From Gloeobacterales cyanobacterium (GTDB taxonomy: Bacteria > Cyanobacteriota > Cyanobacteriia > Gloeobacterales > PMM-0068): a stretch of DNA of 64,000 nucleotides. A model generated the notes under the pieces. The model saw only the letters and a program-made list of their open reading frames with translations, made no database searches and was not told where the DNA came from. Shown here one piece after another: positions 1-64,000 of this stretch. The stretch is taken from contig JBBRSB010000001.1 of assembly GCA_038245785.1 (NCBI GenBank), positions 128,001 to 192,000 of the forward strand. Reading direction: 5' to 3'. Made by a program: the position numbers and the translations under genes. The first letter of the stretch is position 1, and each line of letters starts with the position of its first letter.

Positions 1-967
1 TGTGATGGCAGGCCCCTTACTCTTTAAAGACCAGGCTGTTGCTTTGCCGACTTTGCTTACGTTTATTTTTATGCTCTACCGTCTACAGCCTCAGGTTCGG
101 ATGTTAGATGATTATCGATTGTCTCTGGCTTCCCTGGCCAGCCCAATTGAGCGCGTGGTCGGGTTTTTGGAACGGTCTGACAAACCCTATATCTGTTCTG
201 GTCCCCGTCCTATTCCCCACTGGAAAGAGGCCATTCGATTCGATCACGTTACCTTCTGCTATGGAACATCAGAATCACCAGCGTTGCAAGATATCTCGTT
301 TGCTATTCCCAAAGGGAAAACTACTGCTTTAGTGGGTCCTTCTGGCGCAGGCAAATCCACCATTGCCAAACTTATCCCGCGCTTCTACGAAGTGACGGAA
401 GGTGAAATTTATTTGGACCATGAGCCCCTATGTTCTTATAACCTCACCGATTGGCGTTCCCAAATTGGCATTGTCAGTCAGGATGTTTATGTCTTTAACA
501 CCACGATTCGAGAAAACATTGCCTACAGTCGCCCGGAGGCCAGCTGGGCGCAAGTTGTGGCGGCTGCCCAACAAGCAAATGCTCATGAATTTATCAGTCA
601 ACTGCCTCAAGGCTATGACACCGTTGTTGGGAACCGAGGCATTCGGCTTTCTGGGGGTGAACAACAGCGGATTGCAATTGCTCGAGCCGTACTGCTGGAC
701 CCTAAGATTTTAATTCTTGATGAGGCGACCTCGGCCTTGGACCCTATTTCTGAGCGTCTCATCCAGGAGGCTTTAGCCCGGCTCACGCAGAACCGTACGG
801 TGATTGTCATTGCTCACCGATTCTCTACTATCGAGCAGGCTGACCAGATTATCGTTTTAGAAAGAGGACGCATTGTAGAGCAGGGTAGTCGTCAGTACCT
901 GCTTGACCGTAAAGGACTTTATACGCGTCTTCACGAACTGCAAGTTCCTGGTCTTTCCACTGATTAG
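1..967 (+). CDS. ABC exporter ATP-binding/permease (MsbA/HepA-like), 5'-truncated by window edge
   Basis: Walker A GPSGAGKS, signature LSGGEQQR, Walker B ILILDEATSALD, H-loop IAHR; upstream of a glycosyltransferase. Confidence 0.9.
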   Translation, partial: VMAGPLLFKDQAVALPTLLTFIFMLYRLQPQVRMLDDYRLSLASLASPIERVVGFLERSDKPYICSGPRPIPHWKEAIRFDHVTFCYGTSESPALQDISFAIPKGKTTALVGPSGAGKSTIAKLIPRFYEVTEGEIYLDHEPLCSYNLTDWRSQIGIVSQDVYVFNTTIRENIAYSRPEASWAQVVAAAQQANAHEFISQLPQGYDTVVGNRGIRLSGGEQQRIAIARAVLLDPKILILDEATSALDPISERLIQEALARLTQNRTVIVIAHRFSTIEQADQIIVLERGRIVEQGSRQYLLDRKGLYTRLHELQVPGLSTD

Positions 968-1012
968 CCCTCTGTCTTAAAAGTCTGAAAAGTTACACGC
1001 TTCAAAACTAAA

Positions 1013-3244
1013 ATGCTCATGAACGTATCTGTCATAATCCCTGCTTGTAACGCGGCAGAAACTATAGCTGAGACGCTGGAATCTCTATGCTCTCAGACTT
1101 TTGGGAATTGGGAAGCCGTGGTAGTTATCAACGACTCCAGCGATGAAACCGATGCTGTGGTAACAGGTTTCTCAAAACGAGATTCTCGGATTCGGACCGT
1201 AAGCCAATCGCAAAAGGGCGTAAGTGCTGCTCGGAACACGGGCCTTAGCCTGGCTCGTTTTGAATGGATACTCTTCTTAGATGCTGATGATTGGATTGCC
1301 CCTTCTTATTTTGAGCAGATGATGGCTGTTCTCTTACGAACCCCTGCGCTGGATGCTGTTAATTGTGGTTGGGCTCGTGTCGCCAGTGATGGAACTACCT
1401 ACCGCTACAGTAATGACTGTTCATCGGGAGATATATTCTCTAGGGCCGCCCATGTTTGTCCCTTTGCCATGCATGCCTGCATTGTTCGTCGTGCCCTCAT
1501 TCAGTCCGTTGGCGGCTTTGATATTTCCTTATCAAGCTGTGAAGACTGGGATCTCTGGCAGCGGATTGCTCGTACAGGTGCTCGCTTCGCTGCCGTAAAT
1601 GAAATACTTGCCTTCTATCGGGTACGCCCAGGTTCATCCTCTACGGATGGAGTCCAGCTGTTGACGGATGGCCTTCTGGTCCTTACACAGGGGTACTCTC
1701 CTGATCCGCGCGTAATGAACCCGAAACCCAGTCATGCTGAGGGTCTATCCAGAGAAACCCTCAGTATTTGCAAGATCCGTTTTGCCAGCTGGTGTGCAGG
1801 ACTTCTCCTGGGTCGCCATGAAGATGCTCGCCCCCTGCTTAGCCTCCTAGACTATGGGCCTATTCCCCAACTGGAGCCAGCGGTGGTGGGTCGCTGTATC
1901 TTTGAAGCTGGGGTTTTACCTGGGGGCTTTGCCCCTGTGGCCTGGATCAAACTATGGCCTCAAATTGGACGACATATTGATACATTCCTGCTTGCGCTTG
2001 AAGAGCACCTTCAACATCCAGGATTGGCTCGTTACGCTCGTGCTTCTTTAGAGAGAGAGATTTTAGATCATGCCTCAACCCTATGGCCGCAGACCATTGG
2101 AGCTACCTATGCAGTGCATATTGAACTTACAGAGTCCATACCCGATATTTTTCCGCCCGCTTTAGTCGAACGCCTTCTATGCAGTGTCGAACTGAAGGGG
2201 AGACGTATCGGCACAGTTGTCTTACCCGCGCTCTATGGGCCCGTTTACGGACCCGCTATTGCAAAGGCTATTATTCATGAATTTACGCGTGGTTTTTTAC
2301 GACCTTCCACTAACCTCAGCAAGCGATTCGTTCCAAACGTACAAAAATTTAAGCAGGACAAGAGCTTTTCAGAAAGAGTGGCTAATTTCCTATCACGAGT
2401 AGGCCTAGCTGCTCTTCGGCTCGTTGCTTTAAGCCTTTTAGTCCAAGGACGCTTGAGGAATCGGCTCAATAGGTCTTTCAGCCGTTCCCGACCTTCTTCA
2501 GAATCATCAAAATCTGAGCTTCCTGCTGATAAGCCATCGGTCACCGAGCAGCTTCCTATTCTTATGTACCACCGCATAGCCTCATCGGGTTTACCAGATC
2601 TAGCCCGTTATCGTGTAACTCCCGAAGCCTTTGAGGAGCAGCTTCGTTATTTAAAAGATGCAGGATTTTATAGCATTAAGCTTGAGGACTGGCATGCTGC
2701 TGTGCAGGCGAGGAAATCTCTGCCAGAACGGGCAGTGCTCATTACTTTTGATGATGGATATTTAGATTTTCAAACCTATGCCTGGCCCCTGCTAAAGCGC
2801 TATGGCTTCTCAGCCACGGTTTTTCTGGTCTCTGGTAATGTCGGTCAATTTAATAGCTGGGACCAAAAGAACTATAAAGAGGAAGTCCCTCTTCTTGGAT
2901 GGGAGGATATCCTCCAGCTTCAACGGGAAGGCGTGGAGTTTGGCTGTCATTCGGTAAGCCACGATCCAATGACTAAACTTTCTATCAAAGAAGTTATGTA
3001 CGAGGGCACACAAGCACAGTTAGTCCTTGAGCGAGAGCTAGGCAAGAAGATGGTTGCTTTTGCCTATCCTTACGGCGATGTCGACTGGGTAGTTCAGCAT
3101 CTTATTGAAGATTGCGGCTATACGTTTGGTTTATCTTGCCGTTCAGGTAAAAGCGCTTTTCAAGATTCATTAATTGCTCTACCTCGTATTGAAATAAAAG
3201 GCTCGGATAGCTTACAAGAGTTTATCAGAAAGCTCAACGAGTAG
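1013..3244 (+). CDS. GT2 glycosyltransferase fused to C-terminal polysaccharide deacetylase (CE4/NodB)
   Basis: N-terminal VSVIIPA, SAARN, FLDADD, EDWDLW; C-terminal ILMYHR, ITFDDGY, FGCHSVSH, FAYPYG. Confidence 0.88.
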   Translation: MLMNVSVIIPACNAAETIAETLESLCSQTFGNWEAVVVINDSSDETDAVVTGFSKRDSRIRTVSQSQKGVSAARNTGLSLARFEWILFLDADDWIAPSYFEQMMAVLLRTPALDAVNCGWARVASDGTTYRYSNDCSSGDIFSRAAHVCPFAMHACIVRRALIQSVGGFDISLSSCEDWDLWQRIARTGARFAAVNEILAFYRVRPGSSSTDGVQLLTDGLLVLTQGYSPDPRVMNPKPSHAEGLSRETLSICKIRFASWCAGLLLGRHEDARPLLSLLDYGPIPQLEPAVVGRCIFEAGVLPGGFAPVAWIKLWPQIGRHIDTFLLALEEHLQHPGLARYARASLEREILDHASTLWPQTIGATYAVHIELTESIPDIFPPALVERLLCSVELKGRRIGTVVLPALYGPVYGPAIAKAIIHEFTRGFLRPSTNLSKRFVPNVQKFKQDKSFSERVANFLSRVGLAALRLVALSLLVQGRLRNRLNRSFSRSRPSSESSKSELPADKPSVTEQLPILMYHRIASSGLPDLARYRVTPEAFEEQLRYLKDAGFYSIKLEDWHAAVQARKSLPERAVLITFDDGYLDFQTYAWPLLKRYGFSATVFLVSGNVGQFNSWDQKNYKEEVPLLGWEDILQLQREGVEFGCHSVSHDPMTKLSIKEVMYEGTQAQLVLERELGKKMVAFAYPYGDVDWVVQHLIEDCGYTFGLSCRSGKSAFQDSLIALPRIEIKGSDSLQEFIRKLNE

Positions 3245-3298
3245 TCAGCTATTCCTGCAATAAGCTAAAAAACTCTATCTCAATTAAAGACAAGCTAA

Positions 3299-4330
3299 AT
3301 GAAAGAAAAGTTGGTCGCATTTTCGACTGAAGAAATTAAAAAAATAATTTTGTCAGATTTTCCTGACTTTATCATTGAAGATATTCATTTTCTTACACAA
3401 GGTTGGGATAATTTTGTCTACAGGGTAAATAGTAGATATATTTTTAGATTCCCAAAGAGTTCATATAACGAACATCAACTAAAGACAGAAATTCTCTTGC
3501 TTAAAAAGCTTTCAAGTCAGGTTTTTGTGCCTGTTCCTGTCTTTCAATTCATCGGCAAAGAATCCTCAGTAGTGTTTTCTCCAGCTGCTGAAAGTAAGCT
3601 TACAAGGAGAATACAATTATTGAAAAAAATCGCACGTCGAGGCATACCCATAGATGATTTCAGTAAGCTAAGAGCAGTGCTATATAATAAAATTTTTGTA
3701 GGGTATGAAGAAATCCATGGCTCTGCTCTAAAAAAGAACGTTCTGAGTCAACTTTCAGCAGAGCAGCAGGATGAAGTCGCACAGGTAATTACTAGGTTTT
3801 TGTCATCTTTACATTCTTTCTGCATTGATGAAGCAAGGAATATAGGGATTGATGAACGACATAATAAAAAACATTACGAACTTCTTTTCAATGAAGTTCA
3901 AAGTTCTATATTTCCTCGTTTGATACCAGAACATTGCAGCATCATATCAGAGCTATTTTATAGCTATATCAGTGACGTGGAAAATCATGTCTATCAGCCA
4001 GCACTACTGCATGGAGATTTATCTTCTAATCATATTCTGTTTGATAAATCTATGGATAAAACAACAGGGATTATAGATTTTGGAGAAGCTTGCATAGGAG
4101 ATCCAGACTATGACTTAACTCATCTAGCGTGGGATTATGGTGAGGACTTCTTAAAAGTTATGCTCAAGTATTATGCTGCTAAAGACCCAAATAGGCTACT
4201 GAAAAAGCTGAAGTTCTTCCAGTGTTTTCATCGTTTGGACATTATGTGCTACGGCGTAAGAACAAAAGACAAAGAGCTCTTTAATAAGGGTTGGATATTA
4301 CTCAGAAAGACTCTTCCTGAGCTTGATTAG
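3299..4330 (+). CDS. Aminoglycoside phosphotransferase (APH/choline kinase-like) family protein
   Basis: GWDN..YRVN..YIFRFP N-lobe, Brenner motif HGDLSSNHIL, GIIDFGEACIGDPDYD; visibly AT-rich. Confidence 0.8.
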   Translation: MKEKLVAFSTEEIKKIILSDFPDFIIEDIHFLTQGWDNFVYRVNSRYIFRFPKSSYNEHQLKTEILLLKKLSSQVFVPVPVFQFIGKESSVVFSPAAESKLTRRIQLLKKIARRGIPIDDFSKLRAVLYNKIFVGYEEIHGSALKKNVLSQLSAEQQDEVAQVITRFLSSLHSFCIDEARNIGIDERHNKKHYELLFNEVQSSIFPRLIPEHCSIISELFYSYISDVENHVYQPALLHGDLSSNHILFDKSMDKTTGIIDFGEACIGDPDYDLTHLAWDYGEDFLKVMLKYYAAKDPNRLLKKLKFFQCFHRLDIMCYGVRTKDKELFNKGWILLRKTLPELD

Positions 4331-4569
4331 CCAGAGTTTATCTGACATCCTCATTTATATAAGTATCTGGTGCAAACAGGTCATGAATGAGCAGGTCGAA
4401 TCTATAAAGATGAATAAGAGCTGGTAAGTTGAACTCCTGACTGATCAAATTTCATCAGATGCTATGTACGGTCTTTGTCAATTCAAAGACGTGGTTTCCA
4501 ACATTTTGCCTGAAGGTTCATGATTGGGTTCAATTCTGGATAATCCCAAAACATTTCGCCGTACGTCGT

Positions 4570-4598
4570 GTAGCAGACGCGACATGTCATGTCTCTAC
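4570..4598. repeat. GTAG-type REP-like imperfect palindrome
   Basis: GTAGCAGACGCGACATGTCATGTCTCTAC, GTAG...CTAC ends, between convergent genes. Confidence 0.65.
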
Positions 4599-4680
4599 CG
4601 CACACAAACAGGGGATAATGGCAATTGGGTGGAATGGCATACCTATGCGGAAACCAGAATCATAAAATTGCCTATCAACA

Positions 4681-6951
4681 TTAACCATCTTGCCGCAAAT
4701 CTAAGGTCAACGGATATTCAGGACTGATATATAAAGTGGGCACGCTAACTTTTCCTGTGGCGGGTTTAAGCGCCATAAATCGTTCTTTCATACGGGATGT
4801 TGCTTCTTGAGGACTGGTGGGAAACTTTTCATAGGCTTCCCCATTGGGTCGATTCACATGGTATATACAACCGCCTAGGGATTTTTCTTCTTGAGTATCG
4901 ATTAGGTTAAATACCAGGGGGCTGTGGGGATCGATAGAAGGGTGTAAGGACGCAGCAAATTGTCTCGCTCGAAAACGTACCCCGCCTAAATATTCACCAG
5001 GTGTTCCTGTTGATTTTAGAGGGACTAGTCGATCATTACAGGTCACGACATAATGAGATGAAAAGTTATCCTCTTCTGAAGAGCTTCCTATTGCTCCGCG
5101 CAGCGTAACTTGCATCCGTTCCATAGAAGAGTCTACATAGCGAGCTGTCTGGCCTCCTATAGTTTCTTCTCCCAATACATGCCACGGTTCAATCGCATGG
5201 TGCAACTCTAATTGGAGCGCAGTATGGTCAAGTGCCTGTAGCGTAACGTCACCATAACGGGGAAAACGAAATTCAAAGAAAGGCTCAAACCATTCGGACT
5301 TGAAGGGATAACCTGATTGCTCTAGATCGGCTATTATCTCCTTTAAATCTTCCCCAAGGTAATAGGGCAGCATAAAACGATCGTGCAGTGTAGTTCCCCA
5401 GCGAATGAGACGCTCCGTATATGGTTTTTCCCAAAACCAAGCAACTAACGCACGAATCAGTAGCATTTGGAGCAAGCTCATCTGCACATGGGGAGACATA
5501 GAAAATGCTCGAAATTCTAATAGCCCCAACTGCGTACGATAATTTTCCATGGGGAATAATTTATCAATACAAAAGGCAGTGCGATGCGTGTTGCCTGTGA
5601 CATCTATTAATAGATTGCGCAATAGGCGATCCACTAAGAATGCAGGCACTTCTTGGTTAGGTTTTAAGGTTTGAAAGGCAATTTCCAACTCATATAAACT
5701 CTCATGCCGAGCCTCATCAACCCGAGGAGCTTGACTGGTAGGACCCACAAAAAGTCCGGCAAATAAATAGGAGAGACTGGGATGGTTTTGCCAATAGCTA
5801 ATCAAACTCCGCAGTAAATCGGGGCGTCGCAGGAGTGGGCTTTCTTCGGTAGTTCGACCGCCAATCGTGATGTGTGCGCCTCCACCCGTATCTACACGAC
5901 GACCATCTTTGGCATATTTCTCGATGCCAAGACCACATTTTTCAGCCTCTTCCTGGAGTATGGTGTGGATTTTGATTAGATCCTGCCAACTGGCTGCCGG
6001 ATGAATATTCACCTCAATCACACCAGGGTCCGGTGTAATTTGGAAACCAATAATCCCTGCATTTCCAAGAGGAGGATAGCCCTCAATTAAAATGGGAATT
6101 CCTGCTTCTCCTGCACTGTCTTCAATGGCCGCAATTAAATCGGCATACCCTCTAGCTGAACTAAAGGGAGGAAGAAAAACGTGCAAAAGTCCGTCTCTCA
6201 CTTCTATACTCAGCGCTACTCGAATCGAATTATCAGGTGACGCAACTGGGATAGGACTGGGAGCAATGGATTCACTATCCAGAGAAACAATTGCTTCTTC
6301 CTCCAAGTCTTCCACCCAAGGAATCATCCCTAAAGGTAAACGCAATCCCAGAGGAGAATAGCCTTGGATGAGTTGGAGCCTATTTTCCGGTGGGGTCCAG
6401 CGACAGCTTTGCCAATGTAAGGGCAATTCTTCTTCCCGGCGGACTGCCAAGAGAGGCAAAGTGTAACCAGCTAGCTCATTGGTTTCAGGTTCATAGGCAG
6501 GCAGTACATATTCTGGTGATATCCCTAAGCGTTGGATTAAAGCCTGGATGAAAATAGCTACTTCTTGCTGGGTATGGCTATAATCCTTGCCTTCCATAGC
6601 GAGGAGCTTAGGATTGCGCCAAAGGGGAACCCCATCTTCGCGCCAGTAACAAGCCAAAGCCCATCGGGGCATCGCTTCTCCGGGATACCATTTCCCTTGC
6701 CCATAGTGCAATAGCCCACCTTGGGCAGAGAATCTAGGACCAAGGCGACTCAGCAGTTTTCTGGCTAATGCTCGTTTCTCGTCTCCCAGTGCTGCAACTT
6801 GCCATTGCAAAGATTCAAAGTCGTCCGTGGAGACAAAAGTAGGCTCTCCTCCCATGGTCAAGCCGACACCCAAGCGGTTGAGCTGTTTTTCTACCTGTTG
6901 CCCTAATGCATCAATCTCTCGCCATTGCTCTTCGGTATAGGGGTGGCTCAC
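4681..6951 (-). CDS. DUF2126 putative amidoligase (COOH-NH2 ligase fold; often labelled transglutaminase family)
   Basis: LTMGGEPTF, GQGKWYPGE..PRW, ITPDPGVIEVN, TGGGAH, WQNHPSLSYLF, GPTSQAPRVDE, LEFRAF, YPLTLDLR. Confidence 0.85.
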   Translation of the reverse strand: MSHPYTEEQWREIDALGQQVEKQLNRLGVGLTMGGEPTFVSTDDFESLQWQVAALGDEKRALARKLLSRLGPRFSAQGGLLHYGQGKWYPGEAMPRWALACYWREDGVPLWRNPKLLAMEGKDYSHTQQEVAIFIQALIQRLGISPEYVLPAYEPETNELAGYTLPLLAVRREEELPLHWQSCRWTPPENRLQLIQGYSPLGLRLPLGMIPWVEDLEEEAIVSLDSESIAPSPIPVASPDNSIRVALSIEVRDGLLHVFLPPFSSARGYADLIAAIEDSAGEAGIPILIEGYPPLGNAGIIGFQITPDPGVIEVNIHPAASWQDLIKIHTILQEEAEKCGLGIEKYAKDGRRVDTGGGAHITIGGRTTEESPLLRRPDLLRSLISYWQNHPSLSYLFAGLFVGPTSQAPRVDEARHESLYELEIAFQTLKPNQEVPAFLVDRLLRNLLIDVTGNTHRTAFCIDKLFPMENYRTQLGLLEFRAFSMSPHVQMSLLQMLLIRALVAWFWEKPYTERLIRWGTTLHDRFMLPYYLGEDLKEIIADLEQSGYPFKSEWFEPFFEFRFPRYGDVTLQALDHTALQLELHHAIEPWHVLGEETIGGQTARYVDSSMERMQVTLRGAIGSSSEEDNFSSHYVVTCNDRLVPLKSTGTPGEYLGGVRFRARQFAASLHPSIDPHSPLVFNLIDTQEEKSLGGCIYHVNRPNGEAYEKFPTSPQEATSRMKERFMALKPATGKVSVPTLYISPEYPLTLDLRQDG

Positions 6952-6975
6952 GCTGGGAGATTCCTCTTGGGTGAA

Positions 6976-7611
6976 TTAAACAAGACGGTGACCACAACTA
7001 GAACAGAAGCGGTCTTCAGGCTCGACGGCGGTGCCACATTGACTGCAAAAGCGGCGGGTGCTCGTTGTACCTGCCGCCGCAGGCTTATCGGCAGCGATAG
7101 GTGGACTTGGAGTTTTTGGAGTACTCGAAACTGCAGGCGAACCCATGCGCATTTCCATATCTCCCATCCGCATTTCCATGGGGTTCATCTGCATGCCCCC
7201 CATGCTCATCGGTTTCATGGGCTCCATCGGCTTCATCGGGCTCATCTGCATCCCTCCCATATTCATCGGCTTCATCGGCTCCATCGGAGGCATAGAAGAG
7301 GAAGGGATACCCGCCACTTGTTGTACTTGCATTTGCTGAGAACCGCTGAGGGAGGGCGATCCTGCCATCACCTGCATGCTACTTCCTTGGATATGAATAA
7401 AATGTTCGCCCTGCGCTGTGGTAACTTTCAGAACCGCTCCGCCTGTGGTCTGAAAAATTTCAGGGGGAACACTCCAAGCTCCTGTATGAAAACCAGTACT
7501 GGACTGCTGCTGTTGTCCAGGACCACCGCTCATAGTGGTGACAACTGTCTGCGTTCCCTGATTATCAAGATAAATTCTTTGGCCTGTGCCTAGCTCGCAT
7601 GCATAAGCCAT
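6976..7611 (-). CDS. Zinc-ribbon protein with Met/Pro-rich repeat region
   Basis: C-terminal RFCSQCG...RFCSSCG; central MKPMEPMKPM repeats; start placed at MAYACELG (ORF open to 7650). Confidence 0.8.
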   Translation of the reverse strand: MAYACELGTGQRIYLDNQGTQTVVTTMSGGPGQQQQSSTGFHTGAWSVPPEIFQTTGGAVLKVTTAQGEHFIHIQGSSMQVMAGSPSLSGSQQMQVQQVAGIPSSSMPPMEPMKPMNMGGMQMSPMKPMEPMKPMSMGGMQMNPMEMRMGDMEMRMGSPAVSSTPKTPSPPIAADKPAAAGTTSTRRFCSQCGTAVEPEDRFCSSCGHRLV

Positions 7612-8057
7612 AGGCGCCTCATCAGTATGAAAAAGTTCTTTTATTGTCATCTTTCGGTAGTGACAGATTGCTGATTCTTAACAATTGTATTAGCTGAAAG
7701 TTTATGGTGATACCTCTGTAGCGCATACATACAGGAGACTGATCAATCTGGAGCGCTTATCATGCTGATTTTGCATGGAAACGATAACGTTAATGCATCA
7801 TAAATTACTCGACTCAGCGCTCTAATTACCAGATGTTTTGCATTAAGAAATCTACCGTTCATTCATTAATCACAGTTGTAGTGGTGCATATCTCCATTGA
7901 TAGGCACAGAAGTACGAAATTCTGCAAATACAGCGGAATCCTCTTTCTCCAAGAAGATAGATGATAATTCTTAATCTTTCTTTGTCCAGGGTTACAATTG
8001 ACGGACGCTGATATTTATATCAACCGCAATTATGGAATGGTTTGCCCACGTTGACCC

Positions 8058-8324
8058 ATGAACGCTGAGCCTCAAGTCAAAACCACCATATTCGACACCC
8101 AAGCGGGTTTTGAGCATTTTTGGGCTGGATTGAAACGAGAGGGCTTCCGCAAGGTAAAAGTGCTATATCACGGACGCACCCGCCGATGGAAGGTGGAAAC
8201 CCTCTGTGAAAATCTGGATGACCCAGAACGCCTGCAAAAATTGGAGCATGAGGCCAAAGATATAGAGGAAGCCGCCCAGCATCTTGAGCGGATGGTCTAC
8301 CCGCCTAGGTCTTGGGATGAATGA
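8058..8324 (+). CDS. Hypothetical protein (88 aa)
   Basis: ATG-start ORF with protein-like charged composition and no competing ORF; family not recognised. Confidence 0.55.
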   Translation: MNAEPQVKTTIFDTQAGFEHFWAGLKREGFRKVKVLYHGRTRRWKVETLCENLDDPERLQKLEHEAKDIEEAAQHLERMVYPPRSWDE

Positions 8325-8469
8325 AGTTACATCACCTTGTCATCTGAGACTAGAGGTTGGACCATAGAGACACGATAAGGTCAACCATTGGCTAAACTCT
8401 AGCGCCTAGAGATAGTGAGCAAAGCAGTTTGAGTTTTGGGTGAATCGGAAGGGGAGTAGCTAAAGCACG

Positions 8470-9663
8470 ATGAACGCGCAAAAGACGCGGGAGCAATCTA
8501 TCAGTCCTAGAGACTGGTCGTGGCCTTTCTGGCCACTAGTACCTCTTTACCCATACGGTAAGCGGCGGACCCTCCGTCAAGAAGTGCTTAAAGACACCAT
8601 CTGGACGTTTGACCAAATTCAGGGTGTTTTATACGTCGTCACACCGATTCGCATGACCGTCGTAAAACTCGATGAAGGCGGTTTGTTTGTTTTTGCTCCA
8701 ATTGCCCCAACCCGAGAGTGTATCCGGCTTGTTAAAGAACTAGTGGCAGAACATGGGGATGTCAAATACATCATCCTGCCCACCGTATCCGGCCTAGAGC
8801 ACAAAGTATTTGTTGGTCCTTTTGCTAGACGTTTTCCCCAGGCCCAGGTTTTCATGGCACCCAACCAGTGGAGCTTTCCCCTCAATCTCCCCCTTAGCTG
8901 GTTGGGCTTACCTTTAGGGCGTACCCATCTGCTTCCAGAAGACAGTAACAAAGCTCCCTTTACCAATCAGTTTGACTACGCTATTCTCGGCCCTATTGGG
9001 GTTGGTCAACCCTATGAAGAAGTAGCCTTTTTTCACAGACGAACCCGTACACTACTTATACTTGATGCAGTAGTTTCCATCTCAGAAGACCCCCCTGCTA
9101 TCGTCCAACTGGACCCCTATCCCTTACTGTTTCATGCCAGAGATAATGCCTTCGATATCGTCGAAGATACAGAGGAAAATCGACGCAAGGGCTGGAAACG
9201 CATCTCTCTATTCACATTCTATTTCCAACCAAGTGCCTTGCATGTAATTGGCTTAAAGCAGGCGTTCCGCGATGCCTGTAAAGCTCCAGACCGCTCTAAG
9301 AAAGCATATTTCGGCCTCTTCCCCTTCCGCTGGAAACCCATCTGGGAGGAATCTTTTGCTTCTCTGCGAGGCGGCGGACGTCTATTTGTAGCCCCCATTT
9401 TGCAAGCGCTGATTCTGAACCGAGCGCCCCGGCAAACCTTGGAGTGGGCTGATAAAGTAGCAAGCTGGAATTTTCAACGCATCATTCCCTGTCATGCAGA
9501 CTCACCGCTTGAAGTTGGTTCTCAGCAATTTCGGCAAGCCTTTGCCTTCCTAGAAAAGAAATCGTTAGTAGAGGGAAAAAATCATCTTCTTCCTGAAGCA
9601 GACTTTGAATTGCTTAGAAAAATTGAGAAAGCGCTGTCTCTACCGCCTCCACCCGCAAATTAG
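8470..9663 (+). CDS. DUF4336 family protein (metallo-beta-lactamase-like fold)
   Basis: WPFWPLVPLYPYG.RRT, PIRMTVVKL, GLEHKVF, IIPCH motifs. Confidence 0.85.
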   Translation: MNAQKTREQSISPRDWSWPFWPLVPLYPYGKRRTLRQEVLKDTIWTFDQIQGVLYVVTPIRMTVVKLDEGGLFVFAPIAPTRECIRLVKELVAEHGDVKYIILPTVSGLEHKVFVGPFARRFPQAQVFMAPNQWSFPLNLPLSWLGLPLGRTHLLPEDSNKAPFTNQFDYAILGPIGVGQPYEEVAFFHRRTRTLLILDAVVSISEDPPAIVQLDPYPLLFHARDNAFDIVEDTEENRRKGWKRISLFTFYFQPSALHVIGLKQAFRDACKAPDRSKKAYFGLFPFRWKPIWEESFASLRGGGRLFVAPILQALILNRAPRQTLEWADKVASWNFQRIIPCHADSPLEVGSQQFRQAFAFLEKKSLVEGKNHLLPEADFELLRKIEKALSLPPPPAN

Positions 9664-9961
9664 CTAGTGAATATAATTCTCTATCTCTCTCTGTTACATT
9701 TCATAATATTTTTTCGCAAGCATTTTCTGAGTGCTTAGGGCAAGGCTCACTCTTCTAAATGCTCTCCTAAAGAGCATTCCAGCTCTATTAGCGCCTATTC
9801 TAATAGATTTAGGTAAGGGGCAAAAGACCAAGCTCAGAATCCTCAGATATGACAACTTCCTTAAAACTAAAGATCTGTAGGCTTCCACGTTGCACAATCC
9901 ACACTAGCTAGAATTAAACTCCTGCTCCTTAGACACCCTCTTAATAGGCCACCCCTCCACT

Positions 9962-12900
9962 ATGAACAGCAACGAACTGCCCGCGAAACAAGGTCTGTAC
10001 GATCCACAGTTCGAGCATGACGCCTGTGGTGTCGGCTTTATCGTGCACATGAAAGGACATAAGTCTCACGATATTGTGACGCAGGCTTTGACCATTCTGG
10101 TGAACCTTGACCACCGGGGAGCTTGTGGTTGCGAGACGAATACGGGGGACGGAGCAGGCATTCTGATGCAGGTACCGCACAAGTTCCTGAAAAGAGTAGC
10201 GCAGGCAGAAAACATTACCCTGCCCGAAGCAGGGCAGTATGGCGTCGGCATGATTTATTCCTCGACCGATCCTGCTGCACGGGCGAAGAGCCGACAGATT
10301 TTTGAAAAGATTGCATCCGAGGAAGGCCTAGATGTTCTGGGCTGGCGCAATGTGCCGACGGATAACTCATTGCTGGGGGATACCGCCAAGTCTAGCGAAC
10401 CCTTTGTGGAGCAGGTATTCATTCAACGACCCGCAGATTTGGCAGACGATTTGGCTTTTGACCGTAAGCTCTACGTCATCCGCAAGCTAGCGCACAATGC
10501 CATCCGCGCAACCAAAATAGACGCCTGTTGGTATCCCTCCAGCCTCTCCTGCCGCACGATTGTCTATAAGGGAATGCTGATGCCCATACAGGTGGGGCAA
10601 TATTATCCTGAGCTCCACGATCCAGATGTGGAGAGTGCCTTGGCCCTGGTTCACTCCCGATTCAGCACCAATACCTTCCCTAGTTGGGAGCGCTCCCATC
10701 CCTATCGCTACATCGCCCACAACGGCGAAATCAATACGATGCGCGGCAACATCAATTGGATGATTGCCCGACAATCGATGTTCCAGTCGGAGCTGTTTGG
10801 AGAGGATATCCAGAAGATCCAGCCTGTGATCAACATCGATGGCAGCGACTCGACTATTTTCGACAATGCGCTTGAACTGATGGTTCTAGCCGGGCGGTCA
10901 CTACCCCATACGGTGATGATGATGATTCCTGAGCCGTGGACGGCTCATGAGTCGATGAGCGATGAGAAAAAAGCTTTTTATGAATACCACTCCTGCCTGA
11001 TGGAGCCGTGGGATGGCCCAGCATCCATCGCTTTCACCGACGGTACAATGATTGGCGCGGTGCTTGACCGTAACGGCCTCCGCCCCTCCCGTTACTACGT
11101 GACCAAAGACGATCTGGTGATCATGGCTTCGGAAGCAGGCGTACTGCCGATCGAACCGGAGCGGGTAGCAGAGAAAGGCCGCTTGGAACCAGGCCGGATG
11201 TTCCTGGTGAATATGGAAGAGGGCCGCATTGTCACAGACGAAGAAATTAAGCACCAAATTGCGACGGAGCATCCCTATCGCCAATGGATCAACCAACATA
11301 TGGTTGAACTGGCAAGCCTGAAAGATGCGCCTGAATTGCCAGCATTAGATACTCTGCCTCTGCTGCAACGCCAGATGGCCTTTGGCTACACCTTTGAAGA
11401 ACTGCGCATGTTATTGACACCGATGGCCCGTGATGGTGTCGAGGCCATTGGAGCAATGGGTTCGGATACGCCCCTGGCCGTGCTTTCTGACCGCCCTAAA
11501 CTACTGTATGAATACTTTCAGCAACTCTTTGCCCAGGTGACGAACCCACCGATTGATTCTATCCGCGAAGAAATTATCACTTCGGCGGAGACGACCATCG
11601 GTTCTGAGCGCAACTTGCTCAAACCCGAGCCCGAAAGCTGCCATTTGATTGAGCTGAAAACACCGATTCTCAGCAACGAAGAGCTGGCCAAGCTTAAGTA
11701 TTTAGCTAAGACCGAGATGCAGGAGACCGAGACGCGAAATTTCGCGTCTTTACTGCTCCCTATCCTTTTTGATCCAAAGTCTGGGAGGCAGGGTCTTGAG
11801 CAGGTGATGGATGAGCTTTTTGCAAAGGCAGATGAGGCCATTGCCGCAGGGGTGAGCATCCTTATCCTTTCCGACCGAGGCGTGGATAAAGATAAGGCTC
11901 CCATTCCGGCACTGCTTGCGGTTGCGGGACTGCATCACCACTTGATCCGTGAAGGCACCCGTACACGGGTGGGTCTTGTGCTCGAATCGGGTGAACCACG
12001 GGAAGTCCATCACTATGCAACCCTAATTGGCTATGGCTGCGGAGCGATCAATCCCTATCTTGCTTTTGAGACGCTGGATGACATGATTGGTCAAGGCTTG
12101 CTGGTGGATGTTGACCATAAGACTGCCTGCAAGAACTACATCAAAGCCGCAACTAAAGGGGTTACCAAAGTTGCTTCAAAGATTGGGATCTCGACGTTGC
12201 AGAGCTATCGTGGGGCTCAGATTTTCGAAGCGATTGGTCTGAATCAGGCGGTTGTTGACAAATACTTCACTTGGACGGCCTCTCGCATTGAGGGTGCGGA
12301 CCTGGAAGTGATTGCGAAAGAAGCAATTTTGCGACACGGTCATGCCTTCCCAGACCGTCCCGGAGATGGTCACACCCTCGATGTTGGCGGTGAATACCAG
12401 TGGCGTAAGGAAGGGGAAGCGCATCTGTTCAGCCCAGAGACGATTCACGCCCTGCAAAAAGCGGTGCGTGGCGGTAGCTATGAGATGTACAGACAGTACG
12501 CCGCCTTGGTCAACGAGCAAGGGCAGAAGTACTACACCTTGCGCGGACTGCTGGAGTTCAAGCAGCGAGCATCGGTACCGATTGAAGAAGTCGAGCCAAT
12601 CGAAGCGATCCTGAAGCGCTTCAAAACCGGGGCGATGAGCTACGGCTCCATCTCCAAGGAAGCCCACGAAACCCTGGCGATTGCGATGAACCGGATTGGC
12701 GGCAAATCGAACACGGGTGAAGGGGGCGAAGATCCTGACCGCTACACCTGGACCAATGAGCAGGGCGACTCGAAAAATAGTGCGATTAAACAGGTTGCCT
12801 CCGGTCGTTTCGGTGTTACCAGTCTCTATCTCTCCCAGGCTAGGGAACTTCAGATCAAGATGGCACAGGGCGCAAAACCGGGTGAGGGAGGACAGCTTCC

Positions 12901-14581
12901 TGGCAAGAAGGTCTATCCCTGGATTGCAAAGGTGCGCCACTCGACGCCAGGCGTGGGACTGATCTCGCCGCCGCCACACCACGATATCTACTCCATCGAA
13001 GACCTGGCCGAATTGATTCATGACTTGAAGAATGCAAACCGAGCGGCACGGATTAGCGTCAAGCTCGTGTCTGAAGTTGGGGTCGGGACGATTGCGGCGG
13101 GCGTTGCGAAGGCACACGCGGACGTCGTCCTGATCTCAGGCTATGACGGAGGGACAGGCGCTTCTCCTCAGACCTCGATTAAGCATGCGGGATTGCCCTG
13201 GGAACTGGGTCTTGCTGAAACCCATCAAACCCTCGTGCTGAATAATCTGCGTTCCCGGATTGTGGTCGAAACCGATGGCCAGATGAAGACAGGCCGGGAT
13301 GTGGTGATTGCTGCGTTGCTGGGAGCCGAAGAGTTCGGTTTTGCCACTGCTCCTCTAGTTTCGCTCGGCTGCATCATGATGCGCGTCTGCCATCTCAACA
13401 CCTGCCCAGCCGGGATTGCCACGCAGGACCCCTATCTCCGTCAGAACTTCACAGGCGACCCTGCCCATGCTGTGCATTTCATGACCTTCATTGCCCAGGA
13501 AGTGCGTGAGCTGATGGCCCAACTTGGTTTTCGCACCCTTAATGAAATGGTGGGCCGCACCGACGTGCTCGATCCGAAGAAAGCAGTGGCCCACTGGAAA
13601 GCGAAGGGTCTCGATTTCTCGAAGATTCTCTATCAGCCACAGGTCGGACCAGAAGTAGGTCGCTATTGTCAGATTCCTCAGGACCACGGCCTCGAAAAAT
13701 CCCTCGACATGACCGTATTGCTTGACCTCTGTAAAGCAGCGATTGAGAAGGGTGAATCGGTGAAGACAGATCCGCCGCTCCCGATCAAAAACGTGAATCG
13801 CGCCGTCGGTACGATTCTTGGCAACGAAATCACCAAGCGTCACTGGGAAGGCTTGCCCGAAGATACGGTTCACCTGCATTTCCAAGGCAGTGCGGGTCAA
13901 AGCTTTGGCGCCTTTGTGCCCAAAGGGGTCACCCTCGAACTGGAAGGCGATGCCAATGACTACCTCGGCAAAGGACTCAGCGGCGGCAAGATCATGCTTT
14001 ATCCACCAGCCGCTTCCACCTTTGTGGCAGAGGATAACGTCATTGTCGGGAACGTAGCCCTCTATGGGGCGACCTCCGGTGAGGTCTATATCCGAGGAAT
14101 TGCTGGGGAACGTTTCTGTGTCCGCAACTCAGGCGTGAACACCGTCGTTGAAGCCGTCGGCGACCATGGCTGCGAATATATGACCGGAGGAAAAGTCGTT
14201 GTCCTCGGGCGCACCGGACGCAACTTTGCAGCGGGTATGAGCGGTGGGGTTGCCTACATCCTCGATGAGCAGGGTGATTTTGCAACGCGCTGCAATACGC
14301 AGATGGTTGGCTTGGAAAAGCTGGAAGATCCAGAAGAGATTCACGATCTTCGTCAGTTGATTCAGAACCATGTGGACTATACCCAAAGCCAAAAGGCGAT
14401 CCAGGTCCTGGCAAACTGGGAAGCGATGCTGCCTAAGTTCGTCAAAGTGATGCCAAGGGACTACAAGCGCGTACTGCAAGCGCTGCAAGAAGCTCTAAAA
14501 AGCGGCTTGAGTGGCGACGATGCCCTTGATGCCGCTTTTGAAGCGAATGCCCGCGACGTTGCGCGTATCGGTGGTAGCTAG
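9962..14581 (+). CDS. gltB: Glutamate synthase large subunit
   Basis: [10 protein letters not shown]-terminal Cys, [36 protein letters not shown], 3Fe-4[20 protein letters not shown]-terminal domain; followed by gltD. Confidence 0.98.
11729..11753. repeat. REP-like palindrome embedded in-frame in gltB
   Basis: Perfect 20-bp palindrome AGACGCGAAATTTCGCGTCT (11730-11749) read as ETRNFASL. Confidence 0.75.
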
Positions 14582-14595
14582 AATTCATAACTGCT

Positions 14596-14622
14596 GTAGG
14601 GAGAACGGCCATTCATCCCTAC
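14596..14622. repeat. GTAG-type REP-like element in gltB-gltD spacer
   Basis: GTAGGGAGAACGGCCATTCATCCCTAC, inverted ends GTAGGGA/TCCCTAC. Confidence 0.65.
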
Positions 14623-14658
14623 GCCCTCTTACCGAATGGCCATTCTTGAGACACGACC

Positions 14659-16137
14659 ATGGGAAAACCAACTGGCTTTATTGAATATCTCCGCGAAGCA
14701 CCTTCTGAAGTAGAACCGCTCGAACGCATCCGCAACTGGGATGAATTCCACCTGCCGATGGAAGAGGAAAAGCTCCGCACCCAAGGAGCTCGCTGTATGG
14801 ATTGTGGCATCCCGTTTTGTCACACGGGTAACGTGATCAGCGGGATGGCCAGCGGCTGCCCCGTCAATAACCTGATCCCTGAATTCAACGACCTTGTCTA
14901 TCGAGGACTCTGGCGTGAAGCCCTGGATCGTCTGCACAAGACGAATAACTTTCCCGAATTCACAGGCCGCATTTGTCCTGCCCCCTGCGAAGGGGCCTGT
15001 GTCCTTGGCATCAATAACCCTCCGGTCACGATTAAGAACATCGAGTACTCGATCATCGACAAAGGCTGGCAAGAAGGTTGGATTACTCCCGAACCTCCGG
15101 CCAAACGTACCGGGAAAAATGTTGCCATCATCGGCTCCGGTCCTGCTGGTTTATGCGCCGCCGCCCAACTCAATAAAGCAGGGCATTGGGTGACCGTATT
15201 TGAACGGGCTGACCGTCCGGGTGGTCTCCTGATGTATGGTATTCCCAACATGAAGCTGGACAAGGAAGAAATCGTCCTTCGCCGTCTAAACGTGCTGGAA
15301 GACGAAGGCGTCAAGTTCGTCTGCAATACAGAAGTGGGCAAAGACCTGCCTGTGGAAAAGCTACTCCTAGACTTCGACTCCGTCGTCCTCTGCACCGGAG
15401 CGACCAAACCCCGCGACTTGCCGATTGAAGGCCGCCAGCTAGAAGGTATCCATTTTGCGATGGATTTCTTAACGGCAAATACAAAGGCAGTTCTAGATCG
15501 TGGCGAAACCTCAATGTCTGCTGCAGGCAAAGATGTCGTCATTATCGGTGGTGGGGATACAGGTACGGACTGTGTTGGCACCTCGATTCGTCACGGCTGC
15601 CGGAGCCTAGTACAGCTTGAGATCATGCCCAAGCCACCATCGGCTCGTGCGGCGGATAATCCTTGGCCCGAATGGCCCAAGGTCTATAAAATGGACTATG
15701 GCCAAGAGGAAGCGGCGGCTAAGTTTGGGGAAGACCCACGCGGTTATGTGACTACCGCCACCAGGTTCGAAGGCGATGAAAATGGACAGGTGAAAGCGGT
15801 TCATACCATCCAGGTGCAGTGGCAGAAAAATGACAAGGGACAATTCATTCCGGCACATGTCCCTGGCACTGAACAAGTCCTGCCTGCCCAACTTGTTCTT
15901 CTGGCAATGGGCTTCCTCGGTCCTGAGCAACCGTTACTCAATGCCCTTGGGGTAGAGCGTGACCCACGCAGCAATGTGAAAGCCGACTATGGTAAGTATG
16001 CCACTAGCATTCCTGGCGTCTTTGCCGCCGGTGATTGCCGCCGTGGGCAGAGCCTCGTCGTCTGGGCTTTCAACGAAGGCCGTGGTGCTGCCCGTGAATG
16101 TGACCTTTACCTAATGGGTAGTACTGATTTACCCTAG
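14659..16137 (+). CDS. gltD: Glutamate synthase small subunit (NAD(P)H-dependent)
   Basis: [60 protein letters not shown]. Confidence 0.97.
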
Positions 16138-16209
16138 GAGGATAGCTTCTACTGTCCAGCCCCTCGTTTTGCTTCTGAAGCCAATACACGAAGAAAAAAG
16201 GAAAGGAAC

Positions 16210-16422
16210 ATGATGCAGTTTTCTCCACAAACCGTCTACGACAACCTCAAGCTGCTTGAGCGTGTGGACGTTGCTACCAGCGCACTCTACCGCCAACTAG
16301 CGCAAGATGCACTGGGAGATCCAGAAGTCAGCCTTGCCTGGAGACAAGCTATTGCCGACCGCCTCAATCAAGCCAACTATCTTCTTGGGAAGCGGACCGT
16401 AGTCGATAACGATAGCTATTAG
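16210..16422 (+). CDS. Small hypothetical protein (70 aa)
   Basis: ATG after purine-rich RBS (GAAAGGAA); helical composition. Confidence 0.6.
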   Translation: MMQFSPQTVYDNLKLLERVDVATSALYRQLAQDALGDPEVSLAWRQAIADRLNQANYLLGKRTVVDNDSY

Positions 16423-16463
16423 ATGGTTGACTCTTATTGGACTACTGACTGCTTTAATGCCCG

Positions 16464-17168
16464 CTAAATGGTGAACTCTTCGACCAAAGAGGCCTCTAGC
16501 TGTTTCAACACCGCTTTCGCTCCAGCTTCAGAGGATGCAGGATTCTGTCCTGTAATTAGATTGCCATCGCTCACTACGTAGGACTGCCAGTCTTCTGACT
16601 TGGAATATTTGCCGCCATTCTTGTTCAGCTCATCTTCCACCAGGAACGGTACGATCTCAGTCAGGCCAACCGCTGCTTCCTCAGTGTTGGTAAAGCCTGT
16701 TACAGATTTATTTTGGACTAGAGGAGTGCCATCGGGCGCTTTCGTATGGCGCAATACGCCAGGAGCATGACAGACGGCGGCGACAGGCTTGCCCGCAGCA
16801 TACATAGCTTCAATCAAGGCAATGGAGTCGGAATCTTCAGCCAGATCCCACAGCGGACCGTGGCCACCGGGATAGAACACGGCATCATAGGCTTCAGCGG
16901 ATAGGCTCGACAGCTTTACCGTATTCGCCAAAGCAGTTTGCGCCGCTTGATCTCCTCTAAAGCGAGCGGTTGCCTCGGTTTGAGCATCCGGCTGGTCACT
17001 TTTAGGATCAAGCGGTGGTTGTCCGCCTTTGGGAGAAGCGAGCGTAATTTCGGCGCCTCCATTTTTGAAGACGTAGTAGGGAGCCGCAAACTCCTCTAAC
17101 CAAAACCCCGTTTTTTTGCCACTATCGCCCAACTTGTCGTGGGAAGTCAACACCATCAAAATTTTCAT
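16464..17168 (-). CDS. DJ-1/PfpI (Hsp31-like) glutamine amidotransferase-domain protein
   Basis: KILMVLTSH, TGFWLEE, YPGGHGPLWDL, AVCHAP, ITGQNPASS. Confidence 0.92.
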   Translation of the reverse strand: MKILMVLTSHDKLGDSGKKTGFWLEEFAAPYYVFKNGGAEITLASPKGGQPPLDPKSDQPDAQTEATARFRGDQAAQTALANTVKLSSLSAEAYDAVFYPGGHGPLWDLAEDSDSIALIEAMYAAGKPVAAVCHAPGVLRHTKAPDGTPLVQNKSVTGFTNTEEAAVGLTEIVPFLVEDELNKNGGKYSKSEDWQSYVVSDGNLITGQNPASSEAGAKAVLKQLEASLVEEFTI

Positions 17169-17222
17169 CGTTATTTCCTTTGTGTTTGTTTAGTCTGTAC
17201 ATTTAACCGATCGCAAAGCCGC

Positions 17223-18287
17223 TTACTTCCAAGCGCGTTCATATTGAACCGGCGTCGGTACCGCCTGACGCAGTTGTTTCGCAGCCTGCAGCGCCCAATA
17301 GGGATCACGCAGCATTTCTCTAGCGAGTAACACCATATCCGCCTGACCTGTACGGATAATCTGGTCAGCCTGCGCGGGTGCAGTAATCATGCCAACAGCT
17401 CCGGTAGCGATGTTTGCTTCGCGTCGGATCCGATCGGCAAAAGAAGTTTGATAGCCTGCGCCCACCGGAATCTTTTCACCCGGCACAATCGCACCCGAAG
17501 AACAATCGATGAGATCAACGCCCAGTGATTTCAATTTATCGCTGAGCGCAATACTTTGTTCAAGGTCCCAACCATTAGGAACCCAATCGGTTGCAGAAAT
17601 GCGAACCCAAAGCGGTGTCTGATCAGGCAGAATATTGCGCACTGCCTGAACGACTTCACCTAAAAACCGAATGCGATGCTCAAAACTGCCACCGTACTCA
17701 TCTGTCCGTTGATTGCTCAAGGGAGACAGAAATTCATGCAGCAGGTAGCCGTGAGCCGCATGAATCTCAATCACGTCAAATCTAGCTTCGAGGGCGCGCC
17801 GAGCTGCGTCCACAAAGGATGTCGTCAGATTTTTAATGTCTTCGATACTGAGCGCGGTCGGGTCGAGGCTGTCTGACTTAAATGGAATGGCGCTGGGCGC
17901 AATCGGGGTCCATCCCCCTTGAGCTTCGGGAAGCACATCTCCGCCCTCCCAAGGTGGAGACGTGCTCGACTTTCGACCCGCATGAGCAAGCTGAATGCCA
18001 GCAACAGCGCCATTGCGATGAATTAACTCCACAATTCGCGCCAACATTTCAATGTGGGCATCTTGCCAGATTCCTAAATCTTGGGGCGTGATGCGACCTT
18101 GCGGCTCGACTGCCGCTGCCTCCGTCATCACAAGACCTGCCCCTCCAACAGCCCGACTGACGAGATGAACAAGATGCCAATCGTTCGCGAATCCATCTTC
18201 GCTGGAATATTGGCACATAGGAGAAACTGCAATCCGATTCCGGAAGGTAACACCCCGTTGGTCCAATGGTTCAAATAAATGCGGCAT
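17223..18287 (-). CDS. NADH:flavin oxidoreductase, Old Yellow Enzyme (YqjM/NamA-like)
   Basis: NRIAVSPMCQYS, QLAHAGRK, EIHAAHGYLLHEFLSP, RISATDW, PVQYERAW; start at MPHLFEPL. Confidence 0.93.
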   Translation of the reverse strand: MPHLFEPLDQRGVTFRNRIAVSPMCQYSSEDGFANDWHLVHLVSRAVGGAGLVMTEAAAVEPQGRITPQDLGIWQDAHIEMLARIVELIHRNGAVAGIQLAHAGRKSSTSPPWEGGDVLPEAQGGWTPIAPSAIPFKSDSLDPTALSIEDIKNLTTSFVDAARRALEARFDVIEIHAAHGYLLHEFLSPLSNQRTDEYGGSFEHRIRFLGEVVQAVRNILPDQTPLWVRISATDWVPNGWDLEQSIALSDKLKSLGVDLIDCSSGAIVPGEKIPVGAGYQTSFADRIRREANIATGAVGMITAPAQADQIIRTGQADMVLLAREMLRDPYWALQAAKQLRQAVPTPVQYERAWK

Positions 18288-18425
18288 ATTTGCAAACCGA
18301 TGAATCAGTGCTACTTCGTTCAAGGCTTTAAGGGCCTATATCGTCCATTCTGTCGCTTTATCTTCAGCGTGGCATCAGCCCATAGACGTGTGAGTGTGTT
18401 GGGCGGCCCCTAAAAACTGGATTGA

Positions 18426-19394
18426 TCACGGGCTTTGTGGGAACAACTCGCTCATGCGGTCGAGGATGTGCTTCTGCATGACCGTGCGGATGGTCGATTG
18501 CTCGACAATCATCAGGAGGTGGCCCCCTCTCTCGAAACGGACCAGCCTTGCACCTGGAATTGTGGAAGCAGCGAACGCAGCATTGTGGTAGAGCTGCAGG
18601 GTGTCGTCTGTGGCATGGAATACCAGGGTCGGGGCTTGGATCGCGGCTATCCTCTCACCTGGCAGTGTAGCCTTGTTATCGAAAGCAACACCGGCAGCTC
18701 GCAGCGAAACCGGGTTCATATAATCAATCAAGTGTTCAACCCATTCCCGCTGCTGGGGGATAAGACCGGCAATGACTGCGTCGTTGGCCCCCATCAACCC
18801 CATGAACTGCTTTTTGAACAGCTTGGTGATGGCCCAGTAAGGCAGGTCATACTTAAAGATAGTCGTCAGCATCTCGCCTTTCTGGTTCGCCTGCGCTTGG
18901 TCTTGTGTGGCTGAAGCCGCGACACCGCAAGAAATGAGTGTAAGCGAGGATACCCGTTCAGGGTGCAATACGGCAAAAAGTAGAGCTGAAGGGCCACCAT
19001 GAGATATAGCGACGACCGCAACTTTTTTGATGCCCAGCTGGTCGAGCAAATACGTGTAGGCATGGGCTTGGTCGTCCCAGGTGGCACCCTCGCGGAAGGT
19101 CGAGCGCAGATATCCAAAGCGCGAAGGCGTAATCCAGTGGAATTGCTCACCCAGCACGGCCTGCGCAAGGAGTTCGCCCTGATCGTAGCCGCCGCCGCTT
19201 CCGTGGATCACCAGGACCGCAGGACCTGATCCACCTTCGGTGTATTCGATATCCCCATAGGGTGAAGTTATGACAGTGCTCTTTCCCCGGACCCGTTCAT
19301 AAGCTCGATTCATATCCCAGAGATAGGCCGCTGAAACCAAAACCACCGCTGCGATCAACCCTATCGCCATCCAGCGTAGAATCCTTCTTAACAT
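18426..19394 (-). CDS. Alpha/beta hydrolase with N-terminal membrane anchor
   Basis: VIHGSGGG oxyanion motif, AISHGG nucleophile elbow, GGH catalytic His; N-terminal hydrophobic helix; start at MLRRI (ORF open to 19409). Confidence 0.85.
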   Translation of the reverse strand: MLRRILRWMAIGLIAAVVLVSAAYLWDMNRAYERVRGKSTVITSPYGDIEYTEGGSGPAVLVIHGSGGGYDQGELLAQAVLGEQFHWITPSRFGYLRSTFREGATWDDQAHAYTYLLDQLGIKKVAVVAISHGGPSALLFAVLHPERVSSLTLISCGVAASATQDQAQANQKGEMLTTIFKYDLPYWAITKLFKKQFMGLMGANDAVIAGLIPQQREWVEHLIDYMNPVSLRAAGVAFDNKATLPGERIAAIQAPTLVFHATDDTLQLYHNAAFAASTIPGARLVRFERGGHLLMIVEQSTIRTVMQKHILDRMSELFPQSP

Positions 19395-19439
19395 CTTTCT
19401 CTCCTTCAATGTTGGGCGGCATCTGCCTTTCTCAGTCGC

Positions 19440-19640
19440 TGTCTGGAACGAGAGAGTCAGCGAAACGTAGAAGTGATGTGGTTGCTCAAGGGCTTAACGC
19501 CAGACCATAAAACGATAGCGGACTTTCGCAAAGAGCATTACAAAGCACTCCAGAAAGTGTTTCGAGAATTCATTGAGCGGTGTGAAGCGCTGGAATGGTT
19601 TGCGGAGAAATCATGGCGATTGACGCCAGCAGATGGTCGA
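19440..19640 (+). mobile_element. IS1182-family (DUF772) transposase remnant
   Basis: Reads LERESQRNVEVMWLLKGLTPDHKTIADFRK...EWF, then frameshifts into GEIMAIDAS; no complete gene. Confidence 0.75.
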
Positions 19641-19674
19641 GCACATGAAGACTCATAAATCCCTCTGACCCGCT

Positions 19675-20451
19675 TTAAGAACAGAATTCCTTATGGACAG
19701 CGGCTGCGATACTTTTAGAAATTTGTGTTGCTAGCAAAGCGCCTTTTTGGAGACTTGCTCCTTTAGCCGAAGATAAAACTCCTGAGGCGGGCACTAGCGA
19801 AGTATCCGCTGGATAGAGATCATAGGGGGGAAACTCGGCAGGACCATCACTCGGGATCAGGTCCAGATGCACTAACTCTGGATAGTAGTGAAGCATAAGA
19901 GAAGTCTCAATCACGGCGGCATGTTCCAGGGCAAAGCCAGGAAAACCTTCGGGGAAGACTTCTTTCAGCGTTTGTTCGCTACAAAAATCCCAATATTCCA
20001 AGCGCATCACCTGCACGGCTGCCGTTTTTCCTAAATCCCGCATCGCCAACTCAATGCCTTCGGTCAGGAACCATTGGTTTTCATAATGACCATCGATAAA
20101 AGCGATATGGCGGACTTGGTGACGGGCTAATTCGCGGATGATATCTCGGGTCATTTGACTCAGGCTATTGCCATCCAAACTGGTAGTGCCGGGAAAGTGC
20201 TGTCCGCCGCCGCAGCGAGGCTGGGATTTATAGCCATAGTTCAACGTGGGGGCGACCAAACCGTTTACTTCTCTGGCCACGCTTTGGGCAACAGCCGTGC
20301 AGAGGAGGGCATCGGTGCCAAGCGGAAGATGGGGACCATGCTGCTCTAGAGAACCACAGGGAATGAAAACCACCAAATTTTCCTGGGAAACCCGTCTTTG
20401 GAATTCAATCCAACTTATAGAACTCATCAGTACGGGGTCTACCTGTGTCAT
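19675..20451 (-). CDS. crnA: Creatininase (creatinine amidohydrolase) family protein
   Basis: GSLEQHGPHLPLGTD, YGYKSQPRCGGG.HFPGTTSLDG, DGHYEN, EHAAVIETS metal ligands. Confidence 0.9.
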   Translation of the reverse strand: MTQVDPVLMSSISWIEFQRRVSQENLVVFIPCGSLEQHGPHLPLGTDALLCTAVAQSVAREVNGLVAPTLNYGYKSQPRCGGGQHFPGTTSLDGNSLSQMTRDIIRELARHQVRHIAFIDGHYENQWFLTEGIELAMRDLGKTAAVQVMRLEYWDFCSEQTLKEVFPEGFPGFALEHAAVIETSLMLHYYPELVHLDLIPSDGPAEFPPYDLYPADTSLVPASGVLSSAKGASLQKGALLATQISKSIAAAVHKEFCS

Positions 20452-20465
20452 CTCCTGCTCTACTC

Positions 20466-21227
20466 CTAAAGAATCGTTTTTGCGCCATCCACTAGAAGCG
20501 TGGCTCCATGCAAGAGTTCTGGAGCATCACTAGCCAGGAAGAGGGCTACCTGGGCAATCTCTTCAGGACGGCCAAGCCGCCCAATCGGCATCGTGGCGAT
20601 CCCAGCGGCCCGCGCAGCACCAGGATCTGCTTCAGTGTCAAACTCCCTTTGAAGCAGTTGGGTATCCACGGGGCCAGGGCAGAGGGCATTGATGCGAATA
20701 TGGTCCTTTGCATATTCGAGGGCCAAGGCACGGGTGAAAGATAACACCGCTCCTTTACTGGCACAGTAGGCGGTGTATAAGGGTTGGGCAACCACTGCCA
20801 ATTCGGAGGCTGTATTGATAATCACACCTCCCCCTTGTTGCTGCATCCCCGGAATAACCTGTTGGCACAGGTAAAAGACAGACAGGAAATTGACTGCCAG
20901 GGTCCTCTCCAAGGTTGCTTCTTGGACATGGACAAAAGGTTCAATGACAGAGATGCCTGCATTGTTATAGAGAATATCGACCCGCCCATAGGTGGCATAG
21001 CAATGTTTGACTACTTCCACTGCCGCATGGTGGGAAGAGAGATCGGCTAAGTGGAACTGAAAGCTCAGTTTTTGTTTATGGAGTCGCTCAGCAAGCTCTT
21101 GGCCTGCTCTCTGGTCACAATCGACGCCAAAAACGGACGCACCCTGAGCGGCAAAGAGTTCAGCCGCTGCTCTGCCAATTCCAGCGCCTACCCCCGTAAT
21201 CAGGGCAACCTTGCCATCTAATCTCAT
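20466..21227 (-). CDS. SDR family oxidoreductase
   Basis: TGVGAGIG, NNAG, YCASK, LCPGPVDT. Confidence 0.93.
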   Translation of the reverse strand: MRLDGKVALITGVGAGIGRAAAELFAAQGASVFGVDCDQRAGQELAERLHKQKLSFQFHLADLSSHHAAVEVVKHCYATYGRVDILYNNAGISVIEPFVHVQEATLERTLAVNFLSVFYLCQQVIPGMQQQGGGVIINTASELAVVAQPLYTAYCASKGAVLSFTRALALEYAKDHIRINALCPGPVDTQLLQREFDTEADPGAARAAGIATMPIGRLGRPEEIAQVALFLASDAPELLHGATLLVDGAKTIL

Positions 21228-22226
21228 TCACACAGCCGTCAAGAAGGATACGCCAACAGCACCGATAAACTCTTTGGAGTCCTCAGAGGCTTGGGTTGGT
21301 GCCATGTAATCAGGGCTCATTACCCGCTCCACTCGGTATTTGTGGAAGTTCGCCAAGAGAGTACGCACAGGCAGCACTTGACCATCCCCTTCTCCATAGA
21401 GCGTTTCATGCAATGCAGGGAGTTCATACCAAGGGGCTCCTGTCTTCGTATGGTGAGCATTATGGTAGACAAAGTTCAACGTTAAGAGATTTAGCAAAGG
21501 ATAGCGTGTAGAAATTAAATTTGAATAGGTGTTTTGGTGCTCGTAATCTCGGTCACGATTTTCTATCCCTGGAGCCTCTTCATAGCCCTCAATCGCATAG
21601 GCTTCATAGGTGTGCTGATAGGCATCAATGAAGCGCATCGCATGGATGAAGATTAAGTATGAGAGTGCATATAAGAGAACTGCTTGAGGGGAAAGGAGTG
21701 CGAAAACCGATAGAAAGCCGACGCGGGTCAGAAATATAAAAATGACTTCAATTCGTCTCTCTTTTCTAATAAAGGCAGAGGCAACAACATAGGCTTTCAT
21801 GATAAATTCAACGGCTGGAACATAGGCCCACTCAAGCGCAAGTACTATTTTCCGCAAAGTGGGCTTTGTGCGTAAAAATTCTTTAAAATCAAACGTAATC
21901 ACGTCAGCACGGTCTACATGATGACGAATATGCTTATGTCTGAGGTCTTTAGATCTTGCATAGCAAGCTCCATTAAGCCAGCTTAAAAGAAGTACAAAGT
22001 TTGAATTCATCCCTCGGCGTCTAAAGATAGTTTCGTGCAGTAGTTCATGCGTAAAAAAAGCCGAATATATAAGGGTATGGGTGACTAGCAATACCCCTAA
22101 GAAGTTCCAGACAACTGATGCTTGAAGTAGCATCCATAGGCCAAAAAAATAGCCTAAGAAAGTATAGCTAAGCCCTAAGAAATTAGGCCAAAACCCGTCT
22201 GGATACCGCCAAACACTACTGGTCAT
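21228..22226 (-). CDS. Membrane fatty-acid-desaturase-family di-iron enzyme
   Basis: Three His boxes HELLH, HIRHH, HNAHH plus hydrophobic segments. Confidence 0.88.
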   Translation of the reverse strand: MTSSVWRYPDGFWPNFLGLSYTFLGYFFGLWMLLQASVVWNFLGVLLVTHTLIYSAFFTHELLHETIFRRRGMNSNFVLLLSWLNGACYARSKDLRHKHIRHHVDRADVITFDFKEFLRTKPTLRKIVLALEWAYVPAVEFIMKAYVVASAFIRKERRIEVIFIFLTRVGFLSVFALLSPQAVLLYALSYLIFIHAMRFIDAYQHTYEAYAIEGYEEAPGIENRDRDYEHQNTYSNLISTRYPLLNLLTLNFVYHNAHHTKTGAPWYELPALHETLYGEGDGQVLPVRTLLANFHKYRVERVMSPDYMAPTQASEDSKEFIGAVGVSFLTAV

Positions 22227-22384
22227 GAAACATGCCTCAGAAGCAAGAAAGAAAGAATTACTTAGCCTATTCTATGGCTTTCGCAGGTTTTTGCTCCTCC
22301 GTGCCACCATACGAATGCCTTTTTTGGACCAGACCTTCTGGGAACATAGCACTCAAGCAACAGAGCCCTAAAAGTCCATAATCT

Positions 22385-22426
22385 ACTTTATCCCAATCGA
22401 TAGATTGTTTTCGTATTCACAGCAAC
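22385..22426 (-). promoter_or_regulatory. NtcA-activated class II promoter for the desaturase-SDR-creatininase operon
   Basis: Minus strand GTT-gctgtgaa-TAC (22426-22413), exactly 22 nt, then -10 TAAAGT (22390-22385). Confidence 0.7.
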
Positions 22427-22455
22427 ATGCTGACTATGACACAGATGCAAAATAA

Positions 22456-22498
22456 GTAGCTTCCAATACAATTTAAAAACTTTCTGAATGTTACTCCT
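22456..22498 (+). promoter_or_regulatory. NtcA box upstream of the ABC substrate-binding gene
   Basis: Perfect GTA-gcttccaa-TAC (22456-22469) with A/T flanks; imperfect extended -10 TGtTACTCC 22 nt downstream. Confidence 0.65.
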
Positions 22499-22525
22499 AA
22501 TTAAAATATTTATGGTTCATTCGTA

Positions 22526-23551
22526 ATGCCTACAACAAGCCTTCCTCTGCGAGCTAGCTTTGCTATCTTCGCATTAGCTTCAAGCATTTTAATCACTCCT
22601 ATGGCTGCACATGCAGTTCCTGTGAAGGTGGGGGTCGTTACTTGGATTGGTTATGGACCTCTATACATTGCTGACAAGTTAGGCACTTTTAAAAAGTATG
22701 GCGTGGATGTAAAACTTGTTAAGTTTCAAGACCCGGCTTTAATTCCGCCAGCAATAGAAAGTAATGCCCTTGACGGAGGTACGCTGACCTATGATGAAGT
22801 GATTGGCGTTACAGCTAAAGGCTGGAAACATCCTGCCGTATTAACGCTTGATTACTCTAATGGAGCCGATGCGATTGTAGCTGATAGTTCTATCAAAAGC
22901 ATTAAAGACTTCAAAGGAAAAAAGGTCGCTTTCAATCCTTTGTCACCCTCTGATTTTCTACTTTCCTATGCTTTGCAAAAAAATAATATGACGGAGAAAG
23001 ACATAAAACCAGCCAATATGTCTCCAGAAGCAGTGCCTGCTACCCTCATCTCAGGAGCAGCTCCCATTGGTGTCACCTATGAACCAAGTGTGTCCCAACT
23101 CCTATCGGCTAAGTCCCAGCGGACTTTCAGGGTCATCTTCTCTTCTAAGGATGCTCCAGGACTGATCACCGATGTCTTATCCTTCAAGAAAGACTACATC
23201 AGCAAAAATCCAAAAGAGGTCAAAGCTATTCTTCAAGCTTATCTAGATAGTTTGGACTATATGAAAAAGAATCCTAAGGAAGCTAATGCTATCATCGGTA
23301 AGTGGATGGACCTCTCAGAGAAAGAAGTTCAATCCCAACTAACAGGGGTCTTTAATCCCAACTTAAAAGAAATGATGAGCAACTTCACCAAGAGCAATAA
23401 GATTGACTCTTTCTATCGCAGTGGTCCGCTTATTAGTGATGTTTTAATCAAGAAGAAGCAAATTACTAAGGGACCTAATATAGAAGAGACTATTGATACT
23501 CAGTTCCTAACCGAGCTGCTCAAACCTGCTCAGGTTTCTGCTAAACCGTAG
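22526..23551 (+). CDS. ABC transporter substrate-binding protein (SsuA/THI5/NMT1-like)
   Basis: Signal peptide ending AHA, VTWIGYGPLYIA, DYSNGADAIV, VTYEP, PGLITDVL. Confidence 0.88.
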   Translation: MPTTSLPLRASFAIFALASSILITPMAAHAVPVKVGVVTWIGYGPLYIADKLGTFKKYGVDVKLVKFQDPALIPPAIESNALDGGTLTYDEVIGVTAKGWKHPAVLTLDYSNGADAIVADSSIKSIKDFKGKKVAFNPLSPSDFLLSYALQKNNMTEKDIKPANMSPEAVPATLISGAAPIGVTYEPSVSQLLSAKSQRTFRVIFSSKDAPGLITDVLSFKKDYISKNPKEVKAILQAYLDSLDYMKKNPKEANAIIGKWMDLSEKEVQSQLTGVFNPNLKEMMSNFTKSNKIDSFYRSGPLISDVLIKKKQITKGPNIEETIDTQFLTELLKPAQVSAKP

Positions 23552-23606
23552 TAAGATCAAATCGTGAGTAGGAATTTTTAGTTATTGACCAATAGCCAGT
23601 AGCTCT

Positions 23607-24662
23607 CTACACTCCCAACCCCAGTTTTTCCCAGAGCGCATCTCGGCCCCCCTTTACACAATGCACCCGGCTTTCCTTCTTGAGGTGCGCCAAGACCCGA
23701 TTAATCGTCGGGCGGCTCACTGTTGGACAAGCCTTTTGGATATCCGAAATCTGGAATTGCTGGGGTAGACGAGCAATCGTGTCGGCAACCATCTCCCGTT
23801 TTGCTCCTTTCTGGGTTGTCACCACGCCAACCCGTTGCTCAAACCCGCGGTAGGCACTCAATACCACGCCCAGAAAATATTCCCACCAGGGCAACAGCTC
23901 ATGCTCTCCTTCATGCCATCTTTGAGAACATCGCTGAAGCGTTTCATCGTAACTTTCCTTCGTGCGCTCTATGATCGCTTCTAAGCTGATGTACCGCCCC
24001 ACTTCATATCCAGCTTGGTACAGCAATAACAACGACAACAGCCGCGCCATACGACCATTTCCATCTAAGAAAGGATGGACGCACAGAAAATCTAAGCTAC
24101 AGGTCGCAATCAGCAACAGGGGCTCAATCGTTCCTTCCTGCCAGTACTGATTAAAGTGCCCATGGAGTTCCTGCATCGCCTGAGGTGTGAGGTAAGCCGG
24201 AACGGGACGAAAGCGCACAACCGTTGTTCCATCGGCACGAGTTTCTCGAATATCGTTGTCAGATCCTTTCCAGACCCCGCCTTGAATCGGCAGAAACTGG
24301 GTTAAATCCCGATGGAGTTGCAGCACCAGACCAGGGGTAAAGGTCATGCCGTCATAGTTTGCATGGATGCTATTTAGCACCTCCCGATAGCCCAAGATCT
24401 CCTGCTCGGAGCGACTTTGGGGACTAACTTTATCCGCCATCAACAACTGGAGACGTTGGGGCACGGTGGCAATCCCCTCAATGCGGTTAGACGATTCCGT
24501 ACTTTGAATCACGGCAATCTGTCTCAAGCTTTCTAAAACCTGAGGCGACTGATTTTGAAACAGTGCTTGCTTCCCCTTGTACTCGCCCAACAGCCGAATG
24601 GTCTGCAAGAGCGATTGGGGAATCGGTTGACGTTCAATGACACCAGAAACAAAGGATTGCAT
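23607..24662 (-). CDS. Fic family protein (class II, N-terminal inhibitory helix) with C-terminal HTH
   Basis: HPFLDGNGRMAR catalytic loop; SNRIEG inhibitory motif; C-terminal CPTVSRPTINRVL helix-turn-helix. Confidence 0.92.
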   Translation of the reverse strand: MQSFVSGVIERQPIPQSLLQTIRLLGEYKGKQALFQNQSPQVLESLRQIAVIQSTESSNRIEGIATVPQRLQLLMADKVSPQSRSEQEILGYREVLNSIHANYDGMTFTPGLVLQLHRDLTQFLPIQGGVWKGSDNDIRETRADGTTVVRFRPVPAYLTPQAMQELHGHFNQYWQEGTIEPLLLIATCSLDFLCVHPFLDGNGRMARLLSLLLLYQAGYEVGRYISLEAIIERTKESYDETLQRCSQRWHEGEHELLPWWEYFLGVVLSAYRGFEQRVGVVTTQKGAKREMVADTIARLPQQFQISDIQKACPTVSRPTINRVLAHLKKESRVHCVKGGRDALWEKLGLGV

Positions 24663-24890
24663 AAGTCCCTAAACATGATCACATGAGTCCTAGATGATCA
24701 TGTTAACGAGATCATGATCACATTGCTCGGCATAGACCAAAAAGATTAACTTTTCTTCCCATGTAAGATAGTTTGGCCTTCTGTCCACGACTGTCACAGG
24801 CGATTGCCCCTTCGCAAAGCCTGCGTGGCCTACCCCATAGTCATTCCAGACCTGCTCCAAAAGACGAATTTATAAGAATTTCAGTATGTC
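24466..24890. repeat. Copy 1 of ~400-bp diverged direct repeat (fic 5' end plus upstream region)
   Basis: Aligns by eye with 25750-26155, e.g. shared GAGTCCTAGATGATCATGTTAACGAGATCATGATCACATTG. Confidence 0.85.
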
Positions 24891-25020
24891 TTTGATCTCG
24901 ATTTTGAGGATCCGTTACTGGATAAAGCCTAAAAGCGTCGGAGGAGTTAGACTCAGAATCAAGGCATTGCTCGGTGCCAGGAACATACACTACGATATGG
25001 CAGATGAAGAAGGAGAGAAA

Positions 25021-25257
25021 ATGCTGAATGGACTTCGGCAAAAAACAGTCGTGCAGCCCGATGGTGTAGTTACCATTCAATCATCGGAATTACCGTTAGG
25101 AGCGACAGTGGAAGTCATTGTTCTCGTAGAACCGCAGCCGTCTGAACTTCCAGAACTTAGCCTTACGAGTTTAATCGGCACGGCTAAAGGCAGCTTTGCA
25201 ACACCTGAAGAGGCAGATCGGTTTATTCGACAAGAACGGGATTCATGGGAATCCTAG
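25021..25257 (+). CDS. Putative antitoxin of VapBC-type pair
   Basis: RBS GAAGGAG; LPLGATVEVIVLVE...EEADRFIRQERDSWE; overlaps PIN gene start. Confidence 0.75.
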   Translation: MLNGLRQKTVVQPDGVVTIQSSELPLGATVEVIVLVEPQPSELPELSLTSLIGTAKGSFATPEEADRFIRQERDSWES

Positions 25258-25688
25258 ACATCATTCAGGGCAATTTGGTGTATCTGGATGTCAATATCTG
25301 GATATATGCCTTGGAGGGCTACCCTGATTTTTGGGAGGAGATAACGCTGCTCTTTCAGGCTATTGATCGAGGAAATTTGAAAGCAGTCACGAGCGAACTG
25401 TCTTTGGCAGAAGCTTTAGTCAAGCCTATGCAACTCCAGAATGAATCCCTTCAAAAAGCTTACAAGACAGCGATATCCAACCGTCAAAATGTTGCAGTCC
25501 TTCCGGTGGAGCGCGAGATTTTGATTCAAGCTGCTCAATTGCGCTCAACGAGTAAGTTAAAACTCCCCGATGCGATTCATGGAGCTACTGCACTGAAAGC
25601 TCAATGCACTTCATTTTTGACCAATGACCGAGCTTTTAAGGAAATCACTAATCTTCATACTGTGCTTTTGTCAGAGGTCATTGAATGA
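25245..25688 (+). CDS. vapC: PIN-domain (VapC-like) toxin
   Basis: VYLDVNIWIY, SELSLAEAL, LKLPDAIHGATA, FLTND acidic PIN residues. Confidence 0.9.
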   Translation: MGILDIIQGNLVYLDVNIWIYALEGYPDFWEEITLLFQAIDRGNLKAVTSELSLAEALVKPMQLQNESLQKAYKTAISNRQNVAVLPVEREILIQAAQLRSTSKLKLPDAIHGATALKAQCTSFLTNDRAFKEITNLHTVLLSEVIE

Positions 25689-25749
25689 AAAACAGATTGA
25701 TAAATTTTTGCCTAAATAGTTAGCAGATTCTAAGAAGAGCTAGACAGGA

Positions 25750-25947
25750 GTGGCAATCCCCTTAATGCAGTTAGACGATTCTGTATTTTGAATCACGGCA
25801 ATCTGTCTCAATGTTTCTAAAACCTGAGGTGACTGATTTTGAAACAGCGCTTACTTCCCCTTACGCTCGCCCAACTGCCGAATAGTCTGCAAGAGCGATT
25901 GGGGGAATCGGTTGACGTTCAATGACACCGGACACAAAAGATTGCAT
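25750..25947 (-). pseudogene. Truncated, frameshifted second copy of the fic 5' end
   Basis: Homologous to 24466-24662; G5 versus G4 run (+1 frameshift); stops after about 65 codons; its upstream region continues to ~26155. Confidence 0.85.
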
Positions 25948-26170
25948 AAGTCCCTAAACGTGATCACATGAGTCCTAGATGATCATGTTAACGAGATCAT
26001 GATCACATTGAGCGACGCTAATCAAAAAGATTAACTTTTCTTCCCATATGAGATAGCTTGGCCTTCTTATCACGGGTGACCGCCCCCTCAAAGAACCTAC
26101 AATGCTTATTCCGTAGTCACTTCAGACCCGCATCAAGAGATTGACATTTCAGTATCTACATCCCTGAGTG

Positions 26171-29100
26171 CTACTTCCCGGCATAGTTTTTGCAGGTTTG
26201 CTTTGCTTCCTTTGCCACATCAGTTTTAGGCTGAATAAGGCTGGGATTGTCGCGCAACTGATCGCAGGCGATTTGCAGTGAATGTTTCCAAGAAATATCC
26301 CAGATCCTTACCGTTCCGCCCTTGCTCCCACTTAAGATACGTTTGCCATCCGGACTGAACGCCACTGAAGTGACCAAAACATTATTATATTTGGAGAATT
26401 TGCCGATTTTGGAGGGTTGGCCGATTTTGAAAGGTTTGCCAATGGCTTCACCCGTGACGGCATTCCAAATCCTTACTGTCTTGTCGTTACTACCATTGAC
26501 AATGCGTTGGCCATCCGGACTAAATGCCACTGAAGTGACTGTATCCTCATCTTTGATGGGTTTGCCGATCGCTCCTACTGTGGCCACATTCCAAATCCTT
26601 ACTGTCTTGTCATTACTTCCACTGACAATACGTTGGCCATCGGGGCTGAACGCCACTGAATTAACATTAGCCTCATGACCGTTGAAAGGCCTGCCGATAG
26701 GTTGTCCCGTAGCCGCATCCCAAATCCTTATCGTTCCATCCCTACTACTACTTAAGATGCGTTTGCCATCGGGACTGAACGCAACTGAAGTGACTAAAAC
26801 ATCATAATATTTGGAGGGGTTAACAATTTTGGAGGGTTGGCCGAGTATGAAAGGTTTGCCAATGGCTTCACCCGTGGTCGCATTCCCAATCCTTACTGTT
26901 CCGTCATAACTAACACTTAAGATGCGTTTGCCATCGGGGTTGAACGCCACAGAAGTGATCCCATACTCATTACCTTTCAAAGGTAAAGGTTTGCCAATAG
27001 CTTCAGTCGTAGCTGCATTCCAAATCCTTACCGTTCCGCCAAGCCTGCCACTAACAATGTCTTTGCCATTAGGACTAAACGCTACTGAAGTGACTGTATC
27101 ATCCTCTTTAATCGGTTTACCCAGGGGCTTACCAGTGGCAGCTTCCCAAACCCGTATCGTTTTGTCCTCACTGCCACTGACGATGCGTTTGCCATCAGGA
27201 CTGTACGCCACTGACTTAACAACATCCGTATGCCCTTTGAGGGGTTGGCCGATGGGTTGGCCCGTAGCCGCATCCCAAATCCGTACTGTATTGTCCTTAT
27301 TAGTTCTTAAATAATCACTACTGCCACTGACGATACGTTTGCCATTAGGACTAAACGCCACTGCATTGACCGACTTCGTGTGTCCTATGAGGGCCTTGCC
27401 GATAGGTTCTCCTGTAGCCGCATCCCAAATCCTTACCGTTCCATCACGACTGCCACTGACAATGTGTTTACTATTGGGACTAAATGCAACTGAATTAACT
27501 TCAGCTTCATGGTGTAATTGATTTTGCTCCTGATTTTCCCGTATGACATCCAGTAAGCTCCCATACACAGCCTCAAATTGAGGCTGGTCAGAAAATAGAG
27601 CAAAAGCAGATTGACTCAAACCAGTTGCTGCAATTGCATTGATTTCTGCGTTTACAGGTTGGCTTGAAAGCAAAATTTCCGCATTTGTAGCCAACTGTTC
27701 AGCCCGCTGCCGCTGGGTCTGCTGCCCCTGATATGACGCAAAGGTTAATAAACCCAAAGTCAGCACAAGTCCTGTACTCAGGAATCCAAACCAAAGCTTT
27801 TGCTGTCGCCTATGCTCCCTCTCATCCTTCTCAGCTGCCTGCTTTTGGGCTTGTTCCAAATCGATAGAGGCCTTAAAAAGCTCGACTTGCAGCGGGGTCA
27901 TATCATCACCATCTCGGTCATAGTATTGCCGCAGCAAATCCAGATCGGGCGATCTCCAGAGGTTGCCCTCTGGTCGTCCATTTTTGCGCCAATAGATAGC
28001 CGATTCATCCAGTCGCCGTTGAAAGCGCAGATCGCTGCGACCGTTATCAAGCCACTTCTTCAATTGATCCCAGTTATCGAATAATGCCTCGTGGGTCACT
28101 TCAACAGTTTCTGAACTAGCATCGCCATCAGAGGCCAACGTAATTAGACGCGCACTAGGATCAGCAAACCGAGCAATCACCTGTCTGACCTCTTCAGGAC
28201 GGTCTCGATATGAAATCATTTGCTGAAGAGCTGTTCGACGACGTGTGTCTTTTGTCCCTTCTCCCAGTTGAACAAGTCCTAAAAACATCCGCCGCGCAAT
28301 ATTTTGTTCGTCAGGATTGAGATCCGAGTAGATCCGTTGTGCTTCTCCGGCCAGTGCCCCACCTACACCGCCAATTTCCGTCAGTGTCTGCGAGGGTTTC
28401 TTGCCATTTGTTAGTCCTTCCCAAATCCGTGTCAGGGCAAACTGGAGCAAGGGTAAAGCACCTTCCCGTCCTTCAGTCTGTTCAACCAGCAAGCTAACAG
28501 TAGATTCATCCAGGGCGTGTCCTGCCTGTTCCGCTGGTTTACGAATGGCGTCTCGGAGTCCATCCACACTCAGGGCAGAGACAAAAGACCCCTGCTCAGC
28601 AATCAATTGATTTAGCTGAGGATATTTCTGGGTTGCACCCAAAAAGTCGCTCCGCAGGGTAACGATCGCAGAAACCCTTTTTGCCAGGTCCTTAGATGCG
28701 CAAAGCAAATTCCCAATAAACGCATCGCGCTCAGCCTCATCTTCGCAAAGAGTATAAACCTCCTCCAATTGATCCGCCAAAACTATGAGCGGAGAGATAG
28801 CAATATCCGGCAACACATCCGCAATCCGACGTAACCCGTCATATTCGCCGTTTGCATTTTTCTTAGCCAGTTCCTCAGCAAACTCACGGGTCTTCGCCAC
28901 AGGGGTAAGGTCATTGGTCGCAATTCGTGCCAGAACTGTCGCTAGTGCTTCTAAGGGATGACTTCCAGGCACCAGCACTGCAACCTTAGGGTGCTCACGT
29001 CCAGGCAATGGTCGTCTATCTAGTTCCGGTATCAACCCTGCTCTTGCCAAGGAAGACTTTCCCGAACCCGATGGACCATAAATTGGCAATAGACGAATAG

Positions 29101-29404
29101 CAGATGGGGAATCATGCAGACTTCTGAACTTCGCCCAAAGCTCCTGGATTTGTTTCTTTCTTCCAAAAAAGCGCTCACCGTCCGTTTCTTGAAAGGCCAA
29201 CAATCCTTTGTAAGGGTTTGGACCCATTTTTTTGTCAGGTTTGACATCAGACTCTTTCGGCTCAATCGGTACATTGTTATAGATGACCGTTCCATAGACC
29301 ACCATCCCGCCGCTAAGCACCTGCCCAATGGTCTGGTTGCGATCGCCCTTCACATTCTGGTTAATCGGTGGATCTGAGTCTGGAGTAAGAGGAGAATCAG
29401 GCAT
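26171..29404 (-). CDS. NLR-like protein: N-terminal amyloid-like motif, nSTAND1 NTPase, TM helix, 9 WD40 repeats
   Basis: NPYKGLLAF...FFGR, Walker A GPSGSGKSSLARAG, Walker B ADQLEEVYT, TLRSDF, LPLLQFAL, EVTHEALF; LWFGFLSTGLVLTLGLLTFA; repeats of SVAFSPDGKRIVSGS.D.TVRIWD; ATG overlaps upstream TGA. Confidence 0.92.
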   Translation of the reverse strand: MPDSPLTPDSDPPINQNVKGDRNQTIGQVLSGGMVVYGTVIYNNVPIEPKESDVKPDKKMGPNPYKGLLAFQETDGERFFGRKKQIQELWAKFRSLHDSPSAIRLLPIYGPSGSGKSSLARAGLIPELDRRPLPGREHPKVAVLVPGSHPLEALATVLARIATNDLTPVAKTREFAEELAKKNANGEYDGLRRIADVLPDIAISPLIVLADQLEEVYTLCEDEAERDAFIGNLLCASKDLAKRVSAIVTLRSDFLGATQKYPQLNQLIAEQGSFVSALSVDGLRDAIRKPAEQAGHALDESTVSLLVEQTEGREGALPLLQFALTRIWEGLTNGKKPSQTLTEIGGVGGALAGEAQRIYSDLNPDEQNIARRMFLGLVQLGEGTKDTRRRTALQQMISYRDRPEEVRQVIARFADPSARLITLASDGDASSETVEVTHEALFDNWDQLKKWLDNGRSDLRFQRRLDESAIYWRKNGRPEGNLWRSPDLDLLRQYYDRDGDDMTPLQVELFKASIDLEQAQKQAAEKDEREHRRQQKLWFGFLSTGLVLTLGLLTFASYQGQQTQRQRAEQLATNAEILLSSQPVNAEINAIAATGLSQSAFALFSDQPQFEAVYGSLLDVIRENQEQNQLHHEAEVNSVAFSPNSKHIVSGSRDGTVRIWDAATGEPIGKALIGHTKSVNAVAFSPNGKRIVSGSSDYLRTNKDNTVRIWDAATGQPIGQPLKGHTDVVKSVAYSPDGKRIVSGSEDKTIRVWEAATGKPLGKPIKEDDTVTSVAFSPNGKDIVSGRLGGTVRIWNAATTEAIGKPLPLKGNEYGITSVAFNPDGKRILSVSYDGTVRIGNATTGEAIGKPFILGQPSKIVNPSKYYDVLVTSVAFSPDGKRILSSSRDGTIRIWDAATGQPIGRPFNGHEANVNSVAFSPDGQRIVSGSNDKTVRIWNVATVGAIGKPIKDEDTVTSVAFSPDGQRIVNGSNDKTVRIWNAVTGEAIGKPFKIGQPSKIGKFSKYNNVLVTSVAFSPDGKRILSGSKGGTVRIWDISWKHSLQIACDQLRDNPSLIQPKTDVAKEAKQTCKNYAGK

Positions 29405-29856
29405 CAAGACAACTCATTCGTCACATTCCCCTGAACAGTGCCATATACTACTTGACCACCCTTCATCTGCCCAATTACCTGATTTTGATTCCCGGTGACA
29501 GTTTGGACAACTTGGAGTCCAGGAGTGCCATCAGGAGCGTTTTCTTGGAGAATTCGAGCGATCTCTTTGGTCAGTTCTTTATCCTGCTCTAATATTTTTT
29601 GTAATTGTCGTTTGAGGGCAATTCTCGACTCTTCATCCTCTGGATTATTCGCCACATCCGCAGCGGCTTCTTTTGCCGCTTCCTTGGTCTCCACCTTAGG
29701 ACTTAACTTCTCCCAAACCGCCTGTGCCTTACCCCAAGCCGCCTCGCCAAACTTCCCCGAAGCAGATTCAGTCGCTTTCTCCACCGCCTTTCCACCTAAT
29801 TTCAACAGAAAGGGTAAGAACGGGCTGATGAACCCTGTCAAAACGGCGATTTCCAT
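29404..29856 (-). CDS. Bell-like helical effector with C-terminal amyloid signalling motif
   Basis: Hydrophobic N-terminal helix (LTGFISPFLPFLLKLGGKA), helical bundle, tail VVQTVTGNQNQVIGQMKGGQVVYGTVQGNV matching the NLR N-terminus. Confidence 0.8.
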   Translation of the reverse strand: MEIAVLTGFISPFLPFLLKLGGKAVEKATESASGKFGEAAWGKAQAVWEKLSPKVETKEAAKEAAADVANNPEDEESRIALKRQLQKILEQDKELTKEIARILQENAPDGTPGLQVVQTVTGNQNQVIGQMKGGQVVYGTVQGNVTNELS

Positions 29857-30217
29857 GTTCAAATCCTTATTTGAAAAAACCATTACCCATAACTTGCAAT
29901 ATCAGGAGCTAAGTTGCGACATGCCAGAATTCCAAGATTTTCACATACCCAGCATGACACGTAGATATCCAAGTGTAATCATACTGAGTTGAAGCAGAAA
30001 GTCAATTGAAAGATCTTTCGGTTAATTTGGTGAGCTTTTAGCCGATTTTGACTTTCCTGCAATTTTATTTGATTTGGTCGAACATTAGGTTGTGGGGAAC
30101 GGCTCCATCCACCGTGAGGATAAGAGGCGCAGAAAGCAAGCGGTGACTATACTCAAGTTATCTACCTCTACTCCAGTAGCTTTTTGAGCGAATATTTATT
30201 CTAAGAGTTGATCAAGC

Positions 30218-30514
30218 ATGCTTACCACGACTGACATTGGTACATTAATCACTCGTTCTTCAGAAATCGGGAGTGGTCGTCCGATGATTGCGGGCACGAG
30301 AACCTCGGTAAGGCGCGTGGTTGTTCTATATAAACAAGGTGCAGGTGCAGAAGAAATAGCCCGTCGCATGAGTCATCTCAGCCTTGCCCAGGTTTATGCG
30401 GCACTAGCTTACTATCATGCCAACCGCGACGAGATTGAAGCAGATTTGGCTGAAGAGGAAGCTGAATATTCCAGATTAGCAGCAGCACACGGTAAAAATG
30501 CTGGACAGAGCTAG
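30218..30514 (+). CDS. DUF433 antitoxin
   Basis: GRPMIAGTRTSV, HLSLAQVYAALAYYHAN. Confidence 0.9.
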   Translation: MLTTTDIGTLITRSSEIGSGRPMIAGTRTSVRRVVVLYKQGAGAEEIARRMSHLSLAQVYAALAYYHANRDEIEADLAEEEAEYSRLAAAHGKNAGQS

Positions 30515-30516
30515 GA

Positions 30517-30891
30517 ATGGGCAAAATTCTGCTGTATCTTGATGAAGACTCAATGGATCAGGACTTTGTACAGGCGCTGCGGTCACGCAATGTCGATGTT
30601 CTGACCGTTGCAGATGCAGGGATGTTCTACAGGACAGATGAAGAGCAGCTCGCCTGGGCAGCAGAACATTATCGAGTCATTTTCAGCTTCAATACAAGAG
30701 ATTTTTATCGCTTGCACACGATTTTGCTGGAGCAGGGATTGTCTCATGCAGGAATTGTGCTAGCACCGCAACAGCGATATGGAGTGGGCGAACTCATGCG
30801 CGGAGTTCTAAATTTGATTAATACTAAGTCGGCAGAAGAGATGGTTAGTCAACTAGAATTTCTGAGTGATTGGGTCCCAGGAGAAAGATGA
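30517..30891 (+). CDS. DUF5615 PIN-like toxin
   Basis: LYLDED, DEEQLAWA, SFNTRDF, HAGIV; directly follows DUF433. Confidence 0.88.
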   Translation: MGKILLYLDEDSMDQDFVQALRSRNVDVLTVADAGMFYRTDEEQLAWAAEHYRVIFSFNTRDFYRLHTILLEQGLSHAGIVLAPQQRYGVGELMRGVLNLINTKSAEEMVSQLEFLSDWVPGER

Positions 30892-30957
30892 TCAATTGCC
30901 AGAACAACAGAGAGAAAATTGCAAAGTTATCAATCAACTTACTCAACAGGCAGAACT

Positions 30958-31134
30958 ATGACAAATGAAATCCCTCCAGTAACCCAAAAAGCCTTAGAAA
31001 TGCTCAAAAAAGTTGCCGCTGAGACCCTCGATCGTAAGCGTCGCCTGGGTCATTATGCCGTCATCTGGCGCGATGGGAAACCTGTGGCGATTGGTGAAGA
31101 TGCGCCGGATAGCCTTCGAGACAATTGCCCCTAA
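30958..31134 (+). CDS. Small hypothetical protein (type usually found after AAA/zeta-like ATPases)
   Basis: LDRKRRLGHYAVIWRDGKPV motif; family context recalled, not searched. Confidence 0.55.
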   Translation: MTNEIPPVTQKALEMLKKVAAETLDRKRRLGHYAVIWRDGKPVAIGEDAPDSLRDNCP

Positions 31135-31137
31135 GAA

Positions 31138-32739
31138 TTACGGTTCTTGTGGAGCTTGGAGAGACTCCATCGATTTGCTCGGAAGTCTTGCTTCGCGGAT
31201 CAGGTGGGCGTAAGTTTCTGAAGGTCTGTCCCCAAGATGGTCTTCAACCAGTCGATTGGTGCCCTTAGCAAAGTCGATCGAGAGAAGGCCGAACCGAGGC
31301 GTGTAGGAACCCCATTCGTAGTTATCCATCAAGGACCAGTGCATGTAGCCAGCGATTGGGACACTTTCTGAGAGCAGACGCAGAACTTGCTGGACGTGCG
31401 CCTGTAAAAACTCGCTGCGCAGTAGCTGGTCAGGACGATGAAGGGCAATGCTGTTGTCAGGTCTGCGGCGCATGGCCATCCCATTTTCAGCAATCAGGAT
31501 CGGGCGAGGGGCAAAATTCTGAGCGTAGTACTTGCAAAAGAAGTGTAAACCTTCTGGAAGGCTGCGCCAGTCCCACCACTTGCTCATAACGCCACTCATC
31601 AGCCAGGAAGGTAAACCACGAGTGGGAAACTCGAAGTCAGAAAAAGTTGGCAGGCGGAAGCTGTGTGCAAGAAAAGGATCGTAATAGTCGATGGCGACAT
31701 AATCGAAGACTGAGTCGCGTGGAGATACTTCCAGTTCATGCAGGTAGAGGTTTAGGTGCTGGCTATTAAACGTGCGATAGCCGAACCAATTAGAGATCCA
31801 GTGAGCGAAGCGGCCCACTTGGTAGGGAAGGTCATGGCGAAAAGGTAAATTGGCGGTTACCATTGCCGCTTCGAAGCGCTTAGCCTGGTCATAGATGTAC
31901 TCATGAAGTTGTGTGGGTGCAACCTTTCTTTCCCGAAGACTGAGCAAATCCCAAAGAACTTTGTCGGACCAGTAGAGATCGCTGGAATAGGTGTTGATCG
32001 ATACCTGTGGCGAGGACCAGCCTTCGTGTAGATAGAGGTCGTGGATGCAGTTATAGGCGCGCACATGGGCGGCTAGCAAGTGATTGTAGGCTTGCAGGAC
32101 CCGCTGCGGTCCAGATAGAGCCCCAGAGGGGAACTGGCGACCGATGTAGGTATTAAGCACCAGCATATTCGGTTCGTTGATAGTGATGAACCATCGAATC
32201 GGTGGCTGATGATAGTGATCGGCTAGACGACGGTTGATATGGGTGACCGTTGTCCACACATACTCCCCGAACAGATCGATGGTGGAAGCTTGTAGCCAGG
32301 CATCGGCACCGAGCCAGGCCGGATGGGTAAAGTGATGCAGGGTAACTACAGGCTCCATCCCTTGATAACGGCAGGCAGCCAAACGATCTGCATAGCCGTC
32401 TAAGGCAGCAAAATCGAAGGGAGGAGCCGACTCGGGGCGCTGACTACTGGAAGGCTGAATGCGAGCCCATTCCAATCCCAGACGAAAAGAGTTTAGGCCC
32501 ATGTCCTGGCAGCTCTGAAAATCTTCTTCATATCGCGTCCAGAACTCTACGGCCTTGCCCGTATTCATGACTGCGCCCTTGGCCTCGCTGCGCGACCAAT
32601 TGTTCTGGGGCTGTCCAGGACCGTTGTAGCCGCCCTCACTTTGGTAGCCAGAGGTGGCCACACCCCACAAAAATGGCTTAGGCGAACCAGACGCTGGCGG
32701 CGTGTCCGGTTGGTCCCCTTCTCTATGCTCAGTCTTCAT
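31138..32739 (-). CDS. Glycoside hydrolase family 1
   Basis: FLWGVATSGYQSEG, FRLGLEWARIQP, TINEPN acid/base, IAENG nucleophile, WSLMDNYEW. Confidence 0.92.
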   Translation of the reverse strand: MKTEHREGDQPDTPPASGSPKPFLWGVATSGYQSEGGYNGPGQPQNNWSRSEAKGAVMNTGKAVEFWTRYEEDFQSCQDMGLNSFRLGLEWARIQPSSSQRPESAPPFDFAALDGYADRLAACRYQGMEPVVTLHHFTHPAWLGADAWLQASTIDLFGEYVWTTVTHINRRLADHYHQPPIRWFITINEPNMLVLNTYIGRQFPSGALSGPQRVLQAYNHLLAAHVRAYNCIHDLYLHEGWSSPQVSINTYSSDLYWSDKVLWDLLSLRERKVAPTQLHEYIYDQAKRFEAAMVTANLPFRHDLPYQVGRFAHWISNWFGYRTFNSQHLNLYLHELEVSPRDSVFDYVAIDYYDPFLAHSFRLPTFSDFEFPTRGLPSWLMSGVMSKWWDWRSLPEGLHFFCKYYAQNFAPRPILIAENGMAMRRRPDNSIALHRPDQLLRSEFLQAHVQQVLRLLSESVPIAGYMHWSLMDNYEWGSYTPRFGLLSIDFAKGTNRLVEDHLGDRPSETYAHLIREARLPSKSMESLQAPQEP

Positions 32740-33890
32740 CACAATTCAATGATCTCACGCTCTTGCAGTTGAGCCAAGACAAAATCGGCAATATCTATCG
32801 CTGCCTGGGGCTTCCCGAATTTCTTGGCTTGATGACGCATAAAAGCAAGATGGTCAGGCTGACTGAGTAGAAATTGAACCGCAGGCGCTACCATTTCCGG
32901 CAATCGCAACTGGATACCCACACCATAAGCGGCGATAGCATCGGCATTCCATTCTTCCTGTCCTGGGATTGGGTCAATGATCACCAGGGGCGTGCCCCGA
33001 GCCATCACTTCACTGGCAATTAGACCACCCGCCTTCGTAATCACAATGTCGCTGGCCGCGATCAGATCGTCAATATAGTTGATGTGCTCTAGTAACCGTA
33101 ACTGCAGGTCAGGTCCGTCAGTCAAATCAGCCAGGGCAGGAGCTAGAGCCTGGTTCCGTCCCGTCGCCACTACCAGTATTCCAGGCATGGAACTTTCCAA
33201 TAGCCCTGTCACCATCACCCGTACACGCTTTGGCTGCAACCCACCCCCAAAGAGGGTGATCACCGGGACATCGAGCGGCAGATCGTGCTGGATGCGCATT
33301 GCCTCAGAGGGCTTTGGATTAAGGATCTCCAGGTTCACCGGAATTCCTGTCACATGCAGGAGCTGAGGATCAATTCCCTGTTTGGTCAGGATGTTGGCCG
33401 TCAATTCACTGGCAACAAAATAACCATCGACTCCATGATTGATCCAGGTGCTATGCGCCACTGAATCGGTGATCACCACAAAGTGCGGCTGGGGCAGCTC
33501 GTCATTCCCTTGCTTCAAGAGCTGTAGCAGCCTGCTCGGAATCTGTTGCACACAAATAAAGGCATCTGGAGCTGAGGTCTTAATCAGTTGTTCAAAATTT
33601 TTAAAAAAGGGACGCTCAATCTTACTAAGCAACAGGGTATTGCTCATCGAATCTTTGAGATCGGAGACATCGCTGCCCTCATAGATCAGTCGATAGAGCC
33701 GGGGAGCCTTCTCGCTAAGCTGCTCATAGGCCCGCGTCAAAGTCTCTCGCAAAATCGGACTCGCGTAGGCAAGGGCATCTTCAATCTGAACTTCAACCCT
33801 AGGATAGCGCTCGAATGCCCTGCCCAGAGCACTAGCAGCATGGCTATGTCCTGAGCCAAGGGAAGCATAAAGTATCAAAATCCGGGGCAT
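32739..33890 (-). CDS. GT28 diacylglycerol glycosyltransferase (UgtP/MGDG-synthase-like)
   Basis: ASLGSGH..AA.AL, VVITD..AH..W, TGIPV, ITKAGGL..SE, PIPGQEEWNA; start at MPRILILY. Confidence 0.9.
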   Translation of the reverse strand: MPRILILYASLGSGHSHAASALGRAFERYPRVEVQIEDALAYASPILRETLTRAYEQLSEKAPRLYRLIYEGSDVSDLKDSMSNTLLLSKIERPFFKNFEQLIKTSAPDAFICVQQIPSRLLQLLKQGNDELPQPHFVVITDSVAHSTWINHGVDGYFVASELTANILTKQGIDPQLLHVTGIPVNLEILNPKPSEAMRIQHDLPLDVPVITLFGGGLQPKRVRVMVTGLLESSMPGILVVATGRNQALAPALADLTDGPDLQLRLLEHINYIDDLIAASDIVITKAGGLIASEVMARGTPLVIIDPIPGQEEWNADAIAAYGVGIQLRLPEMVAPAVQFLLSQPDHLAFMRHQAKKFGKPQAAIDIADFVLAQLQEREIIEL

Positions 33891-34041
33891 GGAAACTAGC
33901 CTTGGTGGATGCAAGCAACCCTCGCAAACCCCCTAAGCGGAGTCTAACACAACAGTCTTGGAACCAGACTCCACGATACTTAAAAGTACGTTGAAATAGG
34001 TCTTGGGATGATAGCTTCGGAAATATGTGCGTCTCCTAACC

Positions 34042-34776
34042 ATGAATGATGTTCTCTGGCTATCTATTCTATTTTTCGTCGCCGCTTTGCTTTACTCTTC
34101 AGTCGGTCATGCAGGGGCTTCAGGCTACATTGCGGCCATGGCCTTATTTGGACTAGCACCAGCGGTGATTAAGCCCACTGCTCTCTTTTTGAATATTCTG
34201 GTGGCCCTGATTGCCACGGTGCAGTTTTACAGGGCTGGTCATTTTTCCTGGAAAGTCTTCTGGCCTCTGGCTCTGGGTTCTATCCCCTTTGCCTTTCTCG
34301 GGGGGGCATTGTCTTTACCAACGACTATCTATAAGCAAGTGGTAGGGCTCGTTCTACTGTTTGCCGCCTATCGACTTTTTACATACACTAAGGCAGTTGT
34401 TAAGACCAACGCTAAATCCCTGCCTGTAGGGCTTGCCATCCCCCTGGGTGCTGGGATTGGCTTCCTATCAGGTCTAACGGGCGTGGGTGGCGGAATTTTT
34501 TTGAGCCCACTCTTGCTCTTGATGGGCTGGACCGAAATGAAACAGACCGCTGCCATCTCCGCAGCATTTATTTTGGTCAATTCTGTCGCTGGATTGGCAG
34601 GGAATTACGCCAGTGTACAGTTTCTTCCCAGTGTGCTGCCCTTTTGGGCGGCAGCAGCCCTCCTCGGTGGATTTATTGGTTCCCGATTTGGAAGTTCTCG
34701 AGCGCAACCTGACAGCATTCGTCGTTTACTTTCGTTAGTCTTGTTAATTGCTGGATTGAAGCTGATACTTACTTAA
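34042..34776 (+). CDS. TauE/SafE sulfite-exporter-family membrane protein
   Basis: YSSVGHAGASGY, SGLTGVGGGIFLSP, multiple TM helices. Confidence 0.9.
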   Translation: MNDVLWLSILFFVAALLYSSVGHAGASGYIAAMALFGLAPAVIKPTALFLNILVALIATVQFYRAGHFSWKVFWPLALGSIPFAFLGGALSLPTTIYKQVVGLVLLFAAYRLFTYTKAVVKTNAKSLPVGLAIPLGAGIGFLSGLTGVGGGIFLSPLLLLMGWTEMKQTAAISAAFILVNSVAGLAGNYASVQFLPSVLPFWAAAALLGGFIGSRFGSSRAQPDSIRRLLSLVLLIAGLKLILT

Positions 34777-34781
34777 ATTAT

Positions 34782-36056
34782 CTAGACAGTCGGGAGATGC
34801 ACCGTAAACGTACTGCCATTTCCGGAGACACTGTTGACCGTAATCTGCCCCTGATGGGTTTCTAAAATCTTCTTCACGATCGCCAGCCCTAAGCCTGTGC
34901 CTCCTGCCGATTGGGTACGGGATTCATCCACGCGATAAAAACGGTCAAACAATTGAGGCAGATGTTGCGCGGCAATGCCCACGCCAGAATCACAAACCTT
35001 GATTTCAGCTTGGTCAGCCGTTTGAGTTAAGTGAATTTCGACCTTCCCTTCTGCAGGTGTGTACTTGATGGCATTGACAATCAGGTTGGTAAACAAGCGA
35101 TAGAGCTGGTCTTCATATCCGCGAACTTTAGGGTCTGTTTCAGGAAGCTGACAGGTAAACTTAAGTTTCTTCGCTTCTGCTTGAGGAGCCAATTCTTCAT
35201 AGAGGTCAGACAGGATCGTCTTCAGAGAACAGCGCTCTAGTTTTGGCTGTTCTGCGACATCCACACGGTCAGCACGGGCCAGCCAGAGGAGGTCGTTGGT
35301 CAAGGAGCCCATACGTTGAGCTGTTTCGACAATTGCTGTGAACTTTGCCTGAGTTTGTTGGGGCGTGAGCGGGCCACTTTGCGCCGCACTTTGAGCGGTC
35401 GTCAGGATTGTAGCCACTGGAGTCCGCAATTCATGAGAAGCATCAGCGGTGAACTGCTGTAGCTTTTCATAGGATTCCTGGATAGGGACCATCGCTCTTC
35501 CGGCCAGAAACCAGGCCGCCAGAGCAATCACGCCCTGCAAAAGAGGAACCGATACCAAAAGGCCTAACAGGACTTGTTTAAAAACTTCGTCCATTTCTTC
35601 TAAGGACGCGCCAACCTGTATTATACCCGATGGCGTTTTCACGGTTAGTTGGCGGTACGATACTTCCCCTGTATCTACGGTGGCAAATCCTAGGATTGGA
35701 TCTCGATTGACAGGAATAGCTGCTTGCTCGTCATCCAGATCTCCATGTTTTTCCTCCCACCGCAAGTTTCCGCGCGCGTCATACAGACGGGCATAGGCCA
35801 GGTCAGCTACTCGGAAGTCTTCCCGGATATCAGTGTGGGGTCTTGTAAGTGTGAAATTCTGTTCACTCAGATGTGCCATCTCTTCTCTATTTGCAAAAGG
35901 GCTGACCAGGGTTTTCAGAGCACGGTCTACTGCTTGAATTTGCCCAGCATGAACAACTTTGAGAAATATCCCTGAAGCAAGCAGCAGAATCACGCCCATG
36001 ACCAAGGCATACCAAAGCGTCAATTTCCAGCGAGTCTGGGCAAAAACTTTATTCAT
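34782..36056 (-). CDS. Sensor histidine kinase (RppB/CopS-like)
   Basis: Two TM helices, H-box FTADASHELRTP, N-box NLIVNAIKYT, DSGVGI, FDRFYR, GGTGLGL. Confidence 0.93.
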   Translation of the reverse strand: MNKVFAQTRWKLTLWYALVMGVILLLASGIFLKVVHAGQIQAVDRALKTLVSPFANREEMAHLSEQNFTLTRPHTDIREDFRVADLAYARLYDARGNLRWEEKHGDLDDEQAAIPVNRDPILGFATVDTGEVSYRQLTVKTPSGIIQVGASLEEMDEVFKQVLLGLLVSVPLLQGVIALAAWFLAGRAMVPIQESYEKLQQFTADASHELRTPVATILTTAQSAAQSGPLTPQQTQAKFTAIVETAQRMGSLTNDLLWLARADRVDVAEQPKLERCSLKTILSDLYEELAPQAEAKKLKFTCQLPETDPKVRGYEDQLYRLFTNLIVNAIKYTPAEGKVEIHLTQTADQAEIKVCDSGVGIAAQHLPQLFDRFYRVDESRTQSAGGTGLGLAIVKKILETHQGQITVNSVSGNGSTFTVHLPTV

Positions 36057-36736
36057 CACGGCTCTCCCAGAGCCCCATACCGATACCCTACTCCATATAC
36101 CGTATGAATGAGGGGCTTACTGAAACCTTGGTCTATTTTTTGGCGCAAGAGCCGAACTTGGGCAGCCACTACATTACTCTCTGGTTCCTCACCGATTTCC
36201 CACAAGCGTTCAATAATTTGGTCACGGGTGAGCGCTTGGCCGGGATGGGTGAGGAAATACTCTAGCAGTTGGAATTCTTTGCGATTCAAGGCAATCGTTT
36301 TGTCTTCTCGGTAGGCCGTCATCGTTTGCAAATCGAGCCGCACTCCATCAGCTTCAATCACTTGGTCTTGGAAACTGGTCGGGCGGCGGAGCAAGGCCCG
36401 GACTCTCGCTAGTAGTTCGGCGGTATCGAAGGGTTTAATCATATAGTCATCGGCCCCTGCATCCAAACCTTGCACCTTATCGAGGGAGAGGTCTTTGGCG
36501 GTCAGCATCAGCACAGGGGTACTCTTGCCGGAGCGCCTCAATTTACGGCAAAGTTCTATGCCTGAGAGCCCCGGCAGCATCCAATCCAAAATCAGTAAAT
36601 CATAGGCCACCGTCTGAGCAAGATCCCAGCCATCATCCCCCCGATAGACAACATCGGTCACATGTCCAGCAGCCGTTAAAACATCCTTTAAGGCATGGGC
36701 TAAGTTTTCCTCATCTTCAACCAGTAAAAGACGCAT
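36056..36736 (-). CDS. OmpR-family response regulator (RppA/CopR-like)
   Basis: LLVEDE, LDWMLPG, KPF, SNVVAAQVRLLRQK, IHTVYGVGYR. Confidence 0.95.
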   Translation of the reverse strand: MRLLLVEDEENLAHALKDVLTAAGHVTDVVYRGDDGWDLAQTVAYDLLILDWMLPGLSGIELCRKLRRSGKSTPVLMLTAKDLSLDKVQGLDAGADDYMIKPFDTAELLARVRALLRRPTSFQDQVIEADGVRLDLQTMTAYREDKTIALNRKEFQLLEYFLTHPGQALTRDQIIERLWEIGEEPESNVVAAQVRLLRQKIDQGFSKPLIHTVYGVGYRYGALGEP

Positions 36737-36742
36737 AGTGCT

Positions 36743-37111
36743 CTATATTCCTGAATCTTTTGAACTGAAAAGATAGGCTTCTAAAAGTTGCCGTTGTTTA
36801 GGGTCTAGAGGACGCACATCGCCTCGACCAAAATGATCCGGTAATCCTTGGATGATCCGCTTCCATGATCGCGCACTCAGGTCCTGCTGTTCAAACAATC
36901 GATGACAATCGGCACAGTTAGCTCGGTTAATTTGAGCCCCAAGATTTCTGGCTTGGGGAGAACCATCTACTTTCACATTCTTGGGAATCACGACCGGGGG
37001 TGGGGGTGGAGTGCGGAGCTTTTCCAGAAAAACCCCTAAGGCTATTGCTGGCCCAACGGTTAATGCGATTGGAAATAGATATTTGAGCAGGGGAGAGCGA
37101 CTAGTCGTCAT
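36743..37111 (-). CDS. Membrane-anchored c-type cytochrome (dihaem cytochrome c N-domain-like, single CXXCH)
   Basis: TM helix, Pro linker, CADCH, LSARSWKRIIQGLPDHFG; start at MTTSRSP overlapping the upstream stop. Confidence 0.75.
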   Translation of the reverse strand: MTTSRSPLLKYLFPIALTVGPAIALGVFLEKLRTPPPPPVVIPKNVKVDGSPQARNLGAQINRANCADCHRLFEQQDLSARSWKRIIQGLPDHFGRGDVRPLDPKQRQLLEAYLFSSKDSGI

Positions 37112-37373
37112 CCCTTCCACCCAGTTCCTCTCGCTCTCCTCTTTCTCCTCGCTCATGCTCTTCCGATTCAAAAGCCTCACCCCTTTCCCGAGTTCTGCCA
37201 GGGGTAGCGGATGCCTCTTGACGAGCATTATTCACAGAAGTACCGGAGTCTGCGGAATTCTTTCCATTACCCAGGGCTCCAAAGATGCCCCAGGCTGTGG
37301 CACCCCCACCTATGAAGAGTAGAGCCATTACTACATAGGGCATAACCGTTTTGCCAAAATCAGCCTTCGACAC
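37101..37373 (-). CDS. Small single-TM protein with acidic E/R/G-rich tail
   Basis: TM YVVMALLFIGGGATAWGIFG, tail EAFESEEHERGERGEREELGGRDDD; overlaps both neighbours. Confidence 0.65.
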   Translation of the reverse strand: MSKADFGKTVMPYVVMALLFIGGGATAWGIFGALGNGKNSADSGTSVNNARQEASATPGRTRERGEAFESEEHERGERGEREELGGRDDD

Positions 37374-37950
37374 GACGACCTCCTAGATCATTAGATATGA
37401 ATGCAGACAGCACTAAAGGAACACCACCCACTTTCACCATCAGGAGCAGGTGGGCCAGGACAACCAAACCCAAGAAGGGTGCCAGTCCCAGATGCACGGA
37501 ACGAATAAAACTATCTCCTCCAAGAATCGAAGCCCAAAGCCCCATCCCACCCCAATTGGTCAGAATCAAGCCAGTGACAGCAAAAAGGGTAGAAAGCCAG
37601 GTCAGGGCTGTATTAATGTAGCGATGGAGAGCATAGTTCCAGCGTTGCCAGTTCTGTACCGATGTAACAAGCACTTCTGCATCCTGCTCTCGGAAAAGTT
37701 TTTTTCCACCTGAGATCGCCTGATACAGAGAAAATCCCAGTCCATTGGTCAGGAACAACCAAGCCAAGGCGATGTGTAAGGCTTTCGGATTCCCAGCCCA
37801 AGTTCCTAGCGTAAAAACTTTAGGAATTAGACCAAATCCTTGATCCCAGGCGTTATAGGACTGCAGCCCTGTAAAAAGCAGGAGCAAAACGGCGAGGCCA
37901 TGAACGGCATGAACCACTCGAAAAAGATTGTTTTGCTTAGGAATGGCCAT
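37360..37950 (-). CDS. Cytochrome b (Ni/Fe-hydrogenase b-type/b561-like) membrane protein
   Basis: Four TM segments with His ligands (RVVHAVH, ALHIALAW, SVHLG..LAHLL), KVGGVPL end. Confidence 0.8.
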   Translation of the reverse strand: MAIPKQNNLFRVVHAVHGLAVLLLLFTGLQSYNAWDQGFGLIPKVFTLGTWAGNPKALHIALAWLFLTNGLGFSLYQAISGGKKLFREQDAEVLVTSVQNWQRWNYALHRYINTALTWLSTLFAVTGLILTNWGGMGLWASILGGDSFIRSVHLGLAPFLGLVVLAHLLLMVKVGGVPLVLSAFISNDLGGRRVEG

Positions 37951-37982
37951 AGCAGGGCGTGTAAACGTCTATACATAGCCTA

Positions 37983-38008
37983 ATGAAGAATTATGAACTG
38001 GACATGAA
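37983..38008 (-). promoter_or_regulatory. Three TTCAT direct repeats, candidate OmpR-family regulator site
   Basis: Minus strand TTCAT-N6-TTCAT-N5-TTCAT, 33-58 nt upstream of the cytochrome b start. Confidence 0.6.
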
Positions 38009-38011
38009 ATG

Positions 38012-38476
38012 TTAGTTAAGGGTTTTGAGATGCTGATTTTCCTGGGTTCCACCCTTTAGCTGTCGTTGTTCACGCCAAGACTTAAAGGCTACTTCGTATT
38101 TTTCTCCCTTCAGTTGATAGGTCGATAAAGCATGGAGCAGCAAGCCCAATCCCCAACCCAACAGAGGGTATATGGCCCAAGAAACAGTTTGGTCAGTCAC
38201 CAGATTCAAGAGCAGTAAGAATGTATTGACGGCCAGATAGGAAAAGAGGTCGGATTTTAGTCCTTCCTTTAGGGAGGCATCAAATTCCTTCCGTTCCTGG
38301 ATTTCTCCTCGCTGGGTCAACCACTCCTGTTCCGCTATTTGGAGATTATCCGCAGATATTCCCAATTCTGATGCCATTTCCACCAGTTGTTCATGGGAAA
38401 ATTCTCCTTCTTGGTGACGTGTCATCGCTCGTTGGAGAATCTGTTGCACATCTTCGGAACGATAAGAATCAGTCAT
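38012..38476 (-). CDS. 2TM domain-containing protein
   Basis: YRSEDVQQILQRA, QLVEMASELGIS, YLAVNTFLLLLN, WAIYPLLGWGLGLLLH. Confidence 0.85.
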   Translation of the reverse strand: MTDSYRSEDVQQILQRAMTRHQEGEFSHEQLVEMASELGISADNLQIAEQEWLTQRGEIQERKEFDASLKEGLKSDLFSYLAVNTFLLLLNLVTDQTVSWAIYPLLGWGLGLLLHALSTYQLKGEKYEVAFKSWREQRQLKGGTQENQHLKTLN

Positions 38477-38813
38477 AGGATGAACCGCCTTCTACGTCAT
38501 TTTTAAGTTTTATGTTTTATGAGGTTGAGAACATTAGATGCAAAACCAGTGCGCTCACCTTAGTGATACATCGCGCTCACACAGGTAAACAGGGATTTTC
38601 TGAAGCGAACATTTGAGTCAAGACATCAAGCGTTTAGATTCAAATGCATTACTAATGAGTCAATTTCACTTCAGTCATCTATTTAAGCAATCAATAGAGC
38701 TATTAAGTGCGTCAAAATAACTATCTATTCCGAGGTTATCTCCCTAATCCTCTCAAATGGGTAACCTACAAAGAGAAAGTCTGTCTCATCAATAATTAGC
38801 CTACAGAGTAACC

Positions 38814-39191
38814 GTGCGAAAAATCCTTATGATTCCTGCCCTTACCCTTCTGGTTGCATGCGGGAATGGTCAGTCACCAGTAAAGATTATAAATTTGCCT
38901 TCGGGAAAACCAGTGAAGGTTCTCAGCGTAGGGAAGATAGCTTTCTCAAATGACGTTCCGGCCTTGATCCTCAGCTATCAAACTGATCTGAATGCCACAG
39001 ATCTGCCTGCGATGGAAAAGGAGATTGATGAGATCTGGAATACCTTTCGGGTAGACGTGGAGCGAGCCAAGCTCACGAGCGCAATCATCCGTGCTAACAA
39101 CATGCAAAAAGGGTTTATCATCTCGACGGGCGAATCCCATGCAGTCGTTTATCGCAAGGGACAAGATGGGAAATGGTCCCGCCAAAAGTAG
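38814..39191 (+). CDS. Hypothetical lipoprotein
   Basis: Basic N-terminus, hydrophobic stretch, lipobox LVAC. Confidence 0.7.
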   Translation: MRKILMIPALTLLVACGNGQSPVKIINLPSGKPVKVLSVGKIAFSNDVPALILSYQTDLNATDLPAMEKEIDEIWNTFRVDVERAKLTSAIIRANNMQKGFIISTGESHAVVYRKGQDGKWSRQK

Positions 39192-39262
39192 ACTAGCTCC
39201 TCATTTGTCTCGATATACACGGGTGTCTTGCATCGTAACTACAATGTAGTTAAACTTGCAGC

Positions 39263-39331
39263 GTGAGTGCACTGCGGTTCGAGTGGGACGCACGCAAGGC
39301 AACGGCGCACGAGTCGAAGTCGTATCCATAG
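39263..39331 (+). pseudogene. brnT: BrnT toxin remnant with in-frame internal deletion
   Basis: Translates MSALRFEWD-ARKATAHESKSYP*, the BrnT N-terminal FEWD joined to the C-terminal ARKAT motif; directly upstream of BrnA. Confidence 0.75.
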
Positions 39332-39342
39332 AGGTGTCCCGT

Positions 39343-39546
39343 ATGCGCAAGGAATATGACTTCTCCAAGTCAAGCAAGAATCCTTACACTACTCAGCAAA
39401 AGAAGCAAACTACTATCCGGCTCGACGAAGACTCGATCGCCTACTTCAAGACGATCTCCGAAGAAGTGGGTATTCCGTACCAGAGCCTCATAAACCTGTA
39501 CCTTCGGGATTGTGCAGCGTCGCACAGAAAGCTGAGCCTCAACTAG
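39343..39546 (+). CDS. brnA: BrnA-family antitoxin
   Basis: MRKEYDFSKS.KNPY...KKQTTIRLD...YF...GIPYQSLINLYLRDC; RBS GAGGTG. Confidence 0.85.
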   Translation: MRKEYDFSKSSKNPYTTQQKKQTTIRLDEDSIAYFKTISEEVGIPYQSLINLYLRDCAASHRKLSLN

Positions 39547-39601
39547 AAATAGCCCAGTGCATGACCTGTAATATCCACCCATGTTAGTAATAGAAGACTT
39601 C

Positions 39602-40135
39602 TCAGGGTATAGTAACCGCGCGAAGGCTCTTTCGATCACACCTCATCAACAGGGCGCGACCATCAGGGGTATCGACTTCTGCAACCTGCCTAAACCCAGC
39701 CTTCTCGTAGCAACGAATCGCTCTGTGATTGTTGGGTGATGGATCAGTTTGCACTTGAGTAACCAACGGGTCTTCGAACAACCAGCGAAGGAAAGATCTA
39801 AGCATTGTCGTTCCAAGTCCTTGACCAAGTTGCTCGGAGTTCGCAAGGAACTGATCAACGCCACGTGCACCTGGGTCTTTTTCCTCTGGCCACCATCCAT
39901 CTCCTGCGCCCATGACGGTATATGACTGGATGTAGCCGATAGGCTCACCATCATCTAGCACGAAGTACGCTCTGACGGGGGAATCCGAGGAGCAGTACGA
40001 ACTGAATTCATCGCGAACGTCGGCAAGGGATGGAGCTGGTCCCCACCACTCTGCGACATGAGGCCGAGAGAGCCAGTCATGAAACAGCGGGATGTCTGAT
40101 TCAGTCATCGGTCGGAAGGATATCGTGAGCGGCAT
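39602..40135 (-). CDS. AAC(6')-Ib/II-like GNAT aminoglycoside acetyltransferase homolog
   Basis: HVAEWWG, GEPIGYIQSY, GDGWWPEEKDPGARGVDQFLAN, QTDPSPNNHRAIRCYEKAGF, TPDG. Confidence 0.85.
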   Translation of the reverse strand: MPLTISFRPMTESDIPLFHDWLSRPHVAEWWGPAPSLADVRDEFSSYCSSDSPVRAYFVLDDGEPIGYIQSYTVMGAGDGWWPEEKDPGARGVDQFLANSEQLGQGLGTTMLRSFLRWLFEDPLVTQVQTDPSPNNHRAIRCYEKAGFRQVAEVDTPDGRALLMRCDRKSLRAVTIP

Positions 40136-40374
40136 GGTGCTTAAAATACACATAGCGGATTGAAGCAGCCTGACGGCAAATTAGTCAATAGACGAGTTGG
40201 CAAAGCCATTGATACCTTGCCTGAATTACGATAAGAAGGGCTAGCACCATTTAACTCCATTTTTATTGATAAGGCTGTTTGTAATCCCCGTCCAATATCG
40301 AGAATATTCATCAGGCGCTATTATTGAGGGATAAATACGCTCTGTAGTGCTGCATTAGTGGTAAGCATCAAATT

Positions 40375-40809
40375 ATGAGTAAAACAGATTTGGCAGATTT
40401 TAACTTGTGGATCGCTCAAACAACTCAGCTATTGCGAGAGCATCGTTGGCACGAAATTGATGTGACACATCTGATTGAGGAGATCGAGGACTTGGGTAAG
40501 AGTGAACGACGGGGGATTACTAGCCAACTAACTCGTCTTTTACTGCATGTGCTCAAATGGCAATATCAACCTCAGCGGCGCTCAGATAGCTGGCTAGACT
40601 CTATAACTGATGCTCGTACTCAAATTGAATTAGTCCTTGAGGATAGTCCTAGTCTTGCAAGCTATCCTGCAGAAAAACTTGAAGAGAGTTACCAACGCGC
40701 ACGTTGTCAAGCAGCTAAACAAACCAGTTTAGAAATCTCGGCATTTCCAAATGCTTGTCCCTATTCTGTAGAGCTGGTTTTAGCAGAAGATTGGCTACCG
40801 GAGGGCTAA
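40375..40809 (+). CDS. DUF29 family protein
   Basis: DFNLW, HLIEEIEDLGKSE, HVLKWQYQP, SPSL, FP..CPY...L..DWLP. Confidence 0.92.
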   Translation: MSKTDLADFNLWIAQTTQLLREHRWHEIDVTHLIEEIEDLGKSERRGITSQLTRLLLHVLKWQYQPQRRSDSWLDSITDARTQIELVLEDSPSLASYPAEKLEESYQRARCQAAKQTSLEISAFPNACPYSVELVLAEDWLPEG

Positions 40810-40846
40810 CAGTTCAAACACCGCAGACACAATTTAGCTGGACTCC

Positions 40847-41044
40847 ATGGCAAAAGACATCTTTCACAACACCGTTAAAACCGCCCTCCAAAAAGACGGT
40901 TGGATCATTACCCACGATCCATATAAACTCCGCTACGGAGTTGCTGATGTTTATATCGACCTAGCAGCGGAAGACGCGATCGCCGCCGAAAAAGAAGGGC
41001 GTAAAATAGCTGTATGCGAGGTCATTGACCAATGGATAGAATAA
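40847..41044 (+). pseudogene. xisH: XisH with large in-frame internal deletion
   Basis: MAKDIFH..VKTALQKDGWIITHDP...IDLAAE..IAAEK.GRKIAV joined directly to C-terminal EVIDQWIE; only 65 aa. Confidence 0.8.
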
Positions 41045-41358
41045 CCGAGTATCGACAAATTGTTCGTAATTTTTTAGAAGATTTTGCCAAAGATGACGCA
41101 AACGCCCAACTAATTTTTGACCTTGAGCGCGATCACTACCTGGTCATGCATAACGAATGGCGCGAGGACTATCGCATCTATGGCTGTGCCATGCAGCTAG
41201 ATATTATCGAAGGTCAAATTTGGATTCAGCACAATAGCACCGAGATTTATATCGATCGCGAACTCATTCAGCGCGGCGTTTCTCCCAAAGACATCATTTT
41301 TGGGTTTCGCTCCCCCAACATCCGTCAACGCATCGCCGCTGCGTTGTACGGGACCTAA
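41032..41358 (+). CDS. xisI: XisI family protein
   Basis: LIFD.ERDHYL, RIYGC, GQIWIQHNSTE, GVSPKDIIFGF. Confidence 0.9.
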   Translation: MDRITEYRQIVRNFLEDFAKDDANAQLIFDLERDHYLVMHNEWREDYRIYGCAMQLDIIEGQIWIQHNSTEIYIDRELIQRGVSPKDIIFGFRSPNIRQRIAAALYGT

Positions 41359-41470
41359 AATTGTCTCCATAGTGCTGACACAATTGAGCTGGACTCATAA
41401 TGCCCTCAGACATTCTCTAGAGTCTCTCGCGATAGGCTCAATCCGCTAAAATTCATACAGGAGGCACTTT

Positions 41471-41703
41471 ATGTCAAAAACCATTCAAGGAATTTATAAA
41501 AACGGCAAAATCGAACTTGCCAACATACCCCAAGGAATTACAGAGAGCCAGGTTTTGGTGACGTTCAGAACCTCCAGTCCTCCAAGACAGCCCAGCCCGC
41601 TATGGTTTTTGGAATGTTCTCGGGCATTCAGCAATCCACAGAAGCAGATTTCAAAGAAGCAGAGTTTAACGGCGACGCTGACGATGCCCTCAATTGGGAA
41701 TGA
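41471..41703 (+). pseudogene. Frameshifted antitoxin-like gene
   Basis: MSKTIQGIYKNGKIEL..P..I.ESQVLVTF in one frame; MVFGMFSG..QSTEADFKEAEF..D.DDALNWE* in another. Confidence 0.55.
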
Positions 41704-41715
41704 TTTCTCAGCACC

Positions 41716-41892
41716 ATGAAATATATTCTCAATACCCATGCGCCGATCTGTTTCCTGGAGGGCAACTCACGATTAGGGACCAGTGTTCAAGCGATCCTTT
41801 CTGAGCCCACGAGTGAACTCATCCTGCCAGCGGTTGCCCTTGAAGCTGTTGAAAAATGGTTGAACGGAATTTTCTACACTCAAGGATGGTGA
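41716..41892 (+). pseudogene. Truncated PIN/VapC toxin remnant
   Basis: MKYILNTHAPICFLEGNSRLG resembles (L)DTH.LIWF.EG..RL with catalytic Asp changed to Asn; ends after 58 aa. Confidence 0.65.
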
Positions 41893-41987
41893 AAGTGCTT
41901 TAACGCAAACCGATCCAACAGACTATCAAAACCTGAAACCCTTATGTAACAAGTAAAAAAGTGCTTAAAAGCAAATCGATGCAAGAG
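41892..41987. repeat. Two 30-bp imperfect direct repeats separated by 36 bp
   Basis: AAAGTGCTTTAACGCAAACCGATCCAACAG (41892-41921) versus AAAGTGCTTAAAAGCAAATCGATGCAAGAG (41958-41987), 25/30 identical. Confidence 0.7.
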
Positions 41988-41991
41988 CAAT

Positions 41992-43071
41992 ATGAACGAA
42001 GCTGACTCCCTCGATCCACAGATTGACACCGCCTTCCAGCGCTCAGAGCAAGCCCTCTTGAGCGAAATCAGTCAGCTTATCGATGCCGCCAAACAACGTA
42101 CTGCTGTTGCCATCAACGCTGAAATCACCCTGCTCTATTGGCAAGTCGGCAACCGCATCCAAACCGAAGTCCTCCAAGGTCAACGCGCCGAATACGGCAA
42201 ACAAGTGATTATCGCTCTCTCCAAAAAGCTCACCCAAGCTTACGGTAGAGGCTGGAGTGAACGTCAATTAAACTACTGCATCCTGATTGCAGAAGTTTTT
42301 CCCAATCGAGAGATTCTGCACACACTGTGTGCGGAATTGAGTTGGTCGCATCTCAAACTGATTATCGGCATAGAAAATCCCCTAAAACGCGATTTCTACA
42401 TCGAAATTGCCAAACTCGAACGATGGAGTGTTCGCCAATTGCAAGAACGCATCAACTCCATGCTATTCGAGCGCACCGCTCTATCACGCAAACCCGAAGA
42501 CACCATTCGCCACGATCTAGAGCAACTGCGTCATACTCAACAGGTATCGCCCAATCTGCTGCTTAAAGACCCCTACATCCTAGACTTTCTAGATTTGAAC
42601 GATCGCTACCTCGAAAAAGACCTCGAAGATGCCATTTTGCGAGACATCGAGCAATTTTTGCTGGAACTTGGTGCAGGTTTCACCTTTATTGCCCGTCAAA
42701 AACGCATACAAATCGACAATGACGACTTTTACATCGACCTGCTGTTCTATAACCGCAAACTCAAACGCCTCGTCGCCATCGAGCTCAAACTCGGCAATTT
42801 CCAGGCCGAATATAAAGGCCAGATGGAACTTTACCTGCGCTGGCTTGCTAAATACGAACAGGAGCGTGATGAACAGCCACCCTTGGGAATAATCTTATGT
42901 GCAGGCAAGAAGCAAGAGCAGATTGAATTGTTAGAGCTAGATAAAAGTGGCATTCATGTTGCCGAATACCTCACCGTATTGCCGCCCAAAGAATTGCTCC
43001 AAGCCAAACTGCAAGAATCGATTACTGCTGCCCGTCGCCGATTATCTTCTCCAAACGATGAGTCTACATGA
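41992..43071 (+). CDS. YhcG/DUF1016 PD-(D/E)XK nuclease-domain protein
   Basis: LYWQVG, RAEYGK, LSWSH, KDPYILDFL, ELGAGFTF, IDLLFY..KL..LVAIELK, GQMELY. Confidence 0.93.
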   Translation: MNEADSLDPQIDTAFQRSEQALLSEISQLIDAAKQRTAVAINAEITLLYWQVGNRIQTEVLQGQRAEYGKQVIIALSKKLTQAYGRGWSERQLNYCILIAEVFPNREILHTLCAELSWSHLKLIIGIENPLKRDFYIEIAKLERWSVRQLQERINSMLFERTALSRKPEDTIRHDLEQLRHTQQVSPNLLLKDPYILDFLDLNDRYLEKDLEDAILRDIEQFLLELGAGFTFIARQKRIQIDNDDFYIDLLFYNRKLKRLVAIELKLGNFQAEYKGQMELYLRWLAKYEQERDEQPPLGIILCAGKKQEQIELLELDKSGIHVAEYLTVLPPKELLQAKLQESITAARRRLSSPNDEST

Positions 43072-45410
43072 ACGAATCCGAAACCCGCGCCGAACTGATT
43101 GATCCAGCCCTTAGAGCCGCAGGCTGGGGAGTCATTGAAGGCAGCCGCATCCGCCGGGAAGTCATTGCTCCCGGTCGCTTGGTCGGTGGGGGGAAACGCG
43201 CTCAGGCAGACATCGCCGATTACGTACTCGTCTATAGCGGCGAAAAACTCGCGGTCATCGAAGCCAAAAAGCGCAGCTTGTCCGATACCGAAGGCGTTGG
43301 CCAAGCCAAAAAATATGCTGAAAAACTAGAAACCCGATTCGCCTACTCCACCAATGGCGACGGTATTTATCAGATTGACATGCGTACCGGGATAGAAAGC
43401 TATATCAGCCAATATCCCAGTCCTAATGAGCTGTGGGATGCCACCTTTAGCGAAACTAACGCATGGCGCGACCGCTTTGCCGACATCCCATTTGAAGACA
43501 GAAGCGGCACCTGGGAAGCCCGCTACTACCAGCACAATGCGATCAAACATGTTCTAGAGGCGATCTGCCAGGGAAAAAACCGTATTTTGCTAACGATGGC
43601 AACAGGAACAGGCAAAACCTTCGTCGCCTTCCAACTCACCTGGAAACTCTTCCAAAGCCGCTGGAATTTGAGCCAAGAACCTACCCGCCGCCCCCGCATC
43701 CTATTTCTTGCCGACCGCAACATTCTCGCCAACCAAGCCTATAACTCTTTTTCCTCCTTCCCCGACGATGCCCTGGTGCGGATTGACCCCGAAGAGATCC
43801 GCAAACGAGGCCGAGTTCCTAAAAACGGCAGCGTCTTCTTCACCATTTTCCAAACATTCATGACTGGAAAAGACGAGGATGGCAATCCCACTCCCAAATT
43901 CAACGACTATCCCCCATACTTCTTCGACTTCATCATTATTGATGAGTGTCACCGGGGCGGAGCCAGCGACGAGAGCAACTGGCGCGGCATCTTAGAATAT
44001 TTTTCTCCCGCTGTGCAGATGGGCCTCACCGCCACCCCCAAACGCGCTAACAACGCCGACACCTACGCCTATTTTGGCGATCCGGTCTATACCTATGCCC
44101 TCAAAGATGGCATCAACGATGGATTCCTGACCCCCTTCAAAGTTATGCAAATCGAAACCACTCTCGATGAATACATTTACAGCACCGAAGACAGCCTGAT
44201 TGAAGGTGCTGTTGACGAAGCAAGAACCTATACCGAAGCCGACTTCAACCGCATCATCGAAATTGAAGAGCGCGAACACTACCGAGTTCAGCTTTTCATG
44301 GAAGCGATTGATCAAAACCAAAAGACCCTGGTTTTTTGCGCCACCCAACTCCACGCTCTGGCCGTGAGAAATTTAATTAACCAGATGAAGATTAGCACCG
44401 AGCCAAATTACTGTGTCCGCGTGACTGCCGACGATGGGAAACTCGGCGAACAACACCTCAGAACCTTTCAAGACAACGAGAAAAGCATTCCTACTATTCT
44501 CACCACTTCCCAAAAGCTCTCTACCGGAGTTGATGCACGGAACGTCCGCAACATTGTGCTGATGCGCCCGATAAATACGATGATCGAGTTCAAACAGATC
44601 ATTGGTCGCGGCACTCGGCTGTTTGACGGCAAAGACTATTTCACCATCTACGATTTTGTCGAAGCCTACGCACACTTCAGCGATCCTGAATGGGATGGCG
44701 AACCTCAAGAACCCGTGCTGGTGACTTCTAGAAAGACCCGCGAGTCAAGAGGTGAATACAACACACGCACAGAAACTAGCGACGAGGGTGATGAAGGAAC
44801 AGAAACCCGCCGTCGCCCCGAACTCATCAAAATAAAGCTAGGTGATTGCAAAGAACGCATCATCCAACACTGGATGTCCACCAGCTTTTGGAGTCCAGAC
44901 GGTAAGCCTTTATCTGCTGCTGAATTCGTGGAACGCCTTTTTGGCGAAATTCCAGAACTATTCAAAGCCGAAGACGAACTACGGGCGCTGTGGAGCCGCC
45001 CCGACACCCGCAAAGCACTGCTGGAAGGACTGGCGGAGAAAGGCTATGGTAACGAACAACTCACAGAGATTAGCCGTCTGATCGACGCCGAGAAAAGCGA
45101 CCTGTATGACGTGCTGGTTTACATTGCCTATGCGACTGCACCGATTAGCCGCCGCGAGCGAGTCGTGGCCCATGAAGCACTGATCTTCTCCCGCTATGTC
45201 GGCAAACAGCAAGAATTTCTAAACTTCGTGCTTGATCGATACATCAGAGAAGGGGTAGGAGAACTCGATCGCTCGAAATTATCTCAACTGCTGGAGCTGA
45301 AATATCATGATGTTCGTGATGCCATTGAAGAATTAGGGAGCGTTGCAAATATAAGTGAAGTGTTTATCGAGTTTCAGCAATATTTGTATTCGCAGGAAAG
45401 TGCAGCTTAA
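43068..45410 (+). CDS. hsdR: Type I restriction endonuclease subunit R (EcoAI/EcoEI-like)
   Basis: ADYVL...VIEAKK nuclease, MATGTGKT, DECHRG, TATP, QIIGRGTR; EcoEI-type C-terminus. Confidence 0.93.
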   Translation: MNESETRAELIDPALRAAGWGVIEGSRIRREVIAPGRLVGGGKRAQADIADYVLVYSGEKLAVIEAKKRSLSDTEGVGQAKKYAEKLETRFAYSTNGDGIYQIDMRTGIESYISQYPSPNELWDATFSETNAWRDRFADIPFEDRSGTWEARYYQHNAIKHVLEAICQGKNRILLTMATGTGKTFVAFQLTWKLFQSRWNLSQEPTRRPRILFLADRNILANQAYNSFSSFPDDALVRIDPEEIRKRGRVPKNGSVFFTIFQTFMTGKDEDGNPTPKFNDYPPYFFDFIIIDECHRGGASDESNWRGILEYFSPAVQMGLTATPKRANNADTYAYFGDPVYTYALKDGINDGFLTPFKVMQIETTLDEYIYSTEDSLIEGAVDEARTYTEADFNRIIEIEEREHYRVQLFMEAIDQNQKTLVFCATQLHALAVRNLINQMKISTEPNYCVRVTADDGKLGEQHLRTFQDNEKSIPTILTTSQKLSTGVDARNVRNIVLMRPINTMIEFKQIIGRGTRLFDGKDYFTIYDFVEAYAHFSDPEWDGEPQEPVLVTSRKTRESRGEYNTRTETSDEGDEGTETRRRPELIKIKLGDCKERIIQHWMSTSFWSPDGKPLSAAEFVERLFGEIPELFKAEDELRALWSRPDTRKALLEGLAEKGYGNEQLTEISRLIDAEKSDLYDVLVYIAYATAPISRRERVVAHEALIFSRYVGKQQEFLNFVLDRYIREGVGELDRSKLSQLLELKYHDVRDAIEELGSVANISEVFIEFQQYLYSQESAA

Positions 45411-45511
45411 TTGGGCAGGTGGATACCCCTGCGATCGATTAAACGGACGAATGGAAAGAGAATAAACCGTGCGCTAGATTGATTGCAAGAACCAGAGCAT
45501 GATACTATCGC

Positions 45512-45540
45512 TTGACAATAGTACTGCTGCGCAGTAGTAT
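45512..45540 (+). promoter_or_regulatory. Sigma70 promoter of higBA with palindromic operator
   Basis: TTGACA-N17-TAGTAT; near-palindrome TACTGCTGCGCAGTAGTA (45522-45539) overlaps the -10. Confidence 0.75.
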
Positions 45541-45546
45541 TAAATT

Positions 45547-45831
45547 GTGATTGTAAGTTTCAATTCTGACGAAACAAAGCTTATCTTTGATGGCTTTACA
45601 TCTCGCTACTACCCACCCGATATTCAAAAGATTGCTTTGCGCAAACTTCTCCTGTTAAATGCTGCGATATCAGTTAATGACTTGCGTGTTCCACCAGGGA
45701 ATAGATTAGAGAAGTTATCTGGCGGTTGCAAAGGGCAATACAGTATCCGGATTAATAGTCAATGGCGAATTTGCTTTGTCTGGTCAGATGAGAATAACTC
45801 AGCTCAAGTCGAAATTGTAGACTACCACTAA
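45547..45831 (+). CDS. higB: HigB (RelE/ParE superfamily) toxin
   Basis: DLRVPPGNRLEKL.G..KGQYSIRINSQWRICF.W...VEIVDYH. Confidence 0.93.
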   Translation: MIVSFNSDETKLIFDGFTSRYYPPDIQKIALRKLLLLNAAISVNDLRVPPGNRLEKLSGGCKGQYSIRINSQWRICFVWSDENNSAQVEIVDYH

Positions 45832-45854
45832 GAAAAAAACGTACAAAAAACGTC

Positions 45855-46163
45855 ATGAACAACAACCGTCTGCCAAACATTCATCCTGGTGAAATCCTAC
45901 GCCTGGAATTCCTGGAACCGCTAAATATTACTTCCTATCGGTTGAGTAAGGATATTGGTGTAGGGCAGACACGAATCAGCGAGATTTTGTCTGAAAAACG
46001 AAGTATTACAGCAGATACGGCTCTGCGCCTGTCACAATATTTCGGTAACAGTGCTCAATTCTGGCTGAACTTACAGACACAGTATGATTTGCGTCAAGCT
46101 CAAGAAGAAAATGCGGAGATTTACAGTCAGATTCCCGCAGCTCAGCTTGCTCACTTGAGCTAA
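45855..46163 (+). CDS. higA: HigA antitoxin (HTH)
   Basis: IHPGEIL..EFL.PL, RSITADTALRL..YFG.SAQFWLNLQ..YDL. Confidence 0.95.
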   Translation: MNNNRLPNIHPGEILRLEFLEPLNITSYRLSKDIGVGQTRISEILSEKRSITADTALRLSQYFGNSAQFWLNLQTQYDLRQAQEENAEIYSQIPAAQLAHLS

Positions 46164-46252
46164 CTGGAATATCTAGGTAAAACTGTATTCATATGTTTTA
46201 GGCTAAGGTGCTAATTCGTAGTAACCGAAGAAAAAACCATCCAGTTGAGCAA

Positions 46253-46600
46253 TCAGATATACCGAACCTGATTTTCCATCTCGTCTGCCGTCACTTGATT
46301 CAAAATCACCAGTAATCGTTGCACAATTTCTTGAGGTGAACGACGGGTAGCCAAGATTACACCATAATGTTTTCGCTCTGCAGCAAAATATGTTTGGATA
46401 AGCTCTTCAAAATCACTACGGTTATGTGTAACTAACGCTCTTTTTTGGTTAACTGCGTATGCAAGTTGTTCCTGATCACTTGCTTGAAGTTGTCCTGCAT
46501 CTCTTACGGTTAAAGCATCAAACCCTCTTGCATTTAGTAAATTTCCCACTAAAACATTTACATCTTCATCTAGGTATAAACGAATAAACAAACTACTCAT
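46253..46600 (-). CDS. DUF5615 PIN-like toxin
   Basis: LYLDEDV, SDQEQLAYA, VTHNRSDF, HYGVI. Confidence 0.88.
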   Translation of the reverse strand: MSSLFIRLYLDEDVNVLVGNLLNARGFDALTVRDAGQLQASDQEQLAYAVNQKRALVTHNRSDFEELIQTYFAAERKHYGVILATRRSPQEIVQRLLVILNQVTADEMENQVRYI

Positions 46601-46878
46601 AGATCTCGCACCAACGGATCAAGTAGATCATCAGGAATTCGGTTGCGCTCGATATAGGCGTTAATCTCATCTTGATGATCACTGTAGTAGCTCAAGGCAT
46701 CGAATATCTGTGCCAGTGTTAGATGCGGTAAACCATTTGGGATTTCCTCAGGGGCAATTCCCATACGCCAAGTTTCGACAATTGCCCTAATGGGTGTACG
46801 GGTCCCTTTAATAATTGGCTCACTGTTTAGAATCTGCTCGTCTCTAACTATGTAAAGATGCTCCGTAGATTGAACCAT
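46597..46878 (-). CDS. DUF433 antitoxin
   Basis: EPIIKGTRTPIRAIV, PHLTLAQIFDALSYY. Confidence 0.9.
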   Translation of the reverse strand: MVQSTEHLYIVRDEQILNSEPIIKGTRTPIRAIVETWRMGIAPEEIPNGLPHLTLAQIFDALSYYSDHQDEINAYIERNRIPDDLLDPLVRDL

Positions 46879-47010
46879 AGTGGATTGTTCCGTATAGTGA
46901 TGCCGTCAAATTTAATTGTAGCGATTCTGTCACCACATGATGTAGTGCAACCGACCCAAAGCCAATAAGATTCTCACCCCAAACCCTCACACATCCGCCA
47001 TCACAGAAAG

Positions 47011-47757
47011 TCAACCGAGAAGCACTCTATCAACAAACTTTTGAATTAGATTATTAGATTCAGGCGTTTCCTGTAGATTATCAAGAATGTTCTGCAGCAT
47101 GTCGTGACTATCTAAATATCTATCTCGATAACGGGTAATGCGCGTACTTAAATCCTGTTTATCCAATTCTGGATGGAATTGGAAACCATAAAAGGGCTTA
47201 TCTCCTATCTTCAAAGCATGGTGTTGACATAGTGCCGATGAAGCTAGCAAGATTGCATCTTTGGGCAAAAAAACGGCCCGTTCTTTATGACCTGAAACAG
47301 CCCAAAATTCACTGGGAACATCGCAAAAAAGGATATCGTTTTGGGCAGCTTCTGTGAGCTGGAGTGGATACGTTCCCATCTCCATATTTTCCTTATCTAG
47401 AATCACCTTGCCGCCTAGAGCTTCTACCACTAGCTGAAATCCAAAACAAGAGGCGAAGACAGGAATATTTTGGTCTACACAATGGAGCAATAGCTTTTTA
47501 GCATCTTCCACAAAAGGATAAATTTCTGGTTGAATGACCGAGGCATCACTGGAGCCACCGACAAAGAGTGCATCGTAACCCTTGATACAGGAGTCTTCGA
47601 AATATGGAGTTTCGAAGACATTCAGAACAGTAAATTGTCCTTTGGGAATTTGACTGTAGCGTACAAACTTAGCCAGTTCTTCTTCGCGTGTTTCTTGATC
47701 GTCACGAATTTGCATTAGTAAAATGCTGAGTTTTTCACGCTTTTGGGTTAGGGGCAT
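47011..47757 (-). CDS. Class I glutamine amidotransferase
   Basis: VGGS, ASCFGFQ nucleophile Cys, FQFHPE His/Glu. Confidence 0.9.
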   Translation of the reverse strand: MPLTQKREKLSILLMQIRDDQETREEELAKFVRYSQIPKGQFTVLNVFETPYFEDSCIKGYDALFVGGSSDASVIQPEIYPFVEDAKKLLLHCVDQNIPVFASCFGFQLVVEALGGKVILDKENMEMGTYPLQLTEAAQNDILFCDVPSEFWAVSGHKERAVFLPKDAILLASSALCQHHALKIGDKPFYGFQFHPELDKQDLSTRITRYRDRYLDSHDMLQNILDNLQETPESNNLIQKFVDRVLLG

Positions 47758-47763
47758 GGCAAC

Positions 47764-50181
47764 TTACAACCTTAGCTTTTGGGAAGCCTTCGCTTTACGC
47801 AAAACCACACTATCGTTCGTAATTTCTTGGACTAACCAACCATTTCCGACCCGATCTCCTTTGGCAACATCGACACTTTTTTGATTTTCCCCTTGCTGAA
47901 CCTCAATAATCGCCAACCGATTTCCCCCTTGGTCAGCAATGGACTGGAGGCGAAATTTCTCTTGGCTCGCTGGCTTAGTCGTGGGTAAAGGCGCAGCCGC
48001 AGGTACAGGAGGCGGCGCAGGAGTCAGAGTAACGGGAGGATTGGATAAAGCTTGAGCAGGGGATTGGACTTCGGGATTAGGCACCGCTGCGGCAACAGAC
48101 GCTGGAACAGGTTTGGCCGCAGGAGGAGGAGTTGGAGGAGTGGCTAAGGAAGCACGGATGACATCAATCGATAGAGGATTCCAGGCTTGGGCAACAAGAC
48201 TATCGACCAATCCACCATTTTTGTGATTGTTGCGGATCGTGACCAAGAGACTGCCCACTGTTGCGGGCATTGGCGCGTAGGAGAAGGCCGCCAGATAGCG
48301 GTCGCCATAGTTTGCACCGAAGATTACATTTTGACCGCCTGGGTTCGGACTAGGACGGACTTGGAGATTGTCAGCGAGTAGGCTACCTTGGACTCCGAAA
48401 CTGCCCAGAATCTCTACGCCTCCGGTGGTGAACACCTGAGCTTTGATCTGTGCGAGGGGAAGAACTTTTCCTGGAATGCTTTTATACTCCAACCGGGTTA
48501 TCCGTCCGCGACCGACGCCTCCAATAGCTACCACTACCTCGGGGTCGCGTTCAGGATCGGAGGAATTGAGCAGTGCCGGTACCACTGCTACATCCTCACT
48601 AATCGCCACTACTCGCGTATCGAGGGGAAGCGTAATTTTACCAATCGTCACTGCCGAACGAGTACGCCGAATAATTCCCGATGGACTCTGGGGATCTGGG
48701 TTGGTCTCTTTGGTCACGAAGGTAATGGGCTGCCCTTCTTGATTCGCTAAGACGGTGGCAGGAGCCTCAGGACTCAGGGAACGAAAACGGATGGCTGGCT
48801 CTTTAGCAGGCTGGTTAGGATCTGGAGGCTGTTGGTTTTTCGGTGCTAGACCCGCGATTTGGTTTAGCGCTTGAGCACCTGGGTCTTGTGGCTTTGTATC
48901 TTCCTTATCTTCATCCTTGGCATTCACCAGAATCGAAAGACTATCCTCTGGATTTTCGGGCAATAAACTGAGATTTTCGAGGACTAAACTTCCCTGGACA
49001 ATCAGCGTGCCTCGCCCCCGATAGCGGAAGGCTGCAAAATTATCCGCTGTGATCGAAAGGGATTTGACTACGAGGATTCCATAGCGGGCTTTAGAAAAAT
49101 CGAAGACCCTTTCCTTTGCGTCATAGATCAGCTCTTTTTCGTCACTGAGCAGATTTTGGTCTTGGCGGAAATCCTTTGCTTGAGTTCCACGAGCGGCCAG
49201 CCAATCAATCAGCTTTTCTGGTAAGTAGGGCTCTAACGATTCTTGGGCCAGATGTTCTGGCGTTACTTTCCAACTGGCTGGAGACTCTACCGAAAGCCGA
49301 TCATTCGGCCCAGAAAAGATCAGGGCGTCGGACTTCAGATTGTCTCTGTAAAACTGATTGAGCGAGGGATCTTTCTCTTTGTCCAGTTTGGCGCTTAGCA
49401 CTTTGACGTTATTTTTGATGACCACGCTTTGAGCGGCCGTACTCTGTATCCACACGGGTCCGGTTACTTGAATCGCAGAGAAGGGTTGGTTGGAGCCTTC
49501 TATATTCAGAGCAGGAGCCTTGGCCTCTTTGCTTAGTAAAGTCAAACCGGATTCTGGGCGCTGATGGACCATGGGCTGATTGAGATTGACCGAAATTTCC
49601 AGGTTTTGGGAAAGTAGTTTCTTGGCTTGGGGATTCTTCTGTCCCAAGACTTCTCCGACCACATCTACCGTGCGTCGCGCCACGTTCGTCTTGCCTTCTG
49701 TTTGCAGCAGCGTTTCCAGATTGATTGGAAACCATTGGACAGGGCCAAAACGATAGAGCCACCAACGCTGTGCTCCGTCCTGCCTTAGCCAGGGAGCTGG
49801 GGTCTCTTCGTAGGCTGTCGGGAGCAGATCCTCGGTTACCAAATCATCTAAGGTGTTCTCGTCACTGGTGCCCAAAGGTTCTGTTTTTCGGAAACGGGCA
49901 AAATAGAGTTCATCTCCGTTAAAGCTAAGCTGCAAGGGACTTGTCCGGTCCGGTAAGGCTCCACCATCAGAAGCCACATCTAGCAAAATGGACTTCGCTT
50001 CCGTGCGCATAGTAGCCAGCCCACTCTCAGCCGCATAGCCTGCACCCACCCGACTGCGTTGCCAGACAGAACGTTGGAGCTGTTGACTACTGCTGAACAC
50101 CAGCGTCGTTACCAGGACCAAGAGCAGGGCACTGATAAAAACGACCAAGGGTAGGGACAAGCCCTTAGTATTTCTGTCCAT
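47764..50181 (-). CDS. Large PilX-like pseudopilin with Pro/Ala linker and C-terminal PilP/GspC-like domain
   Basis: KG|LSLPLVVFISALLLVL prepilin-like start without Glu5, AGYAAESGL PilX motif; C-terminal LAII...V..GDRVGNGWLV.EI...SVVL; start at MDRNTKG. Confidence 0.6.
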   Translation of the reverse strand: MDRNTKGLSLPLVVFISALLLVLVTTLVFSSSQQLQRSVWQRSRVGAGYAAESGLATMRTEAKSILLDVASDGGALPDRTSPLQLSFNGDELYFARFRKTEPLGTSDENTLDDLVTEDLLPTAYEETPAPWLRQDGAQRWWLYRFGPVQWFPINLETLLQTEGKTNVARRTVDVVGEVLGQKNPQAKKLLSQNLEISVNLNQPMVHQRPESGLTLLSKEAKAPALNIEGSNQPFSAIQVTGPVWIQSTAAQSVVIKNNVKVLSAKLDKEKDPSLNQFYRDNLKSDALIFSGPNDRLSVESPASWKVTPEHLAQESLEPYLPEKLIDWLAARGTQAKDFRQDQNLLSDEKELIYDAKERVFDFSKARYGILVVKSLSITADNFAAFRYRGRGTLIVQGSLVLENLSLLPENPEDSLSILVNAKDEDKEDTKPQDPGAQALNQIAGLAPKNQQPPDPNQPAKEPAIRFRSLSPEAPATVLANQEGQPITFVTKETNPDPQSPSGIIRRTRSAVTIGKITLPLDTRVVAISEDVAVVPALLNSSDPERDPEVVVAIGGVGRGRITRLEYKSIPGKVLPLAQIKAQVFTTGGVEILGSFGVQGSLLADNLQVRPSPNPGGQNVIFGANYGDRYLAAFSYAPMPATVGSLLVTIRNNHKNGGLVDSLVAQAWNPLSIDVIRASLATPPTPPPAAKPVPASVAAAVPNPEVQSPAQALSNPPVTLTPAPPPVPAAAPLPTTKPASQEKFRLQSIADQGGNRLAIIEVQQGENQKSVDVAKGDRVGNGWLVQEITNDSVVLRKAKASQKLRL

Positions 50182-50272
50182 GATTCGATGTGTAGCAGGC
50201 AACCTAGACAAGATCTTAATACCCGCCCGGCTCTCCACTATCCCATCTAAGTAGCCAGGTGGAATCAGAAGA

Positions 50273-50318
50273 CCCCCTATAGTCCCCCTTAGAAAGGGGG
50301 ACGGCGATAGCCGGGGGT
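50273..50318. repeat. Cyanobacterial small dispersed repeat (CCCCC-TTAGAAA-GGGGG type)
   Basis: CCCCCTATAGTCCCCCTTAGAAAGGGGGACGGCGATAGCCGGGGG with nested inverted C/G runs. Confidence 0.6.
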
Positions 50319-50461
50319 TAGTACGCACCCAACATAGAACCTTTGGGCCTCGGGATAAGGTAACGACTTTCTTCGTAACCCTTAAAATTCTTGTCAAAAA
50401 GAACGTTTAGACCGATGATTAAAGACTGTGTTTTTTAGTGGTAGCCCCGAAGGGCCTCTTT

Positions 50462-50887
50462 ATGGCGAAGAAAGTTTCAGCAATTGTAAAACTTGCCCTG
50501 CCTGCAGGGAAAGCAAACCCAGCCCCTCCTGTCGGCCCTGCTCTTGGTCAGCACGGCGTCAATATCATGATGTTCTGCAAAGAGTACAATGCCCGGACCG
50601 CCGATCAGGCGGGCATGATCATCCCTGCAGAGATCACTATTTTTGAAGACCGTTCCTTCACCTTTGTCCTGAAAACGCCTCCTGCCTCCGTCTTATTGAC
50701 GCAAGCAGCAGGAATACCCAAAGGTTCTGGCAAACCCAACACCGAAATGGTCGGGTCTATTAGCCGCGATAAGCTCAGGGAAATTGCAGAAGTCAAAAGG
50801 GTAGACCTCAATGCCAATGACATCGATGCCGCGATGAAGATTATTGCCGGAACCGCGCGCAATATGGGCATTGCCATCCAAGACTGA
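50462..50887 (+). CDS. rplK: 50S ribosomal protein L11
   Basis: [61 protein letters not shown]. Confidence 0.98.
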
Positions 50888-50918
50888 TGTTTTTGCTTGG
50901 TTAATAATAAATAGATAG

Positions 50919-50948
50919 ATAGGGCAAGGCAAACGTCTTGTCCTATTT
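50919..50948 (+). terminator. Hairpin downstream of rplK (putative intrinsic terminator)
   Basis: ATAGGGCAAGGC-aaac-GTCTTGTCCTAT stem, short T tail. Confidence 0.6.
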
Positions 50949-51041
50949 GCTATGGACCCACTTTCCTAAGGCTTTGCAGAAGCTGACTCAAATTTGGCAT
51001 GCACATAGTATGGTGATCACTGGAAAGAAGGAGCCATCGGG

Positions 51042-51827
51042 ATGCTTGATCAAAAAATTTCTAGGGGGCAAGTTTATATTGTCGGAGCTGGCCCCGGAGA
51101 CCTGGACCTGATTACCGTGCGCGGGCAGAGACGCTTAGCGAGTGCAGATGTGGTGCTCTATACGGGTTCATTAGTCCCGGAGTACATGCTGGACTATTGC
51201 CAGCCAGAAGTTGAGCGCATTGATACCCGGTCTTTAGTGTTAGAAGAATGGTTGCCCCTGGTCCTGGAGCGCGTACAGGCTGGAAAAACGGTGGTTCGTC
51301 TGCAGGATGGGGACCCTTCGCTGTATGGTGCTCTACACGAACTGATGGTGAATCTTTGGAAGCATGAGGTGCCGTTTGAAATAGTGCCAGGGGTGAGTGC
51401 TTTTCAGGCCGCTGCCGCCCGTTTAAAGGTAGAACTAACCGTCCCAAACTTGGTCCAGAGCATCATCCTCACCCGTGCGCAAGGACAAACGGAAGTACCG
51501 AGCAGCGAAGACTTAGCCTCTCTTGCTGCCCATCGCGCTTCTTTGTGTCTCTATCTCAGTGCCCATCACTGCACCAAGGCTGAAGAACAGTTGCTCCTCC
51601 ACTATCCTCCTGAAACGCCAATGGCCCTTTGTTATCGTCTAGGCTGGCCGGATGAGCAGGTACAAATTGGGCGTTTGGATGAAATGGCCCAGCTCACCCG
51701 TGAGGCAAAACTAAACCGGACCGTGCTCTATATCATTAGCCCTGCCTTAGAGGGCTCCCCTGAAGCGCGTTCTCAGCTCTACAGTGCTGGACATGCCCAT
51801 ATCTTTCGGCCTCATCAAACGGCCTAA
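51042..51827 (+). CDS. cobM: Precorrin-4 C11-methyltransferase
   Basis: VGAGPGDLDLITVRG, YTGSLVP, RLQDGDPSLYG, ELTVP.LVQSIILTR, RSQLY..H.H.FR. Confidence 0.93.
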   Translation: MLDQKISRGQVYIVGAGPGDLDLITVRGQRRLASADVVLYTGSLVPEYMLDYCQPEVERIDTRSLVLEEWLPLVLERVQAGKTVVRLQDGDPSLYGALHELMVNLWKHEVPFEIVPGVSAFQAAAARLKVELTVPNLVQSIILTRAQGQTEVPSSEDLASLAAHRASLCLYLSAHHCTKAEEQLLLHYPPETPMALCYRLGWPDEQVQIGRLDEMAQLTREAKLNRTVLYIISPALEGSPEARSQLYSAGHAHIFRPHQTA

Positions 51828-51863
51828 GGATTGGCAATGCTTTGGTTATGCAGGAACTACAGA

Positions 51864-52529
51864 TTAATTAACCAACGTAGGGCCATCTTTTTGCTTATTT
51901 TTGAGATAGGCAAATACAGACTTATCACCAATATCTGGAGGAATCGCTTGGATTGCTTTGCGGAAAGCGAAGACCAGAAATAAGCTGGCCCAGATTCCTA
52001 AGAGGACCTGCTCCCAGAGAAGAGGCATCAGTCCAAACAGGTGCCCCAGAATAAGGACAGGAACGAGAAAGGTTAGGAACTTAGTCTCAAAGCGATTGAA
52101 ACAAAAAGTCTCTTTGAAGAAAATTCCAGTCAAGGCTGCGAAGGTAAATCCAATACCAAAGAGAGCTAGGGGCTGATTATAGATAGTCAAGGCCAGCGGT
52201 TGGGGGTCTTGCAGTTCAAACCATAAGGCCGCGATAGTGCCGATGCCCCAGAAGATTTGTAAGATGCGATGCAGCCAAGCCATATAGATATGAATCGTTG
52301 CTAAAGCCACACCCATCGCTATCGAAAAAATAAGATAGAGCACAGAGACTATATTCAGCACCAACGGGTCATTGCCCTGCCATAGGATAGCGGCTGTTCC
52401 GAGAGCAAAGCACACTGCTGCCACACCAAGCGCACCGCGATAGACAATCACGCTCTGACGGTCCTGGTCGGTAATGGTGAATTCACCAAATTGCCCTTGG
52501 TAGACTTCTGATTCGTGGAGACTCGTCAT
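51864..52529 (-). CDS. DUF2301 membrane protein
   Basis: YQGQFGEFTIT..DR..V..YR, IHIY, FFKETFCFNRFE, PPDIGDKSVF. Confidence 0.9.
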   Translation of the reverse strand: MTSLHESEVYQGQFGEFTITDQDRQSVIVYRGALGVAAVCFALGTAAILWQGNDPLVLNIVSVLYLIFSIAMGVALATIHIYMAWLHRILQIFWGIGTIAALWFELQDPQPLALTIYNQPLALFGIGFTFAALTGIFFKETFCFNRFETKFLTFLVPVLILGHLFGLMPLLWEQVLLGIWASLFLVFAFRKAIQAIPPDIGDKSVFAYLKNKQKDGPTLVN

Positions 52530-52827
52530 CGCTGGATCCTGTTTTAGTTTCTCTACGGCTAGTTTTCTGCCAGTAGATCTCGACTTTAGATCTCTAGCTT
52601 GGCAGATTTTAGGCTGGGAAACAGGGGTTCGTTACAAAGATCAGGAATAGCGTTTGATCAGGTGCTGAACCGAGAGGGCGGTGAAGTTCCACTGCCTGAA
52701 GATGTTCTGGATTGATTGGGAGAAGGGCACAGATGCACTGGAGTCTGCCTAACCTGTGTCTGTAAGGGTACGATATGAGGGTAAACCTTGACGCTAATCC
52801 TCCTGCTGGCCGATAAGGAGATATAAA

Positions 52828-53103
52828 GTGGCTGTACAGTTCCGAGAGAAAGCATTGATGGCGTATGAAACCATGCCATCGAATCAACAAAGTAAGGTTT
52901 CTCGGGTAATACAGCAGCTAGATGCCAACAACTCACAGCACTTAAATTCTCACATACTCAAGAATCAGGATTTAGATACGTGGGTAGTTAGGGTGGACAA
53001 AAGTGTGCGGCTACTCTTTACAAAAACCGATCAGGGCTTTTTGATAATTGATATTATCGACCGCAATAAGGAAGATATTAGTGATTACACTGCTTCCTTA
53101 TAA
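52828..53103 (+). CDS. Small RelE/ParE-like protein
   Basis: RBS AAGGAG; pattern V.F..KA...Y......Q.KV...I..L...WVVRV...VRLLF.....LIIDI. Confidence 0.55.
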   Translation: MAVQFREKALMAYETMPSNQQSKVSRVIQQLDANNSQHLNSHILKNQDLDTWVVRVDKSVRLLFTKTDQGFLIIDIIDRNKEDISDYTASL

Positions 53104-53180
53104 GTTTGACATCAACGAGTGTGATAAACAGCTCCAAGAACTGCAAAGCTTTCTAACAGCCAATCTAGAGATCAAAAAAG

Positions 53181-53678
53181 CTACACGCCTGCGGCTAGTT
53201 TTGTAACCCAGTCTTTTAGGGGTTCCCAACGCACTTTTTTCTTGTCATAGCCGACTTCCACAACGATTTTAAGCCGTTTCTCTCCATCGGCAAGCTTAAC
53301 TAAATAAGCAAGCTCCTGAGAAGACAAAACGTACCCTTCAATCAACCAGAGGAGTAGACCTTTTTGTTTGGGCGTCAGGGTTTGCAGCCCAGTCTGAATG
53401 ATTGGGGGGAAAGTTTGTGTATAGACGGAATTCTTGCCCAGATGAGCAGGCCGAATCGTGTAGTCCTCTGACAGAAAGCGGGCCATATCCCCTAAGCCAC
53501 GGGCCGACATGTGGATGGAGCCATAGCCTGTCGCCCTCATCCGCCGTTGATAATCACCTTCAAAACCGCCCATGTGCGGGTACCACAGGGCCAAAGAGTT
53601 ATTTTTTTCTAGGTCAGGAACGAAACTGCCGCCAGAACCAATGCCAAGGAAAACGCCCATAGGTAGAAATACGTTCAT
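53181..53678 (-). CDS. ndhN: NAD(P)H-quinone oxidoreductase subunit N
   Basis: GGFEG.YQRR.RA.GY, SARGLGD, RPAHLGK, KGL.LWLIEG.VLS.QEL.YL, KIVVEVG, RW.PL; exact start uncertain. Confidence 0.9.
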   Translation of the reverse strand: MNVFLPMGVFLGIGSGGSFVPDLEKNNSLALWYPHMGGFEGDYQRRMRATGYGSIHMSARGLGDMARFLSEDYTIRPAHLGKNSVYTQTFPPIIQTGLQTLTPKQKGLLLWLIEGYVLSSQELAYLVKLADGEKRLKIVVEVGYDKKKVRWEPLKDWVTKLAAGV

Positions 53679-53811
53679 TACATATTCTTAAGGCTAGCAC
53701 CGTTATGCACGAGTGGCGGGAGCTCAGCGAGGAGACCAAAATGGGAAGTATGAGTTAAACAGTAGAGAGAACGAGTAGTAAAGTGTCCCAGAGCATCTAT
53801 GGAGAGGACCG

Positions 53812-54831
53812 ATGACTAGTACCATGCCTACCAAGTTCGCTTTCACCGACATCAGCGGTAAAGCTTTTGAACATCCGGCGGACCGTGCTGCTACGGCGGC
53901 CTTGAAACAAATCCCCTTCTTGGATGTAGCGATTAAGAAGCTGATTGAATTTGGCTATGAGCGTTCCTACAGACAGTTCTTTCTGGCAAACTCCGTCAAA
54001 ATTGGTCCTGAGCAGCTGCCACACACCTGGATGCTTTTTGAAGATGCAATGGATGTCCTGGATATTGGCCCCTACCGCCCGGATCTATACGTTTTCCAGA
54101 ATCCTACCCGCAATGCTTTTACGCTCGGTGCAGACCGTCCGATTGTGGTCTTACAGTCCGGTTTGGTGTCCATGCTGGAGGACCGAGAACTCCAGAGTGT
54201 GATGGCTCATGAATTGGGGCATATCCTCTCTGAACATGTGATGTACAAGACCGCCCTGAATATCCTGCTCCAACTGGGAAACTCGGCCGTTGGCCTGGGT
54301 GCTTTGCCTCTCACAGCCCTGCGCTTGGCTTTACTAGAGTGGGACCGCGCTTCTGAATTGACCTGTGACCGCTGTGCCACCCTTATGGTCCGCGACCCGA
54401 TGGTTTACAGTGCAACCTTGATGAAACTGGCTGGAGGCGGAGTGCTGGAGAATTTGAACCTGAATGCCTTTATTAAACAAGCCGAAGCCTACGAAGAATC
54501 AGAAGATTACGCCGATAAGACGCTGCGCTTCATGCTGGAAATCGGGACCACCCATCCATTCCCCGTCCGGCGCGTCTCTGAACTGCTGCGCTGGGTGCGC
54601 TCTGGTAACTATGACCGGATTTTGCGGGGAGATTACATTCGCAGGGGCTACGAACCGCCCATGGATAAGGAATTTGAGCGGATGGTGGACCACTACTCCC
54701 GCACCTTCTCTGACCTCTTGGGTTCTGCAGGCAAAGGCTTAAAGGGATTTTCCAAGGATCTGGCGGATTGGCTAGACCGTCAAAATGAGCAGGTAAATCG
54801 GCAGCGTAGACAGCAAGAAGGCGAGTCTTAA
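53812..54831 (+). CDS. M48 family Zn metallopeptidase
   Basis: [31 protein letters not shown]. Confidence 0.92.
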
Positions 54832-54883
54832 TCACAAGAGCCCTAAGCTGTGGCAGTCTGGAGGAATAGTTATCTCTTCTGAC

Positions 54884-56104
54884 ATGAATACGATGGCGTC
54901 CGCTTCCCTGCTTGCTGAACTTGCTGATGACACGTCCACCTCGATTCCGAGACGCAAAACCCGTCCTGTGCCCGTGGGCTCAGTGATCATTGGCGGCGAG
55001 CATCCCGTAGTCGTCCAGTCGATGATCAATGAAGACACTCTAGACATTGAAGGCTCCGTGCGGGCGATTCGGGAGCTGCATGAGCTGGGTTGTGAATTGG
55101 TACGGGTAACGGTACCTAGCTTGAGCCATGCGCGTGCCCTCGAAAAGATTCGCAAAATCTTAGAAGACACCTATCAACCTGTGCCCTTGGTGGCGGATGT
55201 CCATCATGACGGTTTGAAAATTGCCCTGGAAGTAGCTAAGCACGTAGATAAAGTGCGTATTAATCCTGGCCTTTTTGTTTTTGAGCGTCGGCGTACTTCT
55301 GGAGAATATAGCCAAGAAGAACTGAATGCCGTCCACCAGTCGATTGTGGAATCGTTGAAGCCCCTTGTAGAGAGTCTGGCGAGCCAGAATAAGGCGATGC
55401 GCATCGGTGTGAATCATGGCTCTCTGGCAGAGCGGATGCTCTACATGTATGGGGACACACCCTTGGGCATGGTGGAATCGGCCCTGGAATTCGTGCAAAT
55501 TTGTGAGCAATTGGACTATCACAATTTGGTGATCTCGTTCAAGGCTTCCCGCGTCCCGGTCATGTTGGCCGCCTACCGTTTGGCCGCTCGCCGCTTCGAT
55601 GCTTTAGGACTGGACTATCCCTTTCACCTAGGCGTCACCGAAGCAGGCGACGGCGAATATGGTCGAATTAAATCGACCGCTGGCATTGGAACGCTGTTGG
55701 CAGAAGGCATAGGCGATACGATCCGCGTTTCCTTGACCGAAGATCCGAAGAAGGAAATCCCTGTCTGCTATGGCATTCTCCAAGCCTTGGGCCTACGCAA
55801 AACGATGGTCGAATACGTCGCTTGCCCTAGCTGCGGACGGACCTTGTTCAACCTGGAAGAAGTCCTGCACAAAGTTCGTCAAGCTACGATTCACCTGACT
55901 GGATTAGACATTGCCGTCATGGGTTGTATTGTGAACGGCCCCGGAGAGATGGCCGACGCTGATTATGGCTATGTTGGCAAAGGTCTAGGAACGATTGCCC
56001 TTTATCGCGGCAAAGAAGAAATCAAACGGGTGCCCGAAGCAGAAGGGGTAGACCAATTGGTCGCCCTGATCAAATCAGATGGTCGTTGGGTAGACCCAGA
56101 ATAA
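54884..56104 (+). CDS. ispG: 4-hydroxy-3-methylbut-2-en-1-yl diphosphate synthase
   Basis: [55 protein letters not shown]. Confidence 0.97.
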
Positions 56105-56124
56105 TGCATCCAACCCAACATTCC

Positions 56125-56152
56125 GTAGAGGCGCAATATATTGCGCCTCTGC
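56125..56152. repeat. GTAG-type REP-like palindrome after ispG
   Basis: GTAGAGGCGCAATATATTGCGCCTCTGC with perfect 24-bp palindrome 56127-56150. Confidence 0.75.
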
Positions 56153-56214
56153 TTGCGCATCCCAATAATTGACGTCCACAAAAAATCCAATGTCAGCATC
56201 CCGATAATTAATAT

Positions 56215-56499
56215 TCACGAAAAATTCAGGGGCAGCGAAACAGCCTTACCTACGCGAGGCCGTTCCTTAGTTTGTGCAATAAAAGTTCGTACTTGATCAC
56301 TGACAGCCCACTCATCTAGAAAGTAAGAAATTCTTTCTAAACGTTGCGCATATTGTTCTTCTGTAAACGGAAAAGAAGCCTGTCCTAAGTAGGCCCACAT
56401 CACCTGGAAGAACCTACGTTCCCCACGCACAGCCACTTGGACATCGTAGGACCGATCCCACTTGTCTTCAATCAGTTGTCTTAGTTCACTACCAGTCAT
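56215..56499 (-). CDS. DUF3067 family protein
   Basis: MTG.EL..L...KW.RSYDVQ, QVMW.YL.QASFP.TE, RPR.GKAVS.PL; divergent from petC. Confidence 0.92.
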   Translation of the reverse strand: MTGSELRQLIEDKWDRSYDVQVAVRGERRFFQVMWAYLGQASFPFTEEQYAQRLERISYFLDEWAVSDQVRTFIAQTKERPRVGKAVSLPLNFS

Positions 56500-56613
56500 A
56501 GGTTTCGTTGCAGTTCTTTACATTGAATAAGGGGATCAGATCGCCTCTTTCCGTTAAGATGTGTGTGCAGAATTTATTAACCTTTTACGAGCTCCTCCGT
56601 TCCAGGGTATTCC

Positions 56614-57168
56614 ATGACACAAAACGTTGAACAAATTCCTGTTGGCCGCCGTCAGTTTCTCACATTCTTGACAGGGGGAGCTATCACTGGAGTTACGCTA
56701 GCAGCTCTCTATCCAGTGATTTCGTATTTTACTCCTCCTACCGCTGCTGGTGCTGGCGCTGGCGTCGTAGCCAAGGATGGACTGGGTAAAGAAATTAAAG
56801 TGAGTGCCTTATTAGCTACTGCTGCACCCAGTGCACACATCATTTCTCAGGGACTCACTATCAAAGGTGGGGATGCTACCTATATCGTAGTCACCGATGC
56901 CAAGCAAGTCGCTAACTACGGTGTGAATGCAGTCTGCACCCACTTAGGTTGTGTTGTCCCTTATGATGCTGGAGCAGGAAAGTTCCAATGCCCTTGTCAT
57001 GGTTCGCAATACGCTGCTGACGGTGGCTTGCTGCGTGGACCGGCTCCCCAACCGCTGGCTTTGGCAAAAGCCGCTGTAAAGGATGACAAAGTAGTCTTCT
57101 CTCCCTGGGAAGGGGATGACTTCCGTAGCACTCCCATGTGGAGCCAGAAAAAGCCGTGGTGGTCGTAA
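56614..57168 (+). CDS. petC: Cytochrome b6f Rieske iron-sulfur subunit
   Basis: Tat RRQFL, NAVCTHLGCVVP, FQCPCHGSQY, RGPAP. Confidence 0.97.
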   Translation: MTQNVEQIPVGRRQFLTFLTGGAITGVTLAALYPVISYFTPPTAAGAGAGVVAKDGLGKEIKVSALLATAAPSAHIISQGLTIKGGDATYIVVTDAKQVANYGVNAVCTHLGCVVPYDAGAGKFQCPCHGSQYAADGGLLRGPAPQPLALAKAAVKDDKVVFSPWEGDDFRSTPMWSQKKPWWS

Positions 57169-57191
57169 ACCTTAAGAGAAGTAAGTCCCCG

Positions 57192-58172
57192 ATGAAAAAA
57201 TTTCTAGCACTCACCGTATCCATGCTGACCCTTTTCGCAGCAGGTTCCGCTCAAGCTTATCCTCAGTTCGCGGCCAACTACAAAGAAGCACGGGACGCCT
57301 CCGGACGTATTGCCTGTGCTAACTGCCATTTAGGCGTTAAAGAGACTGAAGTTGAGCTTCCTCAGACCATTTTGCCCGGCCAAGTGTTCGAAGCCAAAAT
57401 CAAAGTTCCCTACGACAACAAGGCTCAAGAAGTCTATGCCGATGGGAGCAAAGGACCGCTCCAGGTAGGCGCGATTCTGATTATGCCCAAAGGTTTCCGT
57501 CTGGCTGAAGGCAAGGAAATCCCCAAGGAACTCGCAGAAAAAATCGAGAAAGGAGTTCTTCCCTCAGCGGCTCCAATTGCGGATGACAAACCCTATGAGC
57601 TGCTCGTGGGCCCTCATCCTGGTGCGGACCTGCCAGATAAAGAAATCGTCATCCCCGTGAAAGCTCCAGATCCTGGTGTGGATAAGAAGGTCAACTTTGG
57701 TAAGTACTCCTTCTACTTTGGTGGGAACCGAGGTCGGGGTCAGGTCTATCCCACGGGAACTGCCAGCAACAATGCAGTATTTACAGCCAAGGCAGAAGGT
57801 ACTATTGCCAACATCCAAAAAGGCGTGAAAGTCACACTGGGTACTGGGGAGGGTGCTACTGATTACGAAAAGGGAGCCTTGATTACAATCAAGACTAAAG
57901 AAGGTAAGCAAGACGTTGAAAAAATCCCACCCGGACCTGAATTGAAGGTTAAAGTCGGCGATGCGGTAAAAGTCGGCGATCCCTTAACCAACGATCCCAA
58001 TGTCGGCGGCTATGGTCAGGCGGAGCGAGACATTGTTCTGCAGGATCCTCAGCGTGTAGTTTGGCTCTTAGTAGCACTGGGTGCTGCCTTCCTTTGCCAG
58101 TTGCTTCTAGTGCTTAAGAAGAAACAGGTGGAGAAAGTACAAGAGTATGAGGCCCAGCAGCAAGGACTGTAA
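57192..58172 (+). CDS. petA: Apocytochrome f
   Basis: Signal AQA|YP, CANCH, GGNRGRGQVYPTG..SNN, LTNDPNVGG.GQ, LVLKKKQVEKVQ. Confidence 0.97.
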   Translation: MKKFLALTVSMLTLFAAGSAQAYPQFAANYKEARDASGRIACANCHLGVKETEVELPQTILPGQVFEAKIKVPYDNKAQEVYADGSKGPLQVGAILIMPKGFRLAEGKEIPKELAEKIEKGVLPSAAPIADDKPYELLVGPHPGADLPDKEIVIPVKAPDPGVDKKVNFGKYSFYFGGNRGRGQVYPTGTASNNAVFTAKAEGTIANIQKGVKVTLGTGEGATDYEKGALITIKTKEGKQDVEKIPPGPELKVKVGDAVKVGDPLTNDPNVGGYGQAERDIVLQDPQRVVWLLVALGAAFLCQLLLVLKKKQVEKVQEYEAQQQGL

Positions 58173-58192
58173 GGTCATTACACGACTTCTGT

Positions 58193-58221
58193 CACCCCTG
58201 GCTTAGGCTGGGGGTGTTTTT
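58193..58221 (+). terminator. Intrinsic terminator after petA
   Basis: CACCCCTGGC-ttag-GCTGGGGGTG followed by TTTTT. Confidence 0.75.
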
Positions 58222-59128
58222 ATATTTTTGCATCACTGACTGTTTGGTACATGGAACGCAGCCTGTTTAAAGTAGGTAAGGTCAGAGTTTGTTTAAATCT
58301 TTGAATAGCTGGATACATGAGGTCTTGCCGATCTAGGCTATGGTCCAAAAGGCCCAGAGCATGGCCAAGTTCATGGGCCATGATGAAAGTGTGGGTTCTT
58401 GCGGGGTAGAGATTGTACTCGCTATCCACAAGATCTATATCAATAGATGCTTGGTCGATCCTTTGCCAGATTTGGCCGTTCGGGAGCTTAACCTCTGTCC
58501 TTTCTGGAAGGGTGCTTCCTGCCACAGCGCCATTTAGTTCTTTCCATTGAACGGTGATATCGGCCTCTGTTGGACTGGCTGTTTCTTGAAAGGCAACGTA
58601 TTTCCCCATAACTGGACCCATGTTTACAGCCCAGAGTCCATTCCATACATTCAGAGCTTCACGGATAGCAGGGCCATAGGTGGCAGGACTGTCAGCAGGG
58701 GGAGTTTCAATCCAAACTTTTAGGGGAAAACGATGGGGGTCCCAGGCAACAGGTCCTTTTCCTGGGGGATTATTATCCGCGCGGTTTAACGCTACATCTC
58801 CTGTAGAGGTGGGAGGCGTAAAGTTGTGCTGTTGAATGATCGCCTCTTTAATTTTACTCTTGGGGCTACTTTCCTGAAAGGGAATGACTACGGTGATTTC
58901 ATCGCCCCTCTTTTGCAGCAGGGTGTTCAGATTGATGCTCTTCAGATCAGCACTGGCAGCCAGTCCCCCAGCCTGTCGTATTAGTTCTCCCAGCGTGGTT
59001 TGGTCTTTGAGAATATAAGGCCCTGGAGATTTCACTGCCCCACGAATAGTAACCAAAAGGTCCGCCTGGGCACTTCCTCCAGACAGAATAAGCAAAGCCA
59101 GAGGCAACACCCACCAACGATGATTCAT
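58220..59128 (-). CDS. Secreted SLBB-domain plus matrixin (M10-like) metalloprotease
   Basis: Signal AQA; V.I.GAV..PG.Y.L.....L..LI..AGGL...ADL..INL (SLBB); HELGHALGLLDHS...DLMYP metzincin. Confidence 0.8.
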   Translation of the reverse strand: MNHRWWVLPLALLILSGGSAQADLLVTIRGAVKSPGPYILKDQTTLGELIRQAGGLAASADLKSINLNTLLQKRGDEITVVIPFQESSPKSKIKEAIIQQHNFTPPTSTGDVALNRADNNPPGKGPVAWDPHRFPLKVWIETPPADSPATYGPAIREALNVWNGLWAVNMGPVMGKYVAFQETASPTEADITVQWKELNGAVAGSTLPERTEVKLPNGQIWQRIDQASIDIDLVDSEYNLYPARTHTFIMAHELGHALGLLDHSLDRQDLMYPAIQRFKQTLTLPTLNRLRSMYQTVSDAKI

Positions 59129-59255
59129 AGGCCCAAATTTCGCTTTCTGTATCCTAGAAACTTTGCGTACAGAGTATTTAAGGGCTTGATGAAGCTTTGA
59201 CGCTTAGTTTGGATACAGGCTTGGGTACTCTATGGTGTAAATAAGCTTTGCTGTC

Positions 59256-59726
59256 ATGATTAAAACGCTCTTTCAATCTCTGCCTATTCAAGCCTGGAGC
59301 TCCCTCGAACAGCGTTCCTACGGCCCAGGAGATGTGATTTGTCACGAGGGAGACTTGGGCAATGAGATGTTCATCATCCACTCTGGAAAAGTTCTAGTCT
59401 GCAAAGCGGTAGAGTCTCAAATTGAAACGGTATTGGCTCGTTTTGGCCCAGGCGAGTGCTTCGGAGAATTTTCACTTTTTGACAACGCTCCCCGTTCGGC
59501 TACGGTTCAAGCAGAGGAAGCCACTGAACTACTGGTGTTCACACGCTCAAATTTAGAAACTTTGATTGAAAAAGATCCGACCTTGGCGGCTAACTTTCTG
59601 CTCGTGATCTTGGATGAGATAGCCCATCGCGTCCGCTCTACCAATGAGCAATTGAATGAAGCTATCCGCTGGGGTTTGCAAGCACGGGGCTATGATTCAG
59701 AAGAGCAGGAATCTAGCTGTAACTAA
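59256..59726 (+). CDS. Stand-alone cyclic nucleotide-binding domain protein
   Basis: ICHEGD.G.EMFII.SG.V, FGEFSL.D.APRSATV.A; no HTH. Confidence 0.9.
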   Translation: MIKTLFQSLPIQAWSSLEQRSYGPGDVICHEGDLGNEMFIIHSGKVLVCKAVESQIETVLARFGPGECFGEFSLFDNAPRSATVQAEEATELLVFTRSNLETLIEKDPTLAANFLLVILDEIAHRVRSTNEQLNEAIRWGLQARGYDSEEQESSCN

Positions 59727-59739
59727 GGGACGTCTCTCA

Positions 59740-59774
59740 TCTAACCCACCTAATGGAGGGTTAGACGCTTTTTT
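59740..59774 (+). terminator. Putative intrinsic terminator
   Basis: TCTAACCC...GGGTTAGA stem then TTTTTT. Confidence 0.6.
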
Positions 59775-59980
59775 AGCAGTAATCATCGCCGAGTTTCCTT
59801 TGAGAACTGCTACATTTAGGCTGCAATTTTTAGCAGAATAAGTATTTTTACTTGCATAGACTAGGTGAATAGAGAATAGAATGCATGTGACTATGTTGCA
59901 TCTTTTATAGGGCGAGAATATACTTCTGTGCCCTGTGATACAACTTTTTAGACAAGTCTAATATTCCCCATTTCGACTCT

Positions 59981-61606
59981 ATGTCAAATACAAAACTTGG
60001 AAAAATTACAGGCTTATCAACTAGCTGGTTCTATGTTTTTCTGACTGTCGTTATTATCTTTGGGAGCGTACTGAGATGCATTAATATTGACAGCCGCGTA
60101 TACTGGTACGACGAAATTTTCACTTCGTTTCGTATTGCAGGATATCGTCTAGCAGAAGTTAAACAGGAGCTTATAAATAAATCGACAGCAACCCCTTCAG
60201 ATCTGATGGTATACCAACGTCCTAGTTCTGAAAGGAGCTTAGCTGCAACAGTGCAAGGGTTGATAGCTGAAGAGCCACAGCATACTCCTATCTATTTTGT
60301 GCTAGCACGTCTTTGGACAGAGCAGTTTAAGGACTTTGGAAGTACAGTGCTAGTACTACGAAGTTTTTCAGTCTTTGTAAGTCTGCTATCTTTCCTCTGC
60401 CTATATTGGCTATGTCTTGAGTTGTTTGACTCTCCTTATGTAGGGCTTATAGCCGTAGCGATGATGGCAGTTTCTCCCTTTCACTTCGTTTATGCCCAAG
60501 AAGCTCGCCCTCCTGTCCTATGGATTTTTGCCATTATGTTATCGAGTGCTTCTTTACTAAGAGCACTACGCCTGAACACGAAGCTTAGTTGGATTGCCTA
60601 TGCACTCTCTGTAGTTCTCAATCTTTATACCTTTTTGTTTTCAGTGTTTGTCCTGGCTAGCCATGGAATTTACGTTGTTCTGATGCAAGGGGGTCGCCTG
60701 ACAAAGACCACCATTGCTTATTTGATTGCAACGATTGTAGGTCTATTAGCTTTTCTACCTTGGCTCTTAGTAATCGCCTCTAACCTAAGGGTGGTGAACA
60801 ATGCAACAGGATGGTCATCAGTAAAGATTGGCTCTCTAAATTTACTCAAAATGACACTGAATAATCTTAGAGATGTATTTTTTTCTTTCGGCCAGGGGTA
60901 TGGCTATTTAACTTTTCTCTTGCTAACTCTCATAGCATTTTCCCTTTATTTTTTGTGGCGTAAAGCCCCTAAGTCGGTTTGGATATTTGTGTTTAGTCTT
61001 ATTGGCGTTACTGTTATCGCTTTGCTTGTCCCTGACCTCATCCGTGGTGGGGAAAGTCGCTCTACAGCTTCTCGATATTTTATTGCTCCCTACCTGGGTG
61101 TACATCTATCTCTTGCCTATCTGTTCTGTATGCAGGGAAGTGCTGCTGTCAGATGGTCCAGAAACTTTTGGCAAGCGATTACTGCTTTCTTGCTGGCTCT
61201 TGGTACAGCATCTTGTATTGCCATCTCCCAATCTGAGTTTTCCTTTAATACAACTATCTATCGCCATACCATAACGCTAGCCAGAACGATAAACAAATAT
61301 GAACATCCTCTCATTGTCATGAGTACTAAGTACCCCAATAATATCATTGCAGCAATTTGTCTTAGTTACTGGCTGAAGTCTGATACCCAATTCCGATTTG
61401 TTACTGATACCTATCAAAACCAGTTTTCTGAACGCACAAAGGCTGTTTTTGTATATGGCGGTGATTCTAATCTTTTAATAAGTTCTAATCATCCAAAATA
61501 TCAGCCCAAACTAATTTTTGATGATCTCAAGAATCAATACAGTACCTCTGAAAATCTTTGGTACCTGGAGGAGAGACAAGGGAAACAGGAAGCTGGAGCA
61601 CGTTAA
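59981..61606 (+). CDS. GT39/ArnT-like (PMT-family) membrane glycosyltransferase
   Basis: YWYDE..T, EPQHTPIYF, SPFH..YAQEARP, many TM helices. Confidence 0.85.
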   Translation: MSNTKLGKITGLSTSWFYVFLTVVIIFGSVLRCINIDSRVYWYDEIFTSFRIAGYRLAEVKQELINKSTATPSDLMVYQRPSSERSLAATVQGLIAEEPQHTPIYFVLARLWTEQFKDFGSTVLVLRSFSVFVSLLSFLCLYWLCLELFDSPYVGLIAVAMMAVSPFHFVYAQEARPPVLWIFAIMLSSASLLRALRLNTKLSWIAYALSVVLNLYTFLFSVFVLASHGIYVVLMQGGRLTKTTIAYLIATIVGLLAFLPWLLVIASNLRVVNNATGWSSVKIGSLNLLKMTLNNLRDVFFSFGQGYGYLTFLLLTLIAFSLYFLWRKAPKSVWIFVFSLIGVTVIALLVPDLIRGGESRSTASRYFIAPYLGVHLSLAYLFCMQGSAAVRWSRNFWQAITAFLLALGTASCIAISQSEFSFNTTIYRHTITLARTINKYEHPLIVMSTKYPNNIIAAICLSYWLKSDTQFRFVTDTYQNQFSERTKAVFVYGGDSNLLISSNHPKYQPKLIFDDLKNQYSTSENLWYLEERQGKQEAGAR

Positions 61607-61710
61607 GCTTGACATCCATCAGGCGTTGGTTTTGGTCGCTCGATGTTTCTGAATTTTGTTTAGACGAAAACATACCTTTAACCATGGGGGAAATATGGTG
61701 AAGCCGTCAC

Positions 61711-62160
61711 CTAATTGGCCCACGCCATATCCAAAAGGTGACCTAGCCGCTGGACGCTCATCCAATCTAGACCCCGCAATGTAGCGAGGGTCTGCTTAGG
61801 GTCGGCGGTTTTGATGAATTGCTGGCAGAACTGCTCCCAACCAAAAAGTTGAATCATTAGAGCGCACTGGCTTGGGCCTAATGCCGTTTCAGGATCCAGC
61901 CATTCTTCCAATTCAGCAGCCGTACCCCGATCGACAGTGTAGGGGTCAAAATTCTGGTAAATCCGGGCTAAGTCTGGCCATAGGTCAATTAGTCTACTTT
62001 CTCCCAGCGCACGGCTATAGACGGTCCAGCAATAAGCTTCATAGAATCTTTGAGGAGTCAGGGAGGAAGACATGGCGGGGGAAAGATTTGTGGAGGAAGA
62101 CGTTTGGACAAACATGGTGGACCTCGGGGGACAGGCGGTAGCAGTGATTAGTTCATTCAA
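61711..62160 (-). CDS. Hypothetical protein
   Basis: 149-aa ORF; C-terminal two-thirds looks protein-like; start uncertain. Confidence 0.5.
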   Translation of the reverse strand: MNELITATACPPRSTMFVQTSSSTNLSPAMSSSLTPQRFYEAYCWTVYSRALGESRLIDLWPDLARIYQNFDPYTVDRGTAAELEEWLDPETALGPSQCALMIQLFGWEQFCQQFIKTADPKQTLATLRGLDWMSVQRLGHLLDMAWAN

Positions 62161-62727
62161 GCTTTGAGAACATTATGGAGGAAATATTAAGGCCCTTTTT
62201 GAAGGGTGGCTAAAGACTACTTAAGTGCTGAGTCAAGAGTGTTTGACGCATGTTTGTACTTGAGGTGTTTTTGTCTATATTTTGCTGTGATATCCCATGC
62301 CAGCAAGACTTTAGAAGATTTTTTCATTACGTTTAAATATCAATTTGGCAATTATTTGCAAGTGATAAAGAGGATTTGTAGCAAATGTGTACTTGAGTTT
62401 TCTTTGTTTTTAATAAATTAGTACTACTAAAATCAGTCCTAGGGAGAACATTTAAAATGGCCAGTCCGTGTCAAGCCTAACAATAGAAGATCATTCAGCA
62501 AATTCACGATAAAGTTCCCCGATTGGGTATTCATCTATTGCTTTTTCCCTCCTAAATATCTCTATTTGGAGACAGTATACAGATTTTGTAAAAGCATCTT
62601 AACTATACACTTTCTTTAAAAACCTCTAAGCCTCGCTGGGTAATATAGCACTAGGTAACTAACTATTAAGTGCATAAATTTGCCTAAGTTCGTTCTGTGT
62701 ACTAACTGAGTATGAGTCTCCTTAGCT

Positions 62728-63345
62728 ATGAACAAGTCCTCTATGCAAGTTACATCGATTGAAAAAGAAGGCCAAGACATGAAGAAATCCCAAGACCAAT
62801 TGCCAACTTTTGAAGATGCTGTTGGCACGCTTAATTTTATGGGGATTTCAATTAAGCGGTTAGTGAAAGTTCAGTCCAAGGTAGACCGTCAGATCATCAT
62901 GTTTCAAGTTCATTTGCAAAATTTTGCATTTCTGGCTGAGATTGTGCAGGAAATAGTTCCGATGAGTAGTGTTTATGAAGACCAGCTATTTGCCAATATG
63001 GAAGCCACGACGTACAAAGGGCAAGAACTCACCTTGATTGATACACGGCATCACATTTTCCGAGAAGAAGCCAGTCAAGTTATACCTGTTCATGGTCACT
63101 ATCTAATTATCCTGAGGAATTCTCTAGGAGGCTTTTGGGGAGTTCTACTCGATTCTCCCTACACCTTCCAATGGGTCAATGAGTCTGCCTTTGCTCCCGT
63201 GACGCTGACGCATCCTTCTTTGAAATATATACACCGTGTCAGTTGGTTCTCTATCCGAACCGAGGAGAAGACGAACCTCTTTCTATTAGATGAGGACAAA
63301 ATGACTCAGGCCTTTGCTGGGCAAACTCAAGAGTTGGCTGGATAA
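62728..63345 (+). CDS. CheW-like protein (divergent)
   Basis: F......FA.....[19 protein letters not shown]....G.FWGVLLD.P pattern. Confidence 0.55.
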
Positions 63346-64000
63346 CGTTCCAACGTCTGTCGCAGGAAATATCCCGTATGAGATTCAGGATGGGCAGCCA
63401 CTTGTTCCGGAGTACCTGTGGCAATAATCTGTCCTCCTCGGCGGCCACCCTCTGGTCCCAGGTCAACAATCCAGTCTGATGTACGGATAATATCCAAATT
63501 GTGCTCAATCACCACAATCGAATTACCTGCATCTACGAGTTGGTGAAGTACGTTCAATAGCTTATGAACATCATAGAAAGAAAGTCCCGTGGAGGGTTCA
63601 TCTAAAAGATAGAGCGTTTTTCCTGTAGACCGACGAGATAATTCAGTCGCTAATTTCACTCTTTGCGCCTCTCCTCCAGACAGCGTAGGAGCAGGTTGCC
63701 CAACCCGTATATAGTCCAAACCGACATCATGGAGCGTTTTCAATTTTGTCGCTACTTTTGGAATACTTTCGAAGAAATCCAAAGCTTCTTCTACGGTCAT
63801 TTCCAAGACATCGGCAATCGATTTGCCTTTAAATTTAATCTGTAGCGTTTCCCGGTTGTAGCGTTTGCCTTTACAGACTTCGCAGGGAACATAGACATCC
63901 GGCAGGAAATTCATCTCAATGACATTCACTCCTTCCCCCCGACAAGATTCACAGCGTCCACCTTTGACATTGAATGAAAATCGACCTTTCTGATAGCCTC
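63327..64000 (-). CDS. uvrA: Excinuclease ABC subunit A, C-terminal part (continues beyond window)
   Basis: [62 protein letters not shown]. Confidence 0.97.

Follow-up and report, generated by a model that had tools for sequence, protein, structure and literature searches.

Two genes lie collinearly on the minus strand within the 64,000-nucleotide stretch of cyanobacterial DNA analysed here (the window), and all features described below are on that strand. The upstream open reading frame (29407..29856, stop codon TGA at 29404-29406) encodes a protein of 150 aa, the effector; the downstream gene (26171..29404) encodes a receptor of 1077 aa plus stop and begins at ATG 29404 or TTG 29407. The two overlap by 1–4 nt, the effector stop and receptor start reading TGATG. 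This overlap had been reported in a first-pass annotation of the region and is confirmed, with the receptor ATG at 29404 falling within the effector stop codon (29406-29404). The effector start is placed at ATG 29856 (MEIAV...) rather than at ATG 29883; M-[ED]-I is present at that position in 27/27 aligned homologues, three of which have short extra N-terminal residues. Upstream of this start is a promoter-like site, TTGACT-16-TATGAT (29978..30005), with 10/12 consensus matches, but as the scan found 6 such sites against 5.3 expected in shuffled sequences, it is a consensus match only.

The receptor opens with a 13-aa leader of Pro, Asp and Ser residues, MPDSPLTPDSDPP (29366..29404), followed by a short motif, INQNVKGDRNQTIGQVLSGGMVVYGTVIYNNV (aa 14-45; 29270..29365). 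An nSTAND1 NTPase module spans aa 64-479 (27968..29215; Pfam PF20703, E 1.5e-107) and includes the Walker A sequence GPSGSGKS (aa 110-117; 29054-29077), so that the Walker A mentioned in the first-pass annotation is present, and a Walker B-like LIVLADQLEE (aa 206-215; 28760-28789), a label read from the sequence. After an HRRQQK sequence comes a hydrophobic segment of 22 aa, LWFGFLSTGLVLTLGLLTFASY (aa 537-558; 27731..27796; Kyte-Doolittle 19-aa mean 1.8), and the C-terminal part is a WD40 repeat region with 9 repeats at about aa 617-1044 (26273..27556; Pfam WD40, E 1.3e-101), presumed to be the sensor part. By its domain content the receptor is of the STAND class in the wider sense. Its earlier description as an NLR is valid only in that broad sense, because the NTPase is nSTAND1 and its NACHT score, 12.6 bits, falls short of the 26.7-bit cut-off; there is no NB-ARC match. 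The only NCBIfam or PADLOC match of the receptor is to its repeat region (PADLOC HEAT-ARM_XIII), the effector has no Pfam, NCBIfam or PADLOC family and nothing meaningful in the latter two, and neither protein is modelled as a defence system in PADLOC.

The effector ends with a motif of roughly 33 aa (aa 114-147, LQVVQTVTGNQNQVIGQMKGGQVVYGTVQGNVTN; 29416..29517); the tail string VVQTVTGNQNQVIGQMKGGQVVYGTVQGNV is encoded at 29511-29422. Using a motif HMM of 33 positions built from effector-family tails, the effector scores 50.2 bits, with a single significant domain, and the receptor N-terminus scores 18.2 bits. Both motif strings and their positions are as first annotated. Global alignment of the effector tail with the receptor N-terminus gives identity at 18/30 aligned residues, close to the original estimate of about 17 of 31, and BLASTP with composition adjustment aligns the effector with the first 77 aa of the receptor at 19/36 identical residues (E 2e-8). 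The nucleotide identity of the aligned motif codons is 54/90, and the same codon is used at only 6/18 of the identical residues. A recent DNA duplication is thereby excluded, and such peptide identity with so few shared codons indicates that selection acts on the peptide; the original remark on differing synonymous codons was correct. A short motif shared between the C-terminus of an effector and the N-terminus of a receptor, encoded by adjacent collinear genes, is the arrangement of BASS-type pairs, and the layout proposed at first pass for this locus, that of the Bell/BASS-NLR pairs, is what is found: a small helical effector, an overlapping STAND NTPase gene, facing motifs and a presumptive WD40 sensor part.

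The effector was examined with two alignments, A1 of 27 sequences (about 70% identical) and A2, a diverse set of 97 sequences. A structural model from the shallow A1 alignment had a pLDDT of 45.9 and was set aside, and the modelling was repeated with A2. AlphaFold2 (AF2) with A2 predicts six helices (aa 3-20, 25-36, 38-57, 59-70, 75-91 and 93-104) in a block with pLDDT mostly 80-90, and together with profile homology it defines a putative Bell-type all-helical domain at aa 1-105 (29542..29856). Published Bell proteins are about 120-140 aa long with an all-helical N-terminal domain of about 100 aa, in keeping with the 150-aa effector and its helices within aa 3-104. Their N-terminal helix is hydrophobic, and residue 2 or 3 is acidic; the effector has such a helix at aa 3-20 (29797-29850; Kyte-Doolittle mean 1.74 for the N-terminal segment) and Glu at position 2, its N-terminus reading M-E-I-A-V-L-T-G-F-I-S-P-F-L-P-F-L-L-K-L against an A2 consensus of M-D-I-x-x-L-T-x-F-L-x-P-F-L-P.

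Pfam contains no Bell model, and the Bell assignment comes from profile searches. At E <= 1e-3 the A1 profile brings in 1628 clusters of 50% identity, and 46 of the best 150 carry this Bell tail. It retrieves the proteins P0160 (E 1.9e-31), P0152 (7.3e-35) and P0155 (3.3e-34), and visual comparison matches their tails to the published Bell-side entries C09_s014, Ccya03_s004 and A0A2W4ZHR4_9CYAN, from the BASS6, BASS9 and BASS1 samples, respectively. The effector had been called Bell-like, and homology to published Bell-domain proteins bears this out: judged by its sequence, it is a member of the published Bell-domain family (Dyrka et al. 2020). Structural comparisons of the helical domain gave nothing at E <= 1e-3 with Foldseek against the PDB, and VIA-align against 48161 chains had a best Z of 4.7, with no match to HeLo, MLKL, Bab or another solved fold; in a search of PDB sequences with the A1 profile, nothing rose above noise (best E 1.3). 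HetE-N (PF20701), present on 12% of one cyanobacterial cluster in the ESM Atlas, was dropped as a lead because 0/97 A2 members match it at E <= 0.01. The ESM Atlas matches are all to cyanobacterial clusters.

The C-terminal tail has a different character. Across 27 tails of the family the composition is G 17.8, N 13.7, Q 14.6, V 16.7, I 10.5 and T 12.5% (85.8% together), with no Pro, 2.1% K, 1.2% L and 5.6% for K+R+D+E combined, which conforms to the description of BASS motifs as elements of about 25 aa rich in Q, N, G, V and I and poor in K, P and L; the compositional bias reported for these motifs is the same (Dyrka et al., 10.1101/2020.01.06.895854). In the A2 model the tail is below pLDDT 50 and unstructured in the monomer, and beta strands are seen there only in the set-aside low-confidence model. 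A confidently modelled helical domain with a disordered monomer tail is as would be expected of a soluble protein with a prion-forming tail. For a complex of receptor aa 1-52 and effector aa 106-150, each in two copies, the prediction returned no answer (score 0.04, mark 0.32) and counts neither for nor against pairing.

Recurrence of the paired motifs in homologous loci had been named beforehand as a test that could refute the proposed pairing, and the motifs do recur. The comparison covered the window and 36 related loci from other genomes, with the Bell-side tail called at a domain E <= 0.01. The tail is present in 29 loci, and in 23/29 at least one neighbouring open reading frame has the motif near its N-terminus; the other six (L007, L011, L019, L020, L023 and L033) have the tail and no partner in the DNA examined. 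Pfam scans of 21 partners identified 14 with nSTAND1, one with NACHT (L018), one with NB-ARC and TPR (L034), one with CHAT, and four without a Pfam family. The window's receptor motif can be aligned with those at the N-termini of 15 other partners, and leaders rich in Pro, Asp and Ser and of similar length precede the motif in the other partners as well. The motif is also found inside Bell-CHAT and Bell-hydrolase fusions in related loci. The pairing is a family trait, conserved across cyanobacteria.

The window's own genome (5.0 Mb, 98% complete) has one Bell homologue and one full-length nSTAND1 protein, and a six-frame search of all 5.0 Mb finds the motif only in the effector and the receptor, the next-best place scoring 12.1 bits (E 0.76). 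A chance resemblance between low-complexity stretches, or a functionless remnant of a recent local duplication, is hardly credible on this evidence: although the motif region is compositionally biased, the BLASTP match withstands composition adjustment, the genome offers no other match, the arrangement recurs in related loci as described above, and few codons are kept at the identical residues.

The match between partners is also closer within pairs than between them. Over 25 non-redundant pairs, local scores average 71.4 against the own partner and 66.2 against foreign ones, a small difference of about 5 units, and 0/10000 permutations reached the observed own-partner mean, although kin among the 25 pairs are not independent. 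The window provides a specific instance in the block VVYG, a form typical of the receptor side: among 120 effector homologues it occurs once, in the window's own effector, whereas other effectors read K/Q-V-F/I-G-N. Mutual recognition would be expected to produce this shift of the effector towards its own receptor, whereas recognition of a common third partner would not, and the shift bears on the proposal that the motif serves some shared third function with no contact between the two proteins, as a site for a common protease or chaperone, or as a localisation signal. Such a role would suit the position of the motif at exposed termini, and the motif-bearing CHAT (caspase-like) proteins of related loci imply that the network can at times include a protease. 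Within the window's genome, however, the motif is confined to the two proteins and no motif-bearing protease was seen, and we regard a shared third function as very unlikely.

The motif had been put forward as a possibly undescribed family with a core recalling that of RHIM. The core tetrad of RHIM is (I/V)-Q-(I/V)-G. Both window motifs read N-Q-[VT]-I-G-Q, without this hydrophobic-Q-hydrophobic-G tetrad (the effector core being N-Q-V-I-G-Q), and no Pfam RHIM, HET-s or sigma model matches the window proteins at E <= 0.1, so the likeness to RHIM is not supported. Novelty of the family is also weakened. The Bell tail of A0A2W4ZHR4_9CYAN, which departs from that of the window family in just a few residues, appears in ucluster_01/C01 of the published sample (PMC8086366, supplementary file 1), where the listed sequences are the fragments matched by the profile HMMs of each family; C01 is equated here with BASS1 from its set size of 210, and P0155, a close relative of A0A2W4ZHR4_9CYAN, scores 32.6 bits with the motif HMM. 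In the searched portion of the PMC8086366 supplement (2.4 million characters) there is no match to NQVIGQ, GNQNQ or VYGTV, nor to the family's receptor-side strings NPYKGL, IGQVLGG and VVYVSGG. The canonical actinobacterial BASS1 is of the type A-S-G-x-G-R-V-Y-Q-A-G-R-D-Q, unlike the window motif, and BASS3 sample tails read G-V-Q-V-G-D-x-N-x-Q. Going by these sequences, the window motif would at best be a divergent cyanobacterial sub-type of BASS1.

A second way of viewing the motif is as a homotypic docking tag of the 'effector-associated domain' (EAD) kind, with ordinary strand pairing or a small folded interface in place of self-propagating amyloid, and activation by proximity or oligomerisation alone. 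In the EAD systems (Kaur et al. 2021, PMC8195603) a STAND NTPase has a small N-terminal adaptor that recurs on separate effectors of the locus, as at the window; nSTAND1 is named among these conflict systems, and such systems are described as enriched in multicellular bacteria. The presence of one motif on nSTAND1, NACHT, NB-ARC and CHAT proteins and within the Bell-CHAT and Bell-hydrolase fusions follows the same principle (PMC8195603). Pfam EAD10, moreover, matches two of 97 other Bell proteins, P0218 (aa 107-145) and P0253 (aa 115-143), in each case on the C-terminal tail, which makes one 'EAD' at least an element of the same kind as a BASS-type tail; our computed results do not separate amyloid from non-amyloid pairing. 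Against a docking tag, 9/12 EADs are helical domains (PMC8195603), whereas the element here is a short strand-prone peptide of about 30 residues, Pro-free, 86% G/N/Q/V/I/T and unstructured in the monomer model, and none of Pfam EAD1-12 matches the effector or receptor at E <= 0.1. The nearest published relative, further, is in BASS1, the S. coelicolor member of which gave cross-beta fibrils (Dyrka et al., 10.1101/2020.01.06.895854). We consider a docking tag without amyloid possible, if rather unlikely. The reading we prefer is an amyloid-signalling pair.

In the HET-S/NWD2 system of Podospora anserina, a WD-repeat NLR nucleates an N-terminal amyloid that templates the C-terminal prion-forming domain of an adjacent pore-forming helical effector. 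The window likewise has a WD-repeat receptor with an N-terminal motif and a helical effector encoded next door. The fungal system has no sequence relationship to it, Pfam HET-s models give no match as noted above, and the HET-S effector has two 21-aa pseudo-repeats in contrast to the one motif copy per effector here. Among bacterial motifs, GFP fusions of BASS11 form heritable foci that are abolished by a single proline substitution. The BASS11 pair Bab/Agp of E. coli is an abortive-infection system acting by amyloid signalling, and no other pair from bacteria has been shown to defend against phage (Ibarlosa et al. 2024, 10.1101/2024.11.07.622273). As in the window, the two genes are neighbours, the effector is small, helical and Bell-related with its amyloid motif at the C-terminus, and the large sensor has the motif at the N-terminus; Bab/Agp differs in motif family and in effector size (109 aa for Bab, 150 aa here); the PDB profile search, Foldseek and VIA-align gave no sequence or fold match of the window effector to a Bab structure.

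The closest counterparts are the Bell/NLR pairs with BASS motifs of Dyrka et al., those of BASS1 above all, in which a small helical Bell protein with a C-terminal motif is encoded by a gene overlapping that of a STAND protein with an N-terminal motif and WD repeats. BASS pairs resemble the window pair in motif length, composition and within-pair identity, which is 43-56% in cross-seeding BASS pairs, and BASS1 and BASS3 motifs formed fibrils and prions (10.1101/2020.01.06.895854). Both the BASS motifs and the motif of the window family occur in addition on CHAT and alpha/beta-hydrolase proteins. The receptors differ: those of BASS pairs have NACHT or NB-ARC with TPR or WD repeats, whereas the window receptor combines nSTAND1 with WD40. 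The published survey searched only the neighbours of NACHT and NB-ARC genes and called BASS1 pairs specific to Actinobacteria (10.1101/2020.01.06.895854); since the window receptor is nSTAND1, with NACHT below cut-off and no NB-ARC, pairs of this kind would have gone uncounted in that screen. The amyloid-signalling literature searched does not describe Bell/nSTAND1 pairs, with the proviso that Table S2 of Dyrka et al. may list some.

The two cyanobacterial genes probably form a module of the Bell/BASS type for regulated cell death or defence. If they work as HET-S/NWD2, Bab/Agp and the BASS1 and BASS3 pairs that have been tested do, amyloid templating would operate between the two window motifs. 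A signal bound by the WD40 part, which might come from phage, envelope damage or non-self, would cause NTP-dependent oligomerisation of the receptor, which would gather several N-terminal motifs into a cross-beta fold; the same fold would then be templated in the effector tail, releasing the N-terminal helix of the Bell domain, which would attack the membrane so that the cell dies or is arrested. The locus is a further example of the described bacterial amyloid-signalling gene pairs and leaves the known principle unchanged. Signalling of this sort between NLR-type receptors and pore-forming effectors links regulated cell death in bacteria, fungi and animals, and the one function shown for it so far in bacteria is that of Bab/Agp. 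To this the locus adds a clean single-copy example, with one receptor, one effector and one motif pair in the window's genome, and the pair-specific VVYG match is a direct handle on whether motif matching sets signalling specificity. The published census, which examined only NACHT and NB-ARC neighbours, left out a large cyanobacterial set coupled to nSTAND1 receptors.

What may be new here is modest: the nSTAND1 receptor class, and a conserved hydrophobic segment between the NTPase and the repeats. This segment (aa 537-558 in the window receptor) is, from its hydrophobicity, possibly a single membrane-spanning helix, and with it arises the question of the place at which receptors of this kind detect their signal. 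A more elaborate reading, which we think improbable, is that the receptor spans the membrane at aa 537-558, with the motif and nSTAND1 module in the cytoplasm and the WD40 propellers outside, and reports an extracytoplasmic event by seeding a BASS1-like amyloid, through which the Bell pore-former is armed, the nSTAND1 class then being the main amyloid-signalling receptor type of non-heterocystous cyanobacteria. If so, the event sensed could be, for example, the adsorption of a phage, damage to the envelope or the touch of a neighbouring cell. A comparable hydrophobic segment (Kyte-Doolittle 1.48-2.51) is present at aa 524-568 in 12/13 nSTAND1 partners, and the open reading frame of the thirteenth ends at aa 527.

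The two genes lie on the reverse strand: a 150-aa effector is read from an ATG at 29856 to 29407, and a 1077-aa receptor from an ATG at 29404 to 26174, with one base common to the effector stop (TGA, 29406-29404) and the receptor ATG; the receptor might instead start at TTG 29407. The effector ends ...LQVVQTVTGNQNQVIGQMKGGQVVYGTVQGNVTNELS and the receptor N-terminus reads MPDSPLTPDSDPP-INQNVKGDRNQTIGQVLSGGMVVYGTVIYNNV, the two motifs matching with 19 of 36 identities by BLASTP (E 2e-8). Global alignment of the two strings gives 18 identical residues of 30 and 54 identical bases of 90, and the same codon is used at just six of the 18 identical residues. The first-pass annotation is right here in every checkable detail of strings, coordinates, overlap and codons.

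The effector has no family match in Pfam, NCBIfam or PADLOC. A 90%-clustered collection contains 314 relatives (E ≤ 1e-3), mostly of 146-147 aa and 67-80% identical; these are largely from metagenomes, and the few named records are cyanobacterial. A profile search returned 1628 clusters (50% identity), 660 of them at E ≤ 1e-10. AlphaFold2, using a 97-sequence alignment, predicts a six-helix domain at aa 3-104 (pLDDT mostly 80-90) and, in the same monomer model, leaves the tail unstructured from aa 110 on. A hydrophobic N-terminus whose second residue is acidic, here M-E-I-A-V-L-T-G-F-I-S-P-F-L-P-F-L-L-K-L, has been described as a signature of Bell, HeLo, MLKL and RPW8 domains (Dyrka et al., 10.1101/2020.01.06.895854). 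Because there is no public Bell model for scoring, Bell membership was judged via the published Bell-side motif samples of BASS1-10, which are fragments matched by profile HMMs of each family (supplementary file 1, PMC8086366), and the tails of relatives among the best 150 of the 1628 profile matches were compared with these by eye. The tail of P0160 (...AKQTGSVSNVIASGERAVAIGGNASGNTVSTGD...) matches C09_s014 of BASS6, that of P0152 (...GDNIEMNGESYDQSSFKQVGKIQ...) matches Ccya03_s004 of BASS9, and that of P0155 (...GQGTWVRQSVIGDGNQVIGTMGGSAKAVG...) matches A0A2W4ZHR4_9CYAN of BASS1. The helical domains of these three proteins match the effector profile at E 1e-31 to 1e-35, and the window's effector thus belongs to the Bell family in the sense of Dyrka et al. 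Fold comparison of the domain (Foldseek, VIA-align) added nothing to this assignment. The proteins P0142, P0145 and P0151 (~340-356 aa) begin with an extension of ~200 aa and have the Bell domain and motif as their last 140 residues.

Thirty-six genome loci with an effector relative were collected, all but two cyanobacterial (Chamaesiphon, Leptolyngbyaceae, Phormidesmis, Alkalinema, Stenomitos, Altericista, Leptolyngbya PCC 7375 and others), and a 33-position HMM built from the tails of 27 close effector homologues was run on six frames of these loci and the window. A Bell-side tail is present in 29 sources, the window included (domain E ≤ 0.01), and the neighbouring partner motif that the first-pass annotation anticipated is seen in 23 of them, in at least one further ORF that is nearly always the next one on the same strand and has the motif in the first 60 residues of the frame; L015 and L016 are identical sequences. 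Six tail-bearing loci (L007, L011, L019, L020, L023 and L033) have no partner within the DNA examined, and the other eight (L021, L022, L025, L030, L031, L032, L035 and L036) have a different tail or are themselves cut. By Pfam, the 21 partner ORFs scanned comprise 14 nSTAND1 proteins, some of them with WD40 or pentapeptide repeats and some with no other domain, one NACHT, one NB-ARC with TPR, one CHAT and four without a family.

Single proteins that unite a Bell domain, the motif and a caspase-like CHAT domain occur among L009:4980-6137, L011:4989-6176, L012:4989-6128 (+), L007:4884-6539 (+) and P0121, one of this set being instead a fusion of Bell, motif and a DUF900 alpha/beta-hydrolase; in both kinds the motif is internal, with a putative effector domain on either side. 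At L010:5469-10446 (+) the Bell gene is followed by three ORFs in a row that all have the motif; two of these partners, of 443 and 1048 aa, have no Pfam family, nor do the similar motif ORFs L012:6166-7419 (+) and L002:3749-4801 (-). Two Chloroflexi/Anaerolineales MAGs (L035:5001-7742 and L036:5001-8093 (+)) have the first ~100 Bell residues (query aa 9-103 matched), without the motif, fused directly to proteins 913 and 1030 aa long, and L022 has a fusion of a Bell domain with HTH_66 and DUF433.

The window's receptor matches Pfam nSTAND1 at aa 64-479 (E 1.5e-107; Walker A GPSGSGKS, aa 110-117) and has nine WD40 repeats after it; against NACHT the NTPase part reaches 12.6 bits, under the cut-off of 26.7, and it has no match to NB-ARC. 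The receptor-side consensus is x-Q-I-x-Q-x-V-x-G-D-R-N-Q-T-I-G-Q-V-L-G-G-I-V-V-Y-V-S-G-G-Q-A-I-I, after which come a 20-30-aa linker and the nSTAND1 start G-P-N-P-Y-K-G-L-L-A-F; a core of ~20 residues, Q-x-V-x-G-[DN]-x-N-Q-x-I-G-Q-x-x-G-G, is found on both sides. Between NTPase and WD40 repeats lies a hydrophobic 22-aa segment preceded by a basic cluster (aa 537-558; 27731-27796, reverse strand; Kyte-Doolittle 1.8), and comparable ~20-aa segments, also with a preceding basic cluster, lie between NTPase and repeats in 12 of 13 nSTAND1 partners (aa 524-568 in those of L001, L002, L003, L005, L008, L009, L024, L026, L028 and L029). By hydropathy this segment is possibly a membrane-spanning helix, in which case the sensor repeats (WD40 or pentapeptide) would be on the non-cytoplasmic side of the membrane. 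The NACHT partner at L018:6129-8150 (+) has an N-terminal motif and, where others have a repeat sensor, four hydrophobic segments (aa 435-570).

The suggestion of a new motif family is not supported, since the BASS1 sample (ucluster_01, C01_*) already includes a near-identical cyanobacterial tail, that of A0A2W4ZHR4_9CYAN (DGQGTWIQQSVTGDRNQVIGTMGGNAKAIGS). Its core V-T-G-D-R-N-Q-V-I-G is common to the window's effector family (for example the L001 tail, TQIVQNVTGDRNQVIGQMTGGKAIGNITG), and BASS1 entries of the W-V-Q-x-N-V-A-R-D-N-G-R-V-F-A-A-Q-G-G-N type align with it by eye, position by position; C01 was taken to be BASS1 on its file number and because its highest index, s210, agrees with a set size of 210 (Table 1, PMC8086366). 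The canonical BASS1 tail of Streptomyces, A-S-G-x-G-R-V-Y-Q-A-G-R-D-Q-H-I-T-E-R, is clearly less similar. The signalling principle is already published, and the motif family probably likewise. The proposed RHIM likeness also fails, as the motif is without (I/V)-Q-(I/V)-G, and the Pfam RHIM, HET-s and sigma models have no match in the pair's proteins. BASS1 pairs have been called specific to Actinobacteria, from a screen of NACHT and NB-ARC neighbours only (10.1101/2020.01.06.895854), which the window's receptor would fail. Receptor-side strings of its family are absent from the searched portion of supplementary file 1 of PMC8086366, so the published census of pairs seems to have missed the Bell/nSTAND1 pairs of cyanobacteria.

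Run on the genome that contains the window (5.0 Mb in 255 contigs, 98% complete), the tail HMM finds only this pair's two motifs, the next-best match scoring 12.1 bits (E 0.76); this genome has one Bell homologue of the effector type, one full-length nSTAND1 and one motif pair. In a set of 25 non-redundant pairs, the mean score of effector tails is 71.4 with their own partner versus 66.2 with those of other loci, and the own-partner mean was reached in 0 of 10000 permutations; this is descriptive only because the loci are related. VVYG occurs in one of 120 effector homologues, the window's, within G-G-Q-V-V-Y-G-T-V; the remainder read K/Q-V-F/I-G-N-I-T-G there. V-V-Y is the usual form on the receptor side, and the window's receptor has V-V-Y-G-T-V; the effector tail has thus converged on its own receptor's version, although the codons of the block differ between the two genes at five of six positions. 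Effector relatives are present in eight of the 41 genomes searched, the window's own counted, and absent from both same-genus genomes searched (94% and 97% complete); the distribution is patchy and accessory-gene-like.

Bell homology and conserved architecture give good support to the reading as a Bell/BASS-type signalling pair. By analogy with HET-S/NWD2, with the BASS1 and BASS3 pairs, for which prion and fibril formation was shown (Dyrka et al., 10.1101/2020.01.06.895854), and with Bab/Agp, an abortive-infection system that works through amyloid signalling (Ibarlosa et al., 10.1101/2024.11.07.622273), the receptor would oligomerise, its clustered N-terminal motifs would nucleate a cross-beta fold that templates the effector tail, and the templated effector would release a membrane-active helix. 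Tail composition (86% G/N/Q/V/I/T, no proline), disorder in the monomer model and 53-60% within-pair motif identity agree with amyloid templating. The main alternative, less probable but still plausible, is non-amyloid homotypic docking on the 'effector-associated domain' principle (Kaur et al., PMC8195603), and in its favour two other Bell proteins, P0218 (aa 107-145) and P0253 (aa 115-143), have C-terminal tails that match Pfam EAD10 (PF19954). The archetypal EAD10 protein has a TPR-GreA/B-C-PIN architecture (Kaur et al., PMC8195603), as does Agp with its BASS11 motif (Ibarlosa et al., 10.1101/2024.11.07.622273), so EAD10 appears to be identical with a BASS-type tail, probably that of BASS11 from Bab/Agp, and what the EAD and BASS literatures treat under separate names is probably a single kind of element.

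Toxin-antitoxin-like genes stand on both flanks of the pair: Fic/DOC (23610-24662, reverse strand), a small ORF overlapping a PIN gene (24886-25685, forward strand) and a DUF433 and DUF5615 pair (30218-30888, forward strand). Farther out are housekeeping-type glycosyl hydrolase and glycosyltransferase genes.
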